Shown piece after piece: positions 1 to 64,000 of a stretch of DNA of 64,000 bases. Source of the stretch: an uncultured virus (IMG/VR IMGVR_UViG_3300043781_000019) (taxonomy: Duplodnaviria; Heunggongvirae; Uroviricota; Caudoviricetes; Herelleviridae); IMG/VR virus record IMGVR_UViG_3300043781_000019, one strand, 5' to 3'. Below the pieces are notes generated by a model, which was not told the origin of the DNA, searched no databases, and worked only from the letters and a program-made list of their open reading frames with translations. The translations under genes were made by a program, and so were the position numbers. How positions within the stretch are numbered: the first letter of the stretch is position 1; every line of letters starts with the position of its first letter.

Positions 1-2456
1 GACTTTAATAATTGGTTAGCACTATCAACATTGCCCTTAGCATCTACATATGAAGGTGCCCATGTGCTAGGTGCATTACCTGCAATAAACAGTGTATTGA
101 AATTATAGTTGTCTGTACTTACTTTTGCATAACTAGCATTTGTAGGGGCTATTCCATTATTAGTAACATCACCTGTTCCTGTTTGCTCTGTGCCACTAAT
201 AAAACTCTTATTACTATCATACCACATTACACTTAGCTTTATTGTTCCAGTATCTCCATAAACCTTTGCAGAGTATGCTGTTCCTGCGGTTACCGCTACA
301 TAGTCACTAATAATACCATTGGTAGATGCAGAACTACTACCATTGTTACCATTCATATACTGGCCTTTAGTGGCAGTCTTTAAAACAAATTGATTAGTAT
401 GCCCTAAAGCCGTTCCAGATAGAGAGTCGTTAACAATACCAGTAACATCTGTTTCTGATACTCCACCTGATATTTGATTGGCCATCACGTTTAACTGGCC
501 TTGCATAACCGATAGAGAGTCACTATGCTTTTGGATATTCTCAGCACTTAATGCAATCTTAGTACTAGTTTCTTTAATGGCTGTGGCTTGGTGGTCAATA
601 TCTTGTCCATACTCTGCTAAAGTCTGAATGTTTTTATCAGCAACCTGCTTTAACACAACTGCTTCTTGTTTAAAGTAAGCTTTTATTTTATTTGCTAAGG
701 TTTCGCCATCAATTGCAATTGTTGAATTATCTGCAAAAATATTATTTGTTTGTATATAGGTATTAAGGTCATTGTAAGCCCCATCAAGTGTGCTATGGTC
801 TACCTTTACTGCATCAGCACTAGATACATCATTAGGGTACTGATTCTGTATCTGTGTCCACACATGCCCAAGAGTGGCCTTATCTGCCCCTGTAAGATAG
901 TCTTCACTAGTTGCTTGTGAAACTTGCGTAAGCGCGTTCCCTACATCTTCTCCGGCTTGTACAGCCTTATCATACCCATCCTGCGCAAGCTTTCTTAAAG
1001 TGGCAACTATAGCCGTATTGACATTAAAAGAAGCATTGTAATAGTTAGAAAAATTCCTGTCCCACTCAGTAGGATCAACAGTTGTATCCCCGCCAGCATT
1101 TAAAATTGGTTCCAAGTATGCTGACAAAGTGTTATAAGACGTATCTAAGGAGCTATGGTCAACACTATTAGTCTCTGCCTGTGCAACCGTGGCTGGATAT
1201 TCAGTTTGTATTTGCAACCATATTGTTCTGGTGGCTTTCTTGTCAGCCCCAGAAATAATGCCGTCACTTGCCATATTGTCAATAGTCTTTTTAACATCTG
1301 TATAGCTATCCTGAAGGCTTTTTAAGCTGTCATCGTAAGGCTTTAATTGATTATTAATAGCAGCTGGAAGTTCATCTGTACTTACTTTTGTAGCAATTTC
1401 ATTAGCATTAACAGTTATCTGAGCCTTATTCTCTTTGACACCGTTCTGTGTCTTAGTAATAGCGTCCCATACACCACTAAGATCAGTATCAACAGTAAAC
1501 TTTGTACCGTCTAAGTTATAAATACCATCGGGTTTAAGAACCAAACCTGTAGACTGAGATCTTATCGTTACATAGCCATTATTATCAATGAGAAACTCAC
1601 TTGATTTTGACCCAGTGCCGAATATCTTGGAATCTTCCTGCCTACGTAGCCTTATTTGGCCGTCAGGAGTTTCTTCAAAGTAGGTACGCCAATCTTGATC
1701 ATCCTGCATCATAGATACACGATAGTCACCATCCTGCCCTATATAAACATAGTAAGCATGATTATCTTTCGTACCATCAGAATTAATATTTCCTCTGTGC
1801 CCATATATGACTTCAGGAGCGTTTTGAACTATAGCATTTCTAGACTGACCACTACTATCTGAATTTCCAGGAATGTTTTGTGCGTTAATAGGAGTATCGC
1901 CATCATCTGTAACATGAGATACAGCAGGAACATCCGGGCGTACCAACATAAAGGTATTACCAGAAAATTTTAAGGTAAGATTTCCTCTACCATCATGAAT
2001 ATTGTATCCTTGATCAGGATAAACAATTGTTCGTTTGTTAGCAGTTGCATAATTTGAAAAGTCAGCAGGTTCATAGTGTTGAGAAGCCTGATCCGTTAAT
2101 TCTGATGCTATTTTAGTATCTGGGTATCTTGAAATCACAATCGGCTTGGCTGCATCGGATTCAAGAAGTCCAATCAGAACAATATCGCCAACATGAATCG
2201 GATTTATAACCCCGTAAGATCTGCCAAATCCGTTACGACCTGCAAACTCGCTTGGCAAAAGTGCTTGATTTGTTCCCCTTGTTGCTGGGCGACTTGTACT
2301 ATTAGTTGTAACAGGAACAAATATAACATAGTTTTCTTTGTAGTTAATATCAGTTACCCTTGCAATTAGCAATGTTGAAACAATACTGTCACTAGACTCT
2401 ACTAATTTTGATCCTAGACTTGACTGTATTCTTGATGATTTCCCTTTTAGCTCCAA
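1..2456 (-). CDS. Baseplate/tail spike-fibre protein, 3' end outside window
   Basis: Frame from TTG at 2456 (MELKGKSSRIQSSLG...LLIARVTDINYK) resembles the gene that follows the tail lysin in K/Twort-like phages; two internal helical repeats (GADK..W.QIQ..YP); absent from the ORF track because truncated. Confidence 0.65.
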   Translation of the reverse strand, partial: MELKGKSSRIQSSLGSKLVESSDSIVSTLLIARVTDINYKENYVIFVPVTTNSTSRPATRGTNQALLPSEFAGRNGFGRSYGVINPIHVGDIVLIGLLESDAAKPIVISRYPDTKIASELTDQASQHYEPADFSNYATANKRTIVYPDQGYNIHDGRGNLTLKFSGNTFMLVRPDVPAVSHVTDDGDTPINAQNIPGNSDSSGQSRNAIVQNAPEVIYGHRGNINSDGTKDNHAYYVYIGQDGDYRVSMMQDDQDWRTYFEETPDGQIRLRRQEDSKIFGTGSKSSEFLIDNNGYVTIRSQSTGLVLKPDGIYNLDGTKFTVDTDLSGVWDAITKTQNGVKENKAQITVNANEIATKVSTDELPAAINNQLKPYDDSLKSLQDSYTDVKKTIDNMASDGIISGADKKATRTIWLQIQTEYPATVAQAETNSVDHSSLDTSYNTLSAYLEPILNAGGDTTVDPTEWDRNFSNYYNASFNVNTAIVATLRKLAQDGYDKAVQAGEDVGNALTQVSQATSEDYLTGADKATLGHVWTQIQNQYPNDVSSADAVKVDHSTLDGAYNDLNTYIQTNNIFADNSTIAIDGETLANKIKAYFKQEAVVLKQVADKNIQTLAEYGQDIDHQATAIKETSTKIALSAENIQKHSDSLSVMQGQLNVMANQISGGVSETDVTGIVNDSLSGTALGHTNQFVLKTATKGQYMNGNNGSSSASTNGIISDYVAVTAGTAYSAKVYGDTGTIKLSVMWYDSNKSFISGTEQTGTGDVTNNGIAPTNASYAKVSTDNYNFNTLFIAGNAPSTWAPSYVDAKGNVDSANQLLK

Positions 2457-2460
2457 AAAA

Positions 2461-5400
2461 TTATCCCTTCAATCTTAAAACATATCCATCATGAGATCCC
2501 TGCATATCTGACAGGGTGACTATCTTACAACCACCACTTGTATCTGTTGGGGGGTTGCCATTCCAACCCATTAATTTTCCTCCACCAACGTAAAACATAA
2601 TATGGTTACAACCATAAAGCAAGACACAATCACCAATTTTCATTCCATCTGTGCTCGTAGACGGAATAGGAACATGCGTGAACAATGAACTATCATTAAA
2701 TGTCCAAGTAGTACCATTAATATTAAGACCAACATGGTTAAAACAAGCAGATATAAATCCTGAACAGTCAAGCTTTATTGGATCTTCACTTGACTCCAAG
2801 ATGTTACCACCGCCATGGCCGCCACCCCATACATACCACTCAGATCTTTTGCACTTAGACTTTTCAAAAGTTGCCCCATACTTAGCAGCTTTTACCGCCG
2901 TTGCTGGGCCAGCATCACCTGAAAATGCACCGGATCCATCAGAGCTATCATTTCCATCTCCACCAGATCCATCAATAGCAAGGTAGTTAACAGGAGCTTC
3001 ACCCATATACCCACCTTGGTAATCTATTCCAGTACCCCACATATATGTAGCCGTGAATCTCGGATCATATTGACCGTCTTGATATGTAAGTCCTCTAGTA
3101 ACGCCAATCTCTGTTTGAAAACCTTCTGTAAAGGAGAAAGTGTGCGATACTGACTCAATATAATATCTAATGTGGTCATAGGCATCATTTAATATTGTAC
3201 CAATTCTTATATCAGGATCTCCAAGGATTGTAATAGTCCCTGACAAAAAATTAACGTTGTTGGCATACCAGTTATACAAAGTTGTTTGAAAAAAGTCTGT
3301 GTCTAATAATGAACTAGTTGACTTTTCACCAGAATCTGTCTTGTCATAGTTCTTAACTGCTGTATCATATGCCTTCTTATCTATTTTACCACTTTCTGCT
3401 GCATTATAGATAGCAGTTAGCTCTTCATCAGAAACGTTTTTAAAGTAGGGCTTCGATTTAGTAAGAAAATCAGACAAATTACTAGAACTCTTAATAAACT
3501 TTGAAACCTCTGTATAGCTAAGCTTATGCGTACCTGTATTTGCCTGACCCCCGCCTTGGTCTGTATTCATAATATCCTTATAAACAACTTCGGTAAGATT
3601 ATAAGCATTGCTAATGTATGCATTAACTAACCTGCTTGCTTGGAACATTGAAATATTATTAGACTTATTTGCAAGCTCCTGTGAGTAAGTCAAGGGCTTC
3701 TGTGTCAAATTAGTCTTGCTTGTCGTTGTGCTTAGAAACTCAACAACCTTTTCATAGTCGTACATAGTTCCTTTTTCATTATTTGTGCTTTTGGCTTTTT
3801 TAATATCACCGCCATTAATACTATAGTCTTTGTCATCAGCACCTGTTACATATAGATCAGAAACCTCCATTTTAGCATATCCATAAACCTTTATTAGGTC
3901 TAAGTTTGTTTTTGGAAAGCTACCGAATGCTAATGAGTCAACACCTATAGATAAAAGTCCACTAGCAGGGTTATCAACAAAAACAGAATACTGTTCCCTA
4001 GCAGATCTGCTAACTTGCTTAGTAATAATAGCATCGTTACCTATTGTTACTTGCTGTAAGTTATACCAATCTTCTGGGTTAAATGGTGTACGCCTTACTG
4101 TAAACTTTGAAATGCCATCTGAAGTTGAATCAAAGAACATCTCGTTAAATGGCTGTCGTTGTGCAGCTTGCATCAACTCATACAAAGTACCAGAAAAGTT
4201 AACGAAATTTGAACTGTCTTTTAGCTTCTCATAAGTATCCCATGATGTCATGTTACTATAGTCAAGAAAGCTCCATATAGTGTAGCCATTATTATCATAG
4301 TTTAAAATAATGTATGGCTTAAACCTCTCAATAAGAGCACTCTCAATACCTGCTACGTTATTGTCATAAAAAGCAACACCGCCATTTGGACTAGCAGCTT
4401 TTTCAGCAGCAATAGCAGCATCTGTTGTAGTACCATCACCATCATCACTTGACCCTGATGATGTGCTTGAACTTCCAGACGTTGACCCTGAGGTAGAGCT
4501 ACTCTGCCCCGTTATTTGCTTATACCATGTATTAAGACCTGCTGCATATTGACCTACATCTGCTTCAAAATAATGTGCAGCCTTCAACCCTTTAGCAAAA
4601 TCATAAACAGTTTTAGCACTAGATAAGGCATTACCTGTACTCTTGTCATCCTTAGCTAAAGTGTTACTCATAGCTAGCGCCCAGTATGCCTTACTCTTAA
4701 AATGTGCATAAGCACCACCTGCACCATCAGTTGCGTTAGACCCTGATGTTGCTCCTTCTTGATTGGCATACTTTATTCCTGAGAAGTTGTTATCGTTCTT
4801 AGCAGCATAGGAGTTACCGTCAAGACTACCTACTTCAACACCAACTTGAGCAAGAATAAACTCCCATTTAATGCCAGTCTTACTACCTATCTGCTTGCAC
4901 AATGTCTTTAATTGTTCAGATGTTGCCCCAGATCCTGCATCAAAGTCCCCTACACTTGCTCCAGAACCGCCAGAATCGCCAGAGTCGCCACTACCTGTAT
5001 ATGCGTCTGGAGAAATGGAACTATCCCATAGCCATCCCATCCCGGATAATTGTTGCTCAACTTCTGAAATCATACCAATACGAAACTGAGAAAACACCTT
5101 AGAAAAGCTTTGCCCGGTTACTTGCACCATTTCTGAATTTGAAGAATATTCACCATCAATAGCTACTTCGGATACAATTCCGGTCATAATGTTGTTGTTA
5201 ACAGTAGCTGTTACACCTTTATTTAACAAATCTTCATTGCTATCAATCCTGATTACAATAATATCATTCTCGCTAATAACGTTGTCCCATCGAACACCAT
5301 TGTTTCTTCTTAAAGGAAGGACAACGGAAAAGGTTGCAGAATCATCAGACATGTTGTTTGTTGTTTTAAAAGAGATAATGTCAGAGTTAAAAGCATTTTG

Positions 5401-5526
5401 ATCTGCATTAGCCTGTGTCGCGTTATTCTCCCCAGCATTTGACACCTTAAAAACAGAGTGTTCCGTATGTATGTATAGTGTAATAACTGGTAGCCTTAGC
5501 CTACCAAATCTTGCTTGATCTGCCAT
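2461..5526 (-). CDS. Tail-associated lysin/baseplate hub with glucosaminidase-like and C-terminal NlpC/P60 domains
   Basis: C-terminal YVWGG...LDCSGF...GD...H (NlpC/P60); internal AQ..VE...NNFSGIK domain between Ser/Gly linkers; follows the tape measure. Confidence 0.8.
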   Translation of the reverse strand: MADQARFGRLRLPVITLYIHTEHSVFKVSNAGENNATQANADQNAFNSDIISFKTTNNMSDDSATFSVVLPLRRNNGVRWDNVISENDIIVIRIDSNEDLLNKGVTATVNNNIMTGIVSEVAIDGEYSSNSEMVQVTGQSFSKVFSQFRIGMISEVEQQLSGMGWLWDSSISPDAYTGSGDSGDSGGSGASVGDFDAGSGATSEQLKTLCKQIGSKTGIKWEFILAQVGVEVGSLDGNSYAAKNDNNFSGIKYANQEGATSGSNATDGAGGAYAHFKSKAYWALAMSNTLAKDDKSTGNALSSAKTVYDFAKGLKAAHYFEADVGQYAAGLNTWYKQITGQSSSTSGSTSGSSSTSSGSSDDGDGTTTDAAIAAEKAASPNGGVAFYDNNVAGIESALIERFKPYIILNYDNNGYTIWSFLDYSNMTSWDTYEKLKDSSNFVNFSGTLYELMQAAQRQPFNEMFFDSTSDGISKFTVRRTPFNPEDWYNLQQVTIGNDAIITKQVSRSAREQYSVFVDNPASGLLSIGVDSLAFGSFPKTNLDLIKVYGYAKMEVSDLYVTGADDKDYSINGGDIKKAKSTNNEKGTMYDYEKVVEFLSTTTSKTNLTQKPLTYSQELANKSNNISMFQASRLVNAYISNAYNLTEVVYKDIMNTDQGGGQANTGTHKLSYTEVSKFIKSSSNLSDFLTKSKPYFKNVSDEELTAIYNAAESGKIDKKAYDTAVKNYDKTDSGEKSTSSLLDTDFFQTTLYNWYANNVNFLSGTITILGDPDIRIGTILNDAYDHIRYYIESVSHTFSFTEGFQTEIGVTRGLTYQDGQYDPRFTATYMWGTGIDYQGGYMGEAPVNYLAIDGSGGDGNDSSDGSGAFSGDAGPATAVKAAKYGATFEKSKCKRSEWYVWGGGHGGGNILESSEDPIKLDCSGFISACFNHVGLNINGTTWTFNDSSLFTHVPIPSTSTDGMKIGDCVLLYGCNHIMFYVGGGKLMGWNGNPPTDTSGGCKIVTLSDMQGSHDGYVLRLKG

Positions 5527-5536
5527 AATATCTTCC

Positions 5537-8392
5537 TTACCCGTGTACTATTTGTTTTCTATAATTGTCTGTAGCATCATTAAGAGCCGACTTAATCTTC
5601 TCTTGAAGATTACTTAGTGTATTGTTGTCAACCTGCCCATTAACATTTACTGTAACATTAGGGCTGTAACTACCACCTGAGTTAACCACATAGTTGCTAG
5701 GGGTCTTAGCTCTAACCCCTGTCATGTTGGCAATATCATTAACAACACGTTGTGTACTGTTTTGCTTAGCTGGATCACCAGGAACAACAAACTCTGGCTT
5801 ATTTAGCTCATCTATTTCAGTGTGCCCTTTAACAAGGCCGCCAAAAGCGCGGTGGCTCCTACTACTGCTCTTTACTGATTTATTTTTAGCACCACTATTT
5901 TTTCCATTACCAGCAAGAAGTGACTGTTGTTCCTTAGTGTACTTTAATCTATTGTCAACAATCTGTTTTTCCTTATCTAGTAAGGAGTTTTGCTGCTTAT
6001 ATGAAATATATTTTTGTGTAGATGAATAGCTAGACTTTGAAGAACTAGACTTCTTTTCTGCTGATTTTTTACTGCTACTCTTTTTCTTATCAGGATTTAC
6101 AAAGTCACGCAAACTTCCAGTTTTATTAGCATTAACACGATCTAATCCAAATAAACTACCAATAGACTTTATCGGGTGCATAAATGCATTACCCGGGTCT
6201 TTCATAATATCTCCAATTCCTCTAGCCGCGTCTACAGCCATAAGTGCTCCGCCAACATATGGAGCAGCCTTTAGTCCTTTACTACCAACCTTTGTAATAG
6301 CACCTAATCCCGGTATCTTGGACATAAGAGAAACGCCCTTGCCAGCAAGCTTACTAGCACCACCGACAATCTTGGAGAACAATCCAGTACTTTTAGTAGC
6401 TGCTCCAGCACCTTCAGCTACCTTACTACCACCAGAAAATAAGTTCTTAATGCCTGAGAATAAACCAGACCCACCTTTAGCTTCCTCTCCAAAGGATTTT
6501 CCAGTAAGTTTACTAATAACTGATTTGATGCCACCCCCACTAATATTAGTAACAATGCCTTTACCTAAGCCCTTAAACATTTCAAGACCAAGACCGCCAA
6601 TCATTGTTCCACCAATGGTACTTGTTAGCTGTTCAAACCAGTTATTACTTTGCTGGAAGTTGGATTGATTCTTTTCCTTACGAGAGTCTTTTTGATTAAT
6701 GGTACTCTGATCACTCTTATCATAGGTTTTGTTTTTGTTTTTCTCCTTAGCTTTCTTGTCCGCTTCTTGCGCACGCTTTTGCAATTGTTTATCGCTTAAT
6801 TTTCCGTCAGCAATCCCACTAGCCAAATCCTTTGCTGCTTGCGGTGCCATATTAGGAAAAAGCTTCTGCAATGAGACTGCGGTTCTTGCTAACCCATTCG
6901 GACCTGATTGTGCCTGCCTTTGAAACATCTTTCTAGCATCAGTAATGTTGTCAACATCGCTAAGACCCTTTGCTGCTTGAATTTCTGCATTAAGGTAACC
7001 CTTTAGTTCACCTTGTCCTTGTCCTTGCATAATGGAATAAAGTGCCCCCGGGTTTTGGCCCATAGAAGCGGCTGTCAAGGCACTGTTCATGCTTTGCTCA
7101 GCTGTTGCTCCTGCATTTCCTTTCCAACCACTGCCGAGACTAGACAGGGTTGATTGGTTATTAGCAAGGTTCTTAACACCTTGATTAGATAAACTTGTGC
7201 TTGTGCTAATTTGGTTTAAAAGTGTTGTTAATGTTTGGGTGTTTTGTTCATAGTTACCAGATTGTCCAGACATTGCATTGGCAGCTAAAACTGTAGAAAC
7301 AATATTTTTAATTCCTGTTTTACTTGTGTCACCACCAGCACCTGCAACAGAAGTTACTAAGTTCTTATAAGTGTCCTCACTAAGGTTACTCTTTCGACCC
7401 TCAGCCATTACACCAGCAACATCTTTGTTTGCTTCAGACATGCTCATAGCTTTACCCGGACGCCTAATAACTTGAGAATAAAAATCTAAAGCGTCTTGGG
7501 TTTTATATCCATACTGAGACCCCAACTTTTGAGCTTGACTTCTTACTTGATAATCAGTACCTCCACCAGTTAAGTAACCAATTTGAATAGCCTGCTGACC
7601 AGTCTGCTGGTTAATGGATCTGCCCTGCTGGTAGTAACCGCTAACCGCTTGTGCGGCACCCGCAGATATATGAACACCAGTCACATAACCACGCTGTCGC
7701 ATGTTATAGGCTAAACTATTTCTTTCTGGGTCAACTTGAACTCCCTGCAAAGATGAATCAAACTTGCCTATACTCTTGGTTGCTTGATCTATCTTTTTAA
7801 TAAAGTCACGTTGAGCCTTTATCTCCTGATTGTTTTCCCTTAACTTCTCATTATAGTAAACACGTTCATCCTTACTTGTAGCATTATCCCTGCTCTTTGC
7901 AAGAAGTCCCCGTGTCTTCATCATCTCATCTAAGTTTTTGCGTTGGTTACTGCTGTCATTACTAGCACTACCCAATATCTTTCTGTTAGCTTGATAATCA
8001 CGATATTGAGTATCCGTCATATGATTTCTTGATAAGGATTTGCTAACAATATTACTCTGGCTCTTTAAAACATCGCTAAGGCTTTTAATGTTGCTATTAA
8101 GGGAATCCATATTGTTACTATAGCTAGAGTTGATGCCAGATGTGTTGTACTCTCTGTGGTAAGCCTGCTGACTATTACCAGTAATATACCGTGCACGGTC
8201 ACTCATTTTTCCCACAATTGAATAAGCCTGCTTTAACTGGTCAGTTACCTTACTCCACTCGTTAAAAGCATCTTGAGCCGCGCCTTTACTAGCACTACCA
8301 GTTTTCTTAAACTGGTTTTCTGCTTCCTTGGCCTTTCGTATAGCATCATCATTTTTTGCTTGTAAATTAAAATTTATCTGTCTATCTGGCAT
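5537..8392 (-). CDS. Tape measure / tail morphogenetic protein
   Basis: 951 aa, Ala/Gly/Gln/Lys-rich, follows chaperone genes. Confidence 0.75.
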   Translation of the reverse strand: MPDRQINFNLQAKNDDAIRKAKEAENQFKKTGSASKGAAQDAFNEWSKVTDQLKQAYSIVGKMSDRARYITGNSQQAYHREYNTSGINSSYSNNMDSLNSNIKSLSDVLKSQSNIVSKSLSRNHMTDTQYRDYQANRKILGSASNDSSNQRKNLDEMMKTRGLLAKSRDNATSKDERVYYNEKLRENNQEIKAQRDFIKKIDQATKSIGKFDSSLQGVQVDPERNSLAYNMRQRGYVTGVHISAGAAQAVSGYYQQGRSINQQTGQQAIQIGYLTGGGTDYQVRSQAQKLGSQYGYKTQDALDFYSQVIRRPGKAMSMSEANKDVAGVMAEGRKSNLSEDTYKNLVTSVAGAGGDTSKTGIKNIVSTVLAANAMSGQSGNYEQNTQTLTTLLNQISTSTSLSNQGVKNLANNQSTLSSLGSGWKGNAGATAEQSMNSALTAASMGQNPGALYSIMQGQGQGELKGYLNAEIQAAKGLSDVDNITDARKMFQRQAQSGPNGLARTAVSLQKLFPNMAPQAAKDLASGIADGKLSDKQLQKRAQEADKKAKEKNKNKTYDKSDQSTINQKDSRKEKNQSNFQQSNNWFEQLTSTIGGTMIGGLGLEMFKGLGKGIVTNISGGGIKSVISKLTGKSFGEEAKGGSGLFSGIKNLFSGGSKVAEGAGAATKSTGLFSKIVGGASKLAGKGVSLMSKIPGLGAITKVGSKGLKAAPYVGGALMAVDAARGIGDIMKDPGNAFMHPIKSIGSLFGLDRVNANKTGSLRDFVNPDKKKSSSKKSAEKKSSSSKSSYSSTQKYISYKQQNSLLDKEKQIVDNRLKYTKEQQSLLAGNGKNSGAKNKSVKSSSRSHRAFGGLVKGHTEIDELNKPEFVVPGDPAKQNSTQRVVNDIANMTGVRAKTPSNYVVNSGGSYSPNVTVNVNGQVDNNTLSNLQEKIKSALNDATDNYRKQIVHG

Positions 8393-8398
8393 CTAACT

Positions 8399-9082
8399 TC
8401 ACCCTTTAGTATTAAGACCAGCAAGGGCCTTCTTAGTGTTTTCCTTAGCAAGTTCAAATAATCGTTGTTGCTCCTTTGAACTTTCTTTCTCAATTTCTTC
8501 TGAGTTTTTGCTGCTAAGAGAATCCTTTAACTCCTGATTCTGCCTGTACTCATCAAGCTTCTTAGGATCATTAGCAATCTTTCTAACATAGTCACTCTGT
8601 GCTTTAATTGCAGCTTTTATAGAAGGTGTGTCATCCTTATGATCCTTAACTGCTTGAAGCTTACTCTTTAACTTTTCACTAGTTGCTTTATCCATAATAT
8701 CATCAAGTTGCTTCTTTAAATCCTCATCAGATTGCTTATCACCAGCGAATAGATCATTGTTTTCTGGGTCATTCCACCATGACTCATCAGAGTCATAATA
8801 TTGCTTAGAATTATCGTAGTCAATTTCCATACCTTTTTGAGCGGCTTTGTATGCACGGTTTTCCTCGTCTGCATCCATTCTCATTTCCCACAAAACAAAA
8901 TCAATTTGGTTATTGTCTAAAGGTAGCATATTTATACCGCCTGATTCCGTTACCTGTGCTGGGATAGAACTGAATTTCTTCATTATAGCCCATAAGTTTC
9001 GACTATAATTCATAGAAGCTAACTGCCTAATACCTCCAGCTTTTTTTATCCTAGTAGCGAAATCGACTTGCGAACTCATCAA
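8399..9082 (-). CDS. Tail assembly chaperone, second (GT-like) ORF
   Basis: Overlaps the upstream chaperone in the +1 frame, directly before the tape measure. Confidence 0.6.
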   Translation of the reverse strand: MMSSQVDFATRIKKAGGIRQLASMNYSRNLWAIMKKFSSIPAQVTESGGINMLPLDNNQIDFVLWEMRMDADEENRAYKAAQKGMEIDYDNSKQYYDSDESWWNDPENNDLFAGDKQSDEDLKKQLDDIMDKATSEKLKSKLQAVKDHKDDTPSIKAAIKAQSDYVRKIANDPKKLDEYRQNQELKDSLSSKNSEEIEKESSKEQQRLFELAKENTKKALAGLNTKG

Positions 9083-9626
9083 AATCTAGGTATATTTGAT
9101 AGAGCCAATCAAAAGTTACTGGATAAATATTGTCAGGGTCTTTAAACATATCTGGAACCTTCTTGCCGCAAACTTGAAGTAAGGCAATTGCATAATAGCA
9201 TCCTCTTGTATAGTCATCCCATGTTGAAGCCGTACCTACTAAGTATTGCTGAACCTTGGCCAAAATAGCCCCCTGCTCCATTGCGTTTGGCATTTTTATA
9301 GCTACATCAAAGGATACCCCCTCCTCCTTGTAGTTATAGGAATGAGTAAATAGATCATTCTGACCCTTAACAATGACATCTACTAGCTTATTCTTTTCAT
9401 CAAGATCCTTACCTACTAAAACCGTTTTTTCTTCTGGACTAAGGTTATCGCCTTTTTCTTGCCTGTCCTTAATAGATTTAGTTTGAATATCTGTATAGTT
9501 ATCAGTGTCAACCATCTTTTCTTCCTCTGGCTGATGCTCTTTAAGGATTTTCTTGTCTTCTAAAGATAATGAACTAAACCCTTTGCTGTTAAGTAATGCT
9601 ACAACTTCATCATATGTTTTTGCCAA
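9051..9626 (-). CDS. Tail assembly chaperone (G-like)
   Basis: Synteny tube-chaperone-tape measure; likely TTG start at 9626 after AAAGGTGA. Confidence 0.6.
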   Translation of the reverse strand: MAKTYDEVVALLNSKGFSSLSLEDKKILKEHQPEEEKMVDTDNYTDIQTKSIKDRQEKGDNLSPEEKTVLVGKDLDEKNKLVDVIVKGQNDLFTHSYNYKEEGVSFDVAIKMPNAMEQGAILAKVQQYLVGTASTWDDYTRGCYYAIALLQVCGKKVPDMFKDPDNIYPVTFDWLYQIYLDFDEFASRFRY

Positions 9627-10122
9627 TTTTATCACCTTTTGTTTTAGTTATTATTGTTAATAAGTCATTCCAGTAAATCCTTGATCCATCCGCAACTGCC
9701 ATAAAGGGCCTATCAAGCTCATTGACGCCCCTTTGAGGAACTACGGTTACCCGGTCATAGCCCATAAAGTGTAGTAGTCGTCTTATATACTCAACTTTAC
9801 TCTCCACGGTAAGCAAGGAAAAAGTAGGCATAAATACTAAGGAATTCAAAATGTACTCTCTGCTTGCATTCATACATAATCTAGAAAACAGCCCCGTTTT
9901 ATCACTAAATACAACTCTGAAATCACTTTTATACCTATAGATATTCCTTATTTTCCGATAAAATGGGTTGTCACCGTCAGCATAGCTTCTAACTATGTAA
10001 CCAATACTAGAATTTCTTACCTTCCTAGCGGTTTGACTACTAATATGGTATCTATTACTAAGTTTTGAAATGCTTCTATTACTATTTTTCAAATCAATAG
10101 ATTCTTCATATCTTAATTTCAT
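9610..10122 (-). CDS. Hypothetical basic protein
   Basis: ORF with AAAGGAGG RBS before MKLRYEE. Confidence 0.55.
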   Translation of the reverse strand: MKLRYEESIDLKNSNRSISKLSNRYHISSQTARKVRNSSIGYIVRSYADGDNPFYRKIRNIYRYKSDFRVVFSDKTGLFSRLCMNASREYILNSLVFMPTFSLLTVESKVEYIRRLLHFMGYDRVTVVPQRGVNELDRPFMAVADGSRIYWNDLLTIITKTKGDKIGKNI

Positions 10123-10160
10123 CAATTTTCCTCCTTTCTCAATTATATCACAATTTTGCA

Positions 10161-10186
10161 TAAAAAAAGGAGGCATTAGCCTCCTT
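10161..10186 (-). terminator. Intrinsic terminator after tail tube
   Basis: aaggaggc-atta-gcctcctt hairpin with U tract on - strand. Confidence 0.65.
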
Positions 10187-10195
10187 AATATATTA

Positions 10196-10648
10196 CTAGG
10201 ATTCAACCGTACTTGCTTTAAGAAACATCATATTAAGTGTTTCCGTTACAATTTCATTGGCTCTAGTAGACATGCTATAGCTACTACCTGTGCAACCAAG
10301 GTAAGCAGCAACAACCCGACCACTATTAACATAATCTTTAATTACAACATTGACAGTACCAGTCGTTAAAATATCTGCGCCCAATCCTGCAAGGCCTAAA
10401 TCTGCTAATGACTTCTTGCTAAGCATCGCTCGTTCAAGAGTAAGTGTGCCTTCATACCTAAGGTATACATGCTCTTGTGGGAAAATGTCGCCGATCTCAT
10501 AAACACCTTGTGTGCCATATTGGATTTCAGAAGAAGCGTTAGACGCTCTACCAATGCGAACACCATCAAAGGTGATCTCAATCATGTTAGCAGAGACAGT
10601 TTCCTGACCAACACCGCCACCACGTGTTTTAGTTCCTAAATATGCCAT
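10196..10648 (-). CDS. Tail tube protein
   Basis: QYGTQGVYEIGDIFPQEHVYLRYEGTLT, typical of K/Twort-like tubes; follows sheath. Confidence 0.9.
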   Translation of the reverse strand: MAYLGTKTRGGGVGQETVSANMIEITFDGVRIGRASNASSEIQYGTQGVYEIGDIFPQEHVYLRYEGTLTLERAMLSKKSLADLGLAGLGADILTTGTVNVVIKDYVNSGRVVAAYLGCTGSSYSMSTRANEIVTETLNMMFLKASTVES

Positions 10649-10676
10649 CTATATCCTGCTTTCTAACTTATTGAAA

Positions 10677-12398
10677 TTAAGCTGTGATTGTTTCTGGGTT
10701 GTAAATAATATCTACATTAATCTTTCTAAGAACTAAGGAAGGAACAACCGCAATAGATACTGTAGCTTTACTACCCTGAGTTACAACTGTAATATCTGAC
10801 TCATCAAAATCCATAATGACACCGAGAGACTTCTCAGTTGTTAAGAACGCAATAATTGCAGCTTTAATTTCCTTAGCTGCCCCTGTAGTAATCATAGTCC
10901 CCAAGAAGGTGTCATAAAGCATAGTACGCAGATCAACAGTTAAGAAGTCGGAAGCTTCACCTGCACTCATAAGACCAAGGGTTGGGTCATCAATACTACC
11001 ATAGGTAGTAACATCATCCGTTGCCCTAAATACAAGAGCATTACGATTACGCACATACTGAATTGCTACAATTCCTTGGGTATCCAAAACATCAAGCTGC
11101 TCAGACGTAAACTTCTGGTCAATGCTTACAAGATCCAAAGGATAACGATAAATGGACATACCAACTGGAATACCACTTGCAATCCCACCAAGCATTGCTG
11201 CAACCATATAGGCCGGAAGTTGCTTAGTAGTGCCATCATTCATAAGCCTAGAACCAGAGGTTGCCATAAACATAGCACGCTCTGATCTAAGTGCAGACAC
11301 TCGCGATTGAGTTTGCTGAGCACTTTCATTAATGCCACCACCAAGAATAACCCGTGTAGGATTACTTTCTTGGGAGCGTTCCTTTGCCCATGCAATAGCC
11401 TCAGCCTGAATAGCAGGACTATCTGTTAATGGTACAACGTAAAACCCATCACCATCTTGTAAGGTATCAAAGTATGGAGACCATGTTTGAGGAACTTCAC
11501 CATCTGTACCACCTGCTAACTGAGTAAGTGGAAAAGCAACAGGCTCTCCCTTAGATGGGTCATATGAAACTTCAATTTCTGAATCTGCAACATTAACAGT
11601 ATTAAGAAGATCGCCACCAATAGTAGTGATATAAGTGTCCGTGTCAGATTTTAATTGTGTTTCAGCAAGAGCATCAAAGTACTTTGTTTTAACACCAATT
11701 TTATTACCACTAGGGAAGTACTCTGCTTCAAACCCACTAATACCATTGATGTCATTTACAAGCTGATAAGTACTGGAGTAAAGACCCATACCTAATGTAA
11801 AGCTAGCTGCTTCAACAGCAGTTTCTTTGTCATTACCAGCTTTTAAAGTAAGCTTAGTAGCTTGACCGAGTGTTCCCGAACCACCTTCAACAGTTACAGA
11901 AGCATACGCCATTGCACCTGTATACTTAATCCCAAATATATTACCAATACCAGTATAAGTTGAATTATAACGATCTGGCTGGTAAACAACCTGAAAATCT
12001 TTTGCACCTGTAATTGGATTATCCGTCAAGGCTACCTGAACCTGATTAGCAGATGCCGCATAGTCTTTTGACGTTACTGTTAGCCCTGCATTCGTGTAAG
12101 TTGACTGTGTTGGGTTTCCTACCCTAAGCGCAATAATTGGACCCGAAGAAATAGAGCCGTCAGAGGGATTAAATGCAAGTTCAATTGCGTCTAACAAGTC
12201 CCCACCAACAAAAGTTTCCTTTGCTGTCGCATAGTTCTCAATCTGTACAGGAACGTTAGGCGTACCACCTTGTGCTGTCCCTAATAGAACAAGCGTTTTA
12301 TCTGAACCAGATGCAGACCCCGTAATAGCGTCTGTGTTACTTTTAATTCTTACGTCTGGGCGCGGAGAATTATTCATTGGAAAAACAGATACTGCCAT
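10677..12398 (-). CDS. Tail sheath protein
   Basis: 573 aa; GGDLLDAIELAFNPS, DDVTTY, GEASDFL motifs. Confidence 0.92.
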   Translation of the reverse strand: MAVSVFPMNNSPRPDVRIKSNTDAITGSASGSDKTLVLLGTAQGGTPNVPVQIENYATAKETFVGGDLLDAIELAFNPSDGSISSGPIIALRVGNPTQSTYTNAGLTVTSKDYAASANQVQVALTDNPITGAKDFQVVYQPDRYNSTYTGIGNIFGIKYTGAMAYASVTVEGGSGTLGQATKLTLKAGNDKETAVEAASFTLGMGLYSSTYQLVNDINGISGFEAEYFPSGNKIGVKTKYFDALAETQLKSDTDTYITTIGGDLLNTVNVADSEIEVSYDPSKGEPVAFPLTQLAGGTDGEVPQTWSPYFDTLQDGDGFYVVPLTDSPAIQAEAIAWAKERSQESNPTRVILGGGINESAQQTQSRVSALRSERAMFMATSGSRLMNDGTTKQLPAYMVAAMLGGIASGIPVGMSIYRYPLDLVSIDQKFTSEQLDVLDTQGIVAIQYVRNRNALVFRATDDVTTYGSIDDPTLGLMSAGEASDFLTVDLRTMLYDTFLGTMITTGAAKEIKAAIIAFLTTEKSLGVIMDFDESDITVVTQGSKATVSIAVVPSLVLRKINVDIIYNPETITA

Positions 12399-12413
12399 TT
12401 TTTATCCTACTTT

Positions 12414-12617
12414 CTATTTTATTCCTAAGTATTTTTTTAAATGTGGAATATAGGATTTCATATCCGGTACCACATACATTCCCTTAGTCTTCATTAAGCT
12501 AATAAATCCTGCTTTCTGCATCCTACTTAAGTGGTAGATAGACGCAACAGAATTTACAAAAGACTCTACATTGACAAATTGAGGAACTTTTGCAGTCTCT
12601 TTACTAGTTTTCTCCAT
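12414..12617 (-). CDS. Small hypothetical protein upstream of sheath
   Basis: ORF; QKAGF motif and position as in related phages. Confidence 0.6.
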   Translation of the reverse strand: MEKTSKETAKVPQFVNVESFVNSVASIYHLSRMQKAGFISLMKTKGMYVVPDMKSYIPHLKKYLGIK

Positions 12618-13500
12618 ACTTATTCCTATCCTTTAATATAATTTCTTTAAATCTTTCAGAAGAATCCATAGATACACTGTACGTGTTCTGGTAAGTTATG
12701 ACAGTAGGAAAAGCGTATATAGGTCGAGCTAGCTTCATGTCAAGGAGCTGCTCTCCTTGAGACTCTATGTTTGCTAGTTGATAGTAATTGTTTTCTCTAA
12801 AGCTCTTTCTCATAATTAAAAGAACATATTTTAAAATTGAGTCTAAGCACCTTGCTGTATCTACATTGTTTGAAATAGCCTGAACCATAACTTTTTCTGT
12901 AAATACTGCACCTACATCAACACCACCATAGTTGCTTTTATAGCCTTCGTCTGCCACATGATAAGTAACTGTAAAGGTTTCCCCTAAGTAATCGGCTGCT
13001 TCATCTGTAAGGTTAACCCGTTTAACGTCTGGGTCATCTCGCTCTCTATCAACAAATGTATCTGATGCAACTTCTGATATTGAAACAAGATCATCTATGG
13101 GCTGTGTTAGCTCAAAATAGTAGCCATCATCATCTTTTAAAACTACACAGGAATCTACTTGAGAGTTTTCTTTAACTGCTGGCTTACTATCATTATGCTC
13201 ACCAACTATACTTCCAATTGAATCAGTAGACTCCTTACCAGATCCCCGCATAATAATATACATAGCATCTAAGTTTTCTTTCTGAGTTGGAAAGGCATAT
13301 GAAAACTGTATTTCCTGCTTATTGTTTCCAGAGAATGCTTTCATAAAGGTATCCTCAACTGATGTATCACCACCAATTTCAGTATTACCTATCGCTTCAC
13401 GGATAATATAGCTTTCGTCATCTGTTCCAATTGTACTTATCACTTTATTGATATAATACTTAAGGGTATCATATACATACATGTCTGCCTTTGGTATCAC
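12604..13500 (-). CDS. Tail completion/neck protein
   Basis: Synteny between capsid and sheath. Confidence 0.55.
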   Translation of the reverse strand: MIPKADMYVYDTLKYYINKVISTIGTDDESYIIREAIGNTEIGGDTSVEDTFMKAFSGNNKQEIQFSYAFPTQKENLDAMYIIMRGSGKESTDSIGSIVGEHNDSKPAVKENSQVDSCVVLKDDDGYYFELTQPIDDLVSISEVASDTFVDRERDDPDVKRVNLTDEAADYLGETFTVTYHVADEGYKSNYGGVDVGAVFTEKVMVQAISNNVDTARCLDSILKYVLLIMRKSFRENNYYQLANIESQGEQLLDMKLARPIYAFPTVITYQNTYSVSMDSSERFKEIILKDRNKYGEN

Positions 13501-14084
13501 TAAGCTCCCACCACCTGTCTAATAACGTCTTCTATGCTATCAATAATGGCGTCTGTCTTCTGATCGTTTAACCGATTTCTACCAATGATCCAGCTATCAA
13601 TTGGAGATTTAGCCGATACTGTTCGGAAAGCTATATAATTTGTACGTCCTAAGTTGTCCTTCATTTTTGTTAAGTTTCCAGACTTCTTAGTAACTACTGG
13701 CAAACCTATTTGGCTACGCTGTGATACTAAGCTATCTATGTATTGAGTAGAAAAGTTCAAGGCTCCAGAAAATGCTTTCTCTACATTTACCTGTAACTGA
13801 CTGCTCATGCTACTAGTTTGTCTTGCAATTGGTACAATCAAATACCATGAGCCTTCCTTTGTGTACTGGACTTTACTACTGTGTTCAAATGCAGGCTTCA
13901 TATCATACATGGGATTATTATTAACAGGAACATAAATAGAAAAAGTGTTCCCAGATTGCTTGTGCTTAACCCCAACTGAATCTGCTACCGTACTAGCAGC
14001 TAAAAAAGCAGCAGCTACCATCTTTTCGGTTAGCTTTTCACTAGTTATCTGAATATCTTTTACAACGTTAAAGTCATCCGCCAT
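13500..14084 (-). CDS. Neck/virion morphogenesis protein
   Basis: WYLIVPI...YIAFRTVS motifs; synteny. Confidence 0.55.
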   Translation of the reverse strand: MADDFNVVKDIQITSEKLTEKMVAAAFLAASTVADSVGVKHKQSGNTFSIYVPVNNNPMYDMKPAFEHSSKVQYTKEGSWYLIVPIARQTSSMSSQLQVNVEKAFSGALNFSTQYIDSLVSQRSQIGLPVVTKKSGNLTKMKDNLGRTNYIAFRTVSAKSPIDSWIIGRNRLNDQKTDAIIDSIEDVIRQVVGA

Positions 14085-15022
14085 TAAAACCCAAATCCTT
14101 TATCAGTGTCCTTATTAGCAGATCTAGAAATTATATCCATCTGGCTAACAACGGGCTTAGTATTTTCTTCACCATTTCCTGTGTTTATCATAGGAATATT
14201 GTTATGAAATACTTCTTCACGTTTCAACAGAAGTTTTCTTGGAAGCTCAGTATATCGCTCACTTGTATTATTACGCTTAGTATATTGATACCTAAGTTCT
14301 TTAAGTACATTTACTACAATATATCTAAGCGTGACACTTAGAATTAAAGACAGATTGTACCCTATCAAACTACTATTTGGAATAATCTTATCGTGCTCTC
14401 TATCAAAAGTGTACTCAGATCCTTCCATAGCCTGCTGTAGGATGCCATCTTTCATATAACTAGCAAATATAATGGAATGTACATCATATGGAATCTGATG
14501 ACCATCCGCTACTCTATCATCTGTTACATTAAACATGTATTGCTGTCTAACTTGGGCATCAGGTACTGTTATTCTATCCCATGCACTAACCTTACTATTT
14601 CGACCTACTGTACCTATAGCACTTCCTGAATCAAAATAACCTGCTTGGTATTGAGCATAACCTTTATCATTCTCCTGTATAGCCACTAAAGTATCCTTAG
14701 CAGGTAAATAACCTCGTCCTTCCCCATGACAGATGGGGCACTTTGGGTTTGGTGCCAATGTTTTAGGGTTAACACAGGGACAAATAAATGATTGCTCCCA
14801 GCTAGTCTTAAGACCAACTTTATTAACAAAAGCATCAAGGTGTTGTAAATCAAACTCTGATGGATCGTCTATCCCACTTATAGTTGGCTGAGAGTTATCA
14901 ATATCAGTGCTTTCCAACCTTTTAGTAAGATTATTAGTTACTTTGTCAACACCGTTAACTTTTTTGTCAGAGGTGTTATTGTTGCTTATCCATACTGGAG
15001 TTACTGGTGAAATATCACTCAT
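14084..15022 (-). CDS. Head completion/neck protein with Cys cluster
   Basis: WEQSFICPC...CPICHGEG; synteny. Confidence 0.6.
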   Translation of the reverse strand: MSDISPVTPVWISNNNTSDKKVNGVDKVTNNLTKRLESTDIDNSQPTISGIDDPSEFDLQHLDAFVNKVGLKTSWEQSFICPCVNPKTLAPNPKCPICHGEGRGYLPAKDTLVAIQENDKGYAQYQAGYFDSGSAIGTVGRNSKVSAWDRITVPDAQVRQQYMFNVTDDRVADGHQIPYDVHSIIFASYMKDGILQQAMEGSEYTFDREHDKIIPNSSLIGYNLSLILSVTLRYIVVNVLKELRYQYTKRNNTSERYTELPRKLLLKREEVFHNNIPMINTGNGEENTKPVVSQMDIISRSANKDTDKGFGF

Positions 15023-15034
15023 TATGTATCACCT

Positions 15035-15931
15035 CTAAAGCTCTGTAAATTGTGGCTGAAATTTAGCTCTAAGCGCATCAAGTAAGTCACTAATATCTTG
15101 GTCAATAATATCAATATCCGCCCTAGAACCAGTATACATAGCACTTTGTGTTGTTTCTATTGATTCACTTATACCATCAATAGAGAATGATCTACCAGCA
15201 ATACCAGCGCCAATGATTAAACGACCCCATTGCTGTAAAGCTTCCTTCATTGCATACTTAATAACAAGTTGCCTAAGCTCTGCTGGGAATTCAAAATCCT
15301 GAGTAACCGCATATCGCTTGGGGGGTAGAAATCCTGCTACATAGTCAATATCAAAGGCTTGCGGAGCATAGTTTCCACTGGCTCCATTAAAGGCGAATGA
15401 GTTTGCTACAACTACAGGTGCACTCATGAACCCTAATGACATGCTACTACCAGATCCGCCCATTCCAGTTGCTTGCATAAGGGGACTAGGAAATATTTGT
15501 ATCTGCCCTGCTAGCGGGTATATCTTCCACCACTCTGGCGGATAGTTAAATACATTGAAGTTATTCATCTGCAATTTAAACTTCAATACCTGTATGATCG
15601 GCTTCTTATATAAAGTTGTAAACGCATAAGAGTTGTATTCAGAGTCATAGTAGTCATGATGCTCTCTTGCAACTGCTCTTGGAAGAATAACTATGTCAAG
15701 AACATCCTCTGCCTTTTTAATAGCAGATTCTATAATATCCCAATACCACGAGTCTGGTAAAGGTTCCCCTGTCTCAGGGTCTTTAATTTCCATACCAACC
15801 ATATACCCCTTAATTGCACTAGGAGTAAGTCCATACATATCAGGTGTAAAGCTATCTATCTTGTCTAGGTCTACTCTTTTAGGATTATTTTCACCATATG
15901 GGTATCCATTTTGCATATCTTGGTCGTCCAA
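15035..15931 (-). CDS. Head-tail adaptor/neck protein
   Basis: WGRLIIGAGIA...TTQSAMY motif; second gene after capsid. Confidence 0.65.
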   Translation of the reverse strand: MDDQDMQNGYPYGENNPKRVDLDKIDSFTPDMYGLTPSAIKGYMVGMEIKDPETGEPLPDSWYWDIIESAIKKAEDVLDIVILPRAVAREHHDYYDSEYNSYAFTTLYKKPIIQVLKFKLQMNNFNVFNYPPEWWKIYPLAGQIQIFPSPLMQATGMGGSGSSMSLGFMSAPVVVANSFAFNGASGNYAPQAFDIDYVAGFLPPKRYAVTQDFEFPAELRQLVIKYAMKEALQQWGRLIIGAGIAGRSFSIDGISESIETTQSAMYTGSRADIDIIDQDISDLLDALRAKFQPQFTEL

Positions 15932-15941
15932 TAAAATTCAC

Positions 15942-16253
15942 CTACTTATCTGTACTCTTAGTACTTACCCTTCGCTTTCTAGTCTGCTTAGGTGCTTGCT
16001 TAGGGGCATCTTTCTTTGCATTGGCAACTACAGCTTCTTTACTTTCAGGCACCTTAGAAGACGATTTAGGGGCGCTAGTAGCTTTCTTAGGTTTACTACT
16101 TACCCGTGAAAATCCGCCAACTTGAATAAGCCGCTCTTCCTCAGCAGAAGTCAGCCCATCTACATAGCCATCTTTATCTACATCTATTTTACCAAATTCT
16201 GTAAACAAGCTCTTTGAACAAAACTTTTTATTGTATAACAAATTAATTCCCAC
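15942..16253 (-). CDS. Hypothetical protein with Lys-rich tail
   Basis: ORF directly after capsid, preceded by the late motif. Confidence 0.55.
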   Translation of the reverse strand: MGINLLYNKKFCSKSLFTEFGKIDVDKDGYVDGLTSAEEERLIQVGGFSRVSSKPKKATSAPKSSSKVPESKEAVVANAKKDAPKQAPKQTRKRRVSTKSTDK

Positions 16254-16313
16254 TTTCGTTCTCTAATATAGACAATACCTACTATCACTATTATACCACA
16301 GTATTAAGGGCAT

Positions 16314-16340
16314 AAAAAAATAGGGAAGTTATTCCCTATT
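16314..16340 (-). terminator. Intrinsic terminator after capsid gene
   Basis: aataggga..tccctatt hairpin with U tract on - strand. Confidence 0.65.
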
Positions 16341-16354
16341 CTTATTATTAAATA

Positions 16355-17812
16355 TTAACGTTGTGGTGCAACATCATATGCGCCAACGTTATGCAACCGA
16401 ACCCAACGCCGTGGAATGAACAGTGCCAAAGCACCGAACCACATGAATGCCCATGTGTTCATAGCAGTCAATGTTGCAAGATCCAGCCTTGAAATTGGGA
16501 GGAATTCATACAATGTAATAACTTCTGGTGACATATCGCCAACAAAGGCGTCAACCGTACCAGGGATTGTTTCGTCTGCATCGTTGAACGATACTTTACC
16601 ACCATTTGCCAAATGTGCTGATACCTTACCAATTAATGAATAGCTACCACTAGCAGCTTCACGGTAAATTTCAACATACTCTACAGGGTTGCCATAAGTG
16701 TTCGGAAGAGAAACTTCCAAGTTAACAGTATCCGTTACCGCAGCAATTTTAGCATTAGCATCAACAATAGGAGACTTAGTCTGACCAGATACGGTACGAA
16801 CCTTATAGTTCAGCTGACCAACATCTGAGTCAAGGAAATTGCCAAGCTTAGTTGTGCTTTCGGCAGTTGCTGTTACAACTGGGGCAACACCACTAACGTT
16901 ATCGTCTTCTTCATCCAAAATGTTTGGAAGATCCATCAAGTTAGACCCGTTAAGATTAATTGGTCCTACAACAGACTGGAACCTAGGAGCATCAAAACCA
17001 ATAACATTACGCTGTGGGTTAGCACCCATAAATACACGCTGGGAAGGAAGCAAATCATTAACCAACTTAGCCTTTGCCGCGTTTGGAAGGAATGCATCAG
17101 TAGCATTACCATATGCGCGTGAAATGGTAATTGCGGCTTGTTGGAGGTCATCTTGCGACAATGATTTGCCACGCAAGTCAATGACATTCTTTGGATCAAT
17201 CAGGGAGGTCAAGCCATCAAATTCTGTACCTTCTGTGTCAGAAGCAGAATGCAAGCCTGAATTACCGTAGAAGCCCATCCATTCAATACTACCAGCCAAG
17301 GTGATAATGGCGTCACGAGTTGCTTCGCCCAAAGGATCTGAAACACCTTGTGCCAATTCTGCTTGAATAGAAACTTGACGAACGGCACTCAGATACTTCA
17401 TGCGAACCTGCTTACGAGTAAACCGTGGGGAGCTAATCTTAGAAAGTTCGCCTTCGTGCATTGCCAAAGCATGACCAACTTCACCATGCTTGTCATACGA
17501 AATGTATTGACGAACTGTACTTTGTACCTGTTCCTTGTTAATCTTGTTGAAGAATACAAATTGTTCTTGACCATAAGTTAATTGCTTAACCATGGCATCA
17601 AGGTCTTCAACACGCAGTGGGGTTGTAAAGCCCTGCATACTGTTAGGATTTACATTGTAACCAACAACACCAGCACCAGCGTCAGGAGCAAGAGCCTTTA
17701 CGGCCTCTTCCTGTTCAGCTTTAGCCTTGTTATATGTGTCTAAACTAAAAGTTTGACCAGCTGCTGCACCAATATGTTCAATTTGTGCTTTGCTAAGATT
17801 TCTTGTCTTCAT
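16355..17812 (-). CDS. Major capsid protein
   Basis: 485 aa; LRVEDLD, HGEVGH, IEWMGFYG, EFDGL motifs of K/Twort-like capsids. Confidence 0.93.
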   Translation of the reverse strand: MKTRNLSKAQIEHIGAAAGQTFSLDTYNKAKAEQEEAVKALAPDAGAGVVGYNVNPNSMQGFTTPLRVEDLDAMVKQLTYGQEQFVFFNKINKEQVQSTVRQYISYDKHGEVGHALAMHEGELSKISSPRFTRKQVRMKYLSAVRQVSIQAELAQGVSDPLGEATRDAIITLAGSIEWMGFYGNSGLHSASDTEGTEFDGLTSLIDPKNVIDLRGKSLSQDDLQQAAITISRAYGNATDAFLPNAAKAKLVNDLLPSQRVFMGANPQRNVIGFDAPRFQSVVGPINLNGSNLMDLPNILDEEDDNVSGVAPVVTATAESTTKLGNFLDSDVGQLNYKVRTVSGQTKSPIVDANAKIAAVTDTVNLEVSLPNTYGNPVEYVEIYREAASGSYSLIGKVSAHLANGGKVSFNDADETIPGTVDAFVGDMSPEVITLYEFLPISRLDLATLTAMNTWAFMWFGALALFIPRRWVRLHNVGAYDVAPQR

Positions 17813-17857
17813 TAAAAAAGTTCACTCTTTCTAATTGTTTTTATGCTTTTCATACCG

Positions 17858-17865
17858 TAATATAG
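17858..17865 (-). promoter_or_regulatory. Putative late promoter core CTATATTA (also at 16264, 19731, 21844, 26253, 32812)
   Basis: Exact 8-mer in six intergenic positions upstream of - strand genes. Confidence 0.65.
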
Positions 17866-17888
17866 CACTTAACTACATCAAGTTATTA

Positions 17889-18914
17889 TTACTTTTCTGC
17901 GTAATCAGCGACTTCTTTAAGCTGATCTAGGCTAAACCCATAAGCGCTCTCTGATGATGCCAGTTTTTGAATAAGAACTGACTTAGACGCATAATCCTCT
18001 TGACTAATACTATTACTTTCTGCTTGAGAAATAATATGATCTGTATAGTTGCTAAGGTTATTAATAGCTGCAATATAAGTTTCTGGAATAGACTTTTCTA
18101 CAGTTTCCTTTTCCTCTTTAGCATCTTCCTCATCCTTACCATCAGCTACTGCATCCGTTGCAGAACTCTTGGTGGCAGTATCATAGACATCATCTTTATC
18201 ATCAACAGACTCAGCTTCTTCAAGAGGCTTTTCCTTATCATCCGGTTTATCGTCATGACTTTCTTCCGGCTTTTTATCAGGATCCTTTACATCAGAAACT
18301 TCTGATTCCTTTTCTGATTCCTTAGAATCATCTTTCTTGTCATCGTTGCTTTCAGAGACTTCGGCTTTGTCATCAAGAACAACAGATTTATTTGCTAACT
18401 TTTCTGACACTAGTTCTTTCAAACTAGTAATAGCATCAACAATATCCTTGGTTTGGTTCTGAACCTTAACAATAGCAGCGCTGTTATCCTCTAAAGCCTT
18501 AGATACATTGCTATAACCACCATTAAATACATCAACCAGATCAGAAAGCTTTAGAACACTTGACTTATCAGTTGACTTAAGCTTATCAGGAGAGCCGTGA
18601 TCTTCTAACGGCTTAGGGTTAATTGGAATTCCATCATCTACGCCTTTGCCATCATGTTCCTTTTTAGCAGGAACATTTTCTGGCTGACTATTTTCTACAT
18701 CGTCTGAACGGTCGTCATCATCATCAGATTTTTTAGCTTCGTCTGCAACGCCTTCATCCTTGCTGGGATGCTTATCCTTTTCCTGATCTGGCTTGCTGTC
18801 TTTCTTGACATCAACAGATTCTTTATTCTTATCTTGATCTGTTTCCTTATCCTTATCCAAGCCTTTTTCAGCCTTTTCCTTATTCTTGTCATACTCTTTA
18901 AGTACGCTCTTCAA
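17889..18914 (-). CDS. Acidic scaffold-like protein
   Basis: D/E/K-rich low complexity, between protease and capsid. Confidence 0.6.
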   Translation of the reverse strand: MKSVLKEYDKNKEKAEKGLDKDKETDQDKNKESVDVKKDSKPDQEKDKHPSKDEGVADEAKKSDDDDDRSDDVENSQPENVPAKKEHDGKGVDDGIPINPKPLEDHGSPDKLKSTDKSSVLKLSDLVDVFNGGYSNVSKALEDNSAAIVKVQNQTKDIVDAITSLKELVSEKLANKSVVLDDKAEVSESNDDKKDDSKESEKESEVSDVKDPDKKPEESHDDKPDDKEKPLEEAESVDDKDDVYDTATKSSATDAVADGKDEEDAKEEKETVEKSIPETYIAAINNLSNYTDHIISQAESNSISQEDYASKSVLIQKLASSESAYGFSLDQLKEVADYAEK

Positions 18915-18916
18915 AA

Positions 18917-19687
18917 TCAGTCACCTTCAATACTTTCTATGCACTTTATAGCATCATCATGTGATAATCCTCTACCTAATTGCAGAATCAGCGCGTTAGT
19001 ATTCTTACTACTAAGCCCTGTAGAGTCTAGTTCATCTTGCGCCTTGCAAAGAATATCATCAGAATTATCTTTCCCCATTGTATAAGTAAGCATTGCAATT
19101 GCACTTGCAACACTCTCTTTTCTAAGGGCTGACAACCCTTGCTCTGTATCTGGGTCAATATCATAGCCAATCATACTAGCGTCATCTAATGACTTTGTGG
19201 CAATTTCCCATGTTGCATGAGAGTTAGCTGGATGAGAGGTTACAGTAATATTCTTAATCTGAATCTTTGTAATAACATTAGGATGTAAAGGGTCCCTCTT
19301 CAATATTGGTCCTTCTATGCTAAATCCTAGACTACGATTCTTACTAGATTCCTTGCTTAAAATGTTCTGCAGACTCCATACTTGCTTTGCCCTTGGGCTT
19401 TCTTTATAAAGCTTAGCTTTAACATGAAAACCATCATCATCTATATAAGCGTCCTCTGGCTCTCCAATAATATCTTCAACATTATGCCCATGCTCGTAGG
19501 TTATCCAGCCATTATTCATAAAATAGCTTTTGTAATCAATTGCATCAGGAAGAATTACTTCATTTTGAAAATCTTTATCAGGAGTAGAGGCTAACCCAGA
19601 AATGTACCAATCTTTGCTTTTTCCCTTATCTGATTTCTCAGCAACAAGGGGAACAAAGACGCTTAAAATATCTATATCCCTGTTCAA
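18917..19687 (-). CDS. Prohead protease
   Basis: GLASTPDKD, YEH, LGFSIEG, PAN motifs. Confidence 0.88.
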   Translation of the reverse strand: MNRDIDILSVFVPLVAEKSDKGKSKDWYISGLASTPDKDFQNEVILPDAIDYKSYFMNNGWITYEHGHNVEDIIGEPEDAYIDDDGFHVKAKLYKESPRAKQVWSLQNILSKESSKNRSLGFSIEGPILKRDPLHPNVITKIQIKNITVTSHPANSHATWEIATKSLDDASMIGYDIDPDTEQGLSALRKESVASAIAMLTYTMGKDNSDDILCKAQDELDSTGLSSKNTNALILQLGRGLSHDDAIKCIESIEGD

Positions 19688-19743
19688 AATGCCACCTGCT
19701 TATTCTTTACTATTGTTTGCCTTTCACAGATAATATAGAAGAA

Positions 19744-21423
19744 CTATTTTTTACTGCTTCCACCTTGTTTGTAAGAATTAGTATTCTTCTTATTCTTCAG
19801 CTGTCCATCTTTACCAACACCCTGCTGGTTATCTTTACCACTAGGCTTAGCATCCTTACCTGTATATCCCTCCTGATTTTGTTGAAAACTGTTAGAGGAA
19901 CTTGGGGGCAGCGTTGGAGGAGTACCGCTAGGATTTTGTAGTGCTGATTCTAGCTGAGTAAGACGTGTTTGCTGACGCTGAAACTCATTCTGCTTAATCT
20001 GCTCTTGCTGGCCTAACCGCTGAATGTAAACAGCACTCAATATAATGTCACCACCAGCAATTTTAGGCAATCCTTGCTTCTCACGATAGTCATTAACCGT
20101 GGTTGCAGTTTGTAATTCTAACTGGACGCTTTTCAGCTTATCCTGCTGGCTTCTTGCGTCTCCACCGACAAACTCTAGCATGTAGTTATCACCAAGAATT
20201 TGTCTAATAATACCATTAGTAAGATTCTTAGCAATCATATCTAAAAGCGGTGTCAAACCCTTGCTCTTTGAGGCATCAATTTTATTTTGATTGTTGCTTT
20301 CATTAAGTGAATTTGACTTATTACCAGTTGCACCACCACGATTCTGCATCCCAATTTCAGCAGGATCCATCGCTACAAGAGCACAAATGATGTTAATTAA
20401 ATAGTTCAGCCAAGACTGAAATTGCATATCTTCTGCTTGTGTCATGCTAACAAACTTAGCATCCTCAGCAGTAATCATAGGAATCCTATACGCCCCATTA
20501 ATGCCACTACTTGTTGCTGTCCAGTGACGTTTGAAGTCTTCAAGAGCACGCATACTTGTGTTAGTAACAGAGGGACTAGGCTTAACTAGTAAGATACCTT
20601 TTGTTGTACCACCATGTGTAAAGAAGCGGTCATTGAATAACTCGGTATTTTCATGGGATATAAACTCGCGCAACCCCATTTCAAGTTCTGATAATCCGTA
20701 GCCACCTGATAGAATGTCACTTCTTGGGTTTCGTATGAACATACCCATTTCGTCAGCGGTAAAAGAACCCCTAACCTTATTATCAATGTATTGCCGGTAT
20801 ATTTTTCCTCGTGTACGCCTATGCCCATGCTCATCATTAGCAAAATAGATTGTTGTTGGATCAACCAGTCTGGTGTGAGAAAGTCTTCCTTTACTATCAT
20901 AAGTATTCTCATAGTTTACTTGGTCATATGTATAGGTGTCTCTGACTAGCTTTCTTAAGAAGCTTGTAAAATCATCGCGTATTGGGCTATAATCAACACC
21001 CATTCGTTCAATATATCGCTCTGCATAATCAATCTTTTTTTGCTGTTCTTTAGTTGGCTTGTCACCATTCTTAAGACGTACTTGATACCCCATACCATTA
21101 TCATCTGTTGAAGCCCTATGAGCATATTCGGTTACTTGGTTGGCTCTTGTATTAATAATGGCATTCAGCACAACATTCATACTGTATTGCCTAAGCACAT
21201 CTGTGATACGCCCAAAGGCAATTGGTGATGGCTTCGGAACAATCGAAGTATCTTCCAAGGTGCTAAACATAAGATTACCGTCTACAGGCTCTGTATAAGC
21301 TCTATCAACACCATTCAAAGCCTTGGAAGCAGTGTCATTTGCAATTTTACTATCAATATGCTTAAAAAAAGCGTTGGGATCATCGGTATAAAACTTAGTT
21401 CTGAACCTATCAAATATCCCCAT
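19744..21423 (-). CDS. Portal protein
   Basis: AIINTRANQV, GYGLSELE, FTHGGTTKGIL, DPAEIG. Confidence 0.92.
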   Translation of the reverse strand: MGIFDRFRTKFYTDDPNAFFKHIDSKIANDTASKALNGVDRAYTEPVDGNLMFSTLEDTSIVPKPSPIAFGRITDVLRQYSMNVVLNAIINTRANQVTEYAHRASTDDNGMGYQVRLKNGDKPTKEQQKKIDYAERYIERMGVDYSPIRDDFTSFLRKLVRDTYTYDQVNYENTYDSKGRLSHTRLVDPTTIYFANDEHGHRRTRGKIYRQYIDNKVRGSFTADEMGMFIRNPRSDILSGGYGLSELEMGLREFISHENTELFNDRFFTHGGTTKGILLVKPSPSVTNTSMRALEDFKRHWTATSSGINGAYRIPMITAEDAKFVSMTQAEDMQFQSWLNYLINIICALVAMDPAEIGMQNRGGATGNKSNSLNESNNQNKIDASKSKGLTPLLDMIAKNLTNGIIRQILGDNYMLEFVGGDARSQQDKLKSVQLELQTATTVNDYREKQGLPKIAGGDIILSAVYIQRLGQQEQIKQNEFQRQQTRLTQLESALQNPSGTPPTLPPSSSNSFQQNQEGYTGKDAKPSGKDNQQGVGKDGQLKNKKNTNSYKQGGSSKK

Positions 21424-21434
21424 TGTAAACTCCC

Positions 21435-21788
21435 TTAAACAACATAACTAACTCTGTCTTTCCCCTTTATAGGGAAGTCTGATAAATAGTCAGCTACCTT
21501 TTCTTCCTTTTCCGAGTAGTAAAAGAACTTCTTATAGGTGTAAACATCTTGTGAGTCTCTTAAAATGATACCAGATTTGCCAAGAAGCACAGACTTTCCA
21601 TCATCACGATTAGCTATGAAGTTAAAAGGAATCTGGTTTTTGTCTACTACAAGCAACTTAATATGACTTCCATTAAATAAGTTGTAGTAAGTCATTACTT
21701 CTGTCCAATCATCTTTATTACCACTATTAGAAGCTATTTTCTTTGATACTACCCATGTTTTATCTTTTTCGTAAATGTATGTCACCAC
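21435..21788 (-). CDS. Hypothetical protein upstream of portal
   Basis: ORF, synteny. Confidence 0.55.
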   Translation of the reverse strand: MVTYIYEKDKTWVVSKKIASNSGNKDDWTEVMTYYNLFNGSHIKLLVVDKNQIPFNFIANRDDGKSVLLGKSGIILRDSQDVYTYKKFFYYSEKEEKVADYLSDFPIKGKDRVSYVV

Positions 21789-21859
21789 CTATGCTACAAT
21801 TCTACTATTATTATTATAACACAAATTTTGACTTTTCAAGGTGTAATATAGATACAACG

Positions 21860-21888
21860 AAAAAGAGACACATTTAAGCGTCTCTTTT
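21860..21888. terminator. Bidirectional intrinsic terminator
   Basis: aaaagagac...gtctctttt inverted repeat. Confidence 0.6.
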
Positions 21889-21899
21889 AACTATCATAT

Positions 21900-22610
21900 T
21901 TATCCAATAACTTGAATCTGAGCTGTTCCTGTCCCCCATGATGGTACCTGACTATTTGGGATAGCAATATCTAATTGGTTAGGGTTGCTACTTGCAAATG
22001 CCCCTGTATCATTTACAGTTCTTGTCATGACTTGACCATCTTGTAAAGTGATTCTTAAAACAGTACCTTTAGGGTATACTGACAGATTAGCGGCAACACC
22101 AGAGTAAATTCCACCGGGCATAGTACTTGCGCCTAAAACAGCAGGATCATAAAATGTAACTTTAACTGTGGAACCAGAAGTAGCCTGAGCATTAGCAGTA
22201 TATGCCGAGCTTTGCTTGCTTTCTTGCTGCTGGCTAGCACTAGGCTGCGTTACATTCTGTACCTGTGGTTGACTAGTAGAAGCTGAAGTGGCTACGCTTG
22301 CTGTTGGTTGCTGACTACTAGCTACTTGACTAACCTGCTGTGGTGATTCTTTAGGCGCTTCTTTAGGCTCTGCATAGTCTTCTGGGTGAAGACTCTTGTT
22401 AGACTCTCCTACAGTAAACTTAATAACCTTAATATTAGGCTTATTCTTAATAGATTGATACTTAGCTATAGACTTTACATAATCTTTAGTACTATTAACC
22501 TTGCTTTTAATATCATAATTGCTACTTGCATGAACATTATTACTACTATAAAGTGTAGTAGAAGCAAACAGTAACATAATTGGTAGTATCATATACTTAT
22601 TATTTTTCAT
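21900..22610 (-). CDS. Secreted 3D-domain (peptidoglycan-active) protein
   Basis: Signal peptide (VHA|S), Q/S/T linker, C-terminal VTFY...VAAN...DTGA...LDI. Confidence 0.75.
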   Translation of the reverse strand: MKNNKYMILPIMLLFASTTLYSSNNVHASSNYDIKSKVNSTKDYVKSIAKYQSIKNKPNIKVIKFTVGESNKSLHPEDYAEPKEAPKESPQQVSQVASSQQPTASVATSASTSQPQVQNVTQPSASQQQESKQSSAYTANAQATSGSTVKVTFYDPAVLGASTMPGGIYSGVAANLSVYPKGTVLRITLQDGQVMTRTVNDTGAFASSNPNQLDIAIPNSQVPSWGTGTAQIQVIG

Positions 22611-22725
22611 GTAATACTTCCTTTCATTACCAATATAGGAAATATTAACACAAAAATATATCACTACCATGTCCTAAGGATTACAAATTAATCTAATTAT
22701 GTAATAATGTAACCTATTTGTAATA

Positions 22726-23190
22726 CTACAGAAGATCTTTTGCCAAGTTTGCAATTACACTATCAGATACAAGAGACTTATTACTTGCAATTTCTTGCTT
22801 AATCTCGTCATAGTCCCTATCATCAAAGGTTACTTTGACTACCTCATAGGGTCTAAAGTCACTTACATCATTACCCTTACCTAAAAGTCTAAAATCAATA
22901 TCCATTAAAACAAGCTTTTTACTTTGTAAAAGGCCAATAAGTCGCTTGAACATAAATGTCTCATATTCATAGTCTGGTCGGTATTCTTCAATAGAGTGGT
23001 CATAAAATACAGCAGGTGTAGGAAACTCTATAACATGTTCTGATCCTCTATTATATTTAGAAGATACCTCTGCATCCTCACCCATTACCTTAATAAAATT
23101 CTTTATAAGCTTATCATATACAGGAAGGTTGCCAGTAAACCCGTCAAGCCAACTTTCCAACTTTTTTGTATAACTGCTATTACTTTTCAT
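22726..23190 (-). CDS. Hypothetical protein
   Basis: Likely start MKSNSS at 23190, coupled to the upstream stop. Confidence 0.55.
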   Translation of the reverse strand: MKSNSSYTKKLESWLDGFTGNLPVYDKLIKNFIKVMGEDAEVSSKYNRGSEHVIEFPTPAVFYDHSIEEYRPDYEYETFMFKRLIGLLQSKKLVLMDIDFRLLGKGNDVSDFRPYEVVKVTFDDRDYDEIKQEIASNKSLVSDSVIANLAKDLL

Positions 23191-23644
23191 CTTTGTCACC
23201 ATACTCTGGTAATAGTAAACTAAACCGAATACTAAGCACCGCTGGCTCTGCCGGATTAGAGTTAGCTTTCTCAATATATGCCTGCACAAAGGACTTGTTA
23301 ACTTTTGCATCTCCAAGATCAAAAGCATTTCCCTTACCAATAAGTTCACCAACGCGTTTACTTACATCATCTTTATTAATTAAAGCCTGACTAAGAATTT
23401 CATATACAGATTCAACTTTATCATTAGTTAAGTTTGCACTGAAAACAGTCCCCATTGGTTCATCAGGATTAACGCTGTTAACTACCTTATCCTTCATTGC
23501 ATCATTTACTGAAAAGTCATGATTTTCCCAAAGGTCCTTTACAATATCTACAATCTTCTCTGCTGACTCTTCAACTAATTGCTTCTTTTCCTTATCTGAA
23601 ACTCTTAAAAATTCACTTGCTGTTTTTGCCACTTTTACTTTCAC
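23180..23644 (-). CDS. Hypothetical protein
   Basis: ORF in overlapping operon. Confidence 0.55.
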   Translation of the reverse strand: MKVKVAKTASEFLRVSDKEKKQLVEESAEKIVDIVKDLWENHDFSVNDAMKDKVVNSVNPDEPMGTVFSANLTNDKVESVYEILSQALINKDDVSKRVGELIGKGNAFDLGDAKVNKSFVQAYIEKANSNPAEPAVLSIRFSLLLPEYGDKDEK

Positions 23645-23801
23645 GTCCTTGATTAAATTTATCCTTCAATTCTTCTATGGCTCTTGCTGCATTAACTATC
23701 TGTTTTGACTTTTCAGCTTTTTTGTAATGTTTGTAGTAACTATATGATGCATAAATAGCATATAGTAAAACTACCATTAACACTATCTCTAATGCTTCCA
23801 T
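23613..23801 (-). CDS. Small membrane protein
   Basis: N-terminal hydrophobic helix. Confidence 0.55.
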   Translation of the reverse strand: MEALEIVLMVVLLYAIYASYSYYKHYKKAEKSKQIVNAARAIEELKDKFNQGRESKSGKNSK

Positions 23802-24526
23802 ACGCGCTCACCAAAAACCTTTTCCATGCTTGCTAAAGGAATTTGATAAACACCATTCAATTTCTTTATACTATAGAAATCCCTTAAAAGCTCTAGCATA
23901 TCTATCTCTGCTTGGTTCTTCGCTTTAAAATAAAAACCAAAGTCATTTTTATAAGCTATATCAATCGTTGTACAAATAGCTGAGTACAAATAATTGTAAT
24001 AGCTTTCCTTTGTATATGATCCTACAAAGCTAACTGTCAAAGAATCTCCAAGTTTACCAACTCCAGAAGTAGCAACTACTTGCCCCCCTGAAACGAAGAA
24101 AAGATAGTCATATGACTTCTTGTATTTCCTCTCTTGATACCAACCGGATCTGGGGATAGCTTTAAGAACATTAGTGGGAAGGGGATTACCAAGTTCCTTA
24201 CTTGCTATATACACCCCATCCTCTATGCCACTATCAGCCTCATCGTTGTTACCTTTACTAGTATTCTTAGCCTCAGGTGCCCCACTTTGCTTACTTGGAT
24301 CTTGATAAAAAGACATCTGGGTTGGCTTGCCTCTACGAATAACAGTCTTCTGAACTAACTGCAACTTACTAGTATCCTTTTTCTTGGACATGGACTTTTC
24401 AGCCATCTGTACCGTTGGCCCTAAATCAATTAATTCTTTATAGTTTTTGACGCCATATAAGGCTATTAAATCTTTATACTTTCTATTTTGATCTTCGTCA
24501 TAGGTGTCTTTTTCGCTCAATTGCAT
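23789..24526 (-). CDS. Putative virion protein
   Basis: KDTSKLQLVQKTVIRRGKP motif resembles the gene following terL in K-like phages. Confidence 0.55.
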   Translation of the reverse strand: MQLSEKDTYDEDQNRKYKDLIALYGVKNYKELIDLGPTVQMAEKSMSKKKDTSKLQLVQKTVIRRGKPTQMSFYQDPSKQSGAPEAKNTSKGNNDEADSGIEDGVYIASKELGNPLPTNVLKAIPRSGWYQERKYKKSYDYLFFVSGGQVVATSGVGKLGDSLTVSFVGSYTKESYYNYLYSAICTTIDIAYKNDFGFYFKAKNQAEIDMLELLRDFYSIKKLNGVYQIPLASMEKVFGERVWKH

Positions 24527-24552
24527 TCACCTCTTACCTACATTATATCACA

Positions 24553-25200
24553 CTATTTAAATATACTTGTCTTACTTATTGAGTATGTTGCCTTATAACA
24601 GTATATAATGTTTCCATCAATAGAAAAAACCTGACTATTATTAATGTCACAGTAATAAGCTTTTATCTTGTTACCATATAAAGCAGCTATTGGAACACCA
24701 TCATATGTTTTAACCATTAGTATACTAGAAGTGTAAGAGTAGGTACCTTTTATTTTGCTTGCTGCATACTCTATATAGTTGTTTCTTACCTCGCTAAGGT
24801 CTATAACATTATGCATTGAACTTGGGTATGCAAGAATAGTCGAACCAGAAATGCTAATGTCTCCCCTATAAGTATATATATTAACCGTGTCCACGTTTGC
24901 TTTCTTACCACCAGAAAGGTTCCCGATAGAAGATACACCAAGGTTTAACCCTAGAGAGCTAAATTTAGAAAGGGTTTTAGCGCTTCTATCATAAGTATTT
25001 ACAGAATACCTCTCATTTGTTGTATCTTTAGAAAGCTTACTTATTGTATATACATCTATTGGATTCACATAATGCTGATGCTCCCAATAAGCAAATACAA
25101 ATAGCAATATAAAAAACAGGGAAACACCAACAATGTGCTTCCCCATATATCGCTTAACCCTCAATAGAAAATCTCCGACTTGTGTTAAAATAGTTGTCAA
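24553..25200 (-). CDS. Membrane-anchored hypothetical protein
   Basis: N-terminal TM segment; true start may be the internal Met. Confidence 0.5.
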   Translation of the reverse strand: MTTILTQVGDFLLRVKRYMGKHIVGVSLFFILLFVFAYWEHQHYVNPIDVYTISKLSKDTTNERYSVNTYDRSAKTLSKFSSLGLNLGVSSIGNLSGGKKANVDTVNIYTYRGDISISGSTILAYPSSMHNVIDLSEVRNNYIEYAASKIKGTYSYTSSILMVKTYDGVPIAALYGNKIKAYYCDINNSQVFSIDGNIIYCYKATYSISKTSIFK

Positions 25201-25591
25201 GTTTAATTCTCACCTGCTTAAGCTGAACTTCCTGATCACCAGTTAAGGGGTCTGCTGAGTCTACTAATTCGTAAAAAGTATCAATATTTGTCTTAATATC
25301 ATCTGGTACATTAACCCATTTTGGCTTACCTGCTTTAATAATAAAGACAGGATTAATTCTAGCAATGTCAAGCCTACTATCTGTCACATCGCCAGCTGGC
25401 AAACCAATAAGTAGCCCATTAGTCAACTCTGATGGCATAGCTGAGCTTAATGTGTATGCTGCGGATCTATAAGAAGTACCTTGCATTGGATATTGTGGGA
25501 ATACTGTAGCTGTGGCTTCTGTATCTCCTATTAAATAAATATTAATAACTAGTTCTTTACCATCTCTAGGGTATGTATATTTTGTTGCCAT
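25154..25591 (-). CDS. Hypothetical protein
   Basis: ORF with AGGAGA RBS. Confidence 0.55.
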   Translation of the reverse strand: MATKYTYPRDGKELVINIYLIGDTEATATVFPQYPMQGTSYRSAAYTLSSAMPSELTNGLLIGLPAGDVTDSRLDIARINPVFIIKAGKPKWVNVPDDIKTNIDTFYELVDSADPLTGDQEVQLKQVRIKLDNYFNTSRRFSIEG

Positions 25592-25602
25592 TTTTTAATC
25601 TC

Positions 25603-25959
25603 CTACCATTGTTTTAGTTGTGAGAAGACATAGGCAAGGACACTACCTATTAGAACAGATACAAAGTTGCCAACAACTGCTCTAACCTTATCATCACTCA
25701 TGCCTTCGTTCTTTTGGTAATTTTTAATTGACTCTTCTAAGCTATCCAGACGGTTTATGAATTCAACAGTTTGCTTATCCAAAGAATGGTAGTTCTCCTT
25801 TAGCGTGTCTACTTCTCCCCTAATATCTCTAATTGAGTCTTGTAGATCATCTAGGTCACTCTCACTAACTTGAGATGGCCTATATTCTTCTAGCTTTTCT
25901 ATGACATCATTTAGTTTCTCTACAAGCTTAGTGTCAATTTCTTTATCTTTGTTTTCCAC
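25603..25959 (-). CDS. Coiled-coil protein with C-terminal TM
   Basis: Heptad pattern plus hydrophobic C-terminus. Confidence 0.55.
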   Translation of the reverse strand: MENKDKEIDTKLVEKLNDVIEKLEEYRPSQVSESDLDDLQDSIRDIRGEVDTLKENYHSLDKQTVEFINRLDSLEESIKNYQKNEGMSDDKVRAVVGNFVSVLIGSVLAYVFSQLKQW

Positions 25960-26248
25960 GTGTCACACCGCCAAATTGGATTAAATGCGGCCCAACTGCA
26001 AAAAGTGACAATATGGCGAGCACATATAAAAATATTAAGTTACCTTTATACACATTATACCACAAAAGCACAGAAATAGTACACAAAGTTGGGAGAAGAA
26101 GTACCATTTTAGCTTTCTCCTTTCCTCTTGACTTAACTAAGATACTATTAGTGCATTCTGTCACATAGAAAAGGTACATTTGTATAGTAAAGGCAACAGC
26201 TATGTTTATGCCAAGCATCATATCACCACCAGTCGAAGCGCCATTCAT
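25943..26248 (-). CDS. Three-TM membrane protein (holin-like topology)
   Basis: Three hydrophobic segments. Confidence 0.45.
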   Translation of the reverse strand: MNGASTGGDMMLGINIAVAFTIQMYLFYVTECTNSILVKSRGKEKAKMVLLLPTLCTISVLLWYNVYKGNLIFLYVLAILSLFAVGPHLIQFGGVTRGKQR

Positions 26249-26312
26249 GAACTAATATAGACGGTTAGATACTATTCTATGGTATAATGTTAATGAGAAA
26301 CTATATTCTTAT

Positions 26313-26636
26313 ATGGGGGTGATTATGCTGTTAAGATATAGTATACCTCATAAATTGTATAGAGAAACCCTTTTAGATAATAAGGAAAGGAAGTTTAATA
26401 AGGGAGATAATAGATTTAATCACAAAGTTAGATGCTCAATATGTGGTAAAGAGCTTGTTTCAAAATATAATGGTAGCTTTATAGTAACTAACGACTTTTA
26501 CATATCAAGATTTATGGGTAAAGAACTAAAGATATGTGCAAACACCAAGTCTTGTAATCATTACTATAGACTACATAATTCTAATGAGTACATTAACATA
26601 TACACAAGTAAATTGATTAAATGGAAGGAAAGATAA
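26313..26636 (+). CDS. Hypothetical Cys-containing protein
   Basis: CSICG...C...C; first gene of terminase cassette. Confidence 0.55.
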   Translation: MGVIMLLRYSIPHKLYRETLLDNKERKFNKGDNRFNHKVRCSICGKELVSKYNGSFIVTNDFYISRFMGKELKICANTKSCNHYYRLHNSNEYINIYTSKLIKWKER

Positions 26637-26637
26637 T

Positions 26638-27081
26638 ATGGGTATAAAAGATGCCTATGAAGATGCTAAAAAGCCACAAAGCGAAAATGTTAAGGAATTA
26701 GCAACAGCCTTCAATTCACTAGCAGCTAAGCTGATAAAAAAAGGTCTAGAAGATGCTAACGCTGGCAGGCTAGAAATTAGAGACTCAACAGACTTAGTGC
26801 AACTTATTAAGTCTTTCAAAGACCTTAACAACTTAACAGATGGTATTGGTGACATCCAAGAAAATGGTAGCTTGCCTCAACTTAATGCTGGTCAAGAACA
26901 CTTGATTGAAGCACGCTTAAAGATCACAGATGTTAAGAAAACTGATAGTGATGGCAACGTTGTGGATACACCAAAGATTAAGTTGGATGACTTAGCAAAA
27001 ATGTCAAAGGAGGATACAAGCAAACTTATTAAGGAAAGAGAGAAACAAGTTAACAATGATAATGCAAAGGAGATCCTTTAA
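26638..27081 (+). CDS. Putative terminase small subunit
   Basis: Immediately upstream of and coupled to terL exon 1. Confidence 0.55.
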   Translation: MGIKDAYEDAKKPQSENVKELATAFNSLAAKLIKKGLEDANAGRLEIRDSTDLVQLIKSFKDLNNLTDGIGDIQENGSLPQLNAGQEHLIEARLKITDVKKTDSDGNVVDTPKIKLDDLAKMSKEDTSKLIKEREKQVNNDNAKEIL

Positions 27082-30000
27082 TGGAAGATTTTACCGATGA
27101 GGTTCTCACTAGAAAAGTCCCTGGGGTAATTCAAAGTGCCAACTCTTATTCTGGTAGTGACATTGCTAAGATTGCTAAGAACACCTTTGGCGATGTTTCT
27201 AGTATTACACCAGAACAGTTAGCCTTACTTATGGACTATCTAGTGCCTAGCTCATACATGCTTAGAAACCATAGAATTAAAAACGGCCAGCAAAAGTTCA
27301 CCTTTTCTGTGCCTAACTATGGTGACAATATTAGTTCCAAAGCCTTCTCACATAGACCATAAACTATTGCTGTGGTCTTTAAACTCTGTTAAACGGGCAT
27401 AGGAGAAATAAGGTATGAAAGTACACGAATATCCTGGTAAGAAAGGCTAAATCCCCTTTAGGGACAATGCTAACCACCGTACTAAATCAAGCATTATATG
27501 CTTGTAAAGGTCTAAAGACTAAGTTTCTGGATAACTATACAAACGGGTATAGCTATAACCAGATAAGAAAACCTAAGTATCCCTTAGGAAGTAAAGCAGA
27601 GAACCTTTAAAAAGGTTAAGATATAGTCTAATCCCCTAATAAATATCGGGAAACCGAGGGTATTAAATAATGGGCAAAAACAAATTGTCAATGACCTTTA
27701 TCCGAGTGTTGTTACACTTAAGGCCCGGCAATTGGGATTTTCAGAAATAGGTGTAGCATTTATGCTTTGGTGGGTAGATGTGCACTCATACGCTGGTGTA
27801 AACAGCTTGTATACATTCCCTGAACCTTTGTGGGGCTTCTAAGAGAAATCTTAGTTGAAAAACCTTGTTAAACGGGCATAGTAAAATAGTGTGCATAGAA
27901 ACATAAATATACTGGTAAGAAAGGCTAAATCCTAATGCACAAGGACAGAGCTGACCTACCGTGCTAAATAGAACTGCAATTAGGGTTCTTACATGCCTAA
28001 CGACTAAAATTCTGGATAAATACACAAATGGGTGTATTGAAAATCAGATGAAAAAATTTGCAAAATATTAGTACAAAGTATGAACATATGTTATAATATT
28101 ATTGGTGATATTATGACAAAAAGAGTGACAAATAAAGAATTTTTAACAAAGCTAACACTTAAATATGGAACAGAATTTTCTATCCTATCCCCGTATGTTA
28201 AAAGCAGTATAAAGATCCTTGTTAAACATAACATTTGCGGAAATGTTTGGAAAGTTACGCCTAATAATTTGCTTAGAGGAAGAAAATGCCCTAAATGCAA
28301 AAACAGAATAAGTCCAAATGATTTTTCCGATAGGGTTTATAAAGAAACTAATGGCAATCTAAAAGTTGTTGGTAAGTATATAGACTGTGATACCGCAGTC
28401 AAGGTGCTATGCAAAAAGCATGGGTGTTACTTTTATATAAAACCAAGAAGCTGTTATAGTAGTAAAAGATCAAAGTATAAGTGCCCAAAGTGTCGATCCG
28501 AAGCAGTATCAAAAGAAACCTCTAAGGATCAAAATACATTTCTAAAAGAGCTTAAAATAAAGCACCATGGAAGTATTGTATGCTTAGATAAATATGTTAA
28601 TACACATACAAAGCTACACTTTAAATGCTTAAAATGCAACCATGTATTCTTTTCGGAACCAAACTCTGTTATAAGATTAAGCGGTTGTCCTACATGTGCA
28701 GAATCCCACGGAGAACAAGCAATAACGTATTTTCTAGAAGATAAAAACATAGAGTTTGAAAGACAGAAGTCCTTTAATGATTGCAAGTATAAAAGAAAGT
28801 TAAAATTCGACTTTTTCTTGCCAGAAAAAAACATGTTTATAGAATATGATGGAATGCAGCACTTTAAACCAATAGAGTTTTTTGGAGGCGATAAAGCCTA
28901 CAAGCATCAAAAACATCTTGATTCAATAAAAGATAAGTATGCCCTTAAAAGGGGAATCAAGATGGTTAGAATAAAGTATACACCAAGATTAGATATACTT
29001 AATAAAGAACTTATCAATATATTTTGCAAAAAGTAAAGCAAGGGGACTTATTCCAAAGTTTAAGCCCAAGAGATAGTCTGACCTTATACGAAAGCATAAG
29101 ATAACAAAAATGACAATACGCCAGATGAATGACTTCGTTCGTCAAAGGCTCGATCCAGTTTTGCAGTTGCCTTACTATAGGGCAATTATTGATCCAAATA
29201 TGAACTCAATTAATGCTAAAAGAATTCGCAACTCTAACATGTCATTCCGTACCAGTAGTAAGCCCGGATCAGTTGAAGGGCTTAACGTAGACATGGTATC
29301 CATTGATGAATTTGATAGGGCTAATATACAGGCCATACAGTCTGCTGAAAACTCTATGAGTTCTTCTAAGTTTAAAGTAAGCAGGAAGTGGAGCACACCA
29401 ACAGCTCCAAACGTTGGAATCCACGACCTTTTCGTACACTCCGACCAAATGGAATACATTCACAAGTGTCAACACTGTGGCTATTGGAATCTACTTAATT
29501 ATGCTGACTATGTTGATGATGGTGATCCTCATAGTGGTGGCAACATAAGGTTGCTTAATCCAGATGGGATTAACCTTGCTGCTCGTGCTGTTATGCCGGG
29601 TACCTACCAGTTTGTGTGTGCTAAGTGTGGAAAGCCTTTAGATCGATGGTATAGCGGAACATGGGGTGCTAGGTACCCTTCACGTACTCAGGACACAAAC
29701 GGTACCAGAGGATACCATATTTCGCAAATGAACGCCGTCTGGATCACAGCAGATGCACTTAAAACGGCGGAGCTTAATGCTAAGTCAAAACAAGCATTCT
29801 ATAACTATAACCTAGGTATGCCTTATCAAGACACTAAGTTACAAGTATCTGACGCAGATGTAAAAGACCATGCTACTTTCCCTAAGCGAAGACTTAATCG
29901 TGACGGTTACCAATTGGTAGCCGTTGGTATTGACTGGGGTGAACAATACCATCACTGTGTTGTCATGGGTATGCGTGCTAATGGTGCCTATGATATGCTA

Positions 30001-30624
30001 AATGTCTTTAAAGTCAAAGCTGTAGGTGCAACAAATGTTGTTGGCTCTGGTTCCGACATTATGGCCATAAAGCTAAAGTTAAGAAACTATGACCCTGACA
30101 TCATCATTGCCGATGTCGGCGATGCTGGTGAAAAGATACATGCCTTAATGGAAATATATGGCCAAGATAAGGTCTATGGTGGTAAGTATAGCTCTAACCC
30201 CACAGCAGGATTATACGCCGCCTCAGGCAAGTTTGAAACAACTTGGAGTGATACTACTAACACAGCCACAATGGACAAGCTAACACAAAATAAGCGCTTC
30301 ATTGACCTTATGAAACGTGGCATGATTGGCTTCTGGGAACAAGATGATGAGGAGCTAGAAACATATATCAAGCACTGGCAAAATGTGTTCATTAGAGATG
30401 ATGAGCAAGACGATGGTAGCTTTAGACAGGTAATAGGCCGCAGAGGTGGGGATCATTACGCCCAGGCAAGCGTCATCTGCCTTGAAGCGCTTGATTACAT
30501 CCGTAAGCAGGTCTATAGTGAGGACTCCTATGATTTCTCCTATACTGACCTTGATACACGTATGAAGCCTGATAACCCTGACATTGTTAACAGATTAAAA
30601 GAATCTGGTAACATATTTGAATAA
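27081..30624 (+). CDS. terL: Terminase large subunit, spliced join(27081..27360,27673..27821,29113..30624), 646 aa
   Basis: Splicing restores HRP-W-QKQIVND, KARQLGFSE, YTFP-TIRQM; Walker B SIDEFD; nuclease GIDWG and GGDH. Confidence 0.9.
27361..27672 (+). other. Group I intron 1 in terL (312 nt, ORF-less)
   Basis: Exon ends in U within P1 (gaccat/gtggtc); intron ends in G; core motifs aagacta and gatatagtcta; frame restored on removal. Confidence 0.88.
27822..29112 (+). other. Group I intron 2 in terL (1291 nt) with endonuclease ORF
   Basis: Exon ends ccct pairing with gggg; tttgt can pair with the exon 3 start acaa; terminal G; core closely similar to intron 1; gagatagtctga. Confidence 0.88.
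28113..29036 (+). CDS. Intron-encoded homing endonuclease: Zn-ribbon repeats plus Vsr-like PD-(D/E)xK domain
   Basis: Three CxxC modules; SHGE...FDFFL...IEYDGMQH; GGTGA RBS and TGnTATAAT upstream. Confidence 0.8.
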   Translation: MTKRVTNKEFLTKLTLKYGTEFSILSPYVKSSIKILVKHNICGNVWKVTPNNLLRGRKCPKCKNRISPNDFSDRVYKETNGNLKVVGKYIDCDTAVKVLCKKHGCYFYIKPRSCYSSKRSKYKCPKCRSEAVSKETSKDQNTFLKELKIKHHGSIVCLDKYVNTHTKLHFKCLKCNHVFFSEPNSVIRLSGCPTCAESHGEQAITYFLEDKNIEFERQKSFNDCKYKRKLKFDFFLPEKNMFIEYDGMQHFKPIEFFGGDKAYKHQKHLDSIKDKYALKRGIKMVRIKYTPRLDILNKELINIFCKK

Positions 30625-30661
30625 ACAAAAAGACCCTCTAGAAATTAATCTAGGGGGTCTT
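30624..30661. terminator. Intrinsic terminator, U tract on - strand
   Basis: agaccctctag...ctagggggtct hairpin. Confidence 0.7.
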
Positions 30662-30833
30662 CTCGTATCAAGAAAGGAGGGTAGAATTTTGTTCAATTGC
30701 TAAACTAACCACTAGCTACATTTTTACCTTAGTCTCTTCCCACATGTACTCGTTGTAGGTCCTACACGTGTAAATCTAAGAGCCTAAGGGTGTTTCATTA
30801 ATTTACCTATCTAGCAATTTCCATCATCTACAA
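30625..30833 (-). ncRNA. Candidate ~200-nt rod-shaped small RNA (6S-like fold)
   Basis: TTGACT-17-TATTAT promoter (30867-30839), nested inverted repeats, terminator, only a 4-codon ORF seen. Confidence 0.5.
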
Positions 30834-30863
30834 ATACTATAATAGCACAATAGCTTCTAAAAG

Positions 30864-31124
30864 TCAACCTAAATACTCATTTAATTTATCCATTCTTAAG
30901 TCGCACCATGAATCCTTTAAAGAACCATCGTCATTATAAACCTTAACAATTGGAAATGAATTAAACCCTTGCTTTTTAAACTGTACTAATTTCTTATCCG
31001 TGTATTCTTTATTGTCACCTGTTAAGAGTGTCTTACGTGTGTAAGGTATTCCTTTAACTTTAAATTTTCGTTCTGTCATTCGGCACTTAGCGCAGCCCGG
31101 CTTATCATAAATCTTGTATGTCAT
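30864..31124 (-). CDS. nrdH: NrdH-like glutaredoxin
   Basis: YDKPGCAKC...SFPIV. Confidence 0.8.
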   Translation of the reverse strand: MTYKIYDKPGCAKCRMTERKFKVKGIPYTRKTLLTGDNKEYTDKKLVQFKKQGFNSFPIVKVYNDDGSLKDSWCDLRMDKLNEYLG

Positions 31125-31226
31125 CTAAATTTCCCCTTAGTATGAAAAAGAGCGCCAGATCCTTTTACCGATCCAGACCTCATTATTTTATTCATTTACT
31201 ACCCCACCAGTTTCACCCAGTAAGGT

Positions 31227-31252
31227 ATCAAGTTAGTCAATTTTATTTAGTG
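31227..31252. repeat. 26-bp direct repeat, second copy at 32611..32636
   Basis: atcaagttagtcaattttatttagtg, exact on both sides of the TnpB element. Confidence 0.95.
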
Positions 31253-31253
31253 A

Positions 31254-32610
31254 GTGAACTACTCGTCACTAAAGTGGCAAGCTTCTAGGAACACTGCATA
31301 CTTATACAGAAAGCCTAAACTTACTGTAAAGAGGTTACAGCTATTTTACTAAGGGCTGTTCCAGCCCATCTTAGTCTTTTAAGCATTTAAGATATTCTTT
31401 GCAGCGTTAATATCCCTGTCGTGGTGAACACCACAACGTGGACATATCCACTCTCTAATATCTAAGGTATGCTTACCATCATCATAGCCACAACTAGAAC
31501 ATATCTGTGAAGTTTTTCTAGGGTTTACAGTGACTAACTGTTTACCATACCATGCACATTTATATTCTAGCTGTCTCCTAATCTCTCTCCAACTTGCGTT
31601 AGTTATTGCTCTAGACAGCTTATGATTCTTAAGAAGATTTTTGGTTTTCAAATCTTCTATTTTGATTATATCATACTGTTCTATCAGTTGTCTAGTAAGT
31701 AAGTGCAAGTAGTTACTTCTTTGATTAGCTATCTTCTCACTGTACTTAGCAACCATAGCTTTTGCTTTCTGGTAGTTCTTGAAATCATTTAGATCTCTAG
31801 GCTCTAGTACCTTATTATGCTTATCCCAAGCTATTTCTGCTTGTGCTTGTAATCGTCTACGTGCCAATCTTTTCTCCCAGTAATGTTTCTTCTTGGCTAG
31901 GATCTTGTCGAACCTGATTGTTGGGTATTTAATACCATCACTGGTAATCATCAAATCAGCTAAACCCATGTCAATACCTACTTGCTTATTAGTCTTGCTT
32001 AGTGCTTGGTTTTCACACTCTGCAATCAGTACAAGATAGTATTTACCAGTATGTGTAAGTTTAATTGTTCCTAGCTTAATCTTGCTAATTTCTTCTAGCT
32101 TTTTGCTGCTCCCTTTAAACTTCATGTACCCAAGCTTAGGAAACTTAACTTTGCTATCCTTTAGCTTAATCATATAATTTGTTTGATAACTTTGCTTGGG
32201 GTACTTCTTAGCTTTAAACTTAGGAAATCCCTTATTAGTCTTAAAGAAATCCTTGTAAGCATCAACTAGATTTTTACAAGTTATCTGTAAACTATGACTC
32301 TCTGCTTCCTTAAGCCAATGATATTTTAGCTTCATTGCAGGTAATAACTTATCTAAAGTAAAGGCACTTGGAAAAGGTAACTTGGGATTATTAGCATATC
32401 TCTCCTGTAGCATACCCAGCATCTGGTTCCAAACAAATCGGTTGTAACCAAAGTTAAGCTTAATACTTGCTTGCTGTTCTTTGCTAGGGTATATTCTTAG
32501 CTTAATACCCTTCAATACCATATTTATCACCTTTATATCCTGTATCAAAATCTGCAAAGCAAAGAGGATTCATCTTGTCACTAAAGTAACTAGTTTTCTC
32601 AACTAGTTCC
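31254..32610 (-). mobile_element. IS200/IS605-family solo-TnpB element (IS1341-like)
   Basis: TTGAT directly 5' of left end; similar subterminal hairpins (gttactttagtgac, gccactttagtgac); right end ...GAGTAGTTCAC; no tnpA. Confidence 0.85.
31379..32521 (-). CDS. tnpB: TnpB RNA-guided endonuclease
   Basis: KLRIYP N-terminus; RuvC GIDMG, IEDL, DRDINAA intact; CSSCG/CPRCG zinc finger; likely start 32521. Confidence 0.95.
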   Translation of the reverse strand: MVLKGIKLRIYPSKEQQASIKLNFGYNRFVWNQMLGMLQERYANNPKLPFPSAFTLDKLLPAMKLKYHWLKEAESHSLQITCKNLVDAYKDFFKTNKGFPKFKAKKYPKQSYQTNYMIKLKDSKVKFPKLGYMKFKGSSKKLEEISKIKLGTIKLTHTGKYYLVLIAECENQALSKTNKQVGIDMGLADLMITSDGIKYPTIRFDKILAKKKHYWEKRLARRRLQAQAEIAWDKHNKVLEPRDLNDFKNYQKAKAMVAKYSEKIANQRSNYLHLLTRQLIEQYDIIKIEDLKTKNLLKNHKLSRAITNASWREIRRQLEYKCAWYGKQLVTVNPRKTSQICSSCGYDDGKHTLDIREWICPRCGVHHDRDINAAKNILNA

Positions 32611-32616
32611 ATCAAG

Positions 32617-32790
32617 TTAGTCAATTTTATTTAGTGCATACTTTGCCATAAGGTGACTTGCAAAGCTACTAGCAGTTACCTTATTAGGGTTCCATTCCTG
32701 AATATCTTTATTTAGTAACCTTAACACACTACTAACATCAATGCAACCTAATTTTTGCAACTCATCTTTAACCTGTTCTTGCTTACTCAT
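32617..32790 (-). CDS. Small hypothetical protein
   Basis: AGGAGG RBS before MSKQ; late motif upstream. Confidence 0.6.
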   Translation of the reverse strand: MSKQEQVKDELQKLGCIDVSSVLRLLNKDIQEWNPNKVTASSFASHLMAKYALNKID

Positions 32791-32837
32791 TGTTCCCCTC
32801 CTAGGCATGTATAATATAGACTTAGGAGGTAGGATGT

Positions 32838-34079
32838 CTAATAGATATAATGAACAGAGTCAACCATGTTTTCTGAATACTCAACTAGTTCAAATGTCTT
32901 TCTAGAGATAGCACCAATATCCTTACTCCATTGGTCAAGCTCATTTGGCTTTAACGTAGAGATCTGACGCTGGAAAATACCACCTAAATCTTTATCTAAT
33001 TCTGTATGTAAATGACCTGAAAATAATTCCCTATTTGTTGATTGTGCCCAAAGTTCTGGGAACTTGCTTGCATAAATAGACACAAAGTTCTTTTTACCCT
33101 TGTCCCCATGTGTAATGCCAATCATATTGTGACCAACATGTGTTGCCTTATAATGCTCATAAAGATCAATATCCCACTTAATGTCAGCATTAGCATACTC
33201 TTGCTTAAGAATGCGAACAAGCATGTAAGACAAAGTATAATCATGGTTCCCTGGCACACTAATGAACTCTACTTTAGTCCCTTGGTCTAAGCACCAACCA
33301 ATAAGTGTTTCAAAATACTTAAGGGCTTCATCAATCATCTTGTTTACCTTAGTTGTTTCAAGAATAGTCCCCTTAGTTGTTGTTGAATTAACCGTATCAA
33401 CATGAACAGCATCGCCACCCTGAATAATAACAATCTTCTTATATGGATGACCTAAAATGACTTTCTTCTGCATTTCAAGAGCATGTTCATAAAATGGCAA
33501 AGTTTCCCCATTAAAATGTGTATCAAACACTGGGACAACTAAGTAGTTATAGGCGCATGAAGGATCAATGTTCTTATCCTTAAGTAACTCAAATGGCTTA
33601 ACGTGGGATTCAAGGGCATCTGACAAGCTCTTATAGTCAATAGGGTTATGCTCAGCGGTAACATTCGTTGAGTAATTCCACATTCTTCCTTGCTTAGTTG
33701 TTACAACAGACCACTGACCCCCACGAATCTTTGTGATATGGTAATCTTCTGGGTGGGCAATACCAGCAATTCTTAAAAGTTCTTCGTCTGAGAACTCACG
33801 TTGTTCCCTAAAGTTTTGGTTGATATTAGCCATAACATGATCATTAGAGAAAGTCAAATTTTCTGAATGGTCGTCATTTTTAGGCTCGCCATTAGTCCTA
33901 AAACCAGCACGGTTAACCTTAATTCTAACAGCCTCATGTGACACATTTAATCCATATTTTTTGTTGATTACATCAGCAGCCTCTGCTGTTGTTTTACCTT
34001 GTGATAATAAGTTAAGCGCCTCATTAAGACGTTCTTTTGTCCAAATTTTTGACAAACTTTTCCCTGCTTTCTGTGGCAA
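32838..34079 (-). CDS. HTH plus calcineurin-like metallophosphoesterase
   Basis: DTH, GD..H.D, GNHD, HGD, GHLH motifs. Confidence 0.75.
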   Translation of the reverse strand: MPQKAGKSLSKIWTKERLNEALNLLSQGKTTAEAADVINKKYGLNVSHEAVRIKVNRAGFRTNGEPKNDDHSENLTFSNDHVMANINQNFREQREFSDEELLRIAGIAHPEDYHITKIRGGQWSVVTTKQGRMWNYSTNVTAEHNPIDYKSLSDALESHVKPFELLKDKNIDPSCAYNYLVVPVFDTHFNGETLPFYEHALEMQKKVILGHPYKKIVIIQGGDAVHVDTVNSTTTKGTILETTKVNKMIDEALKYFETLIGWCLDQGTKVEFISVPGNHDYTLSYMLVRILKQEYANADIKWDIDLYEHYKATHVGHNMIGITHGDKGKKNFVSIYASKFPELWAQSTNRELFSGHLHTELDKDLGGIFQRQISTLKPNELDQWSKDIGAISRKTFELVEYSENMVDSVHYIY

Positions 34080-34099
34080 ACTAACTTAATTATACCACA

Positions 34100-34702
34100 T
34101 TATTCCCACTGATGACGTTTCTTCTTCGTCTTCCAGCCTGCTGAGTTACGATGAGCGACTCCATCCCAATCAAGCACCTTTGCATATTTCTTACGCCAGC
34201 TTGTGTATCTACTATTATGCCTCATTCTATAGTCTTCACTGTTAGCCTTGCTGTAAAAAGTAAGTAGTCTTTTGTACTTAATGCCTGAATTTGTCCAAGC
34301 AGTGTGACTCTTATGGTACATAGGCCTTCTGCTACTATAGCTAGGAACCGTATAGTCATTTAAAAAGATGCTGATAATATCTTTAACAGTAAGTTTATAA
34401 TCTATCTGATACTTATAATCTGGACGCTTTGACCTCTTCAAGGCATAAACAGCAGGTATGGCTACGTAGCTAATCCAGCATTTTAATTTACTGGCGTCAT
34501 CTGTGTATTTTAATTTAACATCATGTGTTGTTTCATCTGTTTCATAATAGCCATATACAGGGGTACTTAACTGACTATTATCAGGAAGCATTGCGACACT
34601 ACGAATAGACCCTCTTCCTAATACCCAAAGCGCCTCATACCAATACATAATCTTAGAGTTTATATAATAAACGCCAAATTGCTTAGTGGCATACAAGGTC
34701 AT
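34100..34702 (-). CDS. Hypothetical basic protein
   Basis: ORF with RBS. Confidence 0.5.
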   Translation of the reverse strand: MTLYATKQFGVYYINSKIMYWYEALWVLGRGSIRSVAMLPDNSQLSTPVYGYYETDETTHDVKLKYTDDASKLKCWISYVAIPAVYALKRSKRPDYKYQIDYKLTVKDIISIFLNDYTVPSYSSRRPMYHKSHTAWTNSGIKYKRLLTFYSKANSEDYRMRHNSRYTSWRKKYAKVLDWDGVAHRNSAGWKTKKKRHQWE

Positions 34703-34727
34703 TCCCCCTTTTTAACATAAGATCGTT

Positions 34728-35063
34728 TTATGCTATCCTTTTAGGATTATAGCGAACAAGTCTATCCATGTCATATGAATAGTCAAAATTATAATACGTA
34801 CTTGTTGGCTTAAGAAACTTTAATCTAAACTCTTTAAAGAATCCATACTTTACTTTAGTAGCATACCTTAAATCAGCCGTATAGTTATATTCTTGTGTAA
34901 CTTTTTGTACAAACTCATTTCCTGGATCATATGCTAAAACATAGATGTGATTTGTATGATCATTCCTGAATAAATAAAGAACCTCCTTAAACTTGCTAAT
35001 AGGAGTTTGTTTATAGTATCTGCTTTTATAAACTTTAACCGGTGCTCTCTTTGGCTTTTTCAT
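34728..35063 (-). CDS. Hypothetical protein
   Basis: ORF with GAGGA RBS. Confidence 0.5.
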   Translation of the reverse strand: MKKPKRAPVKVYKSRYYKQTPISKFKEVLYLFRNDHTNHIYVLAYDPGNEFVQKVTQEYNYTADLRYATKVKYGFFKEFRLKFLKPTSTYYNFDYSYDMDRLVRYNPKRIA

Positions 35064-35097
35064 TAATATTCCTCTTTCCTTGCCTTAAAAATGATTC

Positions 35098-35688
35098 CTA
35101 ATTGAATCCGTTAACTTCTCTCAGCTTATCTTGATAAGCATCTACTAAGTGATTTAAGATCCTCATATATTCAGTGGATCCCATAACATCCTGATAAGGA
35201 ATTTCTATTTCTGTATAACCGTTCTTTTTAGCAAAACTTCTTTTAACGTTGTCACGATATTTCTGATATTCTATATCTTCATCAGTTTTATTAAAGTCAT
35301 CTGTTTTTTCATAATGTTGTTTACCCTGAACTTCAATAACGGTCTTGATTAAAGGAATCTCAAAGTCATAGGGAAGACGATTACCTGTCTTAGGGTTAAT
35401 ACAATTAAGTTCTCCCTTTTCCTGATTAGTAAATTTAATATGATTATCCTTTAAGAACTGGTAAACCTTTAACTCTGAAAAAGAACCCATATTGTTGTCT
35501 TTAATAATCTTCTCATTTTTCTTAAAAATCTCTTTCTTGTGCTTTTCTTGATTGCTTTCATGAGGCATTACTTCACCGTGACGCCCCTTATACTTGTAAG
35601 AATCTGAATAATTATGTGCTAAGTCATACTTGTCAAACATTTTGTTATAGCTAAACTTTTTACCATGTTTATTTTTATGCTTTTTCAT
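35098..35688 (-). CDS. Free-standing Vsr-like endonuclease
   Basis: SFSE...LPYDF...IEVQGKQH...D..K motifs; own TTGACT-17-TATGGT promoter. Confidence 0.7.
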   Translation of the reverse strand: MKKHKNKHGKKFSYNKMFDKYDLAHNYSDSYKYKGRHGEVMPHESNQEKHKKEIFKKNEKIIKDNNMGSFSELKVYQFLKDNHIKFTNQEKGELNCINPKTGNRLPYDFEIPLIKTVIEVQGKQHYEKTDDFNKTDEDIEYQKYRDNVKRSFAKKNGYTEIEIPYQDVMGSTEYMRILNHLVDAYQDKLREVNGFN

Positions 35689-36019
35689 AGTACAATCTCC
35701 TTATCCTGTTATGCGGTATAACCATAGCACAATGAATATAAAAAGTCAATAGTAAATTTAAATATACCAAAAAGTAATGTTTATTAAGTTATTAATCCTT
35801 AACCTTATTTTGTTCATGATTTGTAAACATTGGTAACTTTTTAAACCTTTAAATAAAGTAAATACTCCTTTCTTATAATCCCTAAGTGTGCCCCTTAGTG
35901 CTCTTATTACCCCGAGTACCCTTAGGGCATTTAGGTAGTATTCTAGCCTTATCTAAAGGTTTAAATCTTTTTGCTTTTGGTCTTGCTTTTTCAGCTTTAG
36001 CTGATAGCCTTATAGGAAA

Positions 36020-36598
36020 TTTAGAGCTGCTTGAGAGAGTTAGCCCCTTAGGAGACACACAAAAAATATGTGTCTCTTAAAGGGCTTACTCAAGACAGCA
36101 CAATGAGGGTTCCCCGTCACAGTCTCGCCCTGTTAGTAATAGACTTTCGTCTAACATACCCTTATGCACAGTAGTGCCCATGCATTAGCTATACGGTGTA
36201 TAACTTCGAGTACGCGCCGATTCCCGTAAGAATCCACTACGTCCACCTGACCTTTATAGTAGTCACCACTCATCCAATGAACCAACAGGGAAGCCATTGG
36301 AGCTTCTTCATACAGCTACAACATGTGTAGCCCTCGTGTACGTCCCCGGCAAGAAGTAAGCGGGGTCAATGCAATAAGCATTTTCCATTTAATCTATAAA
36401 GTGTCTTTTGAATGCGATTAACTATTCAGTACCACTCTAAACTCAGCAGGCTGGATGTCCACCCTATATCTTTTACTCGTCTAGTATGCCTTTACCAGAT
36501 AACCCAACTCACGAAGAGGTATCGGTTATAAAAGATTTATATTCAGTTGTATGCGTATTGCTTCGCCAAGCACGCCATTCCGCGGTTTATTTGTAATA
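36020..36598 (-). ncRNA. Candidate long structured non-coding RNA
   Basis: TTGACT-16-TATACT extended -10 promoter at 36633-36606; hairpin-dense, GC-richer, no long ORF. Confidence 0.5.
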
Positions 36599-36725
36599 CT
36601 TAATTAGTATACCACACTTTTTTGCTAAGTCAAACTTTTTGCTAGTGTGTGGTTCAATAGCCCTTGCTTTTTGACTAGTTACAGTATAGCACACTTTTGT
36701 GACAAAATAAAAGTTGTGCTAGCTG

Positions 36726-36755
36726 TTGACAATTTAGGCAATACTGTGCTATTAT
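36726..36755 (+). promoter_or_regulatory. Sigma-A-type early promoter
   Basis: TTGACA-18-TATTAT with TG; similar promoters near 43876, 48248, 49486, 49796, 49904, 59833. Confidence 0.65.
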
Positions 36756-36778
36756 AAATTAATAAAGGAGAACTCGGT

Positions 36779-37531
36779 ATGAGCAAATACTATGCAGTTT
36801 CTAGAGGACGTAGGCCGGGCATATATGATTCTTGGGAAGATGCTAAGAAGCAAGTTGACCATTACCCTAAGCCAATCTACAAGAGCTTTAAAAGTGAGAA
36901 TGAAGCCATTAATTGGAAGAATGAAGCAGATCGTCTGGGAAAATATCCTAAAAGTGCTGCTAACCCGTCAAATGGTAATATTAGCCTATTTAAGAGGTCA
37001 GAAACAAAGCTTGGTAAAGCGCAAAGGGAACATCAAGAAGAGGCTGACAACGCCCCTGATGGCTATATAAAGATATTCACGGATGGGGGTAGTCGAAATA
37101 GCGGCTATTCTTTAGGTGGACATTTAGGAATCAACGATTTGGCTGCTTGGGCATTTGAAGTTGTCTATCCAGATGGGACAAATTATCATGACTCTGGGGC
37201 CGAATTAGGAAAAACAAATCAACAAATGGAACTTGAATCCTTTGCAAGAGCTTGTGAGTTTGTCATTAACCAGCACATTAAGACGCCTATTATGTTCATT
37301 TTGGATTCTCGATATGTGCTTAACCCTCTGCAAGTTGGTGATCTTAAAAAGTGGGCTAATAATGGGTGGATAGAAGAGCGTGCTAATAAGGAATATTGGC
37401 AGCGAATATGGAAAGCTTATAGCCATATAGACCAGAAGGTCTACCTTAAATGGGTAAAGGGGCACAGTACGACAAAAGGCAACAATGACGTTGACAGGTT
37501 AGCGAATGAAGCTATGGATTCTATAAAGTGA
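36779..37531 (+). CDS. rnhA: Ribonuclease HI with N-terminal hybrid-binding domain
   Basis: YYAVSRGRRPGIY; FTDGG, TNQQMELE, DSRYV, WVKGH, DRLA. Confidence 0.92.
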   Translation: MSKYYAVSRGRRPGIYDSWEDAKKQVDHYPKPIYKSFKSENEAINWKNEADRLGKYPKSAANPSNGNISLFKRSETKLGKAQREHQEEADNAPDGYIKIFTDGGSRNSGYSLGGHLGINDLAAWAFEVVYPDGTNYHDSGAELGKTNQQMELESFARACEFVINQHIKTPIMFILDSRYVLNPLQVGDLKKWANNGWIEERANKEYWQRIWKAYSHIDQKVYLKWVKGHSTTKGNNDVDRLANEAMDSIK

Positions 37532-37555
37532 TATAATGGAGCAAGGAGGAAACTA

Positions 37556-37813
37556 ATGAGCAAGAGTTACTATGTGATTGGTGATGCAGAGAAGAGCAAG
37601 ACTTGGTTTATCACTAAGGCAGATAAAACTGGTATTGCTGCTAATACGACAGGAATTAGTAAGGCTTTAAAGTTTTACAAAAAGTATGAAGCAGACCAAG
37701 TATTCTCAGCATTAGTTATTAATACTAAGCTTCAACCAGTTATGATCTATAAGCTTACAGATGGAAAAAACCCAGAGGTAGTTACACGATTTCCAATTGT
37801 GGGAGGAAAATAA
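37556..37813 (+). CDS. Hypothetical protein
   Basis: AAGGAGG RBS. Confidence 0.55.
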   Translation: MSKSYYVIGDAEKSKTWFITKADKTGIAANTTGISKALKFYKKYEADQVFSALVINTKLQPVMIYKLTDGKNPEVVTRFPIVGGK

Positions 37814-38397
37814 TGTTAGATTTAGATAAGTTAATTGAAAAAAAGGCAAAACAGTATGTTGCTAAAGATATTTCAAACACTATTGGTGAGCATGTTTACC
37901 TAAATCATCTTAAGGTAGTAAAAAACGAAGATGATGTTATGCATAGCACGCTATTGTTAGAATACACTTATGACGATGATGTTATTGTTTACTTAGTTAG
38001 AGCTATTCCAAACACTAGTTGCATTCATTTTATTGTATCTCCTTTAGTTGAGGATGACCGAAAAGTGATTGTTTATAACCCCGAAATTGCAGATGGTGGT
38101 GTTGTACCAACTAAGCCAGACCTACAGCAGGATCAAAAAGAGTTTACAGTTCCTGCTCCAACATGCATAAATGCTAGTGATTTTGTAAAGGAAAAGGTAG
38201 CTTCTTTAAAAGATTCTAATTACCAGAGGTTAATTAGGGAAAACAATGAATTAAAGAAGAAGTTAGAAAAGGCTGATAGTTATGGTTGGGAAGATTTACG
38301 TGACTTTCTAGAACTCCCAAGATTTAGCAAGGCTGAAAAGGGGCTTAAAAAGGTGCTTAATAATTGGATTGATTATGAAAACAATGACAGGCAGTAG
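37813..38397 (+). CDS. Hypothetical protein
   Basis: GGAGG RBS, coupled. Confidence 0.55.
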   Translation: MLDLDKLIEKKAKQYVAKDISNTIGEHVYLNHLKVVKNEDDVMHSTLLLEYTYDDDVIVYLVRAIPNTSCIHFIVSPLVEDDRKVIVYNPEIADGGVVPTKPDLQQDQKEFTVPAPTCINASDFVKEKVASLKDSNYQRLIRENNELKKKLEKADSYGWEDLRDFLELPRFSKAEKGLKKVLNNWIDYENNDRQ

Positions 38398-38415
38398 AAG
38401 AGAGAGATAATAATA

Positions 38416-38814
38416 ATGGTTGATAAGGACGAGCTAGACATAGCTAAAGATGTTTACAATAAGACGTTAAAAGGAGAACAGCAGTTTTACCTAGGAAACT
38501 TTAACAAAGAAAAAAGCGATATATGGAATGATGGGTGGCAACAAGGAATTGCTTTTGTTACAGGAATTGTTTCTTCAATGATCAATCATCCATATGGCTA
38601 TGACGATATTAATGATTTAAATTTGGCTATTATTAATGAACTTAACTGGGAACAAACTAATAGTAGCCTTGAAGAATACCCAGTTTCTGACGACACTATT
38701 GCCAATAGTCAATATTATGATGGGTTTTTATTGGCAATAAATACGGAAATCGGTATTCTTAAGCAAGCAATGTCTGAATTCTTTGATTATGAGGGTGTTA
38801 GTGAGGTTAATTAA
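38416..38814 (+). CDS. Hypothetical protein
   Basis: ORF in operon. Confidence 0.5.
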   Translation: MVDKDELDIAKDVYNKTLKGEQQFYLGNFNKEKSDIWNDGWQQGIAFVTGIVSSMINHPYGYDDINDLNLAIINELNWEQTNSSLEEYPVSDDTIANSQYYDGFLLAINTEIGILKQAMSEFFDYEGVSEVN

Positions 38815-38819
38815 TAATA

Positions 38820-39086
38820 TTGAAATATAAGAAGAAGCCAGTTGTTATTGAAGCTGTTAATTTTTATGGGTTCACAGACCCAATGTTTTCTGAACGTCCA
38901 GCATGGCTAGAAGAAGCATTTAAAAACGATATTGTTTTTATAAAAGAGTATAATGGAAAACTAGGTATTAATACTTTGGAAGGTCCAATGGAAGCATCAG
39001 AGGGCGATTATATTGTTAAGGGTGTTGATGGAGAACTTTACGCATGTAAGCCTGATATTTTTAAAAGAACTTATCAGAAGGCATAA
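38820..39086 (+). CDS. Common small phage protein (KKPVVIEA...GDYIVKG family)
   Basis: Recognisable motif pattern. Confidence 0.65.
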   Translation: MKYKKKPVVIEAVNFYGFTDPMFSERPAWLEEAFKNDIVFIKEYNGKLGINTLEGPMEASEGDYIVKGVDGELYACKPDIFKRTYQKA

Positions 39087-39104
39087 AGAAAGAGAAGGAT
39101 AAAC

Positions 39105-39605
39105 ATGAAATATGTAAATAAGTTTGATAAAAAGGATGTAATAGATGCGGTTAAATATCAAGGGTTTTACGGGGGAGGCTATGACTATTTTGATGAACGA
39201 CCCAATTGGCTGGTGAAATACATATATAAGAATAAAAGTGTACGGTTTTTTGATAAATATAACGTGCTAAATATTGGTGACCGTGATTCCCCTATATATG
39301 TATACCCAGGAGATTATATCGTTAAAGGCAAAGAAGGTCCAGAGGCTTTTAATGCCGCTGATATGCTATACTATTTACCATATTCAGATGAAGAAGAAAG
39401 TGACATTAAGGAGAAAGATAACATGGTATTAATTGTGTTTACAAATAATGGACAGACTTATGAATTTAATAATGTAGAGGACTTTAAGCCCACTACAAAA
39501 GGGTTTAGCTTTACTTATGTAGGCAAAGCTACAGGGGTTAAACGAGCAGCCTGCTTTAATAATACGAGTACCACTGGGTATGCATTAGCTAGTGAAAATA
39601 AATAG
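39105..39605 (+). CDS. Paralog of previous gene with a fused second domain
   Basis: ERPNWL...PGDYIVKG; internal RBS and in-frame ATG at 39423. Confidence 0.55.
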   Translation: MKYVNKFDKKDVIDAVKYQGFYGGGYDYFDERPNWLVKYIYKNKSVRFFDKYNVLNIGDRDSPIYVYPGDYIVKGKEGPEAFNAADMLYYLPYSDEEESDIKEKDNMVLIVFTNNGQTYEFNNVEDFKPTTKGFSFTYVGKATGVKRAACFNNTSTTGYALASENK

Positions 39606-39618
39606 GGAGTTACAATAA

Positions 39619-39975
39619 ATGGTTAAAAGAAATGACGTTAGGCCTTGGCAAGCAGCCTTGCAAAATAGTGACAATACCTATGTAGTACCTTCTAGAACTT
39701 TAACCGACAGAGAAGATTTTAGGAATCAGTTAAGAAGAGAGTTTTCAGGTGATACTCGTATATTAGATCTTGTTAATGCACCTCAATGGGAATACTCACA
39801 AGATATAATTGATTTTGAATTGCATAACAAGATAAGTCAGCAAAAGGCTGCTGAACTAGGTAAAGTTAATTTTAACACCTTCTTAGAATATGAATCTGGT
39901 TATTTGAATCATTCTATTCAAGACTATAAAGATCTTTTAAATAGGCTAAAAGAAAGTATTAATAAAGTTATTTAA
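39619..39975 (+). CDS. Putative XRE-type HTH protein
   Basis: ISQQKAAEL....F..YESG pattern. Confidence 0.5.
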   Translation: MVKRNDVRPWQAALQNSDNTYVVPSRTLTDREDFRNQLRREFSGDTRILDLVNAPQWEYSQDIIDFELHNKISQQKAAELGKVNFNTFLEYESGYLNHSIQDYKDLLNRLKESINKVI

Positions 39976-40170
39976 TAGACAGTAGTATTAAAACTCCCTA
40001 GGGAGGATGACATGAATCCTTGTAATACAGATTTATTTGGCAACTTGTACATTGTTAATTCCACCAGTGGCAAAAGGTGTTTAATGCCTATTAAGCCAAA
40101 GGATTATATTACATTTGATTATGGAATCTCCTATTTTGTTGAAGGAAATTGTAAGAAAGGAACAAATAAA

Positions 40171-40437
40171 ATGGATAACAATAAGTTTGAGGAGCTTTGT
40201 AAAAAGGCTGTTTCTGACTATACAAACAAGCATATGGATAAAGCTGATGGTACAAGTATTACCCCGGATGATGTTTACCTTGTTTGGCAATGCAAAGCCT
40301 TACAGAATTCTAAGGCACTTGCTAGTACAAATGTAACTGACGGTATGTACTATGAACTTACCTATAATGGTGATAAGCACGAGTTATATGTAGATGCATA
40401 TAAGAAGTTTGATAATAAAGTCATTAGCATTAAATAA
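40171..40437 (+). CDS. DUF6275-like phage protein
   Basis: VYLVW.CK.LQN.KAL...YYELTYNGDK.E.Y.DAYKK; likely start 40171. Confidence 0.65.
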   Translation: MDNNKFEELCKKAVSDYTNKHMDKADGTSITPDDVYLVWQCKALQNSKALASTNVTDGMYYELTYNGDKHELYVDAYKKFDNKVISIK

Positions 40438-40468
40438 AAAATAAATAGTTAAGGGATAGTGAGTTACT

Positions 40469-41176
40469 ATAATATACATTTTAGGTAGTATTGGTGCGGG
40501 AAAAACTAGTTTAACAAGGCTATTATCGCAAGATTTATCATCTTCGGCATACTATGAGGATATTAGCAGTAATAAAATGATTGGTTCTATGCTAAAGAAG
40601 TTCTATTCAGCCGGTAAAGAAAGCCGTAAGCAGATTGGTACAATTCTTCAGGTAGCTTTTTTAACCTTTAGGTATCAGCAATTGAAACGTGCTGTAACTG
40701 AAAGAAACGCAGTTATGGATTCCTCACTAGAGTCTGACTGGGTACTTGCAAGCAATCTTAATAAGCGTGGCGAAATTGATGATGTGGACTTTAACGTTTA
40801 TGCCACCCTCTCACAAGAAATGCAGTCAAATGTTAACGGCATGCCATGGAACGCTTTACCAGACTTGGCTATTTACTTAAAGATTGATCCCGACCATGAA
40901 ATTGAAGAGATCAAGCATAGAGGTAGAGAAATGGAAAATGTTGACCCTACCCTAGACGAGTATTATCGTTCAGTTAATAAGGCTTATCGCGACTGGGCTA
41001 AGGGATATACGCGTTCTTTGCTGTTGACCATTGATAGGGACAAGTTAGACTTTGTTAACAGTATTGTTGATCAAAATAAAGTACTTGACAAAATCGAGTC
41101 TCGTCTGGTAGAATTAGGTAAATTGACACCTGCTGAGTTTGAAACGATTAAAGCGAAGAGAAGTAAACAGGTATAA
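40469..41176 (+). CDS. Deoxynucleoside kinase, probable non-canonical ATA start
   Basis: In-frame P-loop GSIGAGKTS upstream of the annotated ATG; LQVAFL..R, PDL.IYL, RGREME. Confidence 0.85.
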   Translation: MIYILGSIGAGKTSLTRLLSQDLSSSAYYEDISSNKMIGSMLKKFYSAGKESRKQIGTILQVAFLTFRYQQLKRAVTERNAVMDSSLESDWVLASNLNKRGEIDDVDFNVYATLSQEMQSNVNGMPWNALPDLAIYLKIDPDHEIEEIKHRGREMENVDPTLDEYYRSVNKAYRDWAKGYTRSLLLTIDRDKLDFVNSIVDQNKVLDKIESRLVELGKLTPAEFETIKAKRSKQV

Positions 41177-41215
41177 TCATAAGGTAATACAAGAATAAAG
41201 AAAGCTGGTATATAT

Positions 41216-41710
41216 TTGGAAGGTAAAGAACAAGGTAAGACAAAGACCATCTATATGGCTTGTGCATGGTTCAATGATGAGCAGACCAAGATGATGAACG
41301 AAGGCTATAAGAAGTTAAAGGCCAATAAAACAGTTGATTGGGAAAACTCTTATCGTCCTCTAGAACATCAATACGCGGGTATTAACGTTGAAGAACACCC
41401 AGAATGGATGCGCCGTGTAGACTGGCAAGCTATGACATTCAAATCAGATGTTAGTGGTATGGCTGGGTCAGACGTTGGTGTCTTCCTGTATAATCCTAAG
41501 AGTCCCGATGAAGGACAAACTTGGGAACAAGCTTGGCTTTACGCAAAGGGTAAGCCAGTAGTTATAGTTGTACCAGATGAAGAATATGGTAAGGTTGCTA
41601 TTAACTTGATGCCTGCTATTGGTGCTACTGATATTATTAAGTTATCCGAACTTGAACATTACAACTTCAATAAGGTTTATCAAACTACGTATAAGGGTAA
41701 TATTTACTAG
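41216..41710 (+). CDS. Nucleoside 2-deoxyribosyltransferase
   Basis: IYMA..WF, D...M..SD, DEG..WE..W.YA.GKPV, NLM. Confidence 0.85.
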   Translation: MEGKEQGKTKTIYMACAWFNDEQTKMMNEGYKKLKANKTVDWENSYRPLEHQYAGINVEEHPEWMRRVDWQAMTFKSDVSGMAGSDVGVFLYNPKSPDEGQTWEQAWLYAKGKPVVIVVPDEEYGKVAINLMPAIGATDIIKLSELEHYNFNKVYQTTYKGNIY

Positions 41711-41722
41711 GGAGAAATAAAA

Positions 41723-41983
41723 ATGACCCAAACAGCAATGAATATAACTTACTATGTCGTATCTACAAAAGGTGAAGAAACAGTCAGATACTTAACACAA
41801 GTAGACGAGGATTGGGGATTTGGACGATCCCTTGCAAATGCAAAAAAGTTTCGGGATTATAAAGAAGCAAGCTCTTATCGAAAGATGGTTTTATATAAAT
41901 ATGAGCATCAAACGAATAAATATGAGCCTCAAATGAAGATTTTAAAGATTTCTTACCCAGTTATGGTAGAAGAAATTAAGTAA
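41723..41983 (+). CDS. Hypothetical protein
   Basis: GGGAG RBS. Confidence 0.5.
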   Translation: MTQTAMNITYYVVSTKGEETVRYLTQVDEDWGFGRSLANAKKFRDYKEASSYRKMVLYKYEHQTNKYEPQMKILKISYPVMVEEIK

Positions 41984-42064
41984 GCTGTTGCAAAAAGAAC
42001 CAGATAGCTCTGGAGACAAGCAAGGGAAACCTTAGCTAAAATAAAGTAGAAGAAGGAATATGAA

Positions 42065-42838
42065 GTGGACAATTTAGAACCAGAAGAAAAAGAATATGCT
42101 TGGTACAGCGCTCTTAAGCCAAGCTGGTATATTGAACAAATGAAGGGCTGGACAGCAGCTAGTTATTCATTATTGTTTCTTGGCATTGGTATCATTTTAG
42201 GAATGACAGTTGCTCAGCCAATTACAAGGGTGGCATTATTAACCTTAGCAGCAGGGGTATTAGGGTTTACTACAACTGTTGCCACTACAAATGCACGACC
42301 CGTTAATGGTATGTTTGGATTAATTAGCGCGATCATTTACATTATTGTTGCGGTAGGAGCTAAAAATTATAATGACGTAGTTCTACAAGCAACATATATC
42401 ATTTTGTTAGATATTCCTATTTTGCTTTTACCATCTTGGGCAAAAGATGTTGATAAAAAGGTTAGATTTCTTGCAGAGGAAGGTAAAGGCATTCGCAACT
42501 GGATTTTGACAGGCATTTTCTTCATTGCTGTCTTTGGAATTCTTTACTATTCTGACACGCATATTTTCATTAGTCCCCGACCAATTACGGACTCACTTGC
42601 AGCGGCAATTGGTATTACAGGAGCTATGTTGACCACACTAAGATTTTCTGAATCCTATATTTGCTGGACTATTCAAGGGATCATGTCAGTTGTTCTTTGG
42701 GGAATCACGGCCTTCCAAGGGGATGCAAATTGGGTACTGTTTGTAACTTACTTGATGTATCTTGCTAATGACGGTATTTCATTCTTAGATAAGGGTACAC
42801 CTTGGTTCCATCATCAAAAGCACGAAAAAGTAGCTTAA
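42065..42838 (+). CDS. pnuC: PnuC-family nucleoside/NMN transporter
   Basis: About 7 TM helices, PnuC-like pattern, salvage gene context. Confidence 0.75.
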   Translation: MDNLEPEEKEYAWYSALKPSWYIEQMKGWTAASYSLLFLGIGIILGMTVAQPITRVALLTLAAGVLGFTTTVATTNARPVNGMFGLISAIIYIIVAVGAKNYNDVVLQATYIILLDIPILLLPSWAKDVDKKVRFLAEEGKGIRNWILTGIFFIAVFGILYYSDTHIFISPRPITDSLAAAIGITGAMLTTLRFSESYICWTIQGIMSVVLWGITAFQGDANWVLFVTYLMYLANDGISFLDKGTPWFHHQKHEKVA

Positions 42839-42850
42839 ACAAGTAAATAT

Positions 42851-42880
42851 AAAAAGAGACCTTTAGCGGGTCTCTTTTTT
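42851..42880. terminator. Bidirectional terminator between pnuC and corA
   Basis: aaaagagacc...ggtctcttttt. Confidence 0.7.
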
Positions 42881-43852
42881 GCTGCCATTAAGTAACTTCC
42901 TAATATACTTGCTTAGCCAAATGGAAGAAGCAAAGATTGTAGCAAAAACTAAAAGGGTAGTAACGTGACTACTTTCTTCTGGAAGATAATAATTAATACC
43001 AAGAGCGCCAAAAGAGGCACTTAAAAAGGACAAAACAATGCTCCACTCAGTGAACTTGTTAATTGTAGCAAGCTGATTATTACCAACTATTGATGATACT
43101 AGACTTGCGTACTTATCCAAAATGTAGTCCAAATGTCGAGCCGATTCTGAGGTTTCTTCTAATGCAAGACTAGCAGATCTGGCTAATTCTGTATACTTTT
43201 CAGATGCAAAATAGTTAGCATCATCCTCTATTTTTTCACAGATACTTTGGTTATTAGCAAGTGAGTCTAGGAATGAAGAAACGGTTTTTTGTATTGACAT
43301 TATATGATAAAATATATTATTATTTGTAGCCGTTTTAAGTGACTGTTCTAAATCATTGGCATCTTTACTTAATATATTTAGGATACTTCTATATTCCTTA
43401 GACATATAGTATATAACAAGAAGCATTATATCTTTTTTATTTGTGATAGGAACCTTTAAATTTTTGCTATCTTTTTGTATAATTGATATAAATGATGGCT
43501 CATGACTACTTATTGTGATAAGATCATTGTTATCTCCATCGTTGCTTAAGATAAGTATAATAGGACTTGTGGTGTATTCCTTGAAATCACCTAGGTTTGA
43601 CTTGACAGTCTTTGGGTACTGAAGTACAATCATAAGTGGCTTATCTGGTTCGGTTAGGCCTTCTATATGGCTACTTTCATGGCTAGACAGAATGAGTTTT
43701 GAGGTACTGACATCTAACCCAGTTCTTTTTTGCACAAGGCTTAGATCTCTATTACTAGGATTAGTGATCTCTAACCAGTCATAATCACCACCTTTTAGCT
43801 CGTCTATTTCATGTGTGCTTCTTATCTTATATAATTGCTGCACGTGAATCAT
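42863..43852 (-). CDS. corA: CorA-family divalent cation transporter
   Basis: WLEITNPS N-terminus, long stalk helix, two C-terminal TMs; GIN in place of GMN. Confidence 0.8.
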   Translation of the reverse strand: MIHVQQLYKIRSTHEIDELKGGDYDWLEITNPSNRDLSLVQKRTGLDVSTSKLILSSHESSHIEGLTEPDKPLMIVLQYPKTVKSNLGDFKEYTTSPIILILSNDGDNNDLITISSHEPSFISIIQKDSKNLKVPITNKKDIMLLVIYYMSKEYRSILNILSKDANDLEQSLKTATNNNIFYHIMSIQKTVSSFLDSLANNQSICEKIEDDANYFASEKYTELARSASLALEETSESARHLDYILDKYASLVSSIVGNNQLATINKFTEWSIVLSFLSASFGALGINYYLPEESSHVTTLLVFATIFASSIWLSKYIRKLLNGSKKETR

Positions 43853-43930
43853 CTCCTACTAGTTTAATATAACTGTTGACAACTGTGTTAATTAGTGCTA
43901 GTATAGTATTTAAAGAAAGAAGGTAATTCA

Positions 43931-45412
43931 TTGAAACAAGCAGAAGTAAAAGAGAGCATGAACTCATTTTTAAAGGAGCATTCTGAGTATGTATCAGGAG
44001 GATATACAATTGGCTTCTTTACTAAGGAAAAAGGGCTTTATTCAGGAGTTTGTAAAACACAAGGTAAGTTATACGGATTTGTAATTGACTTTTCTAACAA
44101 AAGCTTTTTTATAGAAGGTATTACAGGAAAGCATTTAAAAGAAAACTATAAAAATTTGAACACTATTTTTCCAAGCGGTGAGTTAGAACTTGCTGCAAAG
44201 GTAAGCGACACATTAAAAAAACTATATCGAATTGGATACATGCTTGGGGATTATAATAGCCAATCAGATGGTTGGGGAGGACAAGAAAGTATTAATATTG
44301 GTCGTGGCTTACTAAGAGCAATTAAAAAATTTCCTATTGCAGAGCAGTTAGCCGCTATGCCTTGGTCATACTCAGCTACTAATACTATGCATGGACTTAT
44401 TTATGACCTCAATGTTGGCGATGGAATTTCACTAAGAAAAGCAACAGGATTATCAAGTGGTAATTTCAAACTTTTCTCAAATGCTAAAAGTGAATATGAA
44501 GCTAAGAACATCTTTACCTTGGGAAATGAGGGCTATGCTCTAATTAAACAATGCTCTGATATTATTGAACAGGTTGATAAGGAACGTGGTTATCATGACA
44601 GCGACACTTATATTCACCAAATTATTGACTATATTAAGTACTCATATTCAAGAGAAAACCTAATTAATATGCAGAAGAGTGAAAAATATGAAGATATTAA
44701 CTTTAGCTTTACAAATATGATTAGATATTTGTATTTCAGCTGCTATCATCAACAAGCTCTGGGTTTTCGACAAGCACTTGATATTTTGGAAGATTACTGG
44801 AAAGTGATTCCTAATAGTAAGGGTGTCAGCAAGTATCCTAGATACCTAAAGACGGCTCATGATGTAGCTTCTAATAACTACCAAGTTATTAAGGATTTTT
44901 CAAAGGTGCTTGGGGTATATGATAATTATAAAAAGCATAGTGAACTAGAGGGTATTTGCAAAAACACCGCTTTCATTGTTGCAATGACACCAAGTGAAAT
45001 TTCAGATGAAGCAAACCAGCAAAGCAATTGTGTAGCTGGATATATTAATTCCGTTTCTGAAAATAAGACAACCATTATGTTTATGCGTGACGCTAATAAT
45101 ATTGAGCACTCAAAAGTTACCTTTGAAATTAAAGATGGTACTCTTATACAGGCTTATGCAACTTATGATAGGCCATTAGATAAGGAACAGTCATCTATGC
45201 TTCTAGGATATTGCAAACTAATGAATATTGGATGGACAAAAAACTTGGCTTTAGACTATAGTGCTAACCCTACCAACTATAAAAAGTTAAAAGAGTTAAC
45301 AGATTTCCATGACACAAAAGCTGTTAATGAATTAGAAGATAAGCGGAATAAAGAGATTGAAAAGTATAAGGAAACACTTATGAATAATAGTGCAGTACGT
45401 AAAACTGCGTAG
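43931..45412 (+). CDS. PcfJ-like domain protein
   Basis: DY...YPRYLKTAHD...EANQQSNCVAGY...FMR. Confidence 0.7.
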   Translation: MKQAEVKESMNSFLKEHSEYVSGGYTIGFFTKEKGLYSGVCKTQGKLYGFVIDFSNKSFFIEGITGKHLKENYKNLNTIFPSGELELAAKVSDTLKKLYRIGYMLGDYNSQSDGWGGQESINIGRGLLRAIKKFPIAEQLAAMPWSYSATNTMHGLIYDLNVGDGISLRKATGLSSGNFKLFSNAKSEYEAKNIFTLGNEGYALIKQCSDIIEQVDKERGYHDSDTYIHQIIDYIKYSYSRENLINMQKSEKYEDINFSFTNMIRYLYFSCYHQQALGFRQALDILEDYWKVIPNSKGVSKYPRYLKTAHDVASNNYQVIKDFSKVLGVYDNYKKHSELEGICKNTAFIVAMTPSEISDEANQQSNCVAGYINSVSENKTTIMFMRDANNIEHSKVTFEIKDGTLIQAYATYDRPLDKEQSSMLLGYCKLMNIGWTKNLALDYSANPTNYKKLKELTDFHDTKAVNELEDKRNKEIEKYKETLMNNSAVRKTA

Positions 45413-45423
45413 GAGGAATAAAA

Positions 45424-45747
45424 ATGACTAATAAAATTGGTACATTGGTTTATATTGATGGTGATCAACTAAACGAGGCAATTGGGTATGAGCATTTTGA
45501 TGCTGACTCTGTTGTTAGCGGATTGAAGCTTACGCAAGACAGCCTTCTGGTTTTAGGCAAGGATGCAGCAGAAGTTTTTAACTTGCCACTTAAAGTTGAT
45601 AAACTAAAAAAGTTTGATGCTACTTTTTATGATCCAAGCGAAGTAGGGTTTGTAATTGGCGCACCAAGTTACTATCAAGGTGCACAAAGCAACTCAGATG
45701 ATGATGATGATAGCAAGGAATGTGACGACAATTGGGGGAGTTTCTAA
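45424..45747 (+). CDS. Hypothetical protein
   Basis: AGGAGG RBS. Confidence 0.55.
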   Translation: MTNKIGTLVYIDGDQLNEAIGYEHFDADSVVSGLKLTQDSLLVLGKDAAEVFNLPLKVDKLKKFDATFYDPSEVGFVIGAPSYYQGAQSNSDDDDDSKECDDNWGSF

Positions 45748-45748
45748 T

Positions 45749-46384
45749 ATGGGGTTATATACTGTATACTTTGAAAACTGTGATGTTATGAAAATACCTG
45801 AGGAAGATGTTACAGCGTTTCATGCTATGGGTGTATCTGATAACATATCTTTAGATTATAGCTCATACAAGTCTGCGGATGACATTATGCTAGTGCTTAA
45901 AAAGTCATTTACAGATAAAGAGTTTCAAAGCATTATGGGTGATGACGAAATCAGTAATGAGGAAAGGCTATCTTATGGTGACATTGTTTCAATTAGAACC
46001 CCTAAGGGACAAGAAGTTTATGTTCCATGGGAGGATGATTCATCTGAGCAGTTTAACAGCAATCAGTCAGTTAGCTACGTTGACGAATTTCTTAATGAGG
46101 ATGAAAACGGTAACTGGTTTTCCATTACATTTAAGACACTACCTAGTACAGACGCCCTTGGTGCTAAAATAGAGCAAGACCATAATGTATATGTTAGCAG
46201 TACCCAATTAGGGTCGCATACTTTAATTAATTTACTTGAAAGCTTTGATACTCGCATTAAAGCATTAGAGGATGCGGGTAAGCCAGATAAATCTAGCCAA
46301 GATACAGTAGATAAAATTAAAGATAAGTTACAGGATGTTAAAACTTTGCTTGATAGTATTTCTAAGGAGGTTAAAAATGAGTAA
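45749..46384 (+). CDS. Hypothetical protein
   Basis: Likely start MGLYTV at 45749. Confidence 0.55.
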   Translation: MGLYTVYFENCDVMKIPEEDVTAFHAMGVSDNISLDYSSYKSADDIMLVLKKSFTDKEFQSIMGDDEISNEERLSYGDIVSIRTPKGQEVYVPWEDDSSEQFNSNQSVSYVDEFLNEDENGNWFSITFKTLPSTDALGAKIEQDHNVYVSSTQLGSHTLINLLESFDTRIKALEDAGKPDKSSQDTVDKIKDKLQDVKTLLDSISKEVKNE

Positions 46385-46877
46385 GCGAGATAAGTACCCA
46401 GATAGTGACGCTCGTAAGTTTGTTCTTGGGGGGTTAAAGTATAAAGGAATTACTCTTAAGGATATTGCTAAAATTGCTTATGGTTTAGAAAAGGATTATG
46501 TTAATGGATTAACCTTAGGTATGTGTAAAGATGCTGTTAATAAGGTTCTTGATAAACGCGATGTGCTTAGCTTGTGTATGACAGGATTAGAATTAGATAG
46601 GTTAGCTGAACATAACCTATTAAAAGAGCCACTTTTGTCAATAGTTAAGAATGATTTAGGGCTATTTTCAGTAGACGAGGTGTTTGGATCAGCTATTTGT
46701 AACTTGTTTTTTACTATAGCTGTAACAAATTATGGATTTATTGATAAGAAAAAGATTGGTAAAATTAAGGATCTAGACGAAAGCAAAGATCATTGTAACA
46801 CATTTATTGATGACTTAGTAGGGGCTATTGCAGCCGCCGCCGCAGCCAAGATTGCTCACGATCACAATGGAGACTAA
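46377..46877 (+). CDS. pgpA: Phosphatidylglycerophosphatase A (YutG-like)
   Basis: TGLELD...VDE...TNYG..DK...DDLVGAIAAAAA. Confidence 0.85.
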   Translation: MSKRDKYPDSDARKFVLGGLKYKGITLKDIAKIAYGLEKDYVNGLTLGMCKDAVNKVLDKRDVLSLCMTGLELDRLAEHNLLKEPLLSIVKNDLGLFSVDEVFGSAICNLFFTIAVTNYGFIDKKKIGKIKDLDESKDHCNTFIDDLVGAIAAAAAAKIAHDHNGD

Positions 46878-46879
46878 TA

Positions 46880-47464
46880 ATGGCACAATTATTTTTTAAG
46901 TATGGGTGTATGGATTCTGGTAAAACCATGCAACTATTGGCAACCAAGCATAATTATGATGCTTATGGTAGAACGTGCCTAATCATGTCTCCTAGCGTAG
47001 ATACCCGTTCAGGGTATGGGACTATTAAATCTCGTTTAAAAGGCATGGAAGAGCCAGCAGAGGCCATTGAAGCGGGCATGGACATTTATCATAAGGTTGC
47101 GACAATGGACAGTATTCCAGATGCTATTTTAGTAGATGAAGCTCAATTTCTTTCTGAGGATCATATTAATCAATTAGCAGAAATTGTTGACAAGCTGGGT
47201 ATTCCTGTGATATGCTTTGGGTTGAAGACAGATTTCCAAGCTAAGCTATTTAGTGGCTCTAAACGACTGCTTGAAGTTGCAGATAAGATTGAGGAAATTA
47301 AAACTATTTGTGCTTATTGCAACCATAAAGCAGTTCTTAATGGGCGATTTAAATACGGAAAGCTTGTGACCAATGGAAAACAGGTGCAAGTAGGAGACGA
47401 GGACTACAAGCCGTTGTGCCGGTATCATTACAGCAAGTTAAGGGAGGAGACTGAATGTATGTAG
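46880..47464 (+). CDS. tdk: Thymidine kinase
   Basis: YGCMDSGKT, VDEAQFL, GLKTDF, C..C/C..H zinc site. Confidence 0.95.
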   Translation: MAQLFFKYGCMDSGKTMQLLATKHNYDAYGRTCLIMSPSVDTRSGYGTIKSRLKGMEEPAEAIEAGMDIYHKVATMDSIPDAILVDEAQFLSEDHINQLAEIVDKLGIPVICFGLKTDFQAKLFSGSKRLLEVADKIEEIKTICAYCNHKAVLNGRFKYGKLVTNGKQVQVGDEDYKPLCRYHYSKLREETECM

Positions 47465-47535
47465 TAATTTTGGGAGACACTGTTATATCTGAACATTTTA
47501 AGTAGTAGGAATGCAGAGAAAAGGGAGAGAATAAA

Positions 47536-48003
47536 TTGAAATCAAGTAATAACGAAATTAATAGTTTAAAGAATTTACAAGCAGAATTGCAGCAAGCACA
47601 CCAAATCATTTGGGGACTTCATTGGTCAATGTTTGGGAAGGGGTTCTTAGCTAATCACCCATTTTTGGATGATCCTTTAGAAGAAATTGATGAAATGGTT
47701 GATTGGGTAGCTGAACGTATTGTTCAGTTAGGAGATATTCCTATTGATTCATACGAGGAAGTTCTAAAATTGGCAACAAGTAAAAGCATTGAATCACGTC
47801 CATATTCAATGAATAATGCTATTAGTGGCATTAAAGTAGTCTTATCTGAGCTTGATAAGGCACTCTATGACGCACGTAAAGGGCTTGATTCAGTTGACAC
47901 AGCAACTAGTTCTCAGATTGATGCCTATATTGGTACAGTTGAAAAGTACTTGTGGATGATTTCAGCAGAGGCTTCTTTAGAAAGTGGTGATATGCATGAC
48001 TAA
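47536..48003 (+). CDS. dps: Dps/ferritin-like protein
   Basis: HW.M.G.GF...H...D..AERI..LG; EK.LWM. Confidence 0.85.
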   Translation: MKSSNNEINSLKNLQAELQQAHQIIWGLHWSMFGKGFLANHPFLDDPLEEIDEMVDWVAERIVQLGDIPIDSYEEVLKLATSKSIESRPYSMNNAISGIKVVLSELDKALYDARKGLDSVDTATSSQIDAYIGTVEKYLWMISAEASLESGDMHD

Positions 48004-48217
48004 TATTCCTTCTGGAGTAAAAAAGTGGATTAAGGAATGTCAAAAAGACCGAGTTAGTTTAGCTATGGCACTTGTTAAAGCACCTGCTAGTAAAACTTCT
48101 GTATGGGATTTCTTAGCACCACACCACCTTGACGCGGATCAGTATGAAGACACTATTGATTTTGAGCGAGCAAACGAATTCGCGGAATATTGGATAAAGG
48201 AGCTTAAAGATAAGTAA
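47984..48217 (+). CDS. Hypothetical protein
   Basis: ORF followed by terminator hairpin. Confidence 0.5.
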   Translation: MVICMTNIPSGVKKWIKECQKDRVSLAMALVKAPASKTSVWDFLAPHHLDADQYEDTIDFERANEFAEYWIKELKDK

Positions 48218-48300
48218 TAAAAATTGGGGCAAACGTCCCTTTTTTTATTGACATAGATGATGGTGTATGCTAATATTAATTTGGCTTTGGGAGATACTAT

Positions 48301-49161
48301 ATGTTTAAGATAACTTCTAGATTTTACATTATATATGGGGATGATAAGCCAATATATGTTGGATACACTAATAGGACTGTCAAGCAGCGGTTTGTTGAGC
48401 ATTGTCAAGATAAGGATTTTAGTAGCTATGATAATGTTTATGTTAAAGAACTAGTGAATGAAAAGCTTAGCTTTAACTTTACATGGGATTATGAGCAAAC
48501 CTGTGTTAATGCCAACTGTGTTTCAGAAAGAGAATCCAACTTAGTTTCTAAATATGGCACTCAGGGTTCTGCCTATCAAAAAGCCATTGGTGGCGGGCAA
48601 ACGTGGGCAAGCGAAAAAGGATTTGTTAAGTCAAATATTAATAACCCAAAGTTTATGGGAATGGCTGGTAGTCAAGTAAAAAAGTATTTGGAAAGTAGGA
48701 AAAAGAAGTCTGTTTGGCTAAGTCACTTTGTAAGCCATATGCAACCAGTTGAGGCTGTTTGGTTAAGCAGCTTTGTAGGTAACATGAAACCGGTTGAGGC
48801 TATTTGGCTAAGTCACTTTGTAGGTAACATGAAACCGGTTGAGGCTATTTGGTTAAGTCACTTTGTAGGTAGTATGAGGCCAGCTGAGGCTGTTTGGCTA
48901 AGTAACTTTGTAGGTAACATGAATCCGGTTGAGGCTGTTTGGTTAAGAAACTTTGTAGGTAGTATGAGGCCAGCTGAGGCTGTTTGGTTAAGTCACTTTG
49001 TAAGTAGCATGAGACCAGTTGAGGAAGTTTGGTTAAATGACTTTGTGCATAACATGAGGCCAGTTGAGGCTGTTTGGTTAAGCAATTTTGTAGGTGGCAT
49101 GAGGTCGGTTGAGTCTGCTTGGTTAAGAAGCTTTGTAGGGAACATGAAGACGTTAGATTAA
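48301..49161 (+). CDS. GIY-YIG-like endonuclease with ten C-terminal 15-aa repeats
   Basis: YIIY...YVGYT...RFVEH...E N-terminal domain; own promoter at 48248. Confidence 0.7.
   Translation: MFKITSRFYIIYGDDKPIYVGYTNRTVKQRFVEHCQDKDFSSYDNVYVKELVNEKLSFNFTWDYEQTCVNANCVSERESNLVSKYGTQGSAYQKAIGGGQTWASEKGFVKSNINNPKFMGMAGSQVKKYLESRKKKSVWLSHFVSHMQPVEAVWLSSFVGNMKPVEAIWLSHFVGNMKPVEAIWLSHFVGSMRPAEAVWLSNFVGNMNPVEAVWLRNFVGSMRPAEAVWLSHFVSSMRPVEEVWLNDFVHNMRPVEAVWLSNFVGGMRSVESAWLRSFVGNMKTLD
48709..49158 (+). repeat. Ten in-frame 45-bp tandem repeats
   Basis: Consensus peptide AVWLxxFVxxMxPVE. Confidence 0.95.
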
Positions 49162-49190
49162 ATTTGTGTACTATATAGGGAGGAAATAAT

Positions 49191-49481
49191 ATGATTAAAA
49201 TTAGTTTTAATAAAAACAGCAAAGGAAAGTATGACTTTTCTGTAACTCAAAATGATAAATTGCTATACAAGAAAGAATATGCTGCCACAGAAAAGGATGA
49301 AACAGGGCACACACAAGCGCAAGTTTTCAAGGCTTATTGTAACTTTTTACAAGACCAAGTAAATGAAATTCTTGAGAAAGACCCTAATTTTCACTGGAAG
49401 TCCTTCAAAGACTTTAAGGCGTTTGCAGGCACCAAGAATCAAAATCTATTTTTTGAAAATGAGTTAAAATACTTGGATTAA
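49191..49481 (+). CDS. Hypothetical protein
   Basis: GGAGG RBS. Confidence 0.55.
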   Translation: MIKISFNKNSKGKYDFSVTQNDKLLYKKEYAATEKDETGHTQAQVFKAYCNFLQDQVNEILEKDPNFHWKSFKDFKAFAGTKNQNLFFENELKYLD

Positions 49482-49652
49482 TATGTTGACTTTTTAAAAT
49501 AAACGTGGTATAGTATTTATATAAGCTAGTTGGAAGGACAACCATATAAACCCTGCGATTCATGCTTGGCCAAAACATTTTTGCAGTAATTGATGGCTTG
49601 ATGCTTCCAGAAAGGGCGCCCGCTGGAAGCTACAAAATGGTGGCGCTATACT

Positions 49653-49725
49653 GCTTCCTTAGCTCATTAGGTAGAGCACTTGTTTTGTAAGCAAGAGGTG
49701 ACTGGTTCAAGCCCAGTAGGAAGCA
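49653..49725 (+). tRNA. tRNA-Thr(TGT)
   Basis: Cloverleaf, loop TTTGTAA, no encoded CCA. Confidence 0.9.
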
Positions 49726-49963
49726 TAGATTCAAATAAGCAATAGGCGATACCTTAAGCAAAATAACTAATATTTGGATTAAGCACTAAAAAGTGTTGAC
49801 ATTTAAAGCAGCACATGGTACACTTATTACTGTTGAAAGGCAAAAGGGATAAGGAAGATATAAAACGTGAGTTTTGTTAGTTAGAAAAATTAAAAAATAG
49901 GCCTTGACATTTTAGATAAGTTGTGTTAGTATTAAATTATGGTCATTAATAAGTGGCCATTTT

Positions 49964-50035
49964 GGACCGTTAGCTTAATGGTAAAGTCGTCAGCTCATAC
50001 CTGATTTTATGAACGTTCGAGTCGTTCACGGTCCA
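49964..50035 (+). tRNA. tRNA-CAT (Ile2 or Met)
   Basis: GGACCGT/ACGGTCC acceptor, loop CTCATAC. Confidence 0.8.
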
Positions 50036-50040
50036 TTTAT

Positions 50041-50133
50041 AGTCCTGTAGCACAGTGGTAGTGCACCCGGCCTATACCCGGCATATGTCAGTAGATTTTC
50101 TGAACGACATCGGTTCGATCCCGATCAGGACTA
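50041..50133 (+). tRNA. Atypical tRNA, TAT anticodon, long variable arm
   Basis: AGTCCTG/CAGGACT acceptor, good D and T arms, loop CCTATAC, ~25-nt variable arm. Confidence 0.7.
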
Positions 50134-50261
50134 TTAAAAAGTTATAACGTAGCAAAATTTGGCCTAGGGAAACGAGGCTTACTGATCTAAGTAAAAAATC
50201 TACGTTTAGAGTTTCCTTGTTAATATCTCTTTAAGGGATACTAGCAAGCTTCTCTATAAAT

Positions 50262-50336
50262 GTTCCCATAGCACAACTGGATAGTGCATCTGTCTTCTAA
50301 ACAGTAATTTTCCCAGTTCGAGTCTGGGTGGGAACA
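50262..50336 (+). tRNA. tRNA-Arg(TCT)
   Basis: Cloverleaf, loop CTTCTAA. Confidence 0.88.
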
Positions 50337-50372
50337 TTGTGTATGAAAAAAATAAGTGAAAGGAGATAAAGC

Positions 50373-50660
50373 ATGACTATTCTTTGCCCTAATAAGTTTA
50401 ATCAGTACTTAGAAGATCACAATTTAGAAATATATGATGTTGCTAAGATGATGAGAGATTCCCCCTATAATAAAAGTAGAAGAACTCGTCAAGCATATGT
50501 TAGACTTCTAGAGCAAGCTTTTATGTACGGGTGGTCTACAGTAAATGCTCTTGGTGGTGGCTACGAGCCAGGGGTTCACAATGGACAAGATGGCGGAATA
50601 TCTGCTAAGTATGTTGCTAAAATTATTGGGTGCAAGGTTCAAGATATTGTAGGATGGTGA
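50373..50660 (+). CDS. Hypothetical protein, possibly HTH
   Basis: AAGGAG RBS; C-terminal AKIIGCKVQDI. Confidence 0.55.
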   Translation: MTILCPNKFNQYLEDHNLEIYDVAKMMRDSPYNKSRRTRQAYVRLLEQAFMYGWSTVNALGGGYEPGVHNGQDGGISAKYVAKIIGCKVQDIVGW

Positions 50661-50666
50661 CTTTAA

Positions 50667-51149
50667 ATGAATCATAAGGTGGTATTTGAAGATAAAAATG
50701 TATTAGTATTTCACATTTATAGTAGCCTTGACAACCCTACTATGCTTAAGGTACAGAAAAGTTTGTACTTCCTTTGGGCTTATTACTCTGGAACCTATGG
50801 TAACTTAGTAGGTAAGGACGGACTAGATATTTCAAAAGAGGATTACCCAGAGTCCCTATTTAAGGGAAATTTTAAGGCACTTATGTATGGACCTGTTGAT
50901 ATAGATGTTCTTAAAAAGCAAAAAGAGAACTTCTACAGTAAAGATAAGTGGAAGGGGTATACCCCTAAAGGAAGTTCAGAAATAGAAGTTATGGGGTTCG
51001 TTAATGACCTATTGGGTCAAATAAACGCTGTAAATGACTTTGGACTAATTAATAGATGCCATGAAGATAATTGTTGGAAGCAAGCCTATGAAAATGGTAG
51101 GGAAAGCTATATGGATCTTGATGCTATAAGAAAAGAGTACCAGATTTAG
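50667..51149 (+). CDS. Panacea/SocA (DUF4065)-like antitoxin
   Basis: LKVQKSLYF...LF...F.A..YGPV...L....H....WKQA. Confidence 0.75.
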   Translation: MNHKVVFEDKNVLVFHIYSSLDNPTMLKVQKSLYFLWAYYSGTYGNLVGKDGLDISKEDYPESLFKGNFKALMYGPVDIDVLKKQKENFYSKDKWKGYTPKGSSEIEVMGFVNDLLGQINAVNDFGLINRCHEDNCWKQAYENGRESYMDLDAIRKEYQI

Positions 51150-51163
51150 TATTACTTATTAAT

Positions 51164-51235
51164 GTTTCCATAGAACAATGGATAGTTTACCGGTTTCCTA
51201 AACCGTTAATTCCGGTTCGAGTCCGGATGGAAACA
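51164..51235 (+). tRNA. tRNA-Arg(CCT)
   Basis: Cloverleaf, loop TTCCTAA. Confidence 0.88.
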
Positions 51236-51272
51236 TATTGGCAAATATGCTTATAATACTTTTGCCAATTGC

Positions 51273-51301
51273 TTGCATTAGAAGTAAAAGTGTGTTATAC
51301 T
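51273..51301 (+). promoter_or_regulatory. Sigma-A-type promoter of the large-RNA block
   Basis: TTGCAT-17-TATACT with TG. Confidence 0.7.
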
Positions 51302-51317
51302 TAAAAAGTAGTAAAAC

Positions 51318-51907
51318 CTTGCTCCTTGAAAACTGAATCCGATTCAACCATGTGTATAAGGTGATTGCTTCACCGTCATGGATACCCATGCTAAGTAATG
51401 TCGTAAGCTGCTTTTAGGGATACCTTTAGCAACTTGCAGAATATATGGAAACATATAGGAAGGCTGTAAAAGCAGTCAATTAATGGGTAGTGCTAGTTGT
51501 TGTGACATAAGGCATAGGACTGGTTGGGTAGGCAATAGACGCCCTGTTGGGAATAAGCCAGCAAGCCCCTGTGGTAGCTCTTGGGGAAACGCTGGTACGC
51601 TATAACTACCTTAGCTATGAAAAGCGGAAGGCACCGTGTGAGGCTGATAAAAAAGCTTCACGATAAAACCAGAAACTAGTAAAAGTAGGCTAAGGCTAAA
51701 TTTAGAAAAATACTATTGGAGTATTAAAATAAATCGAATGCAGGCTGAAATTTGGGCATCAAAGAATGCGCCCTTGCAAGTTAAAAGCACTTAGTTGTTA
51801 TAGGGTAGCTCCCTATAGCACGGGCTAAGTGGGCAAGTTGCCTAATAATGGTAGCAACAATATGGTAGGAGTAAAAGACGGATCGGGTTTAGTTTTCAGG
51901 GAGCAAG
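51318..51907 (+). ncRNA. Large ornate ncRNA, probably ROOL-like
   Basis: 590 nt closed by a 28-bp terminal helix; many internal hairpins; tRNA-adjacent; family inferred from size and context. Confidence 0.6.
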
Positions 51908-51960
51908 TGTGCTTATAATGCATATTATGTTGCTGTATTCAAGTAGGTAAGAGAGTACAA

Positions 51961-52174
51961 ATCGCTGTGGCGGAACAGGTAAACGCTATGGGTGATAGAC
52001 GAAGGCTTGGTGTCAAGGCAACGGTAAATGGCGGAACATAAATGGACTGAGTAGTTGCCAGCCTTAAAAAGTAGATGAATAGTAATTCGCCTGTGAAGTT
52101 AGTCAACTGTGACCATATCCGTTCCTAATCCATCTACAATGTGTCATGTCGGGTGCAAATCCCGACCAGCGATA
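51961..52174 (+). ncRNA. tRNA scaffold with large structured insert
   Basis: ATCGCTG/CAGCGAT acceptor, D arm, T-like arm GTCGG-GTGCAAATC-CCGAC. Confidence 0.65.
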
Positions 52175-52407
52175 TTACCGGTAAAGCCTAGCGCGCTTGC
52201 TAGCGCGGACTAGTGGGCGAGTATAAAGCGTGGTCACATGTCTTGCACTTCAAGGCAATGTGGGAACCACCATGACTGAGGGTTCAGAAACCATCGCCTC
52301 GGATAGCGGAAACATGAGCAACTGGCGTTTAGGCGTTAACGGAAACCAGAAATCGCTTTTTCGTGGTATCTGTTATCAGGTTCAAATACCGGCGGTTGCA
52401 TACAAGG

Positions 52408-52480
52408 TTGGTATTAGCTAAGTGGGAAAGCGTCCCATCACGAGGTGGGGAATGAGCAGGTTCGATTCCTGCATACCACA
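52408..52480 (+). ncRNA. tRNA-like RNA with 8-nt anticodon loop TCACGAGG
   Basis: Acceptor, D and canonical T arms. Confidence 0.7.
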
Positions 52481-52845
52481 TATTAGCCGCGAAGGTCTGG
52501 AGCAATCCTACGTTCCGATGCAAAAGCCTGTGCACGGGTTATTAGAAGGCTAAGCTACATATTGTTGCTTGTACATTGGCAACTAAAATATTAATGTAGA
52601 TAATTCAACTCCCCTGCAAGGCGAAAGCCTATGTTGCAGAAAGCCCCCATATTGATACGGGATATGGGAAAGTAGCAGACGTGCTCATGATGGTGCTGTT
52701 CGCGGTCTCGGCCATCAATCAGTTTTATGTACATGGTAAAGCCCTACGTGTTTGCTAGCATGGACAAGGGGTGATTACAAAGGTGTGCTGAATTAGCTTG
52801 GCACGTAACCAAGGACTTAGAAACCTTCGCCTTGGATAGCATGGG

Positions 52846-52918
52846 TTGAGAGTAGCTAAATGGAAAAGCGCCCCGTCATTAGGCGGGTAATAAGTGGGTT
52901 CGATTCCCATCTCTCAAA
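52846..52918 (+). ncRNA. tRNA-like RNA with 8-nt anticodon loop TCATTAGG
   Basis: TTGAGAG/CTCTCAA acceptor, D and canonical T arms. Confidence 0.7.
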
Positions 52919-53177
52919 TAGGAATGCATGGCAGGCATGCTTAATTGTAGCTGGGTTCCCGAATGGGAGTAGGTTAAATCTTAGAAATCCCAAGCAGACA
53001 ACATGTGTTCTGAGTCTCCGAGAGTACTGGGACTTAAATAATAGTACTCATATGTAAGGTTAGAGTCTTTCTAGAAGGCAAAGCGGTTGACATTACCCAA
53101 TACCGTATGCTGAGTCACATGACTGGTCGATAAAATGACCACCAATTCCATTTGGGTTGTGGCTAGTGGACAGCATT

Positions 53178-53234
53178 GCGACTGAGGATCAATTTTATGG
53201 CCTCTACGATTAGGTTCGACTCCTGACAGTCGCC
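53178..53234 (+). ncRNA. Minimal tRNA-like element lacking one arm
   Basis: GCGACTG/CAGTCGC acceptor plus TTAGG-TTCGACT-CCTGA T arm. Confidence 0.55.
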
Positions 53235-53281
53235 TTACAATTCCGGAGTTGTAAAATAGATTGATTGATTGAGGGAAAACA

Positions 53282-53953
53282 ATGGAAGAAAAAGAAAAAC
53301 TTAAGGCGCCACGAGTACCATTAACGTGGCTTGATGAGCGGTTAGAAGATTTAAAGTTTAGCTATTACGATTTAGCTAGGTTATATGCGCATGATAAAGA
53401 ACAAGCTAACTCAGCAATCAGTATATTAAGTCGCTATTATAGGGCAGTTGAGAACTACTTTCAGTGGCTTGCTTGGGATAAAAATATTGCTAAAAACTCT
53501 GCACAAACATACATACAGCATAAAGATGGAACATACGAAATTGGCGATGTAGATTTACCTGATCCTAAGTATGAAGTGTCTATTAAGATGCAGCATAGGT
53601 TGTTTCGTGCAGTTGACGCAAGTGACTACTACCGGATGGACCTTGATGATGAGTTTAATGGTGTAGTTGGAAGTGATGATGGCTATCAAGACCTAATCAA
53701 CCTGTTATGGCCCGATGGGGATACCGTACTAGATAGTTTGAATGTAAATGTAGTTTCTTTAGCTATCATAAACACAATCCGAGGAATCAATCTTGATGAA
53801 GAAGATAGACAATCTGTAGGTACAACAGAGGCTGTAGATGCTATAGCAGATATTAGCAAAATTGAAAAACGTGTTAACAGTTTTAGGAGAAAAGAAAAGG
53901 ATTACCTTGAGTCTCTTAATGGACGTAAGAAAGGCATTAGTAAAATTAAATAA
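53282..53953 (+). CDS. Hypothetical protein
   Basis: ORF with RBS and downstream terminator. Confidence 0.6.
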   Translation: MEEKEKLKAPRVPLTWLDERLEDLKFSYYDLARLYAHDKEQANSAISILSRYYRAVENYFQWLAWDKNIAKNSAQTYIQHKDGTYEIGDVDLPDPKYEVSIKMQHRLFRAVDASDYYRMDLDDEFNGVVGSDDGYQDLINLLWPDGDTVLDSLNVNVVSLAIINTIRGINLDEEDRQSVGTTEAVDAIADISKIEKRVNSFRRKEKDYLESLNGRKKGISKIK

Positions 53954-54057
53954 AAATAGAAGAAATGGGGGATTTAATCCCCCTATTTTTATAGCTTGTT
54001 TTTAAATGCATCCTGTGCTATACTTGTTGTATAAACAAAAAGGAAGGTATAAAAAAT

Positions 54058-54633
54058 TTGAATGATCAAGATGACGAAGTACTAGGAGTTATCAATACAG
54101 TTGTTACTAACACTAAGCATAGAACAGTGAGTGTTAAGATTCCAGGAACCTATGCAAAAGCAAATGCAGAGCTAGAAAGACTTAAAGGCTTGCTTAACGA
54201 TGAAATAGTGTCAGGGTGGCTAATGATACTTGTTACGATTAGCTATTTCCTTGTACTTTTTGGAATTGAGTCTATATCCGGAGTTAAGCCAGCAGATACT
54301 ATGCAAGCACACACCCTAATTATTACAATGTGGATGTTCTTTATATACTTCAAGGATAGCAAAGCTATTAACTCGGCAGGTATGGACGATGATAATATTT
54401 GGGAAAATTCGTTTAATTTGTTTGTTCTTTTGCCTGTGGTTGTAGGTTCTTTAATGGGATTTGTCTTACCCGCGAATCCTTTGCTTGCTTTAACACCGGT
54501 TGGGCTTCTCACCCATGCTTATAATCAATCTAGCTACATTGATTACTATGAGCAAATGCTGCAAGACTCAGAAATCAGAGCCACATATAAGCTACCAGAA
54601 AGTGATGATAGTAATGACAAAAGTAATTCTTAG
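54058..54633 (+). CDS. Membrane protein (3-4 TM)
   Basis: Hydrophobic segments, RBS. Confidence 0.55.
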   Translation: MNDQDDEVLGVINTVVTNTKHRTVSVKIPGTYAKANAELERLKGLLNDEIVSGWLMILVTISYFLVLFGIESISGVKPADTMQAHTLIITMWMFFIYFKDSKAINSAGMDDDNIWENSFNLFVLLPVVVGSLMGFVLPANPLLALTPVGLLTHAYNQSSYIDYYEQMLQDSEIRATYKLPESDDSNDKSNS

Positions 54634-54823
54634 CATTGTTTCCAGACTAGATGAAGCTGGGTATAATTTCAGTCTTAAGGTTGAGGCAGGAGGTGCCCTA
54701 TTATTAGCTAATGGGCACCGACTAGAAACTGTTGATGTACTGTTATTGGACGGCAAAAAAGTTGCTAATGACTCAGATATAATTGGTAGAAAAATGGGAC
54801 TGTGGAAATAGTAAGGAAGTGCT

Positions 54824-55117
54824 ATGTTGGACTATCAAGGAAAATATATGATGCTTGTTGGAAAGACTATGACAAAGGTTTATATATCTAAATATGTTGA
54901 TCATAGTGCAGCCATTCAGATTGAAACTAAGCAAGGAAAAATGAGCCTTGAAATACCGCATAATAGCTACTTGATATATCAAGTAGATAAAAGAACACCT
55001 TATTCAGATGATCTTGTTTACCTAGACATTATTAAACGAGATATTAAAATTTTGGCCTGTTATGACTCTTTGCTCATTGGTAAAATGATTTCTGGTAAGG
55101 CTCTTGTAAAACTTTGA
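54824..55117 (+). CDS. Hypothetical protein
   Basis: AAGGA RBS. Confidence 0.5.
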   Translation: MLDYQGKYMMLVGKTMTKVYISKYVDHSAAIQIETKQGKMSLEIPHNSYLIYQVDKRTPYSDDLVYLDIIKRDIKILACYDSLLIGKMISGKALVKL

Positions 55118-55375
55118 AAACAAAATATAGATTGACTTTTGACCTCCTATGGTGTATTGTAAAGTACATAAAGGAGGCCATTTTTTGTTAGTTGAAAAAA
55201 GAGCAGAAACAATTAAGCAAGCTAGAGAAATTGCCAAAGGTTACACTTGGTATACAAATACTTTGTTTCCTAAGCAAGGAGTATCCGGTGCTAAGCAGCA
55301 TTCAAATAGTGACAATATTTTGTGCATTAAGGTAGAAGATCAGTATTTGATATTTTATAAGGAGGCGAAACAGTA

Positions 55376-57658
55376 ATGAGACAATTAGTTTTGCTAAGAG
55401 GTGCCATGGGTTCTGGTAAATCTACGTGGGTGAAAAATAATCACTTAGAAGATTTTACTTTATCACCAGATTCTGTACGGGTTATGTATGGTGCTTTATC
55501 TAAGCGAAATGAGCAGGGCCTTTATAGCGCTAATGCCAAAAAGGATGGTCCTGTTTGGGAAGCAATCTTAAAGATGCTTGAATACCGTATGAGTTCTGGA
55601 ATGTTTACCGTGATAGATGCTACACATGGTACTGAGCGAGCTATTAATGTATATCGAGAGTTAGCGCGTAAATATCGTTATCGTGTATACGTAGTTGACT
55701 TTCAAGTACCATTAGAAGAATTAATAGAACGCGTCAATAAAAGAAATACAAGTAATTTATCCGGAGTTGATAATAAATACATTCCTACGTATGCTGTAGT
55801 AGATAAATTTCAACAACTATCCCTTCACTCTATACCACATTGGGTTACTAAACTTGATCCTAAAGATGCTATTGATAAACTTAAGTGGCAATTTGAAGAA
55901 TTAGGGGATAGAAAACTGTATGTTTTTGGTGATATTCACTCTTCTTATAAGGTTTTAAAAGACGCATGGGATAAACTTGGCCTTGAAGATAACTATAAAG
56001 ATATGATTGTGTTCGTGGGTGATTTGTTTGATCGTGGTATTCGCCCAGTAGAAACATTCAAGTTTATTCAAGATAAATTTAAGCGCCATAATGTAACTTT
56101 GATTATGGGTAATCACGATTATAATTTGGCTAACATGGTACGTAACACTGTTGTTAACTCACCACGGCACACATATTACAATACCTACTTACCCCTAAAG
56201 CGTGCTGGCGTGTCTGAAAAAGAAATAAAGAACCTTATTGATAGTATGTACCAAGGCATGTTTTTAAAGGGTAAGCAACCAATTTATATTACTCATGGCG
56301 GTATTTATCCTTATAATACCAAAGATCCTTTGGGACTAAACAAATTGTCAACATCTGAAATGATTTACGGGACAGGGGATTTTAGTTATGATCTTGATAG
56401 TAACTTCCCTGATGTAAATATTTTGTCTATTCATGGTCATCGAAACTTAAATCACGGTAAGGCTATTTATAAAAATGGTAAGTCAACATCTATTAACCTT
56501 GAACAAGGGGTTGACGAAGGAAAGAACTTAGCTGTTGCTATTGTTGAAGATGGATTAGTAACCGTAAAACAATTTAAAAACTATGAATTTAATCTTAGTG
56601 CTAAGGATATGAAATGGGCGAGCCAGTCTAAGATTAAGTATTTATTAACTAACCCTAATGCGTATTTTGAAGCTGCTAAGCGAAATTCTTACATTAATGT
56701 TAAGCATTTAAACAAAGGAATTGCTACTGTTAACTTTAGCGAAAGCGCCTTTAAAGGGAAGGTGTGGGATGACTTTACGGTAAGATCAAGAGGCCTGTTT
56801 ATTGATACTTACCATAATGAGGTATATGCTAGAGGCTATGATAAGTTCTTTCGTGTTGATGAACTAGGTGGCTGGGGCAAGTTACAGCTGCAAGGGAACT
56901 TAGATGTTTACAAAAAGTATAATGGTTTCCTTGGGATGTTAACTTATGACACGCATCAAGACAAGCTAATTTACTTTAGCAAAGGGTCTATTTTTGGTAA
57001 CGATGATATTCCAGTTAGTCCCTATGCTCAGTTAGTTAAAGAAACTGTTGAGTCAGAAATACGTGGTCATGAAGATTTTCTTAAGTCTTTATTAAAAGAC
57101 AAGACAATGCTATTTGAAGTTGTTAATGAAGAAAAGGATCCGCACATTGTTCATAACTTTGACAAGCCTAAAGCTGTTATGCTAGATATTGTTTATAACG
57201 ACCTTGTATTTAGAAAAATGAGCTATAAAAGCTTGACAAATATCAGTGATAAGATAGGGTTGCCTTTAAAGAAACACATAGCGACTATTAGTAATCACAA
57301 CTTAAGAGGTTCACTACAGAAGCTAGCACGTAACAAAGAGTTGGAAGGCTTTGTGCTAGAAGACGAGTCTGGTTATATGTTTAAGGCGAAGACCTACATT
57401 TATAGTGCAGTTAAGGCTAGACGCAATATGTGGGAACGTATTGTTAAGCAGATTGCATATGGTGAACCACTAACAGTACCCGTGAGCGAACAATTGAAGA
57501 GGTACCAAAGCTTAAACTTTGGTACTGAAATTGGTGAAAGTAAAGAGGAAGAAAACAGCATTAAGAAACTAGATTACTTTATGGGTATTGAAGCATCATA
57601 TGTTAATCCCGTTCGTAACTTGCTAAAGCTACGAGAAAAATATGATCTTTTACTATAA
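55376..57658 (+). CDS. Polynucleotide kinase-metallophosphatase-RNA ligase fusion
   Basis: GAMGSGKST; GDIH, GDLFDRG, GNHD, HGG, HGH; ligase KFF, KYNG, FE, EGFV, FKAK. Confidence 0.88.
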   Translation: MRQLVLLRGAMGSGKSTWVKNNHLEDFTLSPDSVRVMYGALSKRNEQGLYSANAKKDGPVWEAILKMLEYRMSSGMFTVIDATHGTERAINVYRELARKYRYRVYVVDFQVPLEELIERVNKRNTSNLSGVDNKYIPTYAVVDKFQQLSLHSIPHWVTKLDPKDAIDKLKWQFEELGDRKLYVFGDIHSSYKVLKDAWDKLGLEDNYKDMIVFVGDLFDRGIRPVETFKFIQDKFKRHNVTLIMGNHDYNLANMVRNTVVNSPRHTYYNTYLPLKRAGVSEKEIKNLIDSMYQGMFLKGKQPIYITHGGIYPYNTKDPLGLNKLSTSEMIYGTGDFSYDLDSNFPDVNILSIHGHRNLNHGKAIYKNGKSTSINLEQGVDEGKNLAVAIVEDGLVTVKQFKNYEFNLSAKDMKWASQSKIKYLLTNPNAYFEAAKRNSYINVKHLNKGIATVNFSESAFKGKVWDDFTVRSRGLFIDTYHNEVYARGYDKFFRVDELGGWGKLQLQGNLDVYKKYNGFLGMLTYDTHQDKLIYFSKGSIFGNDDIPVSPYAQLVKETVESEIRGHEDFLKSLLKDKTMLFEVVNEEKDPHIVHNFDKPKAVMLDIVYNDLVFRKMSYKSLTNISDKIGLPLKKHIATISNHNLRGSLQKLARNKELEGFVLEDESGYMFKAKTYIYSAVKARRNMWERIVKQIAYGEPLTVPVSEQLKRYQSLNFGTEIGESKEEENSIKKLDYFMGIEASYVNPVRNLLKLREKYDLLL

Positions 57659-57872
57659 ATAAGATTAATGGCTATTGCATAAAATGCAGTAGCTTTTTTG
57701 TTGACAGATTAAGTTCTTTGTGACAAGGTATAAATACCAGGAAAAAGTAGAAGACTATGAATATAAACAAGGTAAAGCACACTGGCTTATTTTTATGAAA
57801 TTACCTTGACATTTAGCTAAATTTGACATATGCTTAACTTGTAATTAAAGACAAGAAAGTAGAGGACGAAAA

Positions 57873-58466
57873 ATGAGCGAAGAAAAAATGTACATGGTAA
57901 AGAACCGCAGTGGTGAATTTTGGGACTTTTCAGATGGTTTCGGTTTCTGGACATTAGCCATCTCAGAATGCCCTATAACGCCAAGTAAGGAACAGGCTGA
58001 ACAAGTGGCTAATGAGCATGACGGCCACGTTGTCGCTTTGATTGAGGAGCCTAAAAAAGTAAAGCTACCTAAGAAAGCCGCTGAGTGGGTTGATAGTGTT
58101 AAAAGCAGTGGACGAGATATTACTGACATTTTTACTGAGTATCTAATGCCAGATGAGGTAAGTTATTGGCTATTTGATGATGACGATGAAGCAGAACACC
58201 GTGAAGAACGAGGGCTTATGCTTGTTAATGCCTACCAATATGGATACACCATGGAAAAGGAAAAGAAATACAACGTCAAGGTGCCACATGCAGATTATAA
58301 GTGGTATCTAAAAACTCCTGATGGAAAACTTGATACCATATTTGTAGAAGGATTATCCAAAGGATTTGGTGGATACCCAGATGGAATTGAACTCACTAAT
58401 GATGATATTGAGAAATTTGGCTTGCAAGACTGTGAGAAAGAAGAGGTGACTGACGATGAGCAATGA
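57873..58466 (+). CDS. DUF1642-like phage protein
   Basis: KVKLPK..AEW...LVNAYQYGY...EKKY.VK. Confidence 0.6.
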   Translation: MSEEKMYMVKNRSGEFWDFSDGFGFWTLAISECPITPSKEQAEQVANEHDGHVVALIEEPKKVKLPKKAAEWVDSVKSSGRDITDIFTEYLMPDEVSYWLFDDDDEAEHREERGLMLVNAYQYGYTMEKEKKYNVKVPHADYKWYLKTPDGKLDTIFVEGLSKGFGGYPDGIELTNDDIEKFGLQDCEKEEVTDDEQ

Positions 58467-58812
58467 GACGAAGCGGGACGTTGTAGAAGCAATATTATTG
58501 GCAAAAGATACCGACACGATTTGGGACAGCTCAACAGTTCGATATTATTTAAACAGGTATGACGCTGCCTTGCCAGAGGATCTTCCAGTGATTCCCGAAC
58601 TGATTGGTAAATACCTAAAGATGTGGAAGCATGACCATGGAGACCTGTTTCAGGCGCTTGATGAGGGCACATCAGCGAGCTTAGATGGTACTAAATGGGA
58701 AAGCGTGCAAGATTGGTTCAGCGATGTCAAAGATAGCTTTGACACTTTTGCCCGTGCATGGGTGCTAGGCGTCTGGCGTGTTGAAGAAACGGGAAAGGTG
58801 GTTAAGTTATGA
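58456..58812 (+). CDS. DUF1642-like phage protein
   Basis: LPVIP...DTFARAWVLGVWRVEE. Confidence 0.6.
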   Translation: MSNETKRDVVEAILLAKDTDTIWDSSTVRYYLNRYDAALPEDLPVIPELIGKYLKMWKHDHGDLFQALDEGTSASLDGTKWESVQDWFSDVKDSFDTFARAWVLGVWRVEETGKVVKL

Positions 58813-59192
58813 AAGACGAAAGTAAGAGCGATGTGTTTAGTCATGTAGCACAAGAACTAATTGTTTACAAATCTGATAGTAGCTATGAAAATGGTGGTAA
58901 ATATAATGAGTCTAAAGAGCTAGACAAATTATGCACGCGCTATAAAAATGCACTTCCCGATGATATTCCGGTGATTCCGGCTGAGATTGGAACGGCAATT
59001 AAGTCAATGAAAAACTATCATCGCGATTTGTTTTGGGCGTTTAACGAAGCGAATAACCGTTGGCATGAATTTGGAATTCGGTCTGGTAGATGGATTATTC
59101 AAAACCAAGATACCTTTGCCTATGCATGGGTGCTAGGTGTCTGGCGCGTTGAGGAAACCGGCGAAATCGTGAAATTGGAGGAAAATAAATGA
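58809..59192 (+). CDS. DUF1642-like phage protein, paralog
   Basis: IPVIP...DTFAYAWVLGVWRVEE. Confidence 0.6.
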   Translation: MKDESKSDVFSHVAQELIVYKSDSSYENGGKYNESKELDKLCTRYKNALPDDIPVIPAEIGTAIKSMKNYHRDLFWAFNEANNRWHEFGIRSGRWIIQNQDTFAYAWVLGVWRVEETGEIVKLEENK

Positions 59193-59428
59193 ACCAAGAA
59201 CAGAAAGAATGTCCCTATTGTCATGCACCCTTTTCAGAGTATCGTACTGGTAAGGGTTTCTTTACTGGCATGGTAGAGGGAACAAATCTTGAGCAACGTG
59301 AAGATGGAAGATGGTTTGCCGTGGCGGTAGTGGAAGATAATGAAGGATGGGGATGTGACGAGACATTCACAAGAGTAAAGTTCTGTCCTTGGTGTGGAAG
59401 AGAGCTGGCTAAGAAAAGTGAAAAGTAA
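59189..59428 (+). CDS. Small zinc-ribbon protein
   Basis: CPYC...FCPWCGR. Confidence 0.6.
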   Translation: MNQEQKECPYCHAPFSEYRTGKGFFTGMVEGTNLEQREDGRWFAVAVVEDNEGWGCDETFTRVKFCPWCGRELAKKSEK

Positions 59429-59828
59429 CACTATTGTTTTGAAAATAGACCCTATGTACTTTCAAGCGCAGATTGAAGGGAAAAAGAATTTTGAAATTCG
59501 TAAAAATGATAGAAATTACAAGGTTGGATCAATACTATCTCTTAAAGAGTTTGACGGTAAAAAGTATACAGGGCGTAGCATAAAGGTGAGGGTTACCTTC
59601 ATCACTAATTATGCTCAGGTTGATGGGTATGTTGTTTTAGGAACAACTACTATTGGCTGTCCACATTGTCTTAAAGGACGGCCAATTGTTGATGATAATG
59701 TTAAGTGGATGGCCTTAGAGGGTAATAAGCTTAAGTTTAATAGCGACAAATTTGTTGGAAATAGTGAAACAGAGGAAGTTGAAATATCCTACTGTCCTTG
59801 GTGTGGTAGGAATTTGTCTCATTTTTAA
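59394..59828 (+). CDS. DUF3850/ASCH-like domain fused to zinc ribbon
   Basis: LKIDP.YF...GKKNFEIRKNDRNYKVG; CPHC...CPWCGR. Confidence 0.75.
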   Translation: MEESWLRKVKSNTIVLKIDPMYFQAQIEGKKNFEIRKNDRNYKVGSILSLKEFDGKKYTGRSIKVRVTFITNYAQVDGYVVLGTTTIGCPHCLKGRPIVDDNVKWMALEGNKLKFNSDKFVGNSETEEVEISYCPWCGRNLSHF

Positions 59829-60139
59829 ATTGTTGACAAAATATTTTAAATGTGCTAAGCTAGCCATAGTTAAAGATGACTAGTTTATTTTTTTGAAGGA
59901 ACATATCATAATGGTAGATAGTGGGATGGATTAGAATTTTGTAGCCCACAGTAAGGCTCAATTAATCAGGAAAGAAAAATAATTATTGGAGGATTAATAA
60001 ATGTATATAATTAAGTGAGCTGGTGGTAATCTTGTTTGTGTTAATTTGAACATTATGATAGATGGTGCATATAGCAATAATACAAAAATATCAGCAATGA
60101 TATGTATGACAAAGTAGATAAAGATGGGGAGAATATTTA

Positions 60140-60595
60140 ATGACAATTAATAAAGGACTTTTTACTAGTAATAAGGATGACTGGGAAACGCCACAGGATC
60201 TTTTTGATAAGTTAAACAAAAAATATAAATTTTCTTGGGACTTAGCTGCGTCATCTGAAAACCATAAAGTTAATAACTATTTTAGTGAAGAAGATAACTC
60301 TCTTGTTAAGCCATGGCATAGCCTAGGAGGAGCACTGTGGCTTAATCCACCATATGGTAGAAAAATTGGGTTATGGGTTAAAAAAGCTTATGAAGAGTCT
60401 TTAGAAACAGACAGTCCTATCGTGCTATTAATACCTGCAAGAACAGATACAAGTTATTGGCATGACTATATATTTGGAAAGGCCCACATTAAATTTATTC
60501 GAGGAAGAATTAAATTTGAGCGAAATGGAGTTCCAAAGGACGCTGCTCCCTTTCCTAGCGCAATTGTTGTATATAATTATAGGGAGAACAATTAG
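60140..60595 (+). CDS. Phage DNA N6-adenine methyltransferase
   Basis: DWETP, DLAAS, NPPY, PARTDT, GRIKF. Confidence 0.88.
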   Translation: MTINKGLFTSNKDDWETPQDLFDKLNKKYKFSWDLAASSENHKVNNYFSEEDNSLVKPWHSLGGALWLNPPYGRKIGLWVKKAYEESLETDSPIVLLIPARTDTSYWHDYIFGKAHIKFIRGRIKFERNGVPKDAAPFPSAIVVYNYRENN

Positions 60596-60938
60596 TGGAT
60601 TATAAAGACAAAAATGAACATAACGCATGGACATATTATGCTATTAAGAATATTTCAAAAGCAGTGGCGCTATCAACTGCTTTTATATGTGCTACAATAA
60701 TGGGATCTGGTAGCCTGTTTGGATGGACACTTTTTGTAGCTGTTTTGCTATTCGATTAGGAGGAATCTTATGAATACACAAGTTAGAACTGGGTCAGATG
60801 TATTAATGCTGGCGCTATTAAAGTGGAAACAGCAAGCACCAGATCAACCATTTGGAGACTTTTTTCCAGAAGTTAAATGGGTTGTTGCTAATAAGCTTTA
60901 CAAGATTGATGGAAACTTAGAGTACGTGGAGGAATCAA

Positions 60939-61265
60939 ATGAGCAAGGATAAAGACAGCCTATACAAAAACGTTGAATATGCCTTTGACACTGTTTGGTA
61001 CAATTCTAGTATTCCAGATGCAGGTAATTCCTCTATTTTAAAGGCCATGGGTATAGTATACCCTAGCGAGGCAGATAGCGATACTGTATTAGAAGCCAAG
61101 TTATACCTAATTTGGGGTATTGCTAATACTATTCCAGATTTAGAGGGTGATAGTATCAAAGAGGTTAAACAGTGTCTAGATAATAATGAAAGGTTGCTTA
61201 GTGACCGGTATGCTAAGGAATCTTATCAAGTACTAGATGAAAGGCTACGTGATCTGGATGAATGA
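60939..61265 (+). CDS. Hypothetical protein
   Basis: GGAGG RBS. Confidence 0.5.
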   Translation: MSKDKDSLYKNVEYAFDTVWYNSSIPDAGNSSILKAMGIVYPSEADSDTVLEAKLYLIWGIANTIPDLEGDSIKEVKQCLDNNERLLSDRYAKESYQVLDERLRDLDE

Positions 61266-61991
61266 TAAGAAAGTAAAAAGTCTTATAAAAGATAGGGAGA
61301 TACTTGGGTGAGAAAAAGGGATCTGACTAATAAAAAGAAGCAAAAGATAGAGAGCAGAAGGTTTAATCATAATATTTATTTAACAGCACCCTTTAAAGGG
61401 CGTTCAACAAGGATAACGGCCATAAAAATAAGTATTCGTAGGGCTATTAAGGACGGGTTAAAGCAACTAGATAGGGAGATTGGACATGATAAAAGTATTT
61501 ATTAGTGCTTCTTATGTTGACTATAAAGATAACAATGGGTATGCATGTTCTCTTGATAATGACACAATAAGGTGTCTATACAATGGATTAAAAAGTAACT
61601 ATGGTGAGTGCTACTTAAAGGATGCTGAATCAGGTTTGATTGACGGCGCTATTTATTCTTGTGACTCTAAGATTGCTAATATGAATGCTAATCACTTAGC
61701 TGTTCCTGAAGACGTTATAGTCACAATGTACAATGCTATGGTTGAGGGTGAAAATAATTCAAATTGCAGATAAAATTAAACAGCTAGCAGCAAAGGAAAT
61801 GGAAAATGTTCCATTTAGTAAAAGGCGTAGAGCACAGATGTGTTGGGGCTTTGCCTTTTCAAAGTTAACAGATAAACAGATCATGGAACAGCTAGGCTTG
61901 ACAATTTCAGAATGGAATGCTATGCTTTATGGCAGTAAGGATGTAAGTGAAAGCTACTATGAAAAGGCAATCTCTTTAATGGAAGGAAATC

Positions 61992-62432
61992 ATGTATAAA
62001 TTAAAACAGTATCTTTTTAAAAAGGGCTATGAAAAGGCTGAAAAGCGCTATGGTAGGGATCCAGTCACTTACTTTTTTGATGTGGCTAATGACGAGGTTA
62101 GAACGGCTAAACAAAGTAACGGAATAACTGTATCAGAACATAGTATTGATATGATTTTTACACGAATTGGCACTATCATGCTTGCTGTATCAACATCCTA
62201 TTTTAATGGCGCTAATGATTGGCTTAAGGACAACAAAGACACTATTCTTAGCGTTTTAAATCCTGCCTTAGATGCCAATGATGAAAAAGCGTTTTTAGGA
62301 ATTTTGGATCGTAAAAATAAAGGGTTTGAATACGTAATTATTCCTCAGACAGCTAGCTTGGGTACAATGATTGTATATGATGGGAACAAATATACGCCTA
62401 AGCAAGCTGTTAGATATTGGAAAGGAAGGTAA
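61992..62432 (+). CDS. Hypothetical protein
   Basis: ORF with RBS. Confidence 0.5.
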   Translation: MYKLKQYLFKKGYEKAEKRYGRDPVTYFFDVANDEVRTAKQSNGITVSEHSIDMIFTRIGTIMLAVSTSYFNGANDWLKDNKDTILSVLNPALDANDEKAFLGILDRKNKGFEYVIIPQTASLGTMIVYDGNKYTPKQAVRYWKGR

Positions 62433-62486
62433 TTAACAATAGAAAATCAAAACAGAGACTTTGAGATACCCTATAGTAAGCAAGAT

Positions 62487-62966
62487 ATGAAAGATAACTA
62501 TAAAAAATTTAAGTTGCATTTAGGACTAGCTAAAGGCATAAAAGGGAAAAAGCTACGCCGAGAAATTAAAAAGTATAGATGGTATGACTATGCTTACATT
62601 AATCGCTATCTTTTGAATTATTCTAGATGTCACTTTAAAAAGGAACATAGGTATCTTAATGAGCGCTTAGATTATCTTGGATTAGTAGTTGAAAATGAAG
62701 TTTACTATAGGAATAAAAAGAGCTTACTGCCTCATATTTACAATTTATTTAAACACATGGAAAAATACAACCCAGAATACTTAAAGGGACTTAAATATTT
62801 TATCAAGTATCTAGAAGCAAAACATTATTATGAGGGGAATGTTATTGATTCAGAAACTAAAGAAATATGTGATACCATGGAAGAATTTGTGCAAGCACTA
62901 GATGCTAATAGTATTGCTAAGGCATCTGCCTTATATGTTAATAACTATGATAAATGGTGGGATTGA
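62487..62966 (+). CDS. Hypothetical protein
   Basis: 159-aa ORF. Confidence 0.5.
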   Translation: MKDNYKKFKLHLGLAKGIKGKKLRREIKKYRWYDYAYINRYLLNYSRCHFKKEHRYLNERLDYLGLVVENEVYYRNKKSLLPHIYNLFKHMEKYNPEYLKGLKYFIKYLEAKHYYEGNVIDSETKEICDTMEEFVQALDANSIAKASALYVNNYDKWWD

Positions 62967-63022
62967 GCAAGAACTCTGTTAATTAAAAAAGAGACTAGAT
63001 GCTATAATTTAGGAGGTGCCAA

Positions 63023-64000
63023 TTGAAATTTTTAGACTTATTTGCAGGCATTGGTGGATTTAGGCAAGGAATGGAAAATCAGGGTAATAAGTGTGTTGGT
63101 TACGTTGAAATAGATAAATGGGCACGTCAATCCTATCAAGCAATTTACAACACAGAAGGAGAGTGGACAGCTAATGACATTACAAAAGTCACAAATGAAG
63201 ATTGGCAACAGTTCAAAGGAAAAGTCGAGTGCATCTGTGCAGGGTTTCCGTGCCAGAGCTTTAGCATCGCTGGTAGACGACTTGGGTTTGCCGACAAAAC
63301 TCGCGGAACGCTATTTTTCCAAGTTGCCCGCGCAGCCGAACAAGTCAAACCACGTTATTTGTTCTTGGAAAACGTCAAAGGGTTACTATCACATGACCAA
63401 GGACGGACTTTTGAAGTCATCCTCCAGACATTGGATGAACTCGGGTATGATGCGGAATGGCACGTGCTTAACAGCAAAGAGTTCGTACCACAAAACAGGG
63501 AACGGGTCATCATTATCGGACATCTTAGAGGAGAAAGTACCAGAGAAGTATTTTTTGAGTCAGGAGAAAGTAAACAACTTGTTGAAGAGAATGAAATAGT
63601 AGACTTGCTACCAACTTCAGATAGCAGACATGGACGAAGAGGAACTGTATTATCTCCAAAGGGGATTAGTTCTGCTTTGGCTGCCACCGACTATAAGCTA
63701 CCCAAGCAGATTATACAAGTTGGCAACTATATGGAAGATCATAAATTTAAAAACCCTCAGCCAGGTAGGGTATACTCAAAGGATGGCATATCACCAACAT
63801 TAAATACCATGACTGGTGGCAATCGGCAACCCAATATTGTAGTTGAATCAGAACCTATAAGGGCTGTAAATTCTCCAGAAGTATCTAACAAGACACAAAA
63901 TGGGAGAAGAATAAAAGACGTGGGCGACCCAGAGTTTGCATTGACAGTAAGAGACAGACACGGCATCGTAATAGGAAAGGGTAAATCCCTTAGGATACGT
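63023..64000 (+). CDS. dcm: DNA cytosine-5 methyltransferase, runs off window
   Basis: AGGAGGT RBS, TTG start; FLDLFAGIGG, GFPCQSFS, ENVKGL, PQNRER. Confidence 0.9.
   Translation, partial: MKFLDLFAGIGGFRQGMENQGNKCVGYVEIDKWARQSYQAIYNTEGEWTANDITKVTNEDWQQFKGKVECICAGFPCQSFSIAGRRLGFADKTRGTLFFQVARAAEQVKPRYLFLENVKGLLSHDQGRTFEVILQTLDELGYDAEWHVLNSKEFVPQNRERVIIIGHLRGESTREVFFESGESKQLVEENEIVDLLPTSDSRHGRRGTVLSPKGISSALAATDYKLPKQIIQVGNYMEDHKFKNPQPGRVYSKDGISPTLNTMTGGNRQPNIVVESEPIRAVNSPEVSNKTQNGRRIKDVGDPEFALTVRDRHGIVIGKGKSLRIR
63174..63599 (+). CDS. Overprinted ORF, putative beta polypeptide of split C5-methyltransferase
   Basis: Alternative frame inside dcm; GAAGGAG upstream; ends SLSDILEEKVPEKYFLS. Confidence 0.6.
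   Translation: MTLQKSQMKIGNSSKEKSSASVQGFRARALASLVDDLGLPTKLAERYFSKLPAQPNKSNHVICSWKTSKGYYHMTKDGLLKSSSRHWMNSGMMRNGTCLTAKSSYHKTGNGSSLSDILEEKVPEKYFLSQEKVNNLLKRMK

Follow-up and report, generated by a model that had tools for sequence, protein, structure and literature searches.

Within the window, as we call the whole 64,000-nt stretch of DNA analysed here, lies a genuine phage sRNA gene which is specific to one genus and probably transcribed as a unit. The predicted RNA is ~205 nt long (about 30831 to 30627, - strand), would be made independently of its neighbours, and is restricted to Mooreparkvirus phages of Lacticaseibacillus. Its best reading, to which we assign a probability of roughly 40%, is that of an early trans-acting sRNA which would pair with Shine-Dalgarno sequences in the manner of RsaE/RoxS. 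The best-kept part of the RNA copies the mRNA-docking sequence of the ribosome, and so the RNA is more likely to block ribosome-binding sites than to mimic 6S RNA; the original prediction had raised both options. For annotation, the tempting "6S-like" label gives way to a better-supported one.

The window region shares 90-92% identity with the Lactobacillus phages Lbab1 and Lb338-1 (Herelleviridae, genus Mooreparkvirus, host Lacticaseibacillus casei/paracasei), and its source is likewise a Mooreparkvirus, a Herelleviridae phage of Lacticaseibacillus and kin of both. The sRNA unit sits in a 239-nt gap with two convergent genes on its sides, one glutaredoxin-like and the other terL (Table 1); tblastn matches of the terL exon are terminases in 795 phage records. 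When other Herelleviridae genera are considered, terL is followed by co-oriented genes in four of the five examined, and the remaining one, represented by SAC12B, has a convergent terL arrangement with an 85-nt gap. Since the terL neighbourhood differs in these five other genera, position is of no help in seeking an analogous unit.

Table 1. Features of the sRNA unit and its surroundings, in window coordinates.
Feature	Coordinates	Strand	Evidence or remark
Terminase large-subunit (terL) exon, 504 aa, convergent neighbour; ends 2 nt before the terminator region	29110..30624	+	Pfam GpA_ATPase, E 1.6e-8
Intrinsic terminator: stem GACCCCCUAGA / UCUAGAGGGUC, 6-nt loop, U5 tail	30627..30659	-	RNAfold
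Invariant 3' block, 67 nt, CUAAGG to GAGAAG	30666..30732	-	Six sequences differ at a single column (T/C in Lb338-1)
CCUCCUUUCU, same as 10 nt of the host-genus 16S rRNA 3' tail; directly 3' of P1	30671..30680	-	Sequence match
Variable apical domain with helices P3 and P4; not conserved, replaced in Lb338-1	30733..30796	-	Identity over 30739-30796: Lbab1 49/58, Lb338-1 32/58
5' block of the RNA, with the 5' strands of P1 (30831-30827) and P2 (30819-30809)	30797..30831	-	Identity 33/35 to Lbab1, 31/35 to Lb338-1
Sigma-A-type promoter: -35 TTGACT 30867-30862, 17-nt spacer, extended -10 TGc-TATTAT 30847-30839	30839..30867	-	10/12 hexamer matches plus TG
Glutaredoxin/thioredoxin-like gene, 86 aa, upstream neighbour; its 3' end contains the sRNA promoter	30864..31124	-	Pfam Glutaredoxin, E 0.0022, below the family cut-off; Lbab1 annotation: thioredoxin
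tnpB, 392 aa; own scaffold at 31396-31254	31379-32557		About 550 nt upstream of the RNA start

A sigma-A promoter had been predicted on the - strand, and one is indeed found there, its -35 hexamer overlapping the TGA stop of the glutaredoxin-like gene and its predicted start of transcription falling at G30831, the G of GUAGAUGA (- strand). Read from the alignments of five full-length sequences, the -35 hexamer and TGTGCTAT show zero variation, set against 6 of 17 variable positions in the spacer and two in the discriminator; invariant hexamers around a varying spacer are the pattern one would expect of a promoter in use. At the other end of the unit, CCUCCUUUCU was said to be followed by a terminator, and both lie where this places them, the 10-mer at 30680-30671 and the hairpin at 30659-30632 with a U-run behind it, just past the terL stop codon on the + strand. 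This U-run is better on the - strand (UUUUUGUUU vs UCUUCUCGU on the + strand); a simple consensus terminator scan missed the hairpin because its stem has one C-A mismatch. Just two ORFs of at least 20 aa overlap the unit (33 and 28 aa); both have TTG starts and read through the terminator, neither is preceded by a ribosome-binding site, and the few substitutions within them track the hairpin rather than the reading frame.

Transcriptome assemblies add a hint of expression. A fermentation metatranscriptome (run X20) contains a 173-nt Lbab1-type contig wholly within the predicted transcript, at about 30822-30653, an extent that includes its 30-nt end matching the Lbab1 5' block; this is a hint only, because contigs give neither strand nor ends and libraries can contain DNA. 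Contigs in two other runs cross the gene-sRNA borders, covering 30798-30954 and 30460-30689. In the two RNA runs, nothing covers the flanks of the sRNA; this observation is contig-based and therefore not usable as evidence of a discrete transcript, and runs with a small share of matching contigs are uninformative on habitat. All told, the conserved promoter, the - strand preference of the terminator, the lack of a plausible ORF and the 173-nt contig bear out the original prediction in its claim of a stand-alone small RNA, and support a stand-alone, non-coding transcription unit on the - strand. An own promoter, an intrinsic terminator and no ORF are also the anatomy to look for in a trans-acting anti-Shine-Dalgarno sRNA.

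Conservation is distributed unevenly along the unit. The least conserved region is the apical part, with identities of 84.5%, 82.7% and 55.2%, and its terminal stem shifts helix register in Lbab1. The 5' block carries a polymorphic GAKKG at 30825-30821 which, in some variants, is able to pair with CCCUC. Helices P1, P2 and P3 all draw their 3' strands from the invariant 3' block, which also includes the internal loop's 3' side, a small hairpin and the anti-Shine-Dalgarno stretch; for comparison, the glutaredoxin-like gene is identical at 239/258 and 241/258 positions (92.6-93.4%), and the 3' end of terL at 273/295 and 262/295 (88.8-92.5%). Selection acts on the promoter hexamers and on the 67-nt 3' block, and it is this block, rather than the apical rod, that forms the functional core.

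Could such a pattern arise with no function in trans at all? Perhaps the unit is simply the shared 3' end of two convergent operons, in which a promoter arisen by accident happens to coincide with a terminator that works in both directions and with the 3'-UTR of the glutaredoxin-like operon, and in which a DNA- or cis-level reason preserves the 3' block; termination efficiency, the insulation of late terL from early transcription, or recent recombination are all candidates. A unit positioned exactly between convergent genes, with a terminator that works for both strands, is what this account would lead one to expect, and it can also draw on the empty target searches described below, on a family that is tiny and young, and on the contigs that cross the gene-sRNA borders. 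However, a hairpin suffices for termination, yet the 67 nt upstream of it are invariant while the coding flanks diverge by 7-11%; the promoter hexamers stay constant around a spacer that varies, and an exact 10-mer of the 16S tail is improbable by chance. On balance we consider this account rather unlikely, though it deserves serious weighing.

The 16S rRNA of two Lacticaseibacillus-genus genomes ends in ...GGATCACCTCCTTTCTAAGGA, and the sRNA therefore copies 10 nt of this tail exactly. The 10-mer occurs twice in the 64-kb window against 0.12 expected, this seed is invariant in all six sequences, and it is predicted to be open in two variants, with unpaired probabilities of 0.90 (window copy) and 0.85 (Lb338-1). 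In Lbab1 and in the allele labelled L005, the seed is predicted to be mostly paired (unpaired 0.36). The value of 0.36 goes with the three alleles that have GAGGG near the 5' end, in which AGAUGAGGG is predicted to be able to pair with CCCUCCUUU in place of P1 formation.

We posit the following course of events for an sRNA that pairs with ribosome-binding sites, the candidate function that best fits the conservation pattern. The host sigma-A RNA polymerase would make the RNA from its near-consensus extended -10 promoter, on account of which expression would probably come early in infection, and the transcript would end at the intrinsic terminator. The 3' block would then present its copy of the 16S rRNA 3' tail beside the terminator, whilst the short closing helices P1 and P2 would hold the 5' end against this block. 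Acting in trans, the RNA could pair with the Shine-Dalgarno regions of mRNAs and block the binding of 30S subunits, which is how Firmicutes sRNAs with C-rich seeds, those of the RsaE/RoxS type, operate. In variants with GAGGG near the 5' end the seed may be partly maskable, and the apical domain can be replaced wholesale.

No specific phage or host target was found, either in the window or among the 37 host-genus genomes searched. Exact complementarity between the RNA and the remainder of the window is no greater than for shuffles (10 11-mers vs 10.3 ± 4.4), and when the window was scanned for duplexes with the tail, nothing stood out from a background of about -24 kcal/mol. Start sites in the window with at least 8 nt of seed complementarity number only four and are generic Shine-Dalgarno matches; the longest seed matches reach 10 nt, at 10139 (AGAAAGGAGG before an ATG, the best) and at 35874, where there is no start codon in the 25 nt examined. 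Across the 37 host-genus genomes, a 16-mer target (at most two mismatches) has 36 matches vs 50 for the reversed control, which is no excess. As no specific target emerged, the proposed mechanism rests on anatomy and conservation.

Further observations speak against an anti-Shine-Dalgarno sRNA: a copy of the general anti-Shine-Dalgarno sequence offers no obvious choice between host and phage mRNAs, the seed is predicted to be mostly paired in Lbab1 and L005, and the fold has no support from energy or covariation.

We might also imagine a structured RNA that binds a protein or a ribosome factor by mimicking the 16S tail, a decoy for whatever recognises or cleaves the 16S 3' end, with no pairing to mRNA. 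Such an RNA would account for a 10-mer that copies the 16S tail exactly, for the lack of an mRNA target, and for the invariance of the entire 67-nt block, including stretches without a predicted pairing role; the idea is speculative, for it comes with no candidate partner, no Rfam family match and no supported fold, and we hold it to be improbable.

Whether the RNA has a meaningful fold bears directly on the 6S reading. Four nested helices had been predicted, and all are complementary and present in both the MFE and the centroid folds: on the - strand, these are 30831-27/30685-81 (P1, 5 bp), 30819-09/30705-695 (P2, 11 bp), 30789-78/30738-27 (P3) and 30770-63/30748-41 (P4). Likewise, mismatches were expected to become G-U pairs on the - strand only, and at least three pairs behave in this way, mismatching on the + strand (G30811-U30703, U30809-G30705 and G30767-U30744). 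Nevertheless, the rod-and-bubble body does not exceed chance by folding energy or by covariation. Without its terminator, the body folds at -36.6 kcal/mol vs -32.4 ± 3.9 for shuffles (z -1.08; 22 of 200 shuffles as good), and at z -0.36 on the + strand. The whole unit reaches z -4.3 on the - strand, which is contributed by the terminator, and -3.58 on the + strand. Covariation stands at 0.093 vs 0.086 ± 0.010 in shuffles, 148 of 500 being as high, in the six sequences available, a number too small for covariation to decide. P1 is invariant, P2 has two positions that alternate solely between A-U and G-U, which like the G-U pairs above favours the - strand, and P4 shows one exchange of G-C for A-U between the window type and the Lbab1 type, next to a pair that is broken in the partial metagenome copy.

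The proposal of a 6S-like decoy, in which a rod with a central bubble would mimic an open promoter, sequester sigma-A RNA polymerase and drive the early-to-late switch, is not supported; it met with no model match, a fold at chance level, no covariation and a terminal stem that is replaced in Lb338-1. The resemblance that inspired it is easy to see: in the MFE fold, helices P1/P2 close an internal loop of about 19 x 20 nt topped by a terminal stem-loop, the RNA measures about 200 nt, and the 3' side of the internal loop is invariant. Yet the search with 6S models that the original prediction had called for returned no match to RF00013 or any other 6S family: none at gathering score in the whole window, and none at E≤10, filters relaxed, for either the window copy or the Lb338-1 copy. 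We give this negative result limited weight because the model is insensitive here, finding nothing in three of three host-genus genomes and giving a signal in no more than 5 of 14 control genomes. What weighs more heavily against a promoter-mimicking rod is that its apical stem is replaceable: the terminal stem is unconserved, changes register in Lbab1, and in Lb338-1 has given way to an unrelated 142-nt omega-RNA scaffold. The closing stem, too, amounts to merely 5 + 11 bp, and 6S RNA is not known to have a 3' extension like the one here, which is 50 nt long and carries a terminator of its own. We find the 6S reading barely credible.

The Lb338-1 allele has a history of its own. Its apical domain is about 90 nt longer than, and unrelated in sequence to, that of the other alleles, and contains a ~142-nt core with 84% identity to window 31396-31255, that is, to the last 18 nt of tnpB and the following 124 nt. 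The RNA predicted for this allele measures about 295 nt. The same segment lies at the 3' end of annotated transposase genes, four in Lbab1 and two in Lb338-1, and one more partial solo copy is present in Lbab1. All copies end in ...GAGTAGTTCA, with divergence starting immediately after, and eight of them share a common consensus structure with compensatory changes in 12 of 38 pairs. We take the Lb338-1 segment and the tnpB 3' copies to be a TnpB omega-RNA scaffold, or the right end of an IS605-family element; the tnpB 3' region matched no Rfam family. The Lb338-1 scaffold ends at the same ...GTTCA boundary as the seven other copies, and the allele is a chimera in which the sRNA promoter and 5' block are followed by an omega-RNA scaffold and then by the sRNA 3' block. 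Because similarity to Lbab1 resumes exactly where the scaffold ends, at the right-end boundary of the IS, the likely course of events is that the element inserted in the Lb338-1 lineage and that its left part was then deleted together with the old apical hairpin. A contig with a similar junction in a fish-gut RNA run suggests that the long form may extend beyond the sequenced Lb338-1 isolate.

We also considered the reverse, that the short alleles are internally deleted or decayed omega-RNA scaffolds, and rejected it on an alignment z of 0.6, with 130 of 500 shuffles as good. Whichever origin holds, the unit survives an exchange of its apical stem.

Considering this scaffold, might the unit be a solo omega-RNA with its own promoter, loading the TnpB nucleases of the phage in trans? 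The centre of the Lb338-1 unit is a bona fide scaffold that fits the covarying consensus structure, and these phages encode active-looking TnpBs (four annotated in Lbab1, two in Lb338-1 and one in the window); the window TnpB has OrfB_IS605 and Cas12f1-like TNB domains, matches ISDra2 TnpB structures at E 6e-57, and retains its D, E, D motifs. Against this, the window and Lbab1 copies lack significant similarity to the scaffold by the same local alignment, a separate search gave no hit to them either, and the unit adjoins no tnpB 3' end, Lbab1 being without tnpB at this locus. Moreover, the would-be guide (UGUGGG...) just 3' of the scaffold is the least conserved portion of the 3' side, the invariant block lying further downstream; this guide matches only its own locus in the window, and a TTGAT ahead of the would-be target is missing from the short forms. 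As a role for the unit we regard this as very improbable, and more plausible for the Lb338-1 allele alone than for the unit in general.

The unit has few relatives, namely Lbab1, Lb338-1, three near-identical IMG/VR contigs and one partial metagenome contig; related sequences total seven, all of them close kin. They were sought by blastn of a phage collection, in which Lbab1 and Lb338-1 matched, and by exact-pattern scans of IMG/VR, which recovered the same three contigs; further IMG/VR fragments were reached via terL, and a metagenome scan gave two contigs, one a duplicate. The 19-mer of the tail has no match in bacterial genomes sampled at one per species, and blastn in 37 host-genus genomes detected no host homologue, the best match being 31 nt of the terminator at E 0.003. 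ARAGORN calls no genes at the locus, and neither the window copy nor the Lb338-1 copy matches a tRNA-like, Y RNA or phi29 pRNA family of Rfam at E≤10. At gathering score, Rfam finds only ROOL and seven tRNAs in the whole window; in E-value mode, the matches of the locus and of the Lb338-1 copy amount to noise, consisting of RsaE at 21 bits and otherwise mainly of families that resemble terminators (trpB, His leader). ROOL/GOLLD-like and possible Y-RNA transcripts are described, in the text available to us, in other Herelleviridae genera (PMC10383478, PMC12282133). In the accessible parts of the literature on Herelleviridae ncRNA, on Lb338-1, on Lbab1/Mooreparkvirus and on phage-encoded anti-Shine-Dalgarno sRNAs, we found no description of this RNA.

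If the anti-Shine-Dalgarno reading is true, a lytic dairy- and fermentation-associated Lactobacillus phage joins the short list of those regulating translation with their own small RNA. The Lb338-1 allele shows in addition that a phage sRNA gene can take up the guide-RNA scaffold of a transposon and retain it under the control of the sRNA promoter, a small, concrete example of how RNA-guided modules are re-wired. One could go further still, and imagine that the early RNA of this virulent Herelleviridae phage, expressed from a strong promoter of host type and with its 16S-tail core, takes over or protects translation, either by masking strong host ribosome-binding sites globally or by decoying a 16S-tail factor, and that the Lb338-1 chimera could load TnpB with a guide drawn from the sRNA 3' sequence, making it an RNA-guided device between competing phage alleles; we offer this as a long shot.

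How, then, does the RNA compare with known systems? It is about as long as 6S RNA (RF00013), at ~200 nt, and is predicted to share with it a closing stem, a large internal loop and a terminal stem; it differs in its short and unconserved stems, its replaceable apical stem, its additional 3' tail that includes a terminator, and its lack of a match to the model. With TnpB omega-RNAs the likeness is confined to the Lb338-1 allele, which holds a complete-looking scaffold in the same orientation with the canonical ...GTTCA end, whereas no tnpB adjoins the unit, the window and Lbab1 alleles lack scaffold similarity, and the conserved part lies outside the scaffold. The closest parallel is with RsaE/RoxS and other C-rich-seed sRNAs of Firmicutes: like them, the phage RNA is stand-alone, with its own sigma-A promoter and an intrinsic terminator, and just upstream of the latter has a C-rich stretch, predicted to be unpaired in some alleles, that is complementary to Shine-Dalgarno sequences. 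The Rfam RsaE model (RF01820) aligns precisely the C-rich stretch, the small hairpin and the terminator, and its scores (21.2 bits, E 0.48 for the window copy; 21.4 bits, E 0.3 for Lb338-1; gathering score 79) indicate a resemblance only. RsaE ranges taxonomically over the Bacillales. Unlike its members, from which it is separated by this threshold, the phage RNA is twice as long and phage-encoded, and has a single seed copying 10 nt of the 16S tail where RsaE/RoxS have several UCCC motifs. The type of regulator is thus already familiar, and this phage RNA is one more example of it; the capture of an omega-RNA scaffold in one of its alleles is unusual.

In the predicted fold of the small RNA (sRNA), a short polymorphism near the 5' end (window 30821-30825) sets whether the anti-Shine-Dalgarno stretch, a 10-mer identical to part of the 16S rRNA 3' tail of the host genus, is exposed or masked. 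The window carries GAUGG at this position, whilst GAGGG is found in the related phage Lbab1 and in two further homologous copies of the locus (L003 and L005), and GAGUG in phage Lb338-1. Within the 3' block of the same RNA, CUAAGGUAAAAAUGUAG (window 30715-30732, - strand) is invariant except for one T/C change, in Lb338-1. It can be read as a weak ribosome-binding site separated by 6 nt from an AUG that is followed at once by UAG, a start-stop arrangement that is probably coincidental.

With the Rfam 6S model, no 6S RNA was found in three genomes of the host genus Lacticaseibacillus (G002, G009 and G015), and the same genome search returned a match in Lactococcus lactis; either the first-look filter overlooks 6S RNA in these genomes, or the 6S RNA of the genus is divergent.

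Elsewhere in the window, the terminase large-subunit gene appears to be split (28080-30624): its 504-aa ORF matches the GpA ATPase domain profile from position 65 onwards. In front of it lies a 318-aa ORF, likely a homing-endonuclease or intron insertion, whose product has a treble-clef zinc-finger domain (DUF4379). The gene is also interrupted in Lbab1 and Lb338-1, but at other sites. A full-length ROOL RNA sits among seven + strand tRNA genes (window 49653-52918), an association also described for other Herelleviridae in PMC10383478.

Coordinates of the TnpB-related and ROOL features
Feature	Coordinates	Strand	Remarks
IS200/IS605-family, TnpB-only element	31254-32610	-	tnpB plus omega-RNA scaffold
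tnpB	31379-32557	-	part of the element
omega-RNA scaffold	31396-31254	-	part of the element
63-aa ORF	32617-32808		one neighbour of the element, the other being the glutaredoxin-like gene
Partial solo scaffold	Lbab1 record 80726-80814		immediately upstream of the holin gene
ROOL RNA, full-length	51324-51898		210.8 bits (Rfam)

The TnpB family of the window counts at least 580 relatives among the genomes of Lactobacillaceae and Sporolactobacillus, and copies of it densely populate the whole records of both related phages: four annotated transposase genes with scaffolds and one partial solo scaffold in Lbab1, and two such genes with scaffolds in Lb338-1, together with the scaffold copy inside its sRNA. 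The window's own TnpB-only element is absent from the equivalent site in Lbab1. Its left flank ends in TTGAT and is repeated after the omega-RNA scaffold, since a 26-nt direct repeat, CACTAAATAAAATTGACTAACTTGAT, brackets the element (32636-32611 and 31252-31227); a canonical IS605 insertion, in contrast, would not yield such a copy of the left flank after the scaffold.

Follow-up and report, generated by a model that had tools for sequence, protein, structure and literature searches.

The GIY-YIG homing endonucleases I-TevI and I-BmoI and the Seg proteins of phage T4 share an architecture in which an N-terminal GIY-YIG domain is joined by a linker to a separate C-terminal module; the usual DNA-binding tail of I-TevI is of the zinc finger/helix-turn-helix kind. 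The I-TevI and Seg genes are free-standing, have their own promoters, and lie between conserved phage genes in some relatives while being absent from others, and the T4 segB gene is located in a tRNA cluster. Homing endonucleases swap DNA-binding modules, and every such module described so far is, to our knowledge, a globular domain. Recognition by tandem repeats is known from other proteins. TALE repeats are units of 33-35 residues with two helices and a variable dipeptide in the inter-helix loop. The PUF (Pumilio) and PPR repeats have 35-36 residues in two to three helices and read single-stranded RNA through short polar specificity residues placed on one helix face at positions i, i+1, and i+4.

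In this study, we describe a two-gene cassette in a 64,000-nucleotide stretch of DNA from an uncultured Herelleviridae virus, which is called the window below. Its first gene encodes a protein with the same order of N-terminal GIY-YIG domain, linker, and separate C-terminal module, and is likewise free-standing, preceded by a predicted promoter, inserted between conserved phage genes, and present or absent among relatives; like segB, the cassette lies beside a tRNA cluster. Unlike in I-TevI and the Seg proteins, the C-terminal module is a variable-length array of 15-residue repeats, and the nuclease gene is accompanied by a small partner ORF, of which we know no counterpart beside the I-TevI or Seg genes. 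The features of the locus, in window coordinates, are as follows.

48226..48246, + strand: terminator-like hairpin (48226-48239; 5-bp stem with four GC pairs) and T-run, closing the upstream operon and forming the left edge of the variable slot
48248..48276, + strand: sigma-70-like promoter of the cassette, TTGACA-17-TAATAT with TG (consensus match only, 10 of 12 positions)
48301..49161, + strand: GIY-YIG nuclease gene with repeat array, 286 aa
48301..48600, + strand: GIY-YIG catalytic domain, approximately residues 1-100 (Pfam PF01541, AF2 model, I-TevI fold match)
48601..48711, + strand: conserved linker, residues 101-137, with two predicted helices (AF2, 103-112 and 123-145, pLDDT 85-90)
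48712..49161, + strand: repeat array of ten 45-bp (15-residue) units, the stop codon ending the last unit
49191..49481, + strand: partner ORF, 96 aa, PHROG 25372
49486..49514, + strand: next promoter-like site, the right edge of the cassette before the tRNA island
49652-49726: tRNA-Thr, the first tRNA of the island to the right of the cassette

The nuclease gene is an ORF open under table 11, and an identical gene is found on two of the collected loci (L008 and L009). An original prediction, made from the sequence of the window, had placed a GIY-YIG-like nuclease at 48301..49161 next to the tRNA island and had given it a promoter of its own. The tRNA-Thr gene starting at 49652 agrees with this location. 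A sigma-70-like site does precede the gene, but promoters were called as consensus matches only, and the six promoter-like sites found compare with 5.0 expected in shuffled sequences, so that the promoter stands as a candidate. The partner ORF had been missed by that prediction.

The assignment as a nuclease was borne out by both profile and fold. Residues 8-61 match the Pfam GIY-YIG family PF01541 (E 3.6e-5; 24.4 bits against a cut-off of 22.6), and the AF2 model has a pLDDT of 91-96 for residues 1-90 and of 70 for residues 91-100. In VIA-align, the best solved-structure match of the catalytic domain was I-TevI (1ln0_A; Z 7.1, rmsd 2.5 A over 78 residues), followed by the GIY-YIG folds of PD-T4-3 (Z 5.3) and T4 EndoII (Z 5.0). 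Foldseek returned UvrC and I-TevI in its top rows with weak E values of 0.02-0.4, and the N-domain alone had no sequence match in PDB (best E 0.51). Residues Y19, V20, G21, R25, R30, E33, H34, and E78 are invariant in 67 aligned sequences, and Y9 and Y12 are conserved in at least 90% of them; by analogy, the conserved GIY-YIG residues presumably have catalytic roles. Its profile match, conserved residues, and fold place the protein in the GIY-YIG nuclease superfamily, and sequence and modelled structure support an enzyme of the I-TevI kind.

Tandem Repeats Finder detected a period of 45 with 9.8 copies at 48710-49148 (80% matches, score 445), as well as higher-order periods of 90 and 135. Read in frame, 48712-49161 consists of exactly ten units of 45 bp up to the stop codon, as had been predicted, the tenth unit being 14 codons and the stop. 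The unit has the register x1 W2 L3 v4 v5 F6 V7 v8 v9 M10 K11 P12 x13 E14 x15. The other details given in advance also held: W, L, F, V, and M are invariant in 10 of 10 units, variation is focused on two dipeptides per unit (SH, SS, SH, SH, SN, RN, SH, ND, SN, RS for the first and SH, GN, GN, GS, GN, GS, SS, HN, GG, GN for the second), and the next variable position is K or R in 8 of 10 units. Each unit is predicted by AF2 (67 sequences) to form an 11-residue helix and a 4-residue turn with a pLDDT of ~45. On such a helix W2, L3, F6, V7, and M10 would form a hydrophobic stripe, and positions 4, 5, 8, and 9 would occupy the opposite face, with the variable residues in mid-helix and outside the loops. 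Neither AF2 nor ESM Atlas (whole-protein pTM 0.31) gave a confident three-dimensional arrangement of the array, so that exposure of the variable face is deduced from helical periodicity by itself. Because S, G, and N are poor helix formers, the array by itself is perhaps no more than marginally folded.

Pentadecad right-handed coiled coils are continuous helices with hydrophobic positions recurring every 15 residues; this fold was rejected for the array on account of P12, which occurs in 75% of units, and of the AF2 model, which cuts the chain into 11-residue helices. A beta-solenoid or pentapeptide repeat (15 = 3 x 5) was ruled out from the sequence, since every fifth residue is not hydrophobic and the hydrophobic spacing i, i+1, i+4, i+5, i+8 is helical. 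Searches of Pfam, NCBIfam, and PDB sequences with residues 100-286 found no zinc finger, NUMOD, or helix-turn-helix match, and nothing meaningful was found for the array or the partner in Pfam, PHROGs, NCBIfam, and PADLOC. The family profile had only chance matches among PDB sequences (best E 0.0094, a Ca-binding protein), ESM Atlas gave no usable feature match and only low-complexity proteins as structural neighbours, and VIA-align of the array returned only long coiled coils at a meaningless rmsd of 16-60 A. Thus the expectation that the repeat belongs to no recognised family agreed with the library and solved-structure searches. No description of the 15-residue repeat was found in the parts of the literature covered by our search, and the words 'GIY', 'endonuclease', and 'homing' are absent from the paper on the 521B and SAC12B phages (PMC6563214).

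Comparison with the known repeat proteins shows a resemblance in design. As in TALE, near-identical units are repeated in tandem, the framework is conserved and a handful of polar residues (N, H, S, D, G, K) are hypervariable, and the array is open-ended and varies in length. Unlike TALE, its predicted unit is a single helix of 15 residues with four variable mid-helix positions, and no match to the TALE family was found, either by sequence or in Pfam at E<=10. The variable positions are spaced i, i+1, i+4, i+5, compared with i, i+1, i+4 in PUF and PPR; unlike in these proteins, to which there is no sequence match, the array is fused to a DNA nuclease domain. Engineered fusions of I-TevI with TALE are reported (PMC4065259).

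Relatives of the protein are numerous: at least 136 proteins were found at E<=1e-3 among 192 candidates. Among the matches listed, 118 of 120 relatives keep the strict 15-residue register to the C-terminus with 2-12 complete units, and across the family the unit number ranges from 2 to ~22. In 90 proteins with at least six units, the within-protein entropy peaks at positions 4, 5, 8, and 9 (1.60-1.86 bits) and does not exceed 0.47 bits at positions 2, 3, 6, 7, and 10. The four positions remain variable across very different frameworks and draw on the residue set S/G/N/H/D/K/R; N/S/H/D/G/T fill position 5 in 98% and position 9 in 94% of units. Phage-type arrays are nearly uncharged, with a net charge of -3 to +8. 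When 1.84 billion representatives were searched exhaustively with the array (phmmer), 50 matches were obtained, and 11 of 11 motif carriers among the matches listed have the same GIY-YIG domain, which indicates that, among these, the repeat occurs only with this nuclease.

The nuclease and partner genes form a two-gene cassette found in slots that adjoin the nrdD/nrdG, TK/tRNA, terminase, sbcC, and primase genes. Homology to Lbab1 stops at 48254 and resumes at 49531, so window positions 48255-49530 are absent from Lbab1; homology to Lb338-1 stops at 48278 and resumes at 49466. Presence and absence were also seen between 521B and SAC12B, with two cassettes in 521B. Cassette-less DNA is represented by the Lbab1 region corresponding to L020 3100-5700 and, for 521B gp179, by the SAC12B region L022 3900-4300. 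At one slot these two phages share 97.2% identity across the upstream genes and the first 122 codons of the nuclease gene (gp094 in each), have no similarity over the array and partner, and are 93.4% identical beyond. The homology break at codon 122 lies inside the linker, and the same slot holds different array types; this alignment indicates that the array and partner were swapped as one block. In their presence and absence and in their insertion sites, the cassettes look like free-standing homing endonuclease genes. The arrays also change in repeat number and content, as had been proposed, and the fast change among relatives was supported: of 141 pairs whose N-domains share at least 90% identity, the 60 closest show differences at 809 of 1336 variable cells, compared with 1079 of 3674 framework cells. 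A co-occurring allele was also seen in two metagenome runs from two studies, and it departs from the window by insertion and deletion of whole units (45 bp net). One contig joint skipping 48371-49466 (run X10) was set aside, its one side being only 29 letters long. The public runs listed included no RNA holder.

A TALE-like code, with dipeptides standing for bases and repeat shuffling retargeting the enzyme, had been put forward in the original prediction and is unsupported so far. In an indirect comparison, two arrays from the same nrdD slot (L026 and L028) turned out to be unrelated at their variable positions (identity 0.21); comparing L023, L026, and L028 pairwise gives 0.16-0.29, with 0.16 for L023/L028, and random units reach ~0.27. 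Related loci have flanks as well as arrays in common, and decoding arrays against flanks in the Moscou-Bogdanove manner was judged unsafe. The near-identical cassettes L004 and L032 have 11 and 5 complete units, respectively. Mutual information among the four variable positions is only 0.03-0.16 bits above shuffles, so they vary almost independently and do not make up a small set of 'letters'; 438 distinct tetrads occur. A two-unit super-period was not detected, identity being flat over lags 1-6. Within arrays, the framework has pS of 0.23-0.77 and pN of 0.05-0.34, and its differences at synonymous sites mean that the repeats are old; judged by these rates, the framework is kept by purifying selection and not by recent copying. 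Thus, unlike in TALE, the variable positions are nearly uncoupled and the repeats old, and no correspondence to targets was found. Divided by the framework pS, pN at variable codons comes to 0.54-1.45 inside arrays and to 1.1 for 21 units compared between orthologues, close to a neutral rate; dN>dS was not seen, with synonymous sites near saturation within arrays and only the 21 orthologous units usable. Among 940 variable codons, 80% have A/G/C at the first, A/G at the second, and T/C at the third position, and AGY accounts for all of the frequent Ser codons listed. These adenine-mutagenesis-like codons recall a diversity-generating retroelement, which was rejected because the cassette consists of two ORFs only, neither with a reverse-transcriptase match; A, P, L, F, and V, expected from free NNY mutagenesis, are rare at the variable positions.

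The observed anatomy, family, cassette, mobility, and module swapping are, in our view, best explained by a mobile homing-type cassette of Lacticaseibacillus-type Herelleviridae phage with the array as a recognition surface, an explanation that we consider evenly poised between right and wrong. The product of its first gene would be a GIY-YIG endonuclease of the free-standing homing type, whose catalytic domain resembles that of I-TevI and whose usual DNA-binding tail is replaced by an open-ended array of 15-residue repeats, each forming a single short amphipathic helix. The hydrophobic stripe would hold the array together, and the face with positions 4, 5, 8, and 9 would serve as the substrate-recognition surface, most likely for DNA, so that changes in unit number and in variable residues would alter what the nuclease aims at. 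The second gene, of ~100 aa and co-inherited with the array type, probably acts with the framework as a cap, cofactor, or inhibitor. DNA binding by the array, any code, and this role of the partner are what we infer from the comparisons; DNA reading by the array is plausible, and the constant partner protein could itself be the ligand in place of DNA.

It is possible, though rather unlikely, that the array is a protein-protein scaffold for the partner or for itself, with variable positions that are merely a tolerant small-polar surface and DNA targeting residing in the catalytic domain and linker, or in the partner. A partner of ~100 aa follows the nuclease in 24 of 34 genes examined (of the ten genes without it, only four had 400 nt or more of sequence downstream), and the joint swap of array and partner, the nearly neutral variable codons, and their weak coupling suit a scaffold as well. 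The AF2 model of the partner is confident (pLDDT 93.4, pTM 0.84) and has no clear relative: Foldseek gave no PDB row at E<=0.001, the best VIA-align match was a bacterial PH-like protein (Z 5.3), and BFVD held only its own orthologue from 521B. Partner identity follows framework-consensus identity (Spearman 0.83, 190 pairs), and framework decay is among the most advanced in Lb338-1, where the partner is missing (framework pN 0.32, ranking second among 29 arrays). For 13 pairs whose partners share at least 80% identity, however, framework identity is 0.94 and variable identity only 0.36, so by these pairwise identities the divergence of the partner tracks the repeat framework and not the variable residues. 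A neutral surface would also not bar A, E, Q, and hydrophobic residues so strictly, and a scaffold for the partner fits poorly with 2 to ~22 units beside a partner of constant size and with a subfamily that lacks such a downstream partner.

This distant bacterial subfamily has arrays with ~+3 per unit (net +48, pI 12.0), a charge that suits a polyanion such as DNA. No phage-type partner is found downstream; upstream, a conserved acidic ORF of 79 aa (pI 4.8; 85-90% identity to the first of four loci aligned) overlaps the nuclease start by ATGA. Its one genomic member (L067) lies in a defence island, between a response-regulator/DpnII-MboI-type restriction-enzyme fusion and a McrB-like protein. 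As in nuclease-immunity or toxin-antitoxin pairs, a small ORF of this family stays in tight linkage with the nuclease gene and diversifies together with one part of it; in the basic subfamily the small ORF is acidic and translationally coupled. We regard it as unlikely, but worth weighing, that the system is mainly one of conflict, its nuclease acting in a restriction-like manner or in exclusion by means of a variable recognition array (a feature shared with the homing-type explanation), its small protein acting as inhibitor or regulator, and the pair being used by phages against competing phages and by bacteria for defence. Besides the island and the coupled acidic ORF, this would account for close phages holding different array and partner alleles at one slot, as immunity-type pairs do, and is consistent with the GIY-YIG restriction enzymes among the fold matches of the catalytic domain. 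However, the island is a single example, the subfamily being present in 1 of 401 sampled genomes of its phylum, the query's own, and both the phage slots and the pattern of presence and absence match those usual for homing endonuclease genes. No relationship between the two small proteins was detected by hhalign (probability 0.25%), the nuclease/partner pair has no homology to any known nuclease-immunity or toxin-antitoxin pair, and the sole PADLOC match, PDC-M27B, is weak (E 0.017, 11.8 bits, 40 array residues) with none for the partner.

That amphipathic helices of the array anchor the nuclease to a membrane or another non-nucleic surface, with a polar face constrained in composition and devoid of information, is very improbable: the separation of bulky hydrophobics from an S/G/N-rich face, isolated helices predicted in no confident tertiary arrangement, and a basic subfamily rich in W and K/R would fit, but no signal peptide or membrane context was seen, it is not evident what purpose an anchor would serve for the DNA nuclease of a homing-type cassette, acidic frameworks exist (net charge -3), and the strict 15-residue register with purifying selection on the framework points to a defined fold.

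A more far-reaching proposal, which we hold only tentatively and consider doubtful at present, is that the 15-residue unit, with its single helix, is a new, minimal, open-ended nucleic-acid-reading scaffold in which four short polar residues on the exposed side set recognition; fused to an I-TevI-like cleavage domain, it would let phages, and a few bacteria in defence islands, re-aim a nuclease through altered unit number and residues. If true, nature would have a repeat-programmed nuclease of its own, different from TALE, PUF, and PPR. If the array aims the nuclease, it would represent a third kind of natural repeat-based recognition scaffold, far more compact at 15 residues per unit. Monomeric cleavage domains of this kind have already been used in engineered nucleases, and here the recognition scaffold would come already joined to one. 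If the array binds the partner instead, the cassette would be a new nuclease and regulator pair of phage-phage or phage-host conflict. Either way, a family of more than 100 members is defined, with a partner gene, module boundaries, and natural empty sites.

The cassette in the window pairs a GIY-YIG nuclease, an already known kind of enzyme, with a downstream partner ORF, and the nuclease itself consists of a catalytic N-terminal domain, a linker and an array of 15-residue units. Its features and borders are as follows:

48226-48239, upstream of the nuclease gene: terminator-like hairpin (consensus match only)
48248-48276, upstream of the nuclease gene: promoter-like site (consensus match only)
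48301..49161, + strand: GIY-YIG nuclease gene with repeat array, open ORF of 286 residues
48712-49161, + strand: array of exactly ten in-frame 45-bp units, the tenth closed by the stop codon
49191..49481, + strand: partner ORF of 96 aa, PHROG 25372 (function-unknown class)
49486-49514, ahead of the tRNA island: second promoter-like site (consensus match only)

The GIY-YIG-like nuclease proposed at the N-terminus is supported by the Pfam GIY-YIG family, which matches residues 8-61 (24.4 bits against a curated cut-off of 22.6, E 3.6e-5), and by structural comparison. Residues 1-140 gave a good AF2 model (pLDDT mostly 85-96), and the top-ranked match in an all-against-all structural search was the I-TevI catalytic domain (1ln0_A; Z 7.1, rmsd 2.5 A over 78 aligned residues, 20% identity), followed by the GIY-YIG enzymes PD-T4-3 (Z 5.3) and T4 EndoII (Z 5.0); a Z of 7 is modest according to the tool's own warning and consistent with the Pfam match. 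Across 67 aligned sequences there is no variation at the active-site-type residues Y19, R25/R30, E33/H34 and E78. The gene had also been credited with its own promoter beside the tRNA island: promoter-like sites do precede both the gene and the island, as consensus matches only. An identical copy of the gene lies on one viral contig (L008/L009), and the flanks of the window are 86-96% identical to the Lacticaseibacillus myoviruses Lb338-1 and Lbab1 (Herelleviridae, Mooreparkvirus).

Elsewhere in the window, ARAGORN called a 95-nt tRNA-Ile(tat) at 50040-50134 and two tRNA-like genes whose anticodon loops are abnormal, with 4 bases ('acga') and 2 bases ('tt') (52408-52480, 52846-52918); all three could be decayed or unusual phage tRNAs. 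A 160-aa ORF at 50667-51149 (PHROG 1281, function-unknown class) gave a sub-threshold match to the SocA_Panacea antitoxin domain (E 0.0021, 19.4 bits against 25.7), and 52138-52720 matches, at 89.6% identity, stretches that carry no annotation in the temperate Lacticaseibacillus siphophages R29.1, R3.1 and R9.1.

Tandem Repeats Finder detected the array as a 45-bp period with 9.8 copies at 48710-49148 (score 445, far above chance), with higher-order periods of 90 and 135 bp. Re-reading of the translated units confirmed the original prediction in that exactly ten units run to the stop codon, W, L, F, V and M hold in 10/10 units, and the hypervariable dipeptides had been listed correctly, in a numbering one higher than the register used here (x1 W2 L3 v4 v5 F6 V7 v8 v9 M10 K11 P12 x13 E14 x15). 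A word-index search recovered 136 relatives at E<=1e-3 out of 192 candidates; among the 120 listed, a script scan followed the strict 15-residue register to the C-terminus in 118, and arrays comprised 2-12 complete units plus a shortened last unit. In 90 proteins with at least six units, within-protein entropy was 1.62, 1.64, 1.60 and 1.86 bits at positions 4, 5, 8 and 9, then 1.34, 1.29 and 1.08 bits at positions 1, 11 and 13, and at most 0.47 bits at positions 2, 3, 6, 7 and 10. Residue alphabets at the four variable positions are narrow (S/G/N/H/R/K at 4, N/S/H/D at 5, S/N/G at 8, N/H/D/S/T at 9), A, E, Q and hydrophobic residues being almost missing. Between subfamilies the framework is almost wholly replaced, for instance with an aromatic residue at position 14 instead of 2, and the 15-residue period, F6 and the four variable positions are kept. 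Each unit is predicted to form an 11-residue helix and a 4-residue turn; the packing is untrustworthy (AF2 pLDDT ~45), and the ESM Atlas model of the entire nuclease is poor (pTM 0.31). From the periodicity, not from a confident model, W2, L3, F6, V7 and M10 would form a stripe along the helix, with positions 4, 5, 8 and 9 on the opposite face.

The repeat had not been recognised as a known family, and it indeed has no match in Pfam, PHROG, NCBIfam, PADLOC or solved structures. When the array was searched exhaustively with phmmer against 1.84 billion representatives, 50 matches came back at E<=0.001; among those listed, all 11 motif-bearing proteins carry the same GIY-YIG domain and the others are unrelated low-complexity repeats, so within this list the repeat is exclusive to the GIY-YIG nuclease. 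A title-level literature search found no account of this repeat, and the text of the 521B/SAC12B paper (PMC6563214) does not mention the nuclease gene. Both the repeat module with its variable face and the partner gene appear to be undescribed so far.

The cassette occupies a variable hot spot. Where the window has 48255-49530, Lbab1 holds a 552-aa ORF and a helix-turn-helix protein, and Lb338-1 holds the 552-aa ORF and a nuclease without the partner. This ORF (3280-4935 in the Lbab1 locus L020; 3269-4927 in the Lb338-1 locus L021), which has no Pfam family, is an alternative occupant of the slot. Lb338-1 also carries an insert of ~1.3 kb with a transposase gene (L021 10051-11372) where the window is nearly contiguous (51236/51276). 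In a contig from the public metagenome run X10 (depth 22.8), 48371 leads to 49466 by way of 20 intervening letters; this may represent a form without most of the cassette, but one side of the joint is only 29 letters long. SAC12B has 210 bp in the place where 521B has a cassette plus one extra small ORF, and a second 521B cassette adjoins the terminase genes. Other loci with relatives (L0xx handles, LP65) add further slots:

following nrdD, or placed between it and its activase: L026, L028
preceding an SbcC-like gene: L013, LP65
close to thymidine kinase: L023, L047
following a D5_N primase-like gene: L040, L054
close to DNA methylases: L053

Slots of this kind are where free-standing homing endonuclease genes are usually found. 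In L026 (389-3661), the nrdD directly upstream of the cassette also bears an intein with a LAGLIDADG homing endonuclease, so that two selfish elements are found at one gene.

At the terminase slot, the upstream genes together with the first 366 nt of the nuclease gene are 97.2% identical between SAC12B and 521B. From there to the end of the partner ORF, across the remaining linker and the array, no similarity was detected, and beyond it identity returns to 93.4%. The array and partner therefore move as one block, apart from the catalytic domain. Family-wide, N-domains are at least 90% identical in 141 pairs; in the 60 closest of these, 809/1336 variable cells (61%; randomised units ~73%) and 1079/3674 framework cells (29%) differ.

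Partner homologues occur at 13 places in 11 phage records, directly 3' of a GIY-repeat gene at all places with annotation examined. Across all loci, 24 of the 34 distinct nuclease genes have one downstream; among the ten partner-less genes, six have at most 170 nt of downstream DNA and four at least 400 nt (Lb338-1, L025, the second gene of L040 and the array-less L041). The tandem genes of L040 (3385-5832) encode 324 and 373 aa with 12 and 15 complete units, and the partner ORF follows the first only. The predicted partner fold is confident (pLDDT 93.4, pTM 0.84), comprising a three-stranded sheet, a long helix and three short helices, and structure searches found no clear structural relative. 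Over 190 pairs, partner identity correlates with framework-consensus identity (Spearman 0.83) and weakly with variable-position identity (0.34), and the 13 pairs of partners at least 80% identical have a framework identity of 0.94 against a variable identity of 0.36. The partner therefore goes with the framework, not the variable residues, and in the proposed mechanism it would be tied to the array framework. A rival explanation is that the array is a scaffold which binds this partner or associates with itself.

The original prediction suggested that the variable residues may read bases and that shuffling of units may retarget the nuclease. Arrays at the same insertion site proved no more alike than others: the three pairs among L023, L026 and L028, the latter two sharing the nrdD slot, have 0.16-0.29 of variable cells in common, which is chance level, and the terminase-slot alleles (SAC12B, 521B) differ even in array framework. 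Unit number is not stable among homologues, with 11 complete units in 521B gp179 against 5 in the near-identical L032 (framework nucleotide identity 98% over aligned units, partner 96% identical) and net one-unit (45-bp) indels relative to the window in a second allele from two metagenome runs of two studies. Nor do the variable positions draw on a small set of 'letters', with 438 distinct tetrads and mutual information merely 0.03-0.16 bits over shuffles. Within arrays, framework pS is 0.23-0.77, so the repeats are old and their identity is kept by purifying selection; positive selection was not seen (variable pN / framework pS 0.54-1.45 within arrays and 1.1 in 21 orthologous units). Since 80% of 940 variable codons have the form [A/G/C][A/G][T/C], and AGY accounts for all the frequent Ser codons listed, the variable residues change into one another by single steps between closely neighbouring codons. 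The present sequence data exclude that array sequence corresponds in any simple way to insertion site; the code tests neither prove nor exclude that the array reads DNA.

A distant subfamily (L055-L063 and L017; 26-30% identity) has a divergent GIY-YIG domain and basic arrays whose length suggests ~7 to 22 units; the framework is W/L/W/V, each unit carries three K/R, and L055 reaches a net charge of +48 and pI 12.0. This charge favours a polyanionic ligand; that the array is an anchor to a non-nucleic surface is a further, less likely alternative. No downstream partner was found at these loci. In the four loci aligned, a conserved acidic 79-aa ORF (pI 4.8) precedes the nuclease gene, whose start it overlaps by ATGA; the copies are 85-90% identical to that of L055:

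L055 2811-3047: acidic 79-aa ORF
L060 3756-3992: acidic 79-aa ORF
L063 2213-2449: acidic 79-aa ORF
L067 3765-4001: acidic 79-aa ORF

It has no detectable relationship to the phage partner and may be an inhibitor or antitoxin-like partner of the basic nuclease. The sole genome match of the subfamily is a 349-kb contig of a Bacteroidota MAG, and the subfamily is rare, occurring among 401 genomes sampled in that phylum in one, the query's own. On this contig (locus L067, 24-8027), the nuclease is flanked by a response-regulator/DpnII-MboI-type restriction-enzyme fusion on one side and an McrB-like AAA protein on the other, in what looks like a defence island. This gene context suggests a role in conflict, and another rival is that nuclease and partner form a restriction-like or exclusion system with an inhibitor.

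The most likely reading, which we hold with middling confidence, is that the array serves a homing-type nuclease as its module for recognising the substrate, probably DNA; a strict TALE-like code, its boldest version, seems unlikely. What is new here is the module boundary and its swap, the coupling of partner to framework, the partner fold, the catalogue of slots with empty sites, the negative code tests, and a basic subfamily in an apparent defence island.

Follow-up and report, generated by a model that had tools for sequence, protein, structure and literature searches.

A mosaic array of tRNA-like frames and conserved RNA modules closes a tRNA island in a Mooreparkvirus-like phage of Lacticaseibacillus

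A non-coding array of approximately 1.35 kb, in which five tRNA-like elements (T1-T5) are interleaved with conserved folded modules, was identified in a Mooreparkvirus-like Lacticaseibacillus phage. The array occupies positions 51930-53281 on the + strand of the window (the whole stretch of DNA analysed, 64,000 nt) and lies directly 3' of a ROOL RNA. It does not code for protein, it is conserved, its folds are supported by covariation, its make-up is a modular mosaic, and it is absent from Rfam. The locus contains at least two structured RNA families not yet catalogued, namely the 214-nt pseudoknotted element T1 and a module termed M. Co-transcription, cleavage at the tRNA-like frames and any downstream function are what we infer from this arrangement. 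On balance, we judge that the array is probably a tRNA-punctuated RNA operon, whose frames would act as handles for RNase P and RNase Z and as scaffolds for cargo RNAs.

The array closes the tRNA island of its phage, all of which lies on the + strand in the order five tRNAs (49652-51236), ROOL, array. The ROOL RNA (51324-51898) matched Rfam RF03087 over the full model (1-574) at 210.8 bits, relative to a gathering threshold of 99.1, and is separated from the start of the array at T1 by a gap of 62 nt. Searches at E values up to 10 returned no second ROOL match within the array, and no GOLLD match in 51200-53400 or in positions 1950-3080 of the array-bearing relative R29.1. A single giant GOLLD-like RNA was rejected because the modules recombine independently.

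The absence of a credible open reading frame, reported in the first-pass annotation, was borne out. The longest ORFs of the array are 63-68 aa, none of the four searched against PHROGs gave a match, and a 65-aa frame is disrupted by non-triplet indels in the relatives Lb338-1 and Lbab1. A coding role was therefore rejected. Upstream, a 17-mer at 51903-51919 (+ strand) comprises a possible promoter -10 region and is repeated ahead of ROOL at 51241-51257 (direct repeat D6, 88% identical). Its TATAAT is present in Lb338-1 and absent in Lbab1, such that two of three genomes keep it. This site was not called in a promoter consensus scan, and the 10-mer of the motif is not enriched within the window (15 matches versus 14.85 expected); as an array promoter it is a weak candidate.

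No terminator was found between the array and ORF 53282 in the window, as might be expected if the array were a long cis-acting leader controlling downstream genes by attenuation, translation or mRNA stability. In temperate relatives a strong terminator closes the array, which fits a discrete RNA unit, and the flanks of the R29.1-type terminator can base-pair with the ribosome-binding site of the gene that follows, as a leader might. The array-like gap of phages Lc-Nu and CL2 also follows a gene annotated as DUF1492. Against a leader, the downstream genes differ between phages: the proteins encoded downstream in the window and in R29.1 are unrelated (BLASTP E 1.8) and gave no informative Pfam match, such that this comparison yielded no shared downstream protein partner. 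T1 and its relatives are surrounded by genuine tRNAs and have no constant gene downstream, and no riboswitch or leader family was matched by the array of the window or of R29.1. The leader explanation is accordingly considered quite improbable.

T1 is the largest structured RNA of the array. In its long form it is a 214-nt tRNA-framed pseudoknotted RNA at 51961-52174 (+ strand). The frame comprises an acceptor stem (51961-67/52167-73), a D-arm, a T-arm (52148-66) with the T-loop TGCAAAT and a discriminator A at 52174, and encloses an interior of 162 nt with no anticodon arm. Two pseudoknots were identified: PK1 (51989-95 with 52087-93), in which the strand that follows the D-arm pairs with mid-interior sequence, and PK2 (52033-37 with 52121-25). 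The alignment of 15 distinct sequences contains 59 pairs in 9 helices with 98.2% of cells paired, and 21 of the 59 pairs have changed on both sides, including 2 covarying pairs in each pseudoknot helix. Four of five measures were reached by none of 500 shuffles, 396 of which attained the fifth (further pair types), and slid controls gave 0-4 pairs.

No match to T1 was obtained in Rfam 15, even at E values up to 10. A group I intron in a tRNA gene was rejected, since no intron family was matched at E values up to 10 and removal of the T1 interior leaves no anticodon arm. Origin of T1 from the tRNA-Leu that follows ROOL in phages LP65 and 8014-B2 was also rejected; these tRNAs measure 75 nt and do not resemble T1.

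The frame of T1 is constant and its interior is exchangeable. Behind it, 23 distinct interiors were found in six length classes (45-46, 51, 57, 62, 64 and 161-165 nt), and in other Lactobacillaceae phages it carries six unrelated interiors. The 3' 30-34 nt of the frame are 97-100% identical in 18 further records from 11 phages, including Iacchus and phiJL-1. A metagenome scan for T1 returned 12 stretches, six of which are T1, all close variants and three incomplete; four of the remaining six are partial, motif-only matches taken for chance, and two had no profile match.

The tRNA-like folds at 51961, 52408, 52846 and 53178 that had been noticed at first pass are all real, with ARAGORN and Rfam supporting those at 52408 and 52846. 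Their number was too low, the total being five with the partly decayed T2, and the fold at 51961 extends over the 214 nt of T1. All five elements retain an acceptor stem and T-arm, a normal anticodon arm is missing throughout, and the D-arm is kept in T1, T3 and T4. All five genuine tRNAs of the island, and four of the five look-alikes, have a discriminator A with T as the next base and do not encode CCA.

T3 (52408-52480, + strand) and T4 (52846-52918, + strand) were both reported by ARAGORN as 'tRNA-???', with anticodons of 4 nt (acga) and 2 nt (tt) respectively, and scored 43.1 and 45.4 bits with the Rfam tRNA model (RF00005; gathering threshold 29). T1, T2 and T5 went unreported with this model even at E values up to 10. 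Copies of T4 that are 88-92% identical occur in Lc-Nu, CL2 (annotated tRNA-OTHER), Lrm1 and R24.1. The cloverleaf is kept across the T3/T4 family, with 8 compensatory pairs and with compensatory changes in the acceptor, D and T stems. The anticodon helix is 97.8% paired over nine sequences when read in a shifted register, versus 57.8% in the standard register, where two pairs form in none of the nine. The resulting arm has a 6-nt loop, or 4 bp and an 8-nt loop, and lacks a U at the usual position 33; this aberrant register is kept in 9/9 sequences, and variation in the family falls mainly on the two middle bases of the anticodon-like loop. T3 and T4 score above the tRNA gathering threshold yet lack the combination of a 5-bp anticodon stem, a 7-nt loop and a readable 3-nt anticodon expected of functional decoders.

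The anticodon arms bear directly on a role as decoys for host anticodon nucleases, which had been raised as an alternative at first pass. No positive support for this role was obtained, and since the T3/T4 arms are in a non-canonical register they would mimic a normal anticodon loop poorly. A broader version holds that the look-alikes are decoys or competitive inhibitors of tRNA-binding host factors (defence nucleases, toxins, processing or charging enzymes), with interiors shaped by an arms race. The hypervariable interiors within tRNA-like frames, the focus of T3/T4 variation on the two central loop bases and the swapping of modules among phages of one host group would all suit it. Arms without U33 nevertheless make poor mimics of anticodon-nuclease substrates, and no linked defence or counter-defence gene was found, the downstream proteins of the window and R29.1 being those described above. 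We regard this explanation as unlikely.

T2 (52318-52400, + strand; acceptor 52318-24/52393-99, discriminator A) is a tRNA-like frame without an anticodon arm, whose copy in the window carries two T-stem mismatches. The T-arm is intact in the R29.1 copy, which has a different interior, and at least four different interiors were found across the copies. T5 (53178-53234, + strand) is a mini tRNA-like element comprising a 7-bp acceptor stem (53178-84/53227-33), one hairpin, a T-arm and a discriminator C, with no anticodon arm. It is the same in Lb338-1 and Lbab1 and is 77% identical to the element that follows M in R24.2, whose acceptor differs in sequence and still pairs. The minimum free energies (MFE) of T2 and T5 gave z scores of -2.8 and -2.5, respectively.

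The RNAs of no known kind that had been postulated between the look-alikes proved real in the case of modules M and S. Module M measures 110-130 nt and is present in two copies on the + strand. Copy A, the long form (52180-52308; repeats D3 and D4; nhmmer E 2e-49), has four helices, invariant loops and a possible loop-to-tail pseudoknot; copy B (52735-52841; nhmmer E 1.6e-29) is a short form with a shorter third hairpin. The alignment of 15 distinct sequences contains 37 pairs, 99.0% paired, with 8 pairs changed on both sides. This was reached by 0/500 shuffles, and slid controls gave 0-3. A looser M pattern returned 50 stretches from the viral_contigs set, where only the 16 already known contigs were real by nhmmer. 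The pattern was too loose for the genome_contigs set, where it returned at least 120 stretches; among the matches listed none was real by nhmmer and five had E values of 0.004-0.009, a result with no bearing on absence.

Module S (52601-52724, + strand) comprises three conserved hairpins, and was matched in Lb338-1, Lbab1, R29.1, C3.1 and one viral contig (nhmmer E 1e-42 to 7e-37). The two tetraloop hairpins singled out at first pass are both present, GGC-GAAA-GCC (52620-29) in S and GGA-GCAA-TCC (52499-508) in the trailer that follows T3. This trailer (52481-52600, + strand) consists of conserved sequence round a hairpin of variable length, then a variable part; positions 52456-52499 are 86% identical to 2106-2149 of R29.1 (L004), where a longer hairpin replaces GGA-GCAA-TCC. 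The folding energy of the trailer gave z = -0.9. Spacer S2 (52919-53177, + strand), compared across three Mooreparkvirus genomes, has a variable 5' part followed by a near-identical block (approximately 53045-53177). The 3' part of S2 together with T5 is near-identical in the three genomes, where regions of the array are otherwise 83-88% identical.

The description of the spacers as hairpin-dense did not hold. Measured by folding energy, six spacer pieces were no denser than shuffles, and T1 (z = -0.84), M, S, S2 (z = -1.1 and -0.3) and the trailer all fell within z scores of -0.3 to -1.1, no better than shuffled sequence. Since folding energies are not unusual, the case for structure in the array is built on conservation and covariation. 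Covariation in the spacers was confirmed for M with its 8 pairs; S, with only four distinct full-length sequences, provides few informative changes, and S2 with three provides none (0/70 predicted pairs informative). The compensatory counts for T1 and M come from the same alignments from which the structures were derived, and represent few independent events because diversity is low (one host genus for M, two main clades for T1).

Some of these properties would be expected of decaying tRNA genes and filler, that is, of non-functional remnants spread by recombination at conserved tRNA sequences. The T-stem damage of T2 in the window and a truncated T1 in the relative L021 indicate that some elements are decaying. 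Unremarkable folding energies, the absence of array contigs from RNA runs save at 52934-53220 and a narrow host range also point this way. Decay would not, however, maintain helices by compensatory change, as seen at 21 pairs in T1 and at 8 each in M and the T3/T4 family, nor keep long loops invariant across phages of different families. It also sits poorly with the aberrant anticodon register in 9/9 T3/T4 sequences, and with a 3' part of S2 and a T5 that are near-identical in three genomes whose arrays elsewhere are 83-88% identical. Decay as an account of the whole array is decidedly unlikely in our view.

Pieces of the array are common to 25 records from 17 phages, none of which shares 80% or more of the stretch. 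Modules are exchanged among phages that are unrelated but share one host group. Rfam 15 was run on the array at gathering thresholds and at E values up to 10, as had been proposed, and matched only the generic tRNA model on T3 and T4. Hits to Plastid-ycf2 (on the opposite strand of the look-alikes) and FMN (13.5 bits) were rejected as chance level. A literature search returned no description of the array elements; a catalogue of 10,006 viral candidate RNAs, described in PMC10690425, could include them.

Assembled contigs from four RNA runs covered ROOL only, plus pieces from one run of uncertain kind (contigs 52934-53166 and 53072-53220); the uncovered rest is no evidence either way. Each of the 13 RNA runs listed contained a small share of the sampled words, in no case half. 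Since the contigs covered only ROOL, processing of the array is put forward here as a prediction. One contig of 544 nt, from a close relative, spans 51347-51889 within ROOL and nothing beyond. The latter result bears on the proposal that the array is part of, or cargo for, a ROOL particle, being co-transcribed with ROOL and carried on or inside its cage. The start of the array 62 nt after ROOL would agree with this, whereas the contig is ROOL alone and ends at 51889, and the same modules are present in temperate phages where a search of 5.4 kb turned up no ROOL. We consider the particle proposal very unlikely.

Under the preferred reading as a tRNA-punctuated operon, transcription of the array would run on the + strand, either starting at a dedicated promoter near 51903-51919 or continuing through from ROOL. 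The array would form a polycistronic non-coding locus that extends the tRNA/ROOL island, with cargo RNAs separated by the frames or built into them. The frames keep the half of a tRNA that RNase P, RNase Z, the CCA-adding enzyme and T-loop modifiers recognise, and have lost a working anticodon arm. Host RNase P would cut at the acceptor 5' ends and RNase Z after the discriminators, so that M, S, S2 and each framed RNA would be set free as a stable molecule of its own. The T1 frame would be a natural 'tRNA scaffold' round its 162-nt pseudoknotted domain. The original suggestion of RNase P/Z processing signals gains from the conserved acceptor/T-arm half with its freely replaced interiors, and from the tRNA-like 3' context of four of the five look-alikes. 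It also gains from relatives where ROOL itself lies flush between genuine tRNAs (tRNA-Pro and tRNA-Leu in LP65) or abuts one (tRNA-Leu in 8014-B2); cleavage is what the sequence would predict.

A bolder extension, offered tentatively as a possibility, is that tRNA frames are a natural expression platform of Lactobacillaceae phages. The conserved acceptor/T-arm frame, sometimes with a D-arm, would ensure RNase P/Z cutting, CCA addition and stability. Activity would reside in the interchangeable interiors and in flanked modules, M among them, which might for instance inhibit host defences or host RNA-handling enzymes and would be traded between virulent and temperate phages of the same hosts. 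On this view, the RNAC of phage T4 would be a case of long standing that had gone unrecognised.

The pattern has partial precedents. tRNA-like processing signals, or 'tRNA punctuation', are known from MALAT1-mascRNA, mitochondrial transcripts and the tRNA-miRNA units of MHV68, all eukaryotic or organellar. As in these systems, a non-decoding tRNA-shaped element of the array would mark an RNase P/Z cut, and the mascRNA model gave weak, sub-threshold matches to two R29.1 frames (17.9 and 14.9 bits). In engineered tRNA scaffolds, a laboratory device, cargo RNA replaces the anticodon region and is processed and stabilised by the cell; T1 and T2 share this layout with exchangeable interiors, and may be putative scaffolds in the same sense. 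T1 also resembles tmRNA in that an acceptor/T-arm domain encloses a large pseudoknotted interior, and the tmRNA model gave a weak match to the T2 frame of R29.1 (17.7 bits versus a gathering threshold of 47). Identity with tmRNA was rejected: ARAGORN reported none, RF00023 had no match in the window at E values up to 10, the interior of T1 is full of stop codons and so holds no tag reading frame, and T1, unlike tmRNA, retains a D-stem.

The organising rule shown here, a constant tRNA frame with an exchangeable interior, occurs in phages for which food-grade lactobacilli can serve as hosts, and the role of non-tRNA RNAs in phage tRNA clusters becomes testable in Lb338-1, Lbab1 and LP65. If the scaffold reading is true, the array would provide a natural precedent for tRNA-scaffold RNA expression, and the phage counterpart would be new.

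The closest analogues of the array appear to be the T4 RNAC/RNAD pair and the tRNA-island niche of ROOL and GOLLD. RNAC and RNAD (species 1 and 2 RNAs) are small stable RNAs whose function is called unknown in a 2010 review (PMC3014915) and a 2022 study (PMC9697503). Their genes close a phage tRNA cluster and follow immediately on a tRNA, and the array is likewise on the tRNA strand. Read from its sequence, T4 rnaC is tRNA-framed, with a 7-position acceptor-like stem containing two U-U mismatches, a canonical T-arm and two interior hairpins. Homology of T1 to rnaC was not found by nhmmer: profiles of T1, M and S gave nothing better than E 4 in the T4 region, the small tRNA-like profile matched T4 tRNAs only, plus the rnaC T-arm at E 0.046, and a common 9-mer is within chance by a rough estimate. 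The array differs from RNAC/RNAD in its host phylum, in its five frames with unframed modules and in the larger, pseudoknotted T1. ROOL occurs in phages and prophages next to tRNAs, as stated in PMC5737381, and the GOLLD linker can hold tRNAs, according to a preprint. The array shares this genomic niche, with a true ROOL immediately upstream, but unlike ROOL and GOLLD it consists of separable, independently recombining modules rather than one conserved large fold.

The closest named relatives of the source phage were Lb338-1 and Lbab1 (genus Mooreparkvirus), and the source is a virulent Herelleviridae phage of Lacticaseibacillus. One IMG/VR record showed full identity across this region. On the plus strand, five ordinary tRNA genes were called by ARAGORN at 49652-51236 and a full-length ROOL RNA was found at 51324-51898 (Rfam, 210.8 bits; gathering threshold 99.1). 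The array follows and extends up to the start codon at 53282. The longest reading frames within it were 63 to 68 aa, none of four ORFs tested had a match in PHROGs, and in both Lb338-1 and Lbab1 indels of non-triplet length break a 65-aa frame that begins within a tRNA-like element. These results uphold the first-pass annotation, which had seen no credible ORF here.

The tRNA-Ile (TAT) gene at 50040-50134 was 95 nt long owing to an extra hairpin of approximately 28 nt in the variable region, and Lpa804 likewise had a long tRNA-Ile (TAT) of 91 nt (locus L006, 497-587). A 117-nt match to the tRNA model in Lpa804 (L006, 1682-1798; 47.6 bits, no ARAGORN call) resembles a tRNA lengthened by an additional arm of approximately 45 nt, another expanded tRNA-like element in a Lactobacillus phage tRNA island. 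A 160-aa ORF between tRNA genes (50667-51149) matched the SocA/Panacea antitoxin domain below threshold (19.4 bits; the cut-off is 25.7) and had a homologue in Lb338-1 and Lbab1. Lb338-1 carried a transposase gene between the tRNA-Arg gene and ROOL (L002, 1114-2256), with none at that place in the window.

Five tRNA-like elements, all on the plus strand, were located in the array: the four folds already named (T1, T3, T4 and T5) and a fifth, T2. T1 (51961-52174, 214 nt) had an interior of 162 nt between its D-arm and its T-arm (52148-66), closed by an acceptor stem (51961-67/52167-73). T2 (52318-52400) had a good acceptor stem and two mismatches in the T-stem, whereas its copy in R29.1 was intact. 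T3 (52408-52480) and T4 (52846-52918) were both reported by ARAGORN as 'tRNA-???', with anticodons of 4 and 2 nt and Rfam tRNA scores of 43.1 and 45.4 bits, respectively. T5 (53178-53234) was a miniature: besides a 7-bp acceptor and a T-arm it had one hairpin. Some elements are decaying, namely T2 in the window and a truncated T1 in locus L021. The two tetraloop hairpins quoted earlier were found at their positions. The description of the spacers as hairpin-dense did not hold: minimum free energies were no better than those of dinucleotide shuffles for the conserved modules M and S, the spacer S2 (52919-53177) and the trailer after T3 (52481-52600), with z from -0.3 to -1.1. T1 gave -0.84, and the only outliers were T2 (-2.8) and T5 (-2.5).

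The T3/T4 family was assembled as nine distinct sequences from Mooreparkviruses and from temperate Lacticaseibacillus phages (Lc-Nu, CL2 and three viral contigs); the CL2 member is annotated tRNA-OTHER. Acceptor, D and T stems were kept across the family with compensatory changes. In the standard register, two pairs of the anticodon helix formed in none of the nine sequences. In a shifted register 97.8% of cells were paired, giving a 6-nt loop, or 4 bp with an 8-nt loop, and only the two central bases of the anticodon-like loop varied. Since the helix forms only in the shifted register, and is kept in the family, T3 and T4 do not qualify as ordinary decoders; the unusual shape that they have is conserved.

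The long form of T1 was compared in 15 distinct sequences (the window, four phages, seven IMG/VR contigs and three full-length metagenome contigs). The four phages infect L. plantarum and represent three taxa: LP65, Lpa804, Bacchae and ATCC 8014-B2. Nested helices were proposed by RNAalifold and two crossing helices were added by column scan: PK1 (51989-95 with 52087-93, 7 bp), joining the strand right after the D-arm to the mid-interior, and PK2 (52033-37 with 52121-25, 5 bp), joining the apical loop of the first long hairpin to the second hairpin. The full model consisted of 9 helices and 59 pairs, and 98.2% of cells were paired. Both sides had changed in 21 pairs, including two in PK1 and two in PK2, and slid-partner controls gave 0 to 4 compensatory pairs. 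On four of five measures the observed value was reached by none of 500 shuffles, and on the fifth (further pair types) by 396 of 500; the sequences form two main clades and the model was built from the same sequences as were tested. Long loop stretches were invariant in all 15. The T-loop, TGCAAAT, is unlike the usual one. The D-arm resembles those of class II (long-arm) tRNAs and may be tRNA-Leu-like; a neighbouring element in Lbab1 was annotated as tRNA-Ser. On these comparisons, T1 is a pseudoknotted RNA that is conserved and set within a tRNA frame.

That frame was not confined to one interior. A scan of loci, excluding copies of the window's own record and 120 chance loci, found the same acceptor/D/T frame around 23 distinct interiors, which fell into six length classes (45-46, 51, 57, 62, 64 and 161-165 nt). 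The last 30-34 nt of the T1 frame were 97-100% identical in 18 further records from 11 phages, and the sequences of Iacchus and phiJL-1, when read, contained full T1-type frames with still other interiors. The T2 frame enclosed at least four different interiors. In phiJL-1, a 60-nt mini tRNA-like element (L222, 1017-1076) had an acceptor, D-arm and T-arm without an anticodon arm. Its acceptor sequence was the same as that of T1, and it lay approximately 45 nt upstream of a frame of the T1 type, at the right end of that record.

Module M was present on the plus strand in a long form (52180-52308) and a short form (52735-52841), and in 16 viral contigs as well as the named phages, all Lacticaseibacillus-associated. 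A T1- or T2-type frame always ended no more than a few bases 5' of M. On its 3' side lay a T2- or T4-type frame. The model from 15 distinct sequences comprised four helices and a loop-to-tail pseudoknot (37 pairs, 99.0% paired). Eight pairs had both sides changed; the observed values were reached by none of 500 shuffles and slid controls gave 0 to 3. The predicted pseudoknot was invariant, leaving no covariation to assess. Module S (52601-52724, plus strand) was common to Lb338-1, Lbab1, R29.1 and C3.1. The 3' part of S2 and T5 were near-identical in three Mooreparkviruses, with zero informative pairs. The covariation analysis suggested by the first-pass annotation was positive for T1 and M, yielded few informative changes for S (four distinct sequences) and none for S2. 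In the Rfam comparison it also suggested, T3 and T4 matched the tRNA model. Covariation supports at least two folds that Rfam 15 lacks, T1 and M.

Pieces of the array occurred in 25 records from 17 phages, none with 80% or more of the stretch. The window differs from Lb338-1 by its long T1 interior and by an additional block of 430 nt (M-T2-T3), which was 91-94% identical to the temperate phages R29.1 and R24.2. In temperate phages the same modules occupy a gene-free gap of 0.5-1.1 kb. The gap comes after a gene annotated DUF1492 in Lc-Nu and CL2; the R29.1 protein upstream of it had no Pfam match. The downstream proteins of the window and R29.1 were unrelated on comparison. A strong terminator closes the gap in R29.1-type phages, a 13-bp hairpin plus seven T (L004, 2990-3050; also L022 and L012). 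An 8-nt stretch just upstream of it was complementary to the next gene's ribosome-binding site, which could be sequestered in this way.

The conserved portion of each look-alike was the acceptor/T-arm half, the part of a tRNA recognised by RNase P, RNase Z and the CCA-adding enzyme. A discriminator A followed by T, with no encoded CCA, was found in four of five look-alikes and all five genuine island tRNAs. In LP65, ROOL lay flush between tRNA-Pro and tRNA-Leu (L005, 3784-4500), and in 8014-B2 it abutted tRNA-Leu, overlapping its start (L007, 1441-2081). Judged from this arrangement, both sets of ROOL ends would be set by tRNA processing, which for this phage group already implies the release of non-tRNA RNAs by that route. 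Co-transcription of ROOL with tRNAs is raised in PMC5737381. From the conserved half, the tRNA-like 3' context and the placement of ROOL between tRNAs, the array is read as a putative tRNA-punctuated RNA operon, for which we infer transcription, cutting and function. The frames may serve as cutting sites and stabilising scaffolds, with the T1 interior, M, S and S2 as candidate cargo. Contigs of four public RNA runs covered ROOL and two small pieces at 52934-53220 (from a run of uncertain kind), with none on the rest of the array. In a small oligo-dT transcriptome run, a single 544-nt contig (95-99% alike) covered 51347-51889, within ROOL, and nothing on either flank, which agrees with an RNA that is discrete and abundant in a relative. 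A 17-mer resembling a promoter lies at 51903-19 and is a repeat of one upstream of ROOL. It received no call by promoter scan, was not enriched in the window and was retained in only two of three genomes.

The locus holds a modular set of structured RNAs that is real and conserved, which confirms and extends the original observation. Its organising principle is a tRNA frame with exchangeable cargo, and processing at the frames is a plausible predicted mechanism. No description of this principle or of the elements was found in the literature; the elements might be among the 10,006 viral candidate RNAs of a catalogue from 2023 (PMC10690425). Beyond the tRNA model, other families, tmRNA and group I introns among them, did not match the array (ARAGORN and Rfam). 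ROOL and GOLLD have a niche in common with the array and differ in sequence and fold. The nearest precedent is RNAC and RNAD of T4, stable RNAs ending the T4 tRNA cluster, whose roles are described as still unknown in PMC3014915 and PMC9697503. Profiles of T1, M and S found no similarity in the T4 region. A 9-mer common to rnaC and the LP65-type T1 interior was within chance by a rough estimate. From its sequence, T4 rnaC (L220, 1909-2047, minus strand; minimum free energy z -4.6) can be read as a tRNA-framed RNA of the same design, with a canonical T-arm and an acceptor-like stem, in which two U-U mismatches occur, around two interior hairpins.

What the first reader, a model, noticed from the sequence alone, without database searches (positions are those of the whole stretch)
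52408..52918. Two tRNA-like RNAs share the same non-canonical 8-nt anticodon loop TCAnnAGG
Seen: acceptor and T stems differ in sequence but keep their pairing. Both have TAGCTAA.TGG.AAAGCG D arms, an AAT.A variable loop and 8-nt loops (TCACGAGG, TCATTAGG) with C at position 33. The loops can zip into tetraloops ACGA/ATTA. Inference: the same anomaly in two diverged copies argues for selection (quadruplet decoding, decoy or processing role) rather than decay.
Basis: partly seen in the sequence, partly recalled or inferred. Interest (0 to 1): 0.72.

Follow-up and report, generated by a model that had tools for sequence, protein, structure and literature searches.

The report
Sealed-anticodon tRNA look-alikes in Lacticaseibacillus phages
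Two small genes in this Lactobacillus-type phage fold like transfer RNAs, but their codon-reading loop is zipped into a closed hairpin. They belong to a conserved phage family that most likely serves as cutting marks or decoys rather than as translators of the genetic code.

Summary
52408-52480 (t1) and 52846-52918 (t2) are tRNA-shaped (Rfam tRNA 43.1 and 45.4 bits; ARAGORN gives no isotype). Both carry the 8-nt segment TCAnnAGG.

The window is a relative of Lacticaseibacillus myophage Lb338-1. The element is a family: 20 distinct 73-nt sequences from lytic and temperate Lacticaseibacillus phages and prophages. All have the 8-nt segment; none has a 7-nt loop.

The segment is not an open loop. 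Its first and last bases pair in 20 of 20 sequences (U:G 15, U:A 4, A:U 1), and the next pair is C:G in 20 of 20. That leaves a tetraloop A-Y-N-A (AUCA, AUUA, ACGA, ACCA). The top stem pairs are mostly lost.

The nearest decoding relatives are host tRNA-Gln. The elements sit in arrays of other anticodon-less mini tRNA-likes. They abut conserved spacer RNAs and, in some prophages, a real tRNA-Ile with no spacer.

Best reading: a selected, non-decoding tRNA-Gln-derived mimic used as a handle for RNase P, RNase Z and the CCA enzyme in a phage non-coding RNA array. A decoy role is the main rival. Quadruplet decoding is unlikely. No maturation data exist for the element itself.

The parts
52408..52480 (+). 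tRNA-like t1 (73 nt). tRNA-Gln-type D arm and variable loop, sealed anticodon arm, U1-C72 mismatch, no encoded CCA.
   Evidence: ARAGORN '???'; Rfam tRNA 43.1 bits. Found only in this phage lineage: the window plus one identical viral contig, L012.
52434..52449 (+). t1 anticodon-arm hairpin: 6 pairs closing the tetraloop ACGA (52440-52443).
   Evidence: RNAfold MFE. Pair probabilities 0.93-0.96. Closed form -9.0 against -4.3 kcal/mol for the open 8-nt loop.
52363..52369 (+). GTGGTAT, an alternative perfect 5' partner for t1's 3' acceptor strand.
   Evidence: My acceptor/T-arm scan gives 7 of 7 pairs. The MFE of 52355-52485 uses it.
52846..52918 (+). tRNA-like t2 (73 nt), the widespread family type. 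Acceptor 7 of 7 with U1:A72, followed by T.
   Evidence: ARAGORN '???'; Rfam 45.4 bits. 88-93% identical copies occur in temperate Lacticaseibacillus phages; homology stops at the element's ends.
52872..52887 (+). t2 anticodon-arm hairpin: 6 pairs closing the tetraloop AUUA (52878-52881).
   Evidence: RNAfold MFE. Pair probabilities 0.89-1.00. Family pair counts.
52175..52322 (+). Spacer RNA 'U', copy 1. It runs from the 3' end of the preceding tRNA-like towards t1.
   Evidence: 90-93% identical to R29.1 (L033) and prophage L014. RNAalifold: 28 pairs, 8 with changes on both sides.
52735..52845 (+). Spacer RNA 'U', copy 2. It ends at the base before t2.
   Evidence: In L014, L042 and L045 the same module also ends directly at the family element.
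51961..52174 (+). Long class-II-like tRNA-like: 7 of 7 acceptor, Leu/Ser-type D arm, 6-bp T arm with TGCAAAT loop, about 165-nt insert.
   Evidence: Read from the sequence. 51966-52166 is about 79% identical to L. plantarum myophages. A 103-nt version in L014 folds as a cloverleaf with a 6-nt loop. Not called by ARAGORN or Rfam.
52608..52719 (+). Conserved non-coding block 'V' between t1 and U2.
   Evidence: 83% identical to phages C3.1 and R29.1, where it follows another mini tRNA-like.
53178..53234 (+). 57-nt mini tRNA-like: acceptor 7 of 7, T arm 5 of 5, no D or anticodon arm.
   Evidence: My scan. Also found in Lb338-1 and Lbab1. RNAfold's MFE does not show the T arm.
51324..51898 (+). ROOL RNA, immediately upstream of the array (context).
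   Evidence: Rfam RF03087, 210.8 bits, E 3.2e-46.
52576..52604 (+). Promoter-like site ahead of V-U2-t2.
   Evidence: Consensus scan, 10 of 12 matches. The region as a whole is not enriched: 12 sites found against 10.9 expected.

Best explanation
t1 and t2 are non-decoding tRNA mimics derived from tRNA-Gln. They keep the parts that tRNA-processing enzymes read: a 7-bp acceptor stem with a free discriminator, a D loop with GG, and a canonical T arm. The anticodon loop has been sealed into a 5-6 bp stem capped by an A-Y-N-A tetraloop, so no anticodon is presented.

They are modules of phage non-coding RNA arrays in which several different anticodon-less tRNA-likes alternate with conserved spacer RNAs. 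The most likely mechanism has four steps.
1. The array is transcribed as a precursor.
2. Host RNase P cuts at the 5' end of each tRNA-like.
3. RNase Z cuts after its discriminator. Where a real tRNA abuts, RNase P acting on that tRNA does this instead.
4. These cuts release the spacer RNAs with defined ends and leave the tRNA-like as a stable RNA that the CCA enzyme can tail.

Shown: the fold, its conservation, the sealed arm, the array architecture, and the tRNA-Gln ancestry. Inferred: transcription as one precursor, cleavage by RNase P and RNase Z, CCA addition, and what the released RNAs do.
For: Family and selection
- 61 places give 20 distinct 73-mers. All 20 carry the 8-nt segment: TCATCAGG 11, TCATCAGA 4, TCATTAGG 2, and one each of TCACGAGG, ACACGAGT and TCACCAGG.
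- Pair counts on A6: 92% of 440 cells are paired, and 9 of 22 pairs show changes on both sides. None of 500 shuffles reaches this, and the slid controls give 39-58% paired.
- In the D stem, 12:22 changes from U:A to C:G in 2 sequences.

Sealed arm
- Column pair 31:38 is paired in 20 of 20 (U:G 15, U:A 4, A:U 1).
- 32:37 is C:G in 20 of 20.
- The canonical top pairs are mostly lost: 26:43 is paired in 1 of 20 and 27:42 in 12 of 20.
- RNAfold gives the tetraloop hairpin in 5 of 5 sequences folded.
- Pair probabilities for 31:38 and 32:37 are at least 0.94 in 19 of 20 sequences.
- The two middle loop bases vary (UC, UU, CG, CC) while the flanking A's are invariant.

No decoding homologue
- The loop-free scan of viral contigs found 26 loci. 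Seventeen hold 18 family copies, all with 8 nt. Nine hold ordinary tRNAs with other acceptor stems (8 of the 9 checked with ARAGORN).

Architecture
- Homology between the myophage and the temperate phages is confined to 52847-52916/52925, that is, to the element itself.
- The base after the discriminator is T in 25 of 27 contexts. In the other 2 it is the first base of an abutting real tRNA-Ile(UAU) scoring 70-73 bits, with no spacer.
- 20 of 27 upstream contexts hold another acceptor-plus-T-arm minihelix within 450 nt, against 7 of 1350 shuffles.
- Spacer U runs exactly from one tRNA-like to the next.

RNA data
- In raw RNA-seq run X24, which carries a related prophage, 35 molecules (depth beside: 58) end at L024:819. 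That is the first base after the discriminator of the sibling 55-nt mini tRNA-like.

Place and ancestry
- In temperate phages the array follows a gene matching PHROG 'transcriptional activator' (E 2.9e-46) and DUF1492, and precedes the packaging-side genes.
- My covariance model scores family members at 101-104 bits. The next best hits, 47-55 bits, are host tRNA-Gln in all 6 loci checked.
Against: - No read data show ends, CCA or abundance for t1, t2 or any family member. Run X1, which has the identical prophage, gave only broken low-depth contigs. Run X24's prophage lacks the element.
- The sharp end at L024:819 could be a transcription start.
- Mini tRNA-likes without D and anticodon arms exist in the same arrays. 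A processing role therefore does not explain why this family keeps a full-length, sequence-conserved anticodon arm.
- The family is shallow (mean column identity 93%). The covariation at 31:38 rests on about two events.
- In my control, the nearest-neighbour model also over-closes 2 of 5 real tRNA anticodon arms of the window, though by only 1.4-1.7 kcal/mol against 4.3-4.7 for t1 and t2.
- The Lbab1 copy has two acceptor mismatches and ARAGORN does not call it. It may be dispensable in lytic phages.
- t1 is known from one lineage only.
Confidence: 0.5

Rival explanations
1. Decoy or sponge. The matured, CCA-tailed mimic binds host factors that act on the acceptor/T-arm half or the whole L-shape of tRNA. 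Candidates are tRNA-targeting abortive-infection toxins or the tRNA-processing enzymes themselves. It cannot interfere with decoding because its anticodon is sealed.
For: - The full L-shape is kept: GG in the D loop, a canonical T loop, and an anticodon arm of normal length. That is more than the neighbouring mini tRNA-likes keep.
- The element sits in tRNA islands of lytic phages, next to replacement-type tRNAs. It is also next to an ORF with a weak Panacea-antitoxin-like hit (E 0.002, below Pfam's cut-off).
- It moves as a discrete 73-nt unit between unrelated phage types.
Against: - No target is known, and no defence gene was linked to it here.
- The discriminator varies (A in 16 sequences, G in 4), and pair 1:72 varies between G:C, U:A and mismatches. 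A mimic of one specific tRNA end should be tighter.
- The abutment to spacer RNAs is not explained.
Confidence: 0.2
2. Decoder with an expanded loop. The eight nucleotides stay open in vivo, perhaps held open by modification. They then read a 4-base codon (UGAU, UAAU, UCGU or UGGU), or read UGA/UAA as a suppressor, for programmed recoding of phage genes.
For: - The 3' three loop bases read as anticodons would be UCA, UUA, CCA and CGA. The first two match stop codons.
- Relatives sharing its D and T arms include CUA suppressor tRNAs from other viral contigs.
- Natural 8-nt-loop decoders exist, such as yeast mitochondrial tRNA-Thr(UAG) (PMC7609411, passages read).
Against: - The closing pairs covary or are invariant, and the closed form is favoured by 4.3-6.7 kcal/mol.
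- There is no U at position 33 (C in 20 of 20). G-G or G-A follows the loop core.
- The top of the anticodon stem is unpaired.
- Orthologous elements would have four different meanings.
- In Lactobacillales tRNA-Gln is, as I recall, charged by an anticodon-dependent route.
- The phages are annotated with uninterrupted genes.
- My screen of the window for long ORFs continuing through or +1 past a stop found 15 sites. Five were TAAT (four continue in +1, one in frame), as expected for packed genes.
Confidence: 0.05
3. Relic. The elements are decaying tRNA-Gln pseudogenes, or recombination scars in a tRNA hot spot, carried along without a function of their own.
For: - The region is mosaic. 52176-52607, which holds t1, is absent from Lb338-1 and Lbab1 and is built from pieces 84-93% like temperate phages.
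- t1 has a 1:72 mismatch and a competing 5' strand.
- The Lbab1 copy has two acceptor mismatches.
- Fragments of other tRNA-likes lie nearby at 52379-52410.
Against: - All four helices are maintained with compensatory changes across 20 variants.
- Sequence identity of 88-93% is confined to the element, while the flanks are unalignable between phage types.
- The same position at the end of the array is held in 27 contexts.
Confidence: 0.1
4. Partner or cargo of the ROOL RNA. The sealed tRNA-like is a ligand for the adjacent ROOL nanocage, or is packaged by it.
For: - ROOL lies 510 nt upstream of t1.
- ROOL and GOLLD are reported to lie near tRNA islands, and tRNAs were proposed as possible cargo (bioRxiv 10.1101/2024.12.08.627333, passages read).
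Against: The temperate phage and prophage loci searched with Rfam (eight carrying the element, two without it) show no ROOL within about 1.5-2.5 kb. Only those flanks were searched.
Confidence: 0.03

Closest known systems
Canonical elongator tRNA (Rfam RF00005), specifically Lactobacillaceae tRNA-Gln
   Same: - Cloverleaf with a 7-bp acceptor stem, a D loop with GG, a TTCGATT T loop, and a 5-nt AAT-type variable loop.
- Scores above the Rfam gathering threshold.
- Host tRNA-Gln are the best non-family matches to the family model.
   Different: - 8 nt where the 7-nt loop should be, closed into a stem plus tetraloop.
- C instead of U at position 33.
- Top anticodon-stem pairs lost.
- No isotype call from ARAGORN.
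t-elements of plant mitochondria and mascRNA/MALAT1-type tRNA-like processing signals
   Same: A tRNA-shaped, non-decoding fold placed at the boundary of another transcript, where RNase P or RNase Z cutting would define that transcript's ends. The spacer RNAs abut the element here.
   Different: - Those are eukaryotic or organellar and were shown experimentally (PMC1920247: search listing and start of abstract only; mascRNA recalled). Here cleavage is inferred.
- The Rfam mascRNA model gave only one weak hit, 26.1 bits against a gathering score of 42.5, and on a neighbouring module.
Natural and engineered 8-nt-anticodon-loop tRNAs (yeast mt tRNA-Thr(UAG); frameshift suppressors)
   Same: Eight nucleotides between the two strands of the anticodon stem.
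   Different: Those loops stay open and present an anticodon after U33 (PMC7609411, passages; details of suppressors recalled). Here the outer two positions on each side pair, and one of the pairs covaries.
YrlA / bacterial Y-RNA-like tRNA mimics (Rfam RF02553)
   Same: A non-decoding RNA with tRNA-like D and T arms, found in bacteria and phages.
   Different: - In YrlA the RNA ends lie in a Ro-binding stem, not in a free acceptor stem (recalled).
- Rfam YrlA scored only 23.6-26.9 bits against a gathering score of 69, across the junction with the next tRNA.
Anticodon-less tRNA mimics noted earlier in this scan in other phages
   Same: A full cloverleaf with the anticodon loop replaced by a tetraloop, in phage intergenic or RNA-operon settings (AI notes, unchecked).
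   Different: Those carry GNRA tetraloops in 70-100-nt units from crAss-like, archaeal and Clostridia phages. This family has an A-Y-N-A loop, an arm one nucleotide longer than canonical, tRNA-Gln ancestry, and a Lacticaseibacillus host range.

Membership tests
Canonical decoding tRNA (RF00005) | Cloverleaf that scores above the Rfam gathering threshold | tested here: met
   43.1 and 45.4 bits against 29.
Canonical decoding tRNA (RF00005) | 5-bp anticodon stem closing a 7-nt loop with U33 and a readable triplet | tested here: not met
   8 nt in 20 of 20 sequences and C at the second position in 20 of 20. Pair 26:43 forms in 1 of 20 and 27:42 in 12 of 20. ARAGORN gives '???' or inconsistent calls.
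Canonical decoding tRNA (RF00005) | Aminoacylation and use on the ribosome | not testable with these tools
   No charging or ribosome data are available.
Expanded-loop (quadruplet or suppressor) decoders | The eight loop nucleotides are unpaired and present the anticodon | tested here: not met
   31:38 is paired in 20 of 20 with U:G, U:A and A:U. 32:37 is C:G in 20 of 20. The closed form is favoured by 4.3-6.7 kcal/mol. This is a prediction, not probing; the control is.
Expanded-loop (quadruplet or suppressor) decoders | Cognate recoding sites in the phage's genes | tested here: inconclusive
   A crude screen of the window found 15 stop sites with long continuations, 5 of them TAAT, with no excess over what adjacent genes give.
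tRNA-like processing signals (t-elements, mascRNA type) | Non-decoding tRNA-shaped fold with intact acceptor and T domain | tested here: met
   Acceptor 96% and T stem 98% of cells paired, with compensatory changes.
tRNA-like processing signals (t-elements, mascRNA type) | Sits exactly at the boundary of another RNA | tested here: met
   Spacer U ends at the base before the element. A real tRNA-Ile starts at the base after it in 2 contexts. T follows in 25 of 27 contexts.
tRNA-like processing signals (t-elements, mascRNA type) | Cleaved in vivo by RNase P and RNase Z | tested here: inconclusive
   Only a sibling mini tRNA-like shows a sharp RNA end at its 3' boundary: 35 molecules at L024:819 in one run. 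There are no data for this family.
YrlA (RF02553) | Match to the family model | tested here: not met
   23.6-26.9 bits against a gathering score of 69. No hit in the window at E<=1.
tRNA-Gln lineage (ancestry only) | Closest decoding relatives are tRNA-Gln | tested here: met
   The top non-family hits of model R1 in 151 Lactobacillaceae genomes score 47-55 bits. All 6 loci checked are tRNA-Gln. They share the D arm, the AAT variable loop and U1:A72.

The most novel reading that the evidence does not exclude
Lacticaseibacillus phages, lytic and temperate alike, carry arrays of 'disarmed' tRNAs: acceptor and elbow kept, anticodon sealed. These are matured and CCA-tailed by the host and then act in trans. 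They would be RNA decoys that absorb tRNA-directed host immunity or tRNA-handling enzymes. The spacer RNAs released between them would be a second layer of phage small RNAs. That would make this a new class of RNA-based counter-defence or host-takeover module sitting beside ROOL.
Probability: 0.15. Interest if true: 0.8.

Novelty: new variant of a known kind. Interest (0 to 1): 0.55.

Why it matters
- Annotation. Phage tRNA genes are usually read as codon-supply or anti-defence spares. A conserved family that keeps everything except the anticodon shows that part of what annotation pipelines call 'tRNA-OTHER' or 'undetermined' is a different kind of gene.
- RNA processing. If the elements are processing handles, they show tRNA punctuation being used by phages of Gram-positive bacteria to make small RNAs. 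They also mark out the neighbouring conserved RNAs (U, V and the class-II-like element next to ROOL) as candidates for study.
- Defence. If they are decoys, they point to tRNA-directed defences in lactic acid bacteria used in dairy fermentation.
- Testability. The family is easy to test, because cultivable phages and lysogens carry it: Lc-Nu, CL2, Lrm1, Lb338-1 and Lbab1.

Tried and rejected
- **Own genome.** Not held (error). I used phage records and genomes reached through loci instead.
- **Rfam at E<=1.** On 49000-55000 and on ten related loci it found no family for the spacers. For the tRNA-likes it gave only tRNA hits plus sub-threshold YrlA, mascRNA, tRNA-Sec and tmRNA hits.
- **RNA-seq**.
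  - X1 (identical prophage, contigs only) covers L024 1-480, 629-810 and 842-1241 at depth 5-16. The breaks fall in the T-arm halves, which are repeated sequence, so nothing can be said about maturation.
  - X21 laid no reads, so it is no test.
  - X6 and X24 carry a related prophage with a different tRNA-like in the slot.
- **Recoding screen** of the window: not informative.
- **Host tRNA by BLAST.** In three Lacticaseibacillus genomes only partial T-arm matches of 20 nt or less appeared outside the prophage copies.
- **Thermodynamics alone** cannot prove sealing: 2 of 5 real tRNA arms are also over-closed by the model.
- **A script regex of mine** returned nothing and was corrected.
- **Literature.** Six searches covered expanded anticodons in phages, Lb338-1 tRNAs, anticodon-less tRNA-likes in phages, RNase P/Z processing signals, non-canonical phage tRNA loops, and prophage minihelices. 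None found a description of this family. Subscription papers on Lc-Nu, Lrm1, CL2 and Lb338-1 were not readable here and may mention the 'tRNA'.
- **L052**, one of 8 metagenome loci, matched the pattern but differs in acceptor, D arm and anticodon arm. I did not examine it further.
Full report
**What is there**

The window is a close relative of Lacticaseibacillus myophage Lb338-1 (Herelleviridae, Mooreparkvirus): megablast gives 94.4% identity over 74% of 40000-64000.

Between 49652 and 51236 it has five ordinary-looking tRNA genes. A ROOL RNA follows at 51324-51898 (Rfam 210.8 bits). After that comes about 1.4 kb with no ORF above 68 aa. The two elements of the finding lie in that stretch.

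- ARAGORN calls both elements tRNA with no isotype.
- Rfam tRNA scores are 43.1 bits (t1, 52408-52480) and 45.4 bits (t2, 52846-52918) against a gathering score of 29.
- The copies are 78% identical over 64 nt.

**It is a family, and the anomaly is constant**

A distant BLAST of 51900-53300 against phage records hit 25 records, all Lactobacillus or Lacticaseibacillus phages. The t2 element alone matches these temperate siphophages at 88-92%:
- CL2, where it is annotated 'tRNA-OTHER'
- Lc-Nu
- Lrm1
- R24.1

It also matches Lb338-1 and Lbab1.

I then scanned collections with patterns that fix only the D arm and T arm and leave the loop and its length free.
- **Viral contigs:** 26 loci. Seventeen hold 18 family copies. 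Nine hold ordinary tRNAs with different acceptor stems (Arg, Asn, Cys, Leu(UAA), and CUA suppressors; 8 of the 9 checked with ARAGORN).
- **One genome per species:** 3 loci, all Lacticaseibacillus (mingshuiensis, suibinensis, nasuensis).
- **Metagenomes:** 8 loci, 7 of them family members.
- **A second viral scan** anchored on the anticodon arm added three contigs.

In all, 61 places give 20 distinct 73-mers. Every one has eight nucleotides between the stem strands:

| Segment | Sequences |
|---|---|
| TCATCAGG | 11 |
| TCATCAGA | 4 |
| TCATTAGG | 2 |
| TCACGAGG | 1 |
| ACACGAGT | 1 |
| TCACCAGG | 1 |

More distant relatives with ordinary loops do exist. My covariance model of the family, run on 151 Lactobacillaceae genomes, scores family members at 101-104 bits, and only in two genomes. 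The next tier, 47-55 bits, is host tRNA-Gln in all 6 loci I checked. Two CUA suppressor tRNAs from other viral contigs share the D and T arms. The family is therefore a derivative of tRNA-Gln. That explains the AAT-type variable loop and the U1:A72 pair of t2.

**The 'loop' is a stem plus a tetraloop**

Pair counts on the 20 sequences:

| Column pair | Result |
|---|---|
| 31:38 (outermost loop positions) | paired 20 of 20: U:G 15, U:A 4, A:U 1 |
| 32:37 | C:G in 20 of 20 |
| 26:43 (canonical top pair) | paired 1 of 20 |
| 27:42 (canonical top pair) | paired 12 of 20 |

The helix has thus slid towards the loop. What remains unpaired is A-Y-N-A: AUCA, AUUA, ACGA or ACCA. The two A's are invariant and the middle bases are free.

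RNAfold gives this hairpin in 5 of 5 sequences folded. Pair probabilities for the two extra pairs are at least 0.94 in 19 of 20 sequences, and 0.57 in the other. In the four arms I evaluated, the closed arm is 4.3-6.7 kcal/mol better than an open 8-nt loop.

As a control I folded the arms of the window's five ordinary tRNAs. The model also over-closes two of them, but gains only 1.4-1.7 kcal/mol. Energy alone is therefore suggestive, and the pair counts carry the argument.

The covariation is thin. The U:A state looks like one event, and A:U is one sequence (L056).

The rest of the cloverleaf is under clear constraint:
- 92% of cells are paired.
- 9 of 22 pairs show changes on both sides (none of 500 shuffles reaches this).
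- Slid controls give 39-58% paired.
- A U:A to C:G swap occurs in the D stem of two prophage copies.

**Why decoding is unlikely**
- There is no U33.
- The stem top is open.
- Orthologous elements would carry four different 'anticodons'.
- The phages are annotated with uninterrupted genes.
- A crude screen of the window for ORFs that continue through or +1 past a stop gave nothing beyond what packed genes produce.

Natural 8-nt decoders such as yeast mitochondrial tRNA-Thr(UAG) (PMC7609411, passages) are the nearest precedent, but these features do not fit that kind. I put this reading at about 5%.

**Context: arrays of disarmed tRNAs**

Homology between the myophage and the temperate phages stops at the ends of the element (52847 to 52916-52925). 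The unit conserved, or exchanged, is therefore the tRNA-like itself.

A scan for a T arm (5 of 5 pairs) followed by a 3' strand with a 5' partner (at least 6 of 7 pairs) found further tRNA-likes in the same intergenic slot:
- a 54-55-nt element in Lc-Nu, CL2, Lrm1, R24.1, R29.1 and C3.1
- a 52-nt element in three prophages
- a 77-nt element in R29.1 and C3.1
- a 58-nt tRNA without an anticodon arm in L. mingshuiensis (Rfam tRNA 44 bits)
- a 57-nt element in the window at 53178-53234, also present in Lb338-1 and Lbab1

Of 27 distinct upstream contexts of the family element, 20 hold such a minihelix within 450 nt, against 7 of 1350 shuffles. Several of the 7 misses have a T-loop variant that my regular expression excludes.

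Reading the window by eye adds a 214-nt class-II-like tRNA-like at 51961-52174. Its core is about 79% identical to L. plantarum myophages. A 103-nt version in prophage L014 folds as a cloverleaf with a 6-nt loop.

Between these elements lie conserved spacers. 'U' (52175-52322 and 52735-52845) recurs in R29.1, three prophages, Lb338-1 and Lbab1. RNAalifold predicts 28 pairs for it, 8 with double changes. It runs from the last base of one tRNA-like to the first base of the next.

In two prophage contexts a genuine tRNA-Ile(UAU), scoring 70-73 bits, starts at the base after the family element's discriminator. In the other 25 of 27 contexts that base is T. As I recall, B. subtilis RNase Z favours a downstream U; that paper was not read, and its title words appeared only in reference lists found.

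In temperate phages the array follows a gene matching PHROG 'transcriptional activator' and DUF1492, and it precedes methylase, GcrA-like and HNH genes on the packaging side.

The cassette holding t1 (52176-52607) is absent from Lb338-1 and Lbab1. It is built from pieces 84-93% like temperate phages. So t1 is a recent mosaic, with its D and anticodon arms from the family and its T arm and 3' strand like the 55-nt element. It is known only from this lineage.

**RNA evidence**

One search and one lay were allowed.
- **X1** carries the identical prophage to locus L024 but gave only three low-depth contigs, broken in the repeated T-arm halves. It is uninformative.
- **X24** (raw, strand-biased reads) carries a related prophage that lacks the family element but has the 55-nt sibling. 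There 35 molecules (depth beside: 58) end at L024:819, the first base after that sibling's discriminator. Depth also rises about 3.5-fold downstream.

That pattern fits RNase Z-type cleavage, though a transcription start is not excluded. It supports processing of the array, not of this family as such.

**Mechanism**

I commit to a disarmed tRNA-Gln used as a handle for tRNA-processing enzymes in a phage non-coding RNA array. The anticodon is sealed so the RNA cannot miscode.

My confidence that it is a selected non-decoder is about 0.8. My confidence in the handle role specifically is about 0.45.

The main weakness is that neighbouring handles manage without D and anticodon arms. The conserved full-length arm of this family hints at a further partner, which is why a decoy role stays at about 0.2.

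**Novelty**

Non-decoding tRNA-likes as processing signals are known in organelles and eukaryotes. Earlier AI notes of this scan list tetraloop-capped tRNA mimics in other phages (unchecked).

This family has an A-Y-N-A cap, an arm one nucleotide over length, tRNA-Gln ancestry, and a setting in Lacticaseibacillus phage arrays. I did not find it in Rfam 15 or in six literature searches. I rate it a new variant of a known kind.

Noticed in passing
window 51324-51898: Full-length ROOL RNA (Rfam 210.8 bits) between tRNA-Arg(CCT) and the tRNA-like array. The motif GCAARTRTGCTTATAAT recurs just before it (51241-51257) and just after it (51903-51919), which may mark two promoters.
   Followed up: partly
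window 50040-50134: The 'tRNA-Ile(UAU)' has C at position 33 (loop CCTATAC) and a 23-nt extra arm (Rfam 53.2 bits). Prophage tRNA-Ile(UAU) genes next to the family element have a normal loop and no extra arm.
   Followed up: no
window 51961-52174: 214-nt class-II-like tRNA-like: 7 of 7 acceptor, Leu/Ser-type D arm, TGCAAAT T loop, about 165-nt insert. The core is about 79% identical to L. plantarum myophages LP65, Lpa804, Bacchae and ATCC 8014-B2, where it lies among tRNA genes. Neither ARAGORN nor Rfam calls it.
   Followed up: partly
window 52175-52322 and 52735-52845: Conserved spacer RNA 'U' with covarying hairpins and a conserved loop AGAAACC. It is always bounded by tRNA-likes. It has no Rfam family.
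   Followed up: partly
window 52608-52719: Conserved block 'V', containing a GGC-GAAA-GCC hairpin. Shared at 83% with temperate phages C3.1, C4.1 and R29.1.
   Followed up: no
window 53178-53234: 57-nt minihelix-type tRNA-like directly before ORF 53282-53953. Conserved in Lb338-1 and Lbab1.
   Followed up: partly
window 50667-51149: 160-aa ORF between two tRNA-Arg genes with a weak Panacea/SocA antitoxin-domain hit (E 0.002, 19.4 bits, below the 25.7-bit cut-off). It matches PHROG 1281, of unknown function.
   Followed up: no
window 49000-49147: Three tandem 45-nt repeats (71-72% identical) inside ORF 48301-49161.
   Followed up: no
L025 583-658 and L008 585-656 (viral contigs): CUA (amber-suppressor type) tRNAs with tRNA-Gln-like D and T arms. 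They are possibly from phages that recode TAG.
   Followed up: no
L004 (Lbab1) 2333-2439: 107-nt class-II-like tRNA-like annotated tRNA-Ser. ARAGORN does not call it. It occupies the place of the window's 51961-52174 element.
   Followed up: no
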